DNA of 12,846 nt, from NCBI GenBank assembly GCA_964388035.1, contig CAYLZE010000043.1, forward strand, positions 25,038-37,883, in the 5' to 3' direction. Origin of the DNA: an uncultured archaeon. GTDB taxonomy: Archaea > Asgardarchaeota > Lokiarchaeia > Sigyniarchaeales > SOKP01. How positions within the stretch are numbered: the stretch's first letter is position 1; every line of letters begins with the position of its first letter. The position numbers and the translations under genes are program-made. Shown here piece after piece: positions 1 to 12,846 of this stretch. Under the pieces are notes generated by a model that saw only the letters and a program-made list of their open reading frames with translations, ran no database searches and was not told the DNA's origin.

Positions 1-278
1 TATACCATAATTCCAGCAGAGTTCGGCTGATTAAAAATGATTCCTACTTTAGCCAACCGTTTTACGTGTTCCAGAATTTCATCTTCTGACATCTTCGAAG
101 TTTTTTTTAACTCTTCCATCGTCTGGGTGTTTTTTCTTTTAAATGCCATGATGAATTCCAAGTCCCTTTCATCAATAGCTAACTGTAAAATTTCTAGTAA
201 AATCTCGTTGATGGGAAAAGGAAACTGCCCCGCGTTTATGATAATTCTGGCAACTTTTTTATATTTTTCTATGGACAT
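1..278 (-). CDS. 5' part of a gene running off the left edge; N-terminal helix-turn-helix-like region, probably of a 4Fe-4S dicluster (ferredoxin-like) protein
   Basis: Not in the ORF track. ATG at 278 on the minus strand, open to the edge: MSIEKYKKVARIIINAGQFPFPINEILLEILQLAIDERDLEFIMAFKRKNTQTMEELKKTSKMSEDEILEHVKRLAKVGIIFNQPNSAGIMV. The segment TMEELKKTSKMSEDEILEHVKRLAKVGII is wHTH-like. The Fe-S assignment is recalled family resemblance; the Cys motifs would lie outside the window. Confidence 0.7.
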   Translation of the reverse strand, partial: MSIEKYKKVARIIINAGQFPFPINEILLEILQLAIDERDLEFIMAFKRKNTQTMEELKKTSKMSEDEILEHVKRLAKVGIIFNQPNSAGIMV

Positions 279-352
279 TTCTCATTCTATTATATTTTTT
301 TGTTTTTTAATTAGAATATTTTGAATTAGAAAAAAGTTACACTTTACAAAAA

Positions 353-452
353 TGAGGATATTGATTTTATTGTAGCAAGAAATGATGCATGATTAATTTG
401 AAATTTCATTATAAACATCATTTTCTTTTCTGCTCCAAATTTGTATTCCTCA
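353..452. repeat. ~100-nt imperfect inverted repeat (hairpin) between divergent genes
   Basis: Nested arms: TGAGGA(353-358)/TCCTCA(447-452), AGC(374-376)/GCT(432-434), AAG(377-379)/CTT(425-427), AAATGATG(380-387)/CATCATTT(416-423). A perfect palindrome TGAAATTTCA (399-408) lies near the centre. Confidence 0.55.
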
Positions 453-550
453 CTTCTTCATTGGTTCTGGATTTGTTAGCAAGAGGTTAAAATGAAGGAG
501 GGGTTCACACATTCGGCATGTTTTTATTATTCATGACACTACACATTCTT

Positions 551-1066
551 ATGCCACAAGAAAAAATAAAACCAACTATAGTATTACGTGAAATGCGCGA
601 GTCTGTCTCAAAAATTCTTGACAGGCCTTATACAGAACGTATAGACCACCAAATTTTTAAACCAGATCAAAAAATTTTAACTTTATGGGCTTTAGATTGT
701 GCTGAACACGTTCTTCCATTTTTTGAAGAAAAATTTCCCAAAGATATCAGACCTCGAAAAGCTATAGAAATTCTCCTTCAATGGATAAATACAGGGGTTT
801 TTAAGATGTCTGTCATACGGAAAGCATCACTCGATGCTCACGCCGCTGCTCATGAAGCCAATAACATCGGGGAAAATGCGGCATATCACTCGGCTCATGC
901 TGCAGGTCAAGCGGTAGCAACAGCTCATGTCGTCACACATGCTTTTGGGTGCTCTGTTTATGGTATCAGAGCCGCCGCTGCACATTCAGGCAAAATAGAG
1001 GATGGCATTATAAAAGAACGAGATTGGCAATTAAAACGCTTACAATATTATAAAGCCAAGAATTAA
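551..1066 (+). CDS. Imm5-like putative immunity-family protein
   Basis: Family-typical motifs LWALDCAEHVLPFFE, DIRPRKAIE, W..G, AHAAAHEA, AHAAGQAVATAHV..HA...Y. The start is uncertain (ATG 518, 551 or 593); 551 is preferred because the 518 extension looks non-coding. Confidence 0.75.
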   Translation: MPQEKIKPTIVLREMRESVSKILDRPYTERIDHQIFKPDQKILTLWALDCAEHVLPFFEEKFPKDIRPRKAIEILLQWINTGVFKMSVIRKASLDAHAAAHEANNIGENAAYHSAHAAGQAVATAHVVTHAFGCSVYGIRAAAAHSGKIEDGIIKERDWQLKRLQYYKAKN

Positions 1067-1175
1067 CACTGTTGTTCAATTAACACTTTAAAAGGATCAT
1101 TAGTTTCTAATTTTTAATTAATTCATAAAAAAAATATTATAAAAAACAAAAAAATTTTACTTTATTTTGAGCTAA

Positions 1176-2768
1176 TCACCAAGGACGAGTTAAAACTTTA
1201 CCGGCTAATACTCCGGTGAATTTATTTTCTTCAACGATAATTTTTCCATTAATCAATACATATTTGATTCCCTCAGGATATTGATGAGGGTTTTTATACG
1301 TTGCTTTATCTATCACTCGATCTTTATTAAATATGACTAAATCTGCCCACATTCCTTCTTTTACTAAACCCCTATCTGGTAAACCGAGGCTTTGAGCAGG
1401 AAAGGATGTCATCTTTCGGATTGCTTCTTCCAATGAAATTACTTTTTCATTTCGAACATATTTTCCCAAAATCCTTGGATACGTTCCATAATAGCGAGGA
1501 TGGGGCACTCCTTTACCATATTTCACTCCTGCGGCATCTGTTCCCACCATCATGTATTTATTTTGCATTATTCTTTTAACATCTTCTTCACACCCGTATT
1601 CAGAAATGCGTCCGATACTCTTTTCCGATTCCAATAATAAAGTCACGAGTAAATCAAATGGATCATCATATCCCTTGATTTTGCTAATTTCGGCTAAATC
1701 CAAACCCTCGATATCCTTCCATTTTTCTAAACTGATTTCAGCAACGAAATTCTTATTCCATTTAGTGTCTTCAATTTCTTTCCTTATTTTTTCTCGGAGT
1801 ATTGGATCCCTCAAACGTTCTTGAATCTTTTCGCGACCTCCCTCTTGAGCCCATCTTGGTAATATATTAATTAATGAATTCATCCCTCTGATGTAAGGAT
1901 ATTGGTCCACTCTTATGTTTATTCCTCTCTCGTTCATTTCTTCAATTAATTTTAAGGTTTCCCGACTCATTCCCCAGTTCTTTTCATCCCCAATTTTATG
2001 ATGAGCAATTTGACCTCCTAATACACCAGATTTCTCCACGATCTCAATAAATTCCTTCAATGCTTCCATTTGGTTATCTGATTCATCTCTAATATGCGAA
2101 AAATAAAAACCCTTATACTTTCCGGATATTTTTGCAAGCTCAATTATCTCATCCGTCTTAGCATACATTTGAGGTGAATAAATCAATCCTGTTGAAAATC
2201 CGAAAGCACCTGATTGCATAGCTTCTTCTACTAACGATTTCATGCTTTCTAATTCCTCACTTGTCGGAGCTCTATTTTCCATTTTAAGATAGGAAGCTCT
2301 GACGGTTGTAAAACCCACTAATGGGACGAAATTCAACCCCGTTTTAAATCTTTTTACAAATTTTAAATATTCTTTGAAGGAATACCAGGGTAACTCTGTT
2401 ATTTTAACATCTCCCAGCTCTGACGCAATTAATTGCATGAAAAAGTCCTTTTGCTGTGGATCAATGGGAGCTAAGGAAGAACCACAATTTCCTCCCACAA
2501 AGGTCGTGATTCCTTGGCGAATCAAATTTTCATACTTATTATCCATTAGCAAGGTTGAATCTGCATGAGAATGTGTGTCAATGAATCCCGGACAAATGAT
2601 TAAATTAGAAGCATCTATAATTTTCGGTTGTCCTTCAACAGTTTTTTCATCTATAGGACACACCCTAATAATATAGCCATCTTTTATTCCAACATCTCCA
2701 TGAAACCAAGGATTTCCCGTACCATCTACAATTTTACCATTTTTAATTATTATATCAAATTCATTCAT
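1176..2768 (-). CDS. N-acyl-D-amino-acid deacylase (D-aminoacylase family amidohydrolase)
   Basis: GFIDTHSH (H66/H68), GGNCG (bridging Cys95), SHIRDE, AHHK, GTDA and PHPRYYGTYPRILG. The full metal-ligand set of D-aminoacylases is present. Confidence 0.9.
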   Translation of the reverse strand: MNEFDIIIKNGKIVDGTGNPWFHGDVGIKDGYIIRVCPIDEKTVEGQPKIIDASNLIICPGFIDTHSHADSTLLMDNKYENLIRQGITTFVGGNCGSSLAPIDPQQKDFFMQLIASELGDVKITELPWYSFKEYLKFVKRFKTGLNFVPLVGFTTVRASYLKMENRAPTSEELESMKSLVEEAMQSGAFGFSTGLIYSPQMYAKTDEIIELAKISGKYKGFYFSHIRDESDNQMEALKEFIEIVEKSGVLGGQIAHHKIGDEKNWGMSRETLKLIEEMNERGINIRVDQYPYIRGMNSLINILPRWAQEGGREKIQERLRDPILREKIRKEIEDTKWNKNFVAEISLEKWKDIEGLDLAEISKIKGYDDPFDLLVTLLLESEKSIGRISEYGCEEDVKRIMQNKYMMVGTDAAGVKYGKGVPHPRYYGTYPRILGKYVRNEKVISLEEAIRKMTSFPAQSLGLPDRGLVKEGMWADLVIFNKDRVIDKATYKNPHQYPEGIKYVLINGKIIVEENKFTGVLAGKVLTRPW

Positions 2769-2939
2769 GATAATCTACTTGAAAAAAAATATTGCATGGA
2801 TTAATTATTTTAATAAAAGTCTGTAATAAGATAAAAATGGAATAAAATTTATCTATTTCTAATAATGACTTAAACATTGATCTCCACTAACTTATTTGAA
2901 TATTTTGCTATTAACTTTTCTTTAGTTGTCCAGATTTTA

Positions 2940-2982
2940 TAAAGCAATCAATCTTTGCTTTTGTAAAGCAATAAACTTATAT
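2940..2982. promoter_or_regulatory. Three AAAGCAA/TTGCTTT half-sites next to a BRE/TATA-like AAACTTATAT; candidate operator in the divergent intergenic region
   Basis: AAAGCAA 2941-2947, TTGCTTT 2955-2961, AAAGCAA 2965-2971. TAAAGCAAT is repeated at a 24-nt period, followed directly by AAACTTATAT (2973-2982). Confidence 0.4.
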
Positions 2983-3094
2983 CCAGAATAAAAGAATCTA
3001 GGAAGGATTAATTTGCGACGTAGAATTTGAAATTAAATTTAGGATAAATTTCCTAGCTTCCATGTCAATGTAGAGGAGAATTATAATAAGTCAT

Positions 3095-3110
3095 GATAGA
3101 TTAAATATAA
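3095..3110 (+). promoter_or_regulatory. Candidate archaeal BRE/TATA promoter for the corrinoid operon
   Basis: GATAGATTAAATA ends ~24 nt before ATG 3131 and is 12/13 identical to GATAGATTATATA at 6546-6558. Confidence 0.4.
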
Positions 3111-3130
3111 TTTAAAAAGAAGTGATCAAA

Positions 3131-3289
3131 ATGGAAGAATTTGAAAAAAAACCGGATTATGTAAATAAAGAGCAGATGTATGAGGCGATTGGAAAGGTGC
3201 TCTGGGGTAAGAATGGAAAACCCTTTTCCATGCGACGGTTGATTTTCGGTTTCATGAAAAAGAAAATTACCGGAGGTAAGAGGAAATAA
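3131..3289 (+). CDS. Unannotated 52-aa protein, first gene of the corrinoid/methyltransferase operon
   Basis: MEEFEKKPDYVNKEQMYEAIGKVLWGKNGKPFSMRRLIFGFMKKKITGGKRK*. It is preceded by GTGATCAAA (SD-like). Its TAA (3287-3289) overlaps the ATG of the next gene (TAATG). Composition is purine-rich and coding-like, unlike the AT-rich upstream spacer. Confidence 0.75.
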   Translation: MEEFEKKPDYVNKEQMYEAIGKVLWGKNGKPFSMRRLIFGFMKKKITGGKRK

Positions 3290-3933
3290 TGGGTGCGAAA
3301 GAGGATTTACTTAATGCAATCGTGGAGCTGGATGAAGATAAGGCATATAAGCTTGTAAAGCAACTTTTAGACGAAGGAACCGATCCGAAAGAGATCATCG
3401 AGATTCTGCGAAAGGGCGTGGAAAATATCGGACAGAAATTTAGCCGAAAAGAATATTTCCTTACGGAGCTGGTTATGGCTGGGGAGATCTTTCAGCAATC
3501 TGCCAAGATTCTTGAACCAGCATTAAAATCTCGCCAAGAGAAGGAAAAGGCCAAGGGGATCATCGTAATGGGTACGGTAAAAGGCGATGTACATGATATT
3601 GGAAAGAATATCTTCGCGACACTTCTTAAATCCGCTGGGTATGAAGTTCATGATTTAGGGGTTGACGTTCCTGCCGAAAAGTACATTGAAAAAGTTAAAG
3701 AGACGAATGCTAATATAGTTGCTTATTCCGGCTTACTCACGCTTGCCTTGGACTCGATGAAAGAGACTACTGAAGCTTTAAAAAAGGAAGGACTTCGAGA
3801 TAAAGTAAAAATTATTCTTGGTGGTTTTCCGGTGGACGAGTTATGGATGAAAGAGGCGGGAGCCGATGCATATACTGATAACGCTTTTGAAGGGGTAAAT
3901 ATAATTAATAAATGGATGGAGGAAGGAACCTAA
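3289..3933 (+). CDS. Cobalamin-binding corrinoid protein of methyltransferase systems (MtaC/MtbC/MttC/MtoC-like)
   Basis: N-terminal helical cap domain (GVENIGQKF...EYFLTELVMAGE) plus the B12 motif DVHDIG (His102), SGLL and ILGG. GGAGGT SD upstream. Confidence 0.93.
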   Translation: MGAKEDLLNAIVELDEDKAYKLVKQLLDEGTDPKEIIEILRKGVENIGQKFSRKEYFLTELVMAGEIFQQSAKILEPALKSRQEKEKAKGIIVMGTVKGDVHDIGKNIFATLLKSAGYEVHDLGVDVPAEKYIEKVKETNANIVAYSGLLTLALDSMKETTEALKKEGLRDKVKIILGGFPVDELWMKEAGADAYTDNAFEGVNIINKWMEEGT

Positions 3934-3934
3934 A

Positions 3935-5086
3935 ATGAGTCCTATTAAAGAGGAAGCCATGTCTTCCGTGGAACGATTTATGACTGCACTTGAATTAAAA
4001 GAGCCAGACAGGGTTCCTGTTTGGCCACTTATCGATTTTTTACCCGTAAATCATTATGATATTACCGCTCAAGAGATGGTGGAAAATCCCGATAAAGCAC
4101 AAGCGGCCATGGAATGGATTTATAATGAATTAGGGGGCTTTGACATAGCAATGGCGGGAGGGGGAATGTACATGCAATATTTCAATCCATTTCCAGACTT
4201 CTTTTCGATTTATTATCTTGATTGGCGTTTGCCTGGGCGAATGCTTCCTGTAAATACCTCTCCTCAGTTATTTGAAAAAGCCTTGGATGATCCTTTTCTC
4301 AAAGCAGAAGAATACGATAAAATAATCAACGAGGGCTTGTTCTGGCTAGCTAACTTTAAAAGAGCTGGAATGGGAGATATGCAGAAAATAGCTAAAATTG
4401 CTCCTAAAATAGCAGAAAATACGGTAAAATGGTGGACGGAATTTAAAGTGCCTACATTTAATGATGGAGCGGCTAGTCTACCATTTGATATACTCTCTAC
4501 TTTTCGAGGTTCTACCAATTTTATGAAGGATATATACCGCTACAAGGAGAAAATTATAGAAGTGAGCGATTTTCTAATAGATAACCTGATTCTAATGGGA
4601 GAATATGGTCCCTCTCAATTTGGAGGTAAAACAATTCTTGTAGGTGCCGTGCGAGCAAGTTCAGATTTCATTTCTATAAAGCATTTCGAAGAATTATTCT
4701 GGCCTTACTTTAAGAAGATGGTTAGCACTTATGTGAAAAAAGGATACATTGTTCAGCTTCATATGGATACAGATTGGACTGATCGGTTGCATTATTTCAA
4801 GGAGTTGCCCAAAGGAAAGATTTACTTACATATGGATGAACGCACAGATATTTTCAAGGCAAAAGAAATCCTTGGAGGGCACATGTGTATTGAAGGGAAC
4901 TTGAAACCTTCTTTATTCAAATTAGGAACTCCAAAACAAATAGGAGATGCGACTAAAAAGATCATTGATGGATGTGCAGAAGGAGGCGGATTAATGGTTG
5001 GCTCTGAAATTCCCGATGAGGCGAAGTTAGAAAATGTAAAAGCGATGATTGATACATGCAAGACCTATGGGCAATATCGAAAATAA
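3935..5086 (+). CDS. Uroporphyrinogen decarboxylase (URO-D)-fold protein, likely corrinoid-dependent methyltransferase
   Basis: ERF..AL..KEPDRVPV N-terminus, PFD.LS.FRG, FISIKHFEELFWP, GNL.P..F..GTP and AKLENVKAMID. It starts 1 nt after the corrinoid gene, with a GGAGG SD. Confidence 0.85.
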   Translation: MSPIKEEAMSSVERFMTALELKEPDRVPVWPLIDFLPVNHYDITAQEMVENPDKAQAAMEWIYNELGGFDIAMAGGGMYMQYFNPFPDFFSIYYLDWRLPGRMLPVNTSPQLFEKALDDPFLKAEEYDKIINEGLFWLANFKRAGMGDMQKIAKIAPKIAENTVKWWTEFKVPTFNDGAASLPFDILSTFRGSTNFMKDIYRYKEKIIEVSDFLIDNLILMGEYGPSQFGGKTILVGAVRASSDFISIKHFEELFWPYFKKMVSTYVKKGYIVQLHMDTDWTDRLHYFKELPKGKIYLHMDERTDIFKAKEILGGHMCIEGNLKPSLFKLGTPKQIGDATKKIIDGCAEGGGLMVGSEIPDEAKLENVKAMIDTCKTYGQYRK

Positions 5087-5100
5087 AAACAAATTATATA

Positions 5101-5123
5101 CTTTTATCTACTTTTTATTTTTT
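5101..5123 (+). terminator. Oligo-T tracts after the methyltransferase gene; candidate archaeal terminator
   Basis: CTTTTATCTACTTTTTATTTTTT starts ~15 nt after the stop, ahead of a convergent ORF. Confidence 0.3.
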
Positions 5124-5188
5124 AAAATTTATTTTAAAATATCAATAAATTTAAGAAATTTGCTATTTGTTATTCTTTTTGCGGATAA

Positions 5189-5350
5189 TTAATTTCTTAA
5201 TAGAATTCCGTCCATTTTAACAATTTCATCGAGTTTTATTATTACATTTTCCAGATATTCAGTTCTTGCTAATTGTTCCTTTATTTGGGCACCTTTTTCG
5301 TTAATTAATTTCTTGCATTTGGTTAATTGGTCTTTTAATTGCTTTTCCAT
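5189..5350 (-). CDS. Unannotated 53-aa coiled-coil-like protein
   Basis: MEKQLKDQLTKCKKLINEKGAQIKEQLARTEYLENVIIKLDEIVKMDGILLRN*. ATG at 5350, TAA at 5189-5191. K/E/Q/L-rich, Pro-free and helical, with coding-like composition in an otherwise AT-rich gap. Confidence 0.55.
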   Translation of the reverse strand: MEKQLKDQLTKCKKLINEKGAQIKEQLARTEYLENVIIKLDEIVKMDGILLRN

Positions 5351-5611
5351 ATATAAGATCCTATAATTACCATTGTTCTTGATAAGATATTTTTTAGATT
5401 TCTTAAAAAATTATAAGATGGAATATATATAGTAATAAAGTAAATATGTAGAATATCCAAAAGACAGATTAGTTGGTTCTCTAAAATATAAATTCAAAAA
5501 AGGAAATTGACAAGAGAATTATGCACCTTAATGTATTGAACTTGAGTGGAATTAAATTTATATCATATTCATAGATTATTAATACAAAAATTAAATGATT
5601 TAAATTCTCGA

Positions 5612-6112
5612 CTAAATCTTTTCATTTATCGATTTTTTAAGAATAATCTCATCTCTTATTGGAATTCCGTTCATTCCTTCCATTGGAATTTCTGGTTTCA
5701 ATTGTCATGCTTTCTCCATTGCATTAATATTAATTCGGTTTATTTTAAATCCTTTTTTTTGATAAAATTGTAAAGCTGTTGTATTGTCATTGGTAGTAGC
5801 CACTCTCATGGTTTCATATTCTAATGATTTAATGACTTTTTCTAGCTTTTTAAGAAGTAAGGTTCCTATCCCAATCTTTTCAATCAAGCTATTTAATGCC
5901 ATTATTTCACATTCCTTATTTTCTATCCTATAAATTAAAAATCCCACTATCTTACTACCTTTAAGTGCAATGAGCCCCGGTAATTTATCAAGATAATGAA
6001 TCTTGCCACAACTTATTATCTTTTCAGAACCCCATGAGTTTTTAATTATAGGTTTGATTTGTTCATAATGGGTTCTATCCAGTTTGATAATTTGAATCGC
6101 CGTTTCATTCAT
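5612..6112 (-). pseudogene. GNAT-family N-acetyltransferase interrupted by an in-frame TGA (5705-5707)
   Basis: GNAT motifs GIGTLLL and TTNDNTTALQFYQKKGF. After MEKA-TGA the same frame continues QLKPEIPMEGMNGIPIRDEIILKKSINEKI-TAG (5612), the typical C-terminus of this GNAT subfamily. ATG at 6112 (the track used TTG 6115). Confidence 0.75.
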
Positions 6113-6472
6113 CAATACTGAAAATATGAAGGAATTAAAAAATCCCTATTAGTTGTATCAAGGTATTGTAATTTTATACTCAGATATTTTTATCAATTTA
6201 TTTCCTTGACATTTAAGTTAAATTATTGAGATGACAAATAAATCTATTTTAAAATAATTTAAAACTCAATTTTCATACTTATCATAATGCTATGAAATGT
6301 ACAATGGGATATAACGAGGAATATTTTGAGGACACATGTAATTGATTCGATATTAAGAAAATAGAATATATTTCTATCAATCAAATCGATACTTTACAAT
6401 TTAGTAACCCAATCCTTGGTAGAATTATTATTTCCGAATTCATTATAAAAGATATTGATTTATAATAAATTA

Positions 6473-6560
6473 ACAATGATTGAAGTATAAAATGAGATCA
6501 TTGTACGAAATATCTTAAAAAAATTCATTTTTTTGTCCAAAGCAGGATAGATTATATAAA
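6473..6560 (+). promoter_or_regulatory. 8-bp inverted repeat and BRE/TATA candidate upstream of the 446-aa ORF
   Basis: ACAATGAT(6473-6480)-N16-ATCATTGT(6497-6504), then GATAGATTATATAAA at 6546-6560. Confidence 0.4.
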
Positions 6561-6618
6561 TAATTAGTATATATAATAAAAAAAGTAAGATAAATTAGTT
6601 TTTATAGGTTTATTGAAA

Positions 6619-7953
6619 ATGCCAGAAGATTATGAAAAAAAGAAGAATGAATGGGAATGCTTGCAAATTACTAACGATGGACGAAATGTCTTTAATATGA
6701 GAACCGGAGAAGAAATCAAGTATAAGAATGAAGAAAAGATTGCAGGAGTGTTACCAAAAAGTTATCAGTATCCTGTGTTCCCGGGAGATGTGGGAGAGAA
6801 AAGTGCAGATTGGGTAATCGATTCTTTAATTTCACTGAACAAGATATATCCCAGTAAATTTTTCGTCCTCTTATTTGCAGATGCCATGTTTATCGCTAAC
6901 CATGAGTACGATCCTGAAAGAAAGATGTATGAGAGAGCGATCAGGAATACCTTTGATCAAATAATTCGGTTGGATCAATATTGGAAAGAAACCTACAACC
7001 AAGATTTAAGAATGTTAATATTAAGCACGGGAGGGGTTGTAAATTTTAAAGGTTACATTGATCTTTTTGATCTGATAGAAAAGTTTCCGGAGTATACTTT
7101 TATGTCTTTTTGGGGGCATGCTGGAGTATTTCTTAAAGACTTCCACGGATACAATTACACTGCGACCAAAGAACCGATAATAAAATTAGGGGAAAGAAAA
7201 CCAAAATTACGATCAGATTTTTCGGATAAGGAATTAAGGTTCTTAAAGCTTCTAGAAAATAGCAATTACTTCGAAAAGGTGGTTGTAGTTTCGGATTTAA
7301 TTAAAGAAAGTGATACTCCTTCTTTTGAATTTCTCTCATATGCTCCCGATATTATATGTACCGCAGAACAGGGAAAACATTTTATCGTCCCTTCCGGAGA
7401 GTCACGTAAACTATATCGCGTTCTCGATTATTCTAAAACGATTGGATATAAAGTAGTAAATGATTGGAACATGAAAATTCCCTTAAACCATATTACGGAT
7501 ATTTTTCCTTCCACGATTTTAAATGTTCAGGAAGGACCTACGGCTCTAATTATTATCGAAGGGGCAGGTTCACAACAAATTCCGGATCGACATGGTACCA
7601 TAGAAACCACTTGGGGAAATCTACCTTATGGTGCTGATCATAATTTCCTCTTTTCGGTATCAACAGGAAAATCTGCCTTTCATTCACCCTTTCCTTATGG
7701 GACATCTCCTTCGGCAACGCGATCTCATTATTATCCTTATAGTTGGGGGAGAGAACCAGTAATGGATGGAATTGGTTCTCTTTATCTCATAAAAGAGAAA
7801 AAAATCCGTTCCATTGCGGCAGGATCTCGTTCAATGTGGCCGCACATGTTTCTAGGGGGAGATATTTGCATCGAACCTTGGGCTCGAAATAGGACGGAGA
7901 ATGGTTTCACTTTCGTTTTGAATAAAACTCAAATAATGCAAAAACAACAATAG
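6619..7953 (+). CDS. Divergent, apparently circularly permuted alkaline-phosphatase-superfamily (PhnA/nucleotide pyrophosphatase-like) protein
   Basis: Residues ~64-303 (track numbering) resemble the C-terminal half of the AlkP core, and residues ~309-412 resemble the N-terminal half (see findings). ATG at 6619 (the track used TTG 6613). The CDS itself is clearly real; the fold call is manual motif recognition. Confidence 0.6.
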   Translation: MPEDYEKKKNEWECLQITNDGRNVFNMRTGEEIKYKNEEKIAGVLPKSYQYPVFPGDVGEKSADWVIDSLISLNKIYPSKFFVLLFADAMFIANHEYDPERKMYERAIRNTFDQIIRLDQYWKETYNQDLRMLILSTGGVVNFKGYIDLFDLIEKFPEYTFMSFWGHAGVFLKDFHGYNYTATKEPIIKLGERKPKLRSDFSDKELRFLKLLENSNYFEKVVVVSDLIKESDTPSFEFLSYAPDIICTAEQGKHFIVPSGESRKLYRVLDYSKTIGYKVVNDWNMKIPLNHITDIFPSTILNVQEGPTALIIIEGAGSQQIPDRHGTIETTWGNLPYGADHNFLFSVSTGKSAFHSPFPYGTSPSATRSHYYPYSWGREPVMDGIGSLYLIKEKKIRSIAAGSRSMWPHMFLGGDICIEPWARNRTENGFTFVLNKTQIMQKQQ

Positions 7954-7976
7954 AGTTAATTTTTAAAATTTTCTTT

Positions 7977-7989
7977 AAAAACTTATTAA
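7977..7989 (+). promoter_or_regulatory. Candidate BRE/TATA for the membrane protein gene
   Basis: AAAAACTTATTAA ~40 nt upstream of ATG 8031; resembles AAACTTATAT at 2973. Confidence 0.3.
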
Positions 7990-8030
7990 CATAAAAATTC
8001 TTAATTATGCTTTAGTATTATTAATCCTTG

Positions 8031-8498
8031 ATGCAGACTTCATCAGAATACAATAAAATAGAATATAAAAAGATCGACTTATCAGTAGTTTTAATGGCAA
8101 ATGTAATAAATATCTTAATGACCTTCTTATTTATTTTCAGAATCTCTCATCTGAATCAATTAGAACATGGCTTTGGTATCATTACGATAATAATGGGTTT
8201 TATCCTCGGCATTATAGCCATATATAATAAATTTAATGGAAGAGAGAAATGGGAAGTGCTACTTCTTCTTCCGGTCTTCATATTTTTCGTTGTAGAACTA
8301 ATTTTAGATTATATTTTGGTAGTAAATTTCCGTGAAACTGCATTTGTTGGACTTTATATTCTTCTTTATTACGTTGGATTATGGGGTCTCATAGGATATG
8401 CGTTTAGATTTGAAAAAAAATGGGGTTTCATTACTCTTATTACTTACTTTTTTAACATGACTTTCTCAATTTTGCCTTATATTCTTATTATCTCTTAA
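8031..8498 (+). CDS. Hypothetical integral membrane protein (~5 TM helices)
   Basis: Five hydrophobic segments: LSVVLMANVINILMTFLFIF, FGIITIIMGFILGIIAIY, VLLLLPVFIFFVVELILDYILVV, AFVGLYILLYYVGLWGLIGYAF and WGFITLITYFFNMTFSILPYILII. ATG at 8031. Confidence 0.75.
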   Translation: MQTSSEYNKIEYKKIDLSVVLMANVINILMTFLFIFRISHLNQLEHGFGIITIIMGFILGIIAIYNKFNGREKWEVLLLLPVFIFFVVELILDYILVVNFRETAFVGLYILLYYVGLWGLIGYAFRFEKKWGFITLITYFFNMTFSILPYILIIS

Positions 8499-8582
8499 GA
8501 ATTTAAGGTAAACAAATTGATTTAAATATCAATGCATTATTATAATGATTTAAAAAGCAAGATTAACCACGACGTAAAAAAA

Positions 8583-9374
8583 ATGCCTATTTTTGATAAT
8601 AAAGGAATTAAAATATATTATGAAATCATCGGAGAAGGACCCGATTTATTTTTAGTCCATGGGTTTGCCTCTAACTTGGAAAATAACTGGAAATCGACAA
8701 ATTGGGTTAAAACCTTGAAAGATTCCAACCGATTAATCTTGATAGATAATCGAGGTCATGGAAAAAGTGGAAAGCCTCTAGATTCTAACCTTTATGGTGC
8801 TAACATGGTTACTGATATTTTAGGATTAATGGATCATTTATCCATCAAGCAATCCAATTTTTTCGGCTATTCGATGGGTTCTAGTTTAACATTAAGCATC
8901 ATCATAAATTATCCTGAGAAAGTCAAGGGCGCTATTCTTGGAGGGTACACCATACCGATGACGGAAAATACACAAACTAAAATGTTCCATTCTCTAATTG
9001 TTGATGCCCTTAAAGTAGAAAATAAGGATATGGTCAAGAATCCGGTCGCAAAACAATTTCGGGTTTTTGCAGAGTCTACAGGAGAAAACTTGGCAGCCTT
9101 AGCCGCTGTAATGGAAAGCATGGGAAATGTGAATGAACCAAAATTGAGTAATGAAGCTCAAATTAAGAAAACTTTGAAGAATATTAAGATTCCCATCCTC
9201 TCGGTTTGTGGTTCAGATGATGTTCTCCTCCAAAACAAGACAATGTATGCAGAATTAGTTCCGGGAGCTTGTCATTTTCAAATTCAAGGCAAAGATCATT
9301 TGACTGTAGTGGCTGATGCCAAATTTCATTTGGTAGTCAAAGAATTTTTAAAATATATTAATAAAAGTTCCTGA
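8583..9374 (+). CDS. Alpha/beta-fold hydrolase
   Basis: LVHGF oxyanion motif, DNRGHGKS, GYSMG nucleophile elbow, GSDD acid and KDH His. The likely start is MPIFDNKGIKIYYE at 8583 (the track starts at 8532). Confidence 0.88.
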   Translation: MPIFDNKGIKIYYEIIGEGPDLFLVHGFASNLENNWKSTNWVKTLKDSNRLILIDNRGHGKSGKPLDSNLYGANMVTDILGLMDHLSIKQSNFFGYSMGSSLTLSIIINYPEKVKGAILGGYTIPMTENTQTKMFHSLIVDALKVENKDMVKNPVAKQFRVFAESTGENLAALAAVMESMGNVNEPKLSNEAQIKKTLKNIKIPILSVCGSDDVLLQNKTMYAELVPGACHFQIQGKDHLTVVADAKFHLVVKEFLKYINKSS

Positions 9375-9382
9375 GAATACCC

Positions 9383-10615
9383 ATGAAAATCGATGATAAT
9401 CTAAATCATGATGCAGAAAATAATGTTAGCTCTGTAAATATCCTAAATCAGCAAGGAGTTGTTTTCGGAAATCCACTCAAGGATGTATATACAGGAATTC
9501 AGATGATATCCGGATGTGCATGGATAAATACAACAGAAGGTATAGTCTTAATCGATACTTTAACCACAAAAGATGCTGCAAAAAAGGTTCTGGAAAAGAT
9601 TGATGGAAAAATCAAGTACATAATTTATACTCATGGGCATAATGACCACGTGGGAGGATCTAAGGTCTTTCTTTCTCATCAACCTGAAATAATTGCAAGC
9701 AAATATCTTCCAGATAGAATAGAAAAATATAAAATGCTCGCTCCTTATAATGCACGTATTTTATCCCAACAATTTAACATGCCTGAAAAAATGCGCGAAT
9801 ATGATTATGCAATGCCCACGAAAACCTTTTTAGGTGAAATGAGTTTTAAATTGGGAGATAAAACGTTCGAGTTATATACTGAACGTGCTGAAACCGATGA
9901 CGCTTGTTGGATCTATATCCCTGAAATTGAAGCGGCATTTATTGGAGATTTATTGATCGGAAGTTTTCCAAATATTGGCAATCCCTGGAAACCCACCCGA
10001 TTTGCCTTGGATTGGGCTAAGGCCTTGGAAAGAATTAGAGCAAAAGACCCGAAATACGTTTTTTATAGCGGGGGAGGTAATTATTATAAGGGAAAAAAAG
10101 CATTAAAAGCTTTAGAAGAAACAAGTGAGGCCATTCGAATATTACACGATCAGGTCATGGACTTGATTAATAAAGATGTTCATGTTACCGAAATGATTCA
10201 CCAAGTTAAGCTTCCCGATTATCTGGAAAAAAGTCCCTATTTACGACAAAGGTATTCTAGGCCAGAATTTTTCGTTTTTAACGTGTATCGATGGTATCAT
10301 GGATATTTTGATGGAAATCCTGCTCATTTACTTCCCAGACCAGAGAAAGAAGTAATGGAGGAAGTCTATAATCTCATAGGAGATCCCGTAAAAGTGTTAA
10401 GTAGAGTAAAAGCATTAGGGGAAGAAGGGAAAAATCAACTCGCCCTTCAAGTATTAGATGTGTTAATTCAAGCCGCACCTACCCATTTAGAAGCCAGGAG
10501 AATAAGGATTGAACTATTAGAAAAATTGGGAGCCGAAGATTATTGCCTAATGTCAAGGAATGCCTGGCATTACTTCATAAAGCGTGATAGTAAGTATATT
10601 CAAGATCATTCCTAA
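9383..10615 (+). CDS. Alkyl sulfatase (SdsA/BDS1)-like metallo-beta-lactamase-fold hydrolase with dimerization domain
   Basis: THGHNDH, AETDD, GDL, FPNIGNPWK..R, and the dimerization-domain motif YRWYHGYFDGNPAHLLP. No signal peptide and no SCP2 domain. It starts 8 nt after the hydrolase gene. Confidence 0.8.
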   Translation: MKIDDNLNHDAENNVSSVNILNQQGVVFGNPLKDVYTGIQMISGCAWINTTEGIVLIDTLTTKDAAKKVLEKIDGKIKYIIYTHGHNDHVGGSKVFLSHQPEIIASKYLPDRIEKYKMLAPYNARILSQQFNMPEKMREYDYAMPTKTFLGEMSFKLGDKTFELYTERAETDDACWIYIPEIEAAFIGDLLIGSFPNIGNPWKPTRFALDWAKALERIRAKDPKYVFYSGGGNYYKGKKALKALEETSEAIRILHDQVMDLINKDVHVTEMIHQVKLPDYLEKSPYLRQRYSRPEFFVFNVYRWYHGYFDGNPAHLLPRPEKEVMEEVYNLIGDPVKVLSRVKALGEEGKNQLALQVLDVLIQAAPTHLEARRIRIELLEKLGAEDYCLMSRNAWHYFIKRDSKYIQDHS

Positions 10616-10711
10616 TGAATAATTCTTCATTAATAATTAAGATTAAAATGAATAGGACATACTCCCATTTTAAAGAATTAATACATAACTACAGTAATTT
10701 AATATTTTAAA

Positions 10712-12034
10712 ATGATGAATTGTTTGATTGTTGGACATGGGGCAAGAGAACATGTTATTGGAGAATCATTAGTGAACAGCGGTGCTAAACTATATGCATT
10801 GATGAGCTTTAAAAATGCAGGGTTAGAAGATTTAAGTCAAGGAAGGATTAAAATTCATTCCGAGACCGATTTTAAGGAAATTATCAATTTTTGCAAGGAG
10901 AAAAAGATAGATTTTGTAGTAATTGGTCCTGAAGCCCCCCTCTGCGTGGGGATTGTCGATGCATTGGAGCGAAGCAAAATTCCTTGTGTCGGACCTAAAA
11001 TAGAGGCTGCCCAGATCGAAGGATCCAAGGTATTCATGAGAGAGATTTTAACCAAATATAATATTACTTCCAATATCAAAAGCAAGATGTTCAATTCCAT
11101 GAACATGGTCGAGGATTACATTGATGAAGTCGGTGAAGAAAAAATTGTTGTAAAACCCGAAGGTCTCACGGGTGGTAAAGGTGTTAAAGTATATGGAGAT
11201 CATTTATTTTCTAAAGCAGAAATAATTAACTATTGTAAGGAATTAATAAGTCAAAATAGCAGATTTTTATTAGAAGAAAAGTTAGATGGGGAAGAATTCA
11301 CACTACAGACATTTGTAGATGGAAAAAACGTAGTCAAAACACCCTTAGTACAAGATCATAAAAGAGCCTATGAGAATGACGAGGGTCCCAATACGGGTGG
11401 CATGGGATCCTATTCAATGGAAAATCATCTCATGCCCTTCATTAATGCAAACGATGTAGATTTGGCCATTGAAGACATAAAAAAAGTAGTCGCGGCTATA
11501 GAGAAACAAACAAAAACTAAATATAAAGGGTTTCTATATGGACAATTCATGAAAACCTCAGAAGGAATAAAATTGATCGAATTCAATGCCCGGTTAGGAG
11601 ACCCGGAAGCAATGAACATCTTACCACTATTAAAAACGAATTTCGTGGATATTTGTTGGGGAATCATGAATGAAAATTTAACTTCTAATATTCAATTCGA
11701 AAACCAGGCTACCGTATGTAAGTATCTTGCTCCGGAAGGGTATCCCGAATCCCCTAAAAAAGATCAGAAAGTCATTATTGATCATGATAAAATCAAGGCG
11801 TTAGGAGCCAAATATTATTATGCATCCGTATATCGAGAAGGAACTGAGATATATACTACCACCTCACGTGCAGTGGGCGTATTAGGAATCGCCAATACGC
11901 TCGAAAAAGCAGAACATGTGGCCGAAGAGGGTGTTAAATGCATTAAAGGAAATCTCTTCCATCGAAAAGATGTGGGTACTCGTCAACTTTTAGAAAAAAG
12001 AATCAAGCACATGAAGGATTTATTAGATAAATGA
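10712..12034 (+). CDS. purD: Phosphoribosylamine--glycine ligase (GAR synthetase), archaeal type
   Basis: GHGAREH, VIGPEAPL, EGSK.F, VVKPEGLTGGKGV, GEEFT, QDHKRAYENDEGPNTGGMGSY, EFNARLGDPE and HRKDVG. Confidence 0.97.
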   Translation: MMNCLIVGHGAREHVIGESLVNSGAKLYALMSFKNAGLEDLSQGRIKIHSETDFKEIINFCKEKKIDFVVIGPEAPLCVGIVDALERSKIPCVGPKIEAAQIEGSKVFMREILTKYNITSNIKSKMFNSMNMVEDYIDEVGEEKIVVKPEGLTGGKGVKVYGDHLFSKAEIINYCKELISQNSRFLLEEKLDGEEFTLQTFVDGKNVVKTPLVQDHKRAYENDEGPNTGGMGSYSMENHLMPFINANDVDLAIEDIKKVVAAIEKQTKTKYKGFLYGQFMKTSEGIKLIEFNARLGDPEAMNILPLLKTNFVDICWGIMNENLTSNIQFENQATVCKYLAPEGYPESPKKDQKVIIDHDKIKALGAKYYYASVYREGTEIYTTTSRAVGVLGIANTLEKAEHVAEEGVKCIKGNLFHRKDVGTRQLLEKRIKHMKDLLDK

Positions 12035-12116
12035 TAAAAAAGTATCTTTCCTTCCTCTTAATTTATTATATTTTATAATAAAAAGTGTTTAAAGGAAATA
12101 ATCTGATTTTCTCATA

Positions 12117-12626
12117 ATGTATTATCATAAACAGCAAAACGAGCTTCTAAATAATCTCATCCGACAGTTATTTCATGAAGAAGATTGGGCAGATCGAGCA
12201 GAGGCAGCAAGGCAATTAGGTTTTCTCAAGGATGGAAGAGCCACGAACATGCTATGCCGTGCTTTAAACTCGGAAAAGGATCCCAATGTGATAAATCGAA
12301 TCATTGAGGCAATGGGTAATATCGGGGATTGCAAAGCGACACTGAAAATCATTGACAAATTGCGAGAGGAATCTGAAAAAGAAATAGTCAATAAATATTT
12401 CATTATTAATGCTATTGAAAGTCTTAAAAAATTACAAGATAAAAGAGCTCTGATTTATATCGGCCCCTTCTTAAATTCTAAAGATCCAGAGCTAAGGAAT
12501 GCTGCTGAAAGTGCATTTGATGTGATAGAACCTTCGGGATTAACCGCGTGCCCCTATTGCCAAACTAAAATTGATGCCGATTCAAAATTTTGTAAAGAAT
12601 GTGGTAAAAAGTTACATTTTTCTTAA
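12117..12626 (+). CDS. HEAT-repeat (PBS lyase-like) protein with C-terminal zinc ribbon
   Basis: Repeats RAEAARQLG, RIIEAMGNIG, NAIESLKKL and RNAAESAF, followed by CPYC-x10-CKEC. Confidence 0.82.
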   Translation: MYYHKQQNELLNNLIRQLFHEEDWADRAEAARQLGFLKDGRATNMLCRALNSEKDPNVINRIIEAMGNIGDCKATLKIIDKLREESEKEIVNKYFIINAIESLKKLQDKRALIYIGPFLNSKDPELRNAAESAFDVIEPSGLTACPYCQTKIDADSKFCKECGKKLHFS

Positions 12627-12656
12627 CATCTAATCGTAAGTATTTAAAATTAAAAA

Positions 12657-12846
12657 TTAATAAGAAATTGTGACTAATTCATTCCCACGTACGGCATAAT
12701 TCTTATCGACATAAACTAACACCGCATGACCGGAATGAATATATACTAAGGGAATGGTTGGTTTAGAATAGTTTTCGATTAAGGATTTCTTAAGTATAAT
12801 CTTCAGAGTTTTTTTGCATCCATTGCATCGGATTAATGCGGTTCTA
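12657..12846 (-). CDS. 3' end of a gene entering from the right edge, ending in a CxxC...HxxH putative zinc-binding module
   Basis: Not in the track. The frame is open from the edge: RTALIRCNGCKKTLKIILKKSLIENYSKPTIPLVYIHSGHAVLVYVDKNYAVRGNELVTISY*, with TAA at 12657-12659. Confidence 0.7.
   Translation of the reverse strand, partial: RTALIRCNGCKKTLKIILKKSLIENYSKPTIPLVYIHSGHAVLVYVDKNYAVRGNELVTISY

Follow-up and report, generated by a model that had tools for sequence, protein, structure and literature searches.

An apparently circularly permuted alkaline phosphatase-fold protein with a remodeled active site in an Asgard archaeon, and the radical SAM partnership of its family

The alkaline phosphatase (AlkP) superfamily is a textbook case of one fold and a two-metal site diversifying. 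Among described members, the closest counterparts of the protein considered here are PhnA (1EI6, 3SZY), ENPP6 (5EGE/5EGH), ENPP7 (5UDY), ENPP4 (4LR2), and Xac NPP (2GSN/7MW8), which resemble it in core and cap. Two further systems invite comparison: the sulfatase/anSME pairs, in which anaerobes likewise link a protein of AlkP-superfamily fold functionally to a radical SAM enzyme, and AmmeMemoRadiSam (TIGR04337), to whose radical SAM enzyme the one accompanying the present family is most closely related. To our knowledge no circularly permuted member of the AlkP superfamily has been reported, and a literature search for one found no description; a search for literature on a pair made up of a radical SAM enzyme and an AlkP-like protein likewise found nothing relevant.

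The window analyzed here is the whole of a 12,846-nucleotide stretch from an uncultured lokiarchaeal Asgard archaeon (assembly GCA_964388035.1, contig CAYLZE010000043.1, positions 25,038 to 37,883). Compared with NPP and PhnA, one protein encoded in it appears to carry the old residues ∼135–407 first and the old residues 1–134 last, and in profile alignments it retains remnants of those enzymes (the PD, DIxPT, beta-1, and ‘TG’ motifs). Its family has new invariant motifs (GSRSxxxH and DIxxE(C/P)xxRN) and, unlike NPP and PhnA, is cytoplasmic and radical SAM-partnered. In contrast to the sulfatase/anSME pairs, the present system lacks both a sulfatase signature and a metal site, and its radical SAM enzyme is activase/AmrS-like, without a SPASM domain. 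The domain of that enzyme comes first in the fusions, and the setting is one of metal import, not of sulfate-ester use. The partner enzyme shares the N- and C-terminal Cys pairs of AmmeMemoRadiSam, but a permuted AlkP-fold protein would stand in place of the AMMECR1 and Memo partners. The best overall explanation, to which we assign a probability of about 0.7, combines a permuted AlkP fold, a dismantled metal site, a role as radical SAM partner, and a duplicated copy in the window. A branch that is permuted, metal-site-less, and radical-linked would widen the known evolutionary range of the AlkP fold.

The gene and its family

The gene lies at positions 6619..7953 on the forward (+) strand, as do all features described below, and has its stop codon at 7951–7953. 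According to the list of open reading frames, the translation, and the homologues, it encodes a soluble, cytoplasmic protein of 444 residues in the Asgard subclade of an unannotated family. The start is most likely the ATG at 6619, a choice matched by homologue P0003 (73% identity); residue numbers in the preliminary description of this DNA run 2 higher because they were counted from the TTG at 6613. This open reading frame is a real, conserved gene: five close homologues share 46–73% identity with its product, a profile search of 1.84 billion representative proteins gave 58 matches, and bacterial relatives of ∼380 residues are colinear with it over the full length (22–26% identity, profile E down to 1e-25), having the same signature residues and, as far as can be judged, the same permuted fold. 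A homologue search with a wide alignment gained almost no further members, and a search for related loci with a narrow alignment gave one Asgard contig. The signature residues of the family (D57, E314, R404-S405, H409, D415, E419, and R423) are all present in the window protein and are invariant in all six Asgard-clade sequences.

Searches of the window protein against Pfam returned nothing at E≤0.1, PF01663 included, and those against NCBIfam returned only a chance match (0.094) to an unrelated model. Neither phmmer nor a profile search found an AlkP match in the PDB; PurE, the sole PDB profile match (E 0.1), was taken as chance. The PADLOC models, covering PglZ/BREX and other AlkP-like proteins of defense systems, yielded no family at E≤0.1. 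The expectation in the preliminary description that standard HMMs would miss the protein was therefore correct, Pfam and NCBIfam both leaving it unannotated, and we attribute the failure of sequence libraries to the permutation and to the loss of the metal site. A permutation-aware model would name several hundred proteins that are now ‘hypothetical’.

Fold and order of the structural elements

An AF2 model built from a 58-sequence alignment had a pLDDT of 92.2 and a pTM of 0.93; a model from the five close homologues only was unusable (pLDDT 39.7). The top Foldseek matches of the former were all ENPP or PhnA structures, with probability 1.00. VIA-align gave 109 chains at Z of at least 5, the best at Z 8.9 (225 residues, 3.5 Å), and Z values of 8.1–8.9 for ENPP6, PhnA, ENPP7, ENPP4, and Xac NPP (∼225 residues, rmsd 3.5–5.0 Å), a Z of ∼9 being ‘middling’ according to that program's own notes. 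Model residues 10..305 superpose on residues 135..407 of PhnA (1ei6; Z 8.6–8.9, rmsd 3.5–3.6 Å, 225–226 residues), and the alignments with ENPP6, ENPP7, ENPP4, and Xac NPP extend over that target range too. Among the chains listed, the aligned part of the model extends from residue 8/10 or 51/55 to 305/351/392 and falls in every case on the C-terminal portion of the catalytic domain; other AlkP-superfamily chains behave likewise. A protein-language-model search ranked PF01663 clusters (0.93) directly after the family's own cluster. Because the top matches in both structural searches were all ENPP or PhnA, the AlkP alpha/beta core suggested in the preliminary description is borne out, and the model assigns the window protein to the AlkP superfamily at the level of fold, by superposition over residues ∼10–305.

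The elements of this fold do not follow the canonical AlkP order. Residues 8–305 (6640..7533) correspond, by VIA-align and hhalign, to the NPP/PhnA core over its C-terminal two-thirds, together with the cap (old motifs D to H, found within residues 60–305), and they precede the counterparts of the beta-1 strand and the nucleophile helix (308–350). Eight motif blocks had been proposed at particular places in the protein, and all eight were found there, each paired by profile-profile alignment (hhalign) with its proposed AlkP/NPP counterpart: the WVIDS helix and FFVLLFAD strand with the helix and D..H strand, AIRNTFDQIIRL with the long helix, MLILSTGG with hhhSDHG, APDI with PD, ITDIFPSTIL with DIaPTIL, TALIIIEG with the beta-1 strand hhhhD, DHNFLFSVSTG with the nucleophile helix T....TG, and IRSIAAG with the next strand. 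Within APDI, P243-D244 (7345..7350) is aligned by hhalign with the ‘PD’ motif that precedes the cap strands in NPP, and these residues are conserved in 97% and 70% of the family, respectively (conservation here and below was computed over 104 family sequences). The alignment also shows an insertion of ∼31 residues (172–202; 7132..7224) that belongs to the Asgard subclade and is not found in the ∼380-residue bacterial relatives; it was modeled with lower confidence (pLDDT 75–77).

Profile comparisons of the separate parts agree with a swap. When the two parts of the family were compared with the two parts of PF01663 in a 2×2 hhalign design, the crossed pairs gave P values of 2.8e-4 (N-part with template C-part; 8.5e-5 in global mode) and 0.008 (C-part with template N-part), whereas the same-order pairs were near noise (0.053 and 0.47). 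Residues 306–∼400 matched the N-terminal third of PF01663 with P values of 0.003–0.008; taken one by one, such profile matches are weak. In local mode, a tandem-duplicated PF01663 template was followed along one path across its junction (score 56.2, P = 5.9e-6, 177 columns), as compared with a score of 38.3 (P = 5e-4) for the single template, a result beyond what chance would be expected to give. With three independent sub-templates the outcome was repeated twice, the corresponding tandem and single scores being 36.3 vs 26.6 (T1) and 46.2 vs 38.6 (T2); the third was devoid of signal in the local tandem test. Re-ordering the family improved its global match to native PF01663, as had been predicted, from a score of 28.2 to 41.5 and from P 2.5e-5 to 9.4e-8, and the template columns covered changed from 152–496 to 24–475, with 346 columns aligned after re-ordering.

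The position of the join could be narrowed as well. A scan of permutation cut-points by global hhalign peaked at residue 306 (nt ∼7534), a peak that was absent from the global scan with small sub-templates (3–6 sequences). The structural alignments with PhnA stop at model residue 304/305, equivalent to 407/416 of the PhnA chains, which is the chain end, and the pieces left over on the two sides match in size (139 residues of the model vs 134 of PhnA). The model, the structural alignments, and the cut scan together define a segment (7492..7539) made up of the old C-terminal helix ITDIFPSTILNVQE (= DIaPTIL) and the junction LNVQEGP, residues 301–307, which lies between a model helix (292–305) and a model strand (308–313). 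The preliminary description had placed the join at nt 7520–7540 and had the two halves in swapped order; the junction and best cut confirm the former, and the crossed hhalign pairs together with the superposition of residues 10–305 on PhnA 135–407 support the latter. We conclude that the fold is, on this evidence, a circularly permuted NPP/PhnA-type AlkP core in which residues 306–444 are placed by profiles, motifs, and sizes.

Active site and radical SAM partnership

For comparison of the sites, we take the bimetal ligands of PhnA and NPP to be an Asp, an Asp and His, a second Asp and His, and a further His. The FFVLLFAD strand and the helix that follows (6859..6915) stand at the ‘D..H’ ligand pair in the profile alignment, and both ligands are lost; most family members have Y-A-x-P at this site, and D88 is not conserved. 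Both ligands are likewise lost at S136-T-G-G (7024..7035), which stands at the S-D-H-G pair: hhalign pairs the family's ‘IVGtG’ with the template's ‘SDHG’, and G138 is 96% conserved. The strand TALIIIEG (7540..7563) equates with the AlkP beta-1 strand ‘hhhhD(G)’ (hhalign pairs ‘KVALIivE-G’ with ‘kilvIgiD’) and has Glu314 (7558–7560; 97% conserved) in place of the metal-binding Asp, the only canonical active-site acid left. By hhalign and conservation, DHNFLFSVSTG (7636..7668) is the nucleophile helix; Asp340 occupies the position of the Thr nucleophile, where 73% of the family have Gly, and T349-G350 matches the NPP ‘TG’, with G350 conserved in 100%. No counterpart of the distal His of the AlkP site is present in the profile alignment of the window protein. 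The changes listed in the preliminary description (DG to EG, DHG to TGG, no Ser/Thr nucleophile, and no distal His) were all seen again: D..H has become Y/F-A(-D) and DH has become T/x-G, and the bimetal ligands other than the beta-1 acid, like a Ser, Thr, or formylglycine nucleophile at the N-terminus of the TG-ending helix, are absent from the sequence. At the sequence level the two-metal catalytic site has been dismantled, with five of six metal ligands and the Ser/Thr nucleophile replaced, and classical phosphoryl or sulfuryl transfer is therefore very unlikely.

Other polar residues are strongly conserved instead. The loop P55-G56-D57 (6781..6789), which faces a gap in the template and has no AlkP counterpart, is conserved at 100%, 99%, and 96%. 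Signature motif 1, G402-S-R404-S405-M-W-P-H409 (7822..7845), follows model strand 398–402 and is a candidate part of a new active site (G402 95%, R404 86%, S405 94%, H409 95%); signature motif 2 is D415-I-C-I-E419-P-W-A-R423-N (7861..7890; D 89%, E 97%, R423 91%), in which 90% of the family have Cys at position 420, whereas the Asgard subclade has Pro there throughout. The RSMWPH and EPWARN motifs singled out earlier are therefore among the most conserved motifs family-wide. As judged from the alignment, D57, E314, R404-S405, H409, D415, E419, and R423 would form the replacement polar set.

The family almost always accompanies, as a neighbor or in a fusion, a radical SAM enzyme of the AmmeMemoRadiSam-like type. 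In 57 of 60 metagenome loci (these loci are related, and some are near-duplicates), a partner-type radical SAM gene on the same strand lies upstream and ends no more than 400 nt away, and fusion proteins of ∼730 residues exist with the radical SAM domain first. The partner is ∼336 residues long, with Cys pairs near both termini and no SPASM domain, and it matches its closest relative, TIGR04337, at 109–145 bits, below the 220-bit cut-off. Bacterial family members are found within TonB/ABC import operons and are adjoined by ModA/ModB-type and FmdE genes. A Moco riboswitch (RF01055) was present at 3 of 42 loci scanned: in L073 and L112 it precedes the operon, and in L115 it stands immediately before the radical SAM/family pair. 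Riboswitches of other classes were absent from such leader positions at all 42 loci. Processing of haem, siderophores, or cobalamin, which the TonB/FecCD operons might suggest, was rejected because only the Moco riboswitch was found there. DUF364 genes, whose genome context comprises molybdate and tungstate transporters (PMC2954201), flank the Asgard paralogue. The pair sits, then, in import operons of anaerobes that are tied to molybdenum/tungsten supply. Because the radical SAM partnership is near-constant in these operons, the family probably carries out undescribed chemistry, and the partnership together with the Mo/W link narrows the functional options that the preliminary description had left open. 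An uncharacterized pair under Moco riboswitch control thus gives a concrete way into an unknown step in the Mo/W metabolism of anaerobes.

Proposed role, rival readings, and the window copy

The chain starts at the equivalent of PhnA residue ∼135 and runs to the old C-terminal helix ending at residue 305, from which, on the profile evidence, a link of ∼3 residues leads to the beta-1 strand (308–313), the nucleophile helix (340–350), and what remains of the former N-terminal third. The new polar set, whose clustering in space we infer, would line the sheet at the end where the old active site lay and could bind either a tetrahedral oxyanion or an anionic metal chelate as its substrate. The most likely role would be that of a non-hydrolytic substrate-holding or co-catalytic subunit for the radical SAM enzyme. 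A more specific version, which we put forward tentatively and would not bet on at even odds, has the permuted fold give up two-metal hydrolysis and become an oxyanion- or chelate-holding radical SAM subunit acting in an undescribed Mo/W step of anaerobes (on molybdate/tungstate, thiomolybdate, or an imported Mo/W chelate, for example), with the pair acquired from bacteria by one Asgard lineage, the AlkP-like subunit duplicated, and one copy redeployed away from any radical SAM neighbor.

If the structural aligners were taken by themselves, the protein could also be read as an N-terminally truncated AlkP-like domain (1–305) followed by an unrelated, novel C-terminal domain (306–444), with no permutation: only residues ∼10–305 were matched to AlkP-superfamily chains, the C-part by itself resembles the N-terminal third of AlkP weakly (P 0.003–0.013), and with small sub-templates the permuted alignment was not recovered in global mode. 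However, beta-1 has its match in the strand directly behind the old C-terminal helix, the Glu of that strand coinciding with the metal-binding Asp; the nucleophile helix is matched by the helix with the invariant TG at its end; the single path over the duplicated-template junction outscores either piece in three template sets; and the left-over sizes agree. Beta-1 lies in the middle of the central sheet of the AlkP fold, as SCOP describes it, and since the model is a compact single domain (pTM 0.93), a replacement strand is needed there; we consider an unrelated C-terminal domain quite improbable. The proposed subunit role also has to be weighed against the idea that the protein is a substrate of the radical SAM enzyme, modified at a Ser, Cys, or Gly much as sulfatases are matured by anSME, and thereafter a hydrolase. 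The fold is common to sulfatases, the pairing or fusion with an activase-like radical SAM enzyme is near-obligate, and S405, G402, and the Cys at 420 are conserved candidate targets. Yet the protein has neither the (C/S)xPxR sulfatase motif nor the RVxG glycyl-radical motif, the partner is without a SPASM domain, the metal ligands that a sulfatase-like site requires are missing, Cys420 is replaced by Pro in the whole Asgard clade, and no maturase adjoins the window copy, so that maturation followed by hydrolysis seems unlikely to us.

The window copy itself is a lineage-specific paralogue that lost its adjacent radical SAM gene and kept the signature residues. A second family copy in the same genome, on contig C142, keeps its radical SAM neighbor, and the same arrangement occurs in genome G007; the transport genes beside the C142 paralogue are ECF-type, with DUF364 and MFS genes, not TonB/FecCD. 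No radical SAM, transporter, or Mo/W gene (ModABC, FmdE, and type II ABC importers included) was found near the window copy within the window, and an Rfam search of the window, L005, and L006 gave no match. The window copy may use the radical SAM enzyme of C142 in trans, or it may have a related binding role. A third alternative is that it is a decaying or functionless duplicate and that only the C142 paralogue is functional, which would accord with the loss of the radical SAM neighbor, with the ∼1.5 kb of AT-rich non-coding DNA that precedes the gene, and with the rarity of the family (2 of 301 Asgard genomes searched). We regard decay as the least probable of the rival readings: the reading frame is intact, the signature residues are all kept in a set that the six Asgard-clade sequences hold invariant, the next three genes downstream follow after short gaps of 74, 33, and 8 nt, which suggests an operon, and the presence of the 73%-identical orthologue P0003 in another assembly implies that this branch has been maintained since the duplication.

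The neighbors of the window copy encode a small membrane protein, an alpha/beta hydrolase, and an MBL-fold alkyl-sulfatase-like protein. A downstream open reading frame of 156 residues was considered as a diverged DUF4213/DUF364 protein and rejected, as it showed no similarity. The rare Asgard subclade, probably acquired from bacteria, has a very long stem branch and insertions of ∼45 residues in total, chiefly at 172–202, and the Asp340-His341 pair is specific to it.

Family membership and predicted fold

A single long reading frame occupies 6613–7953 of the window, and judging from the 73%-identical homologue in another assembly (P0003), its start codon is most likely the ATG at 6619, which gives a product of 444 amino acids. 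Standard libraries leave this protein unannotated, as the preliminary description had anticipated: no match was found in Pfam, NCBIfam or PADLOC, nor in the PDB by sequence or by profile. Among 5.8 billion clustered proteins it has only five close homologues (46–73% identity), and a second copy (58% identity) lies on another contig, C142, of the same genome. Exhaustive searching of 1.84 billion representatives with a profile returned 58 family matches, the majority of ∼380 amino acids and colinear with the window protein along its full length; several others, of ∼730 amino acids, carry a radical SAM domain followed by the family domain. Of the 301 Asgard genomes searched, two contain the family, and they belong to one family-level group. 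A protein-language-model search placed a 378-residue “hypothetical” cluster first and PF01663 alkaline-phosphatase-family clusters next (0.93). Canonical PF01663/AlkP-family genes are themselves unusually numerous in this genome (about 20 matches) and in related Asgard genomes (up to 25).

AlphaFold gave no usable model from five sequences (pLDDT 39.7); from a 58-sequence alignment, pLDDT was 92.2 and pTM 0.93. When this model was compared with the PDB by Foldseek, the top entries were exclusively ENPP and PhnA (probability 1.00, E down to 4.5×10−4), with TM-scores of only ∼0.3. VIA-align, run against 48,161 representative chains and then on Foldseek's top 1000, superposed model residues 10–305 on residues 135–407 of PhnA 1EI6 (Z 8.6–8.9, rmsd 3.5–3.6 Å, 225–226 residues). 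The same pattern was obtained with ENPP6, ENPP7, ENPP4, Xac NPP, PafA, other alkaline phosphatases and iPGM: for every target, the first ∼300 model residues fell on the C-terminal two-thirds, up to the target's C-terminus. This explains the low TM-scores, because residues 10–305 cover only the C-terminal part of the targets. The unpaired remainders are of similar length, being 139 residues in the model (306–444) and 134 in PhnA (1–134). With ENPP and PhnA the top matches of both programs, the predicted structure has the AlkP-type core that had been proposed from the sequence.

Order of the core and its altered active site

The order of the core was tested by profile–profile alignment of the 104-sequence family alignment against 13 PF01663 proteins from related Asgard genomes. 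When both profiles were split in two, it was the crossed pairs that scored, the N-terminal part of the family with the C-terminal part of the template (P = 2.8×10−4) and the C-terminal part of the family with the N-terminal part of the template (P = 0.008; 93 columns at P = 0.0034), whereas the same-order pairs gave P = 0.053 and 0.47. With the template duplicated in tandem, the top local alignment scored 56.2 (P = 5.9×10−6, 177 columns), as compared to 38.3 (P = 5×10−4) for the single template, and passed without a break from the old C-terminal region to the second copy's beta-1 and nucleophile helix. Globally, the native order scored 28.2 and reached template columns 152–496; moving residues 306–444 in front of 1–305 raised the score to 41.5 (P = 9.4×10−8, columns 24–475 of 496). 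In a scan of 17 cut points with the full template the score peaked at residue 306 (38.1 at 300, 33.1 at 312, 15.5 at 320); with small sub-templates the global scan did not recover this peak. The local tandem result recurred in two of three sub-templates (36.3 versus 26.6 and 46.2 versus 38.6), the third showing no similarity of any kind. A circular permutation of the AlkP core is thus well supported, though short of proof, and from these profiles we would put its probability at about 80%.

Profile alignment also located the former catalytic positions. The beta-1 metal-binding Asp corresponds to Glu314 (97% conserved), the Thr nucleophile to Asp340 (Gly in 73% of the family), and the “TG” ending the nucleophile helix to T349-G350, with Gly in 100%. 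The D..H ligand pair, aligned with FAD88 and “YA”, and SDHG, aligned with S136-T-G-G, are both lost, and the distal His is absent; “PD” persists as P243-D244 and the DIxPT helix as ITDIFPSTIL. In the 104 sequences the conserved polar set consists of D57, W65, E314, R404, S405, H409, D415, E419, R423 and a Cys at 420, all of which the window protein keeps except the Cys, position 420 being Pro across the Asgard clade. We infer that these residues come together in a single pocket, at the end of the sheet that held the old active site. The observation in the preliminary description was confirmed, in that the halves map in swapped order with the old C-terminus running into the old N-terminus, re-ordering improves the profile match and the ligands are lost as noted; the analysis also supports its interpretation as a permuted, rewired AlkP-fold protein. 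The most fitting description is that of a new branch of the alkaline phosphatase superfamily, circularly permuted and catalytically rewired.

A radical SAM partner and a likely link to molybdenum and tungsten

The unannotated family to which the protein belongs has a radical SAM enzyme as its partner. In the bacterial branch, 57 of 60 loci (those with enough upstream sequence among 80 metagenome loci) have a same-strand gene of the partner type upstream, ending within 400 nt of the family gene. The partner is nearest to the AmmeMemoRadiSam enzyme TIGR04337, at 109–145 bits and so under the 220-bit cut-off, and has Cys pairs at its N- and C-terminus. The bacterial surroundings include TonB-dependent receptors, Peripla_BP_2/FecCD/ABC importers, ExbB/ExbD/TonB, class I methyltransferases and FmdE, with ModA/ModB-type transporters or multihaem cytochromes in part of the loci. 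Tandem family genes (410 and 399 amino acids) without a radical SAM gene directly upstream, in loci L053 and L109 (about 5.8–8.1 kb), are a bacterial case of the AlkP-like partner duplicated.

On C142 and in a related genome (G007), the genes are arranged as ECF-type transporter (a PF09819 component, a double ABC ATPase and a CbiQ-type component), radical SAM, family gene, DUF4213/DUF364, MFS and DUF364. This Asgard-conserved cluster, at 1905–11060 of the C142 locus with an AmrS-like radical SAM gene, looks like a system for the synthesis or handling of some small molecule or metal chelate. According to published work, the genome context of DUF364 includes transporters for molybdate and tungstate (PMC2954201), and for one member the compound acted on is a derivative of SAM (PMC12930334).

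An Rfam scan of 42 loci found the Moco riboswitch RF01055 upstream of the operon in bacterial loci L073 and L112, and in a third, L115, immediately before the radical SAM/family pair with no transporter in between. No other riboswitch class held such a leader position in these loci, and uptake of haem, siderophores or corrinoids was therefore rejected as the operon's role. Most likely, and with moderate confidence, the family holds an oxyanion or metal chelate for its radical SAM partner in molybdenum or tungsten handling; for the window copy this role would be an extrapolation from its relatives. In L115 the Moco riboswitch (5531–5651) is followed further downstream by a SAM riboswitch (10226–10342), and a c-di-GMP-I riboswitch (14268–14342, minus strand) lies near the end of L093, a bacterial locus in which the radical SAM/family pair occurs together with a ModABC-type transporter.

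Neighbours and origin of the window copy

No radical SAM gene lies within the window, and the sole partner-type enzyme adjoining a family gene in this genome is that on C142; three more distant ones are found elsewhere. The family gene is preceded by a non-coding, AT-rich stretch of 1.5 kb (5087–6618, ∼26% G+C, no long ORF), which separates it from a corrinoid methyltransferase pair and gave no Rfam family match. Downstream, at gaps of 74, 33 and 8 nt, follow a very hydrophobic 156-amino-acid ORF (8028–8498, plus strand), an alpha/beta hydrolase gene (Abhydrolase_1) and an MBL-fold alkyl-sulfatase-like gene with an alkyl-sulfatase dimerisation domain, the hydrolase and MBL-fold genes together spanning 8532–10615 (plus strand); together with the family gene these form a probable four-gene operon. 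The 156-residue product matched nothing in Pfam, NCBIfam or PADLOC, its language-model neighbours are “hypothetical” clusters of Bathyarchaeota and Chloroflexota, and its gene, which may encode a small membrane protein, could share a transcript with the family gene.

In a tree with a provisional root, all Asgard sequences group as a single clade, whose very long stem arises within the bacterial radiation, and the radical SAM-linked paralogue is the sister of the window protein plus P0003. This topology would fit a gain from bacteria, a later duplication and then loss of the radical SAM linkage. Elsewhere in the window, the 182-amino-acid product of 518–1066 (plus strand) strongly matches an Imm5-like immunity-protein domain (PF21805, E = 2.7×10−37), here in an archaeal genome.
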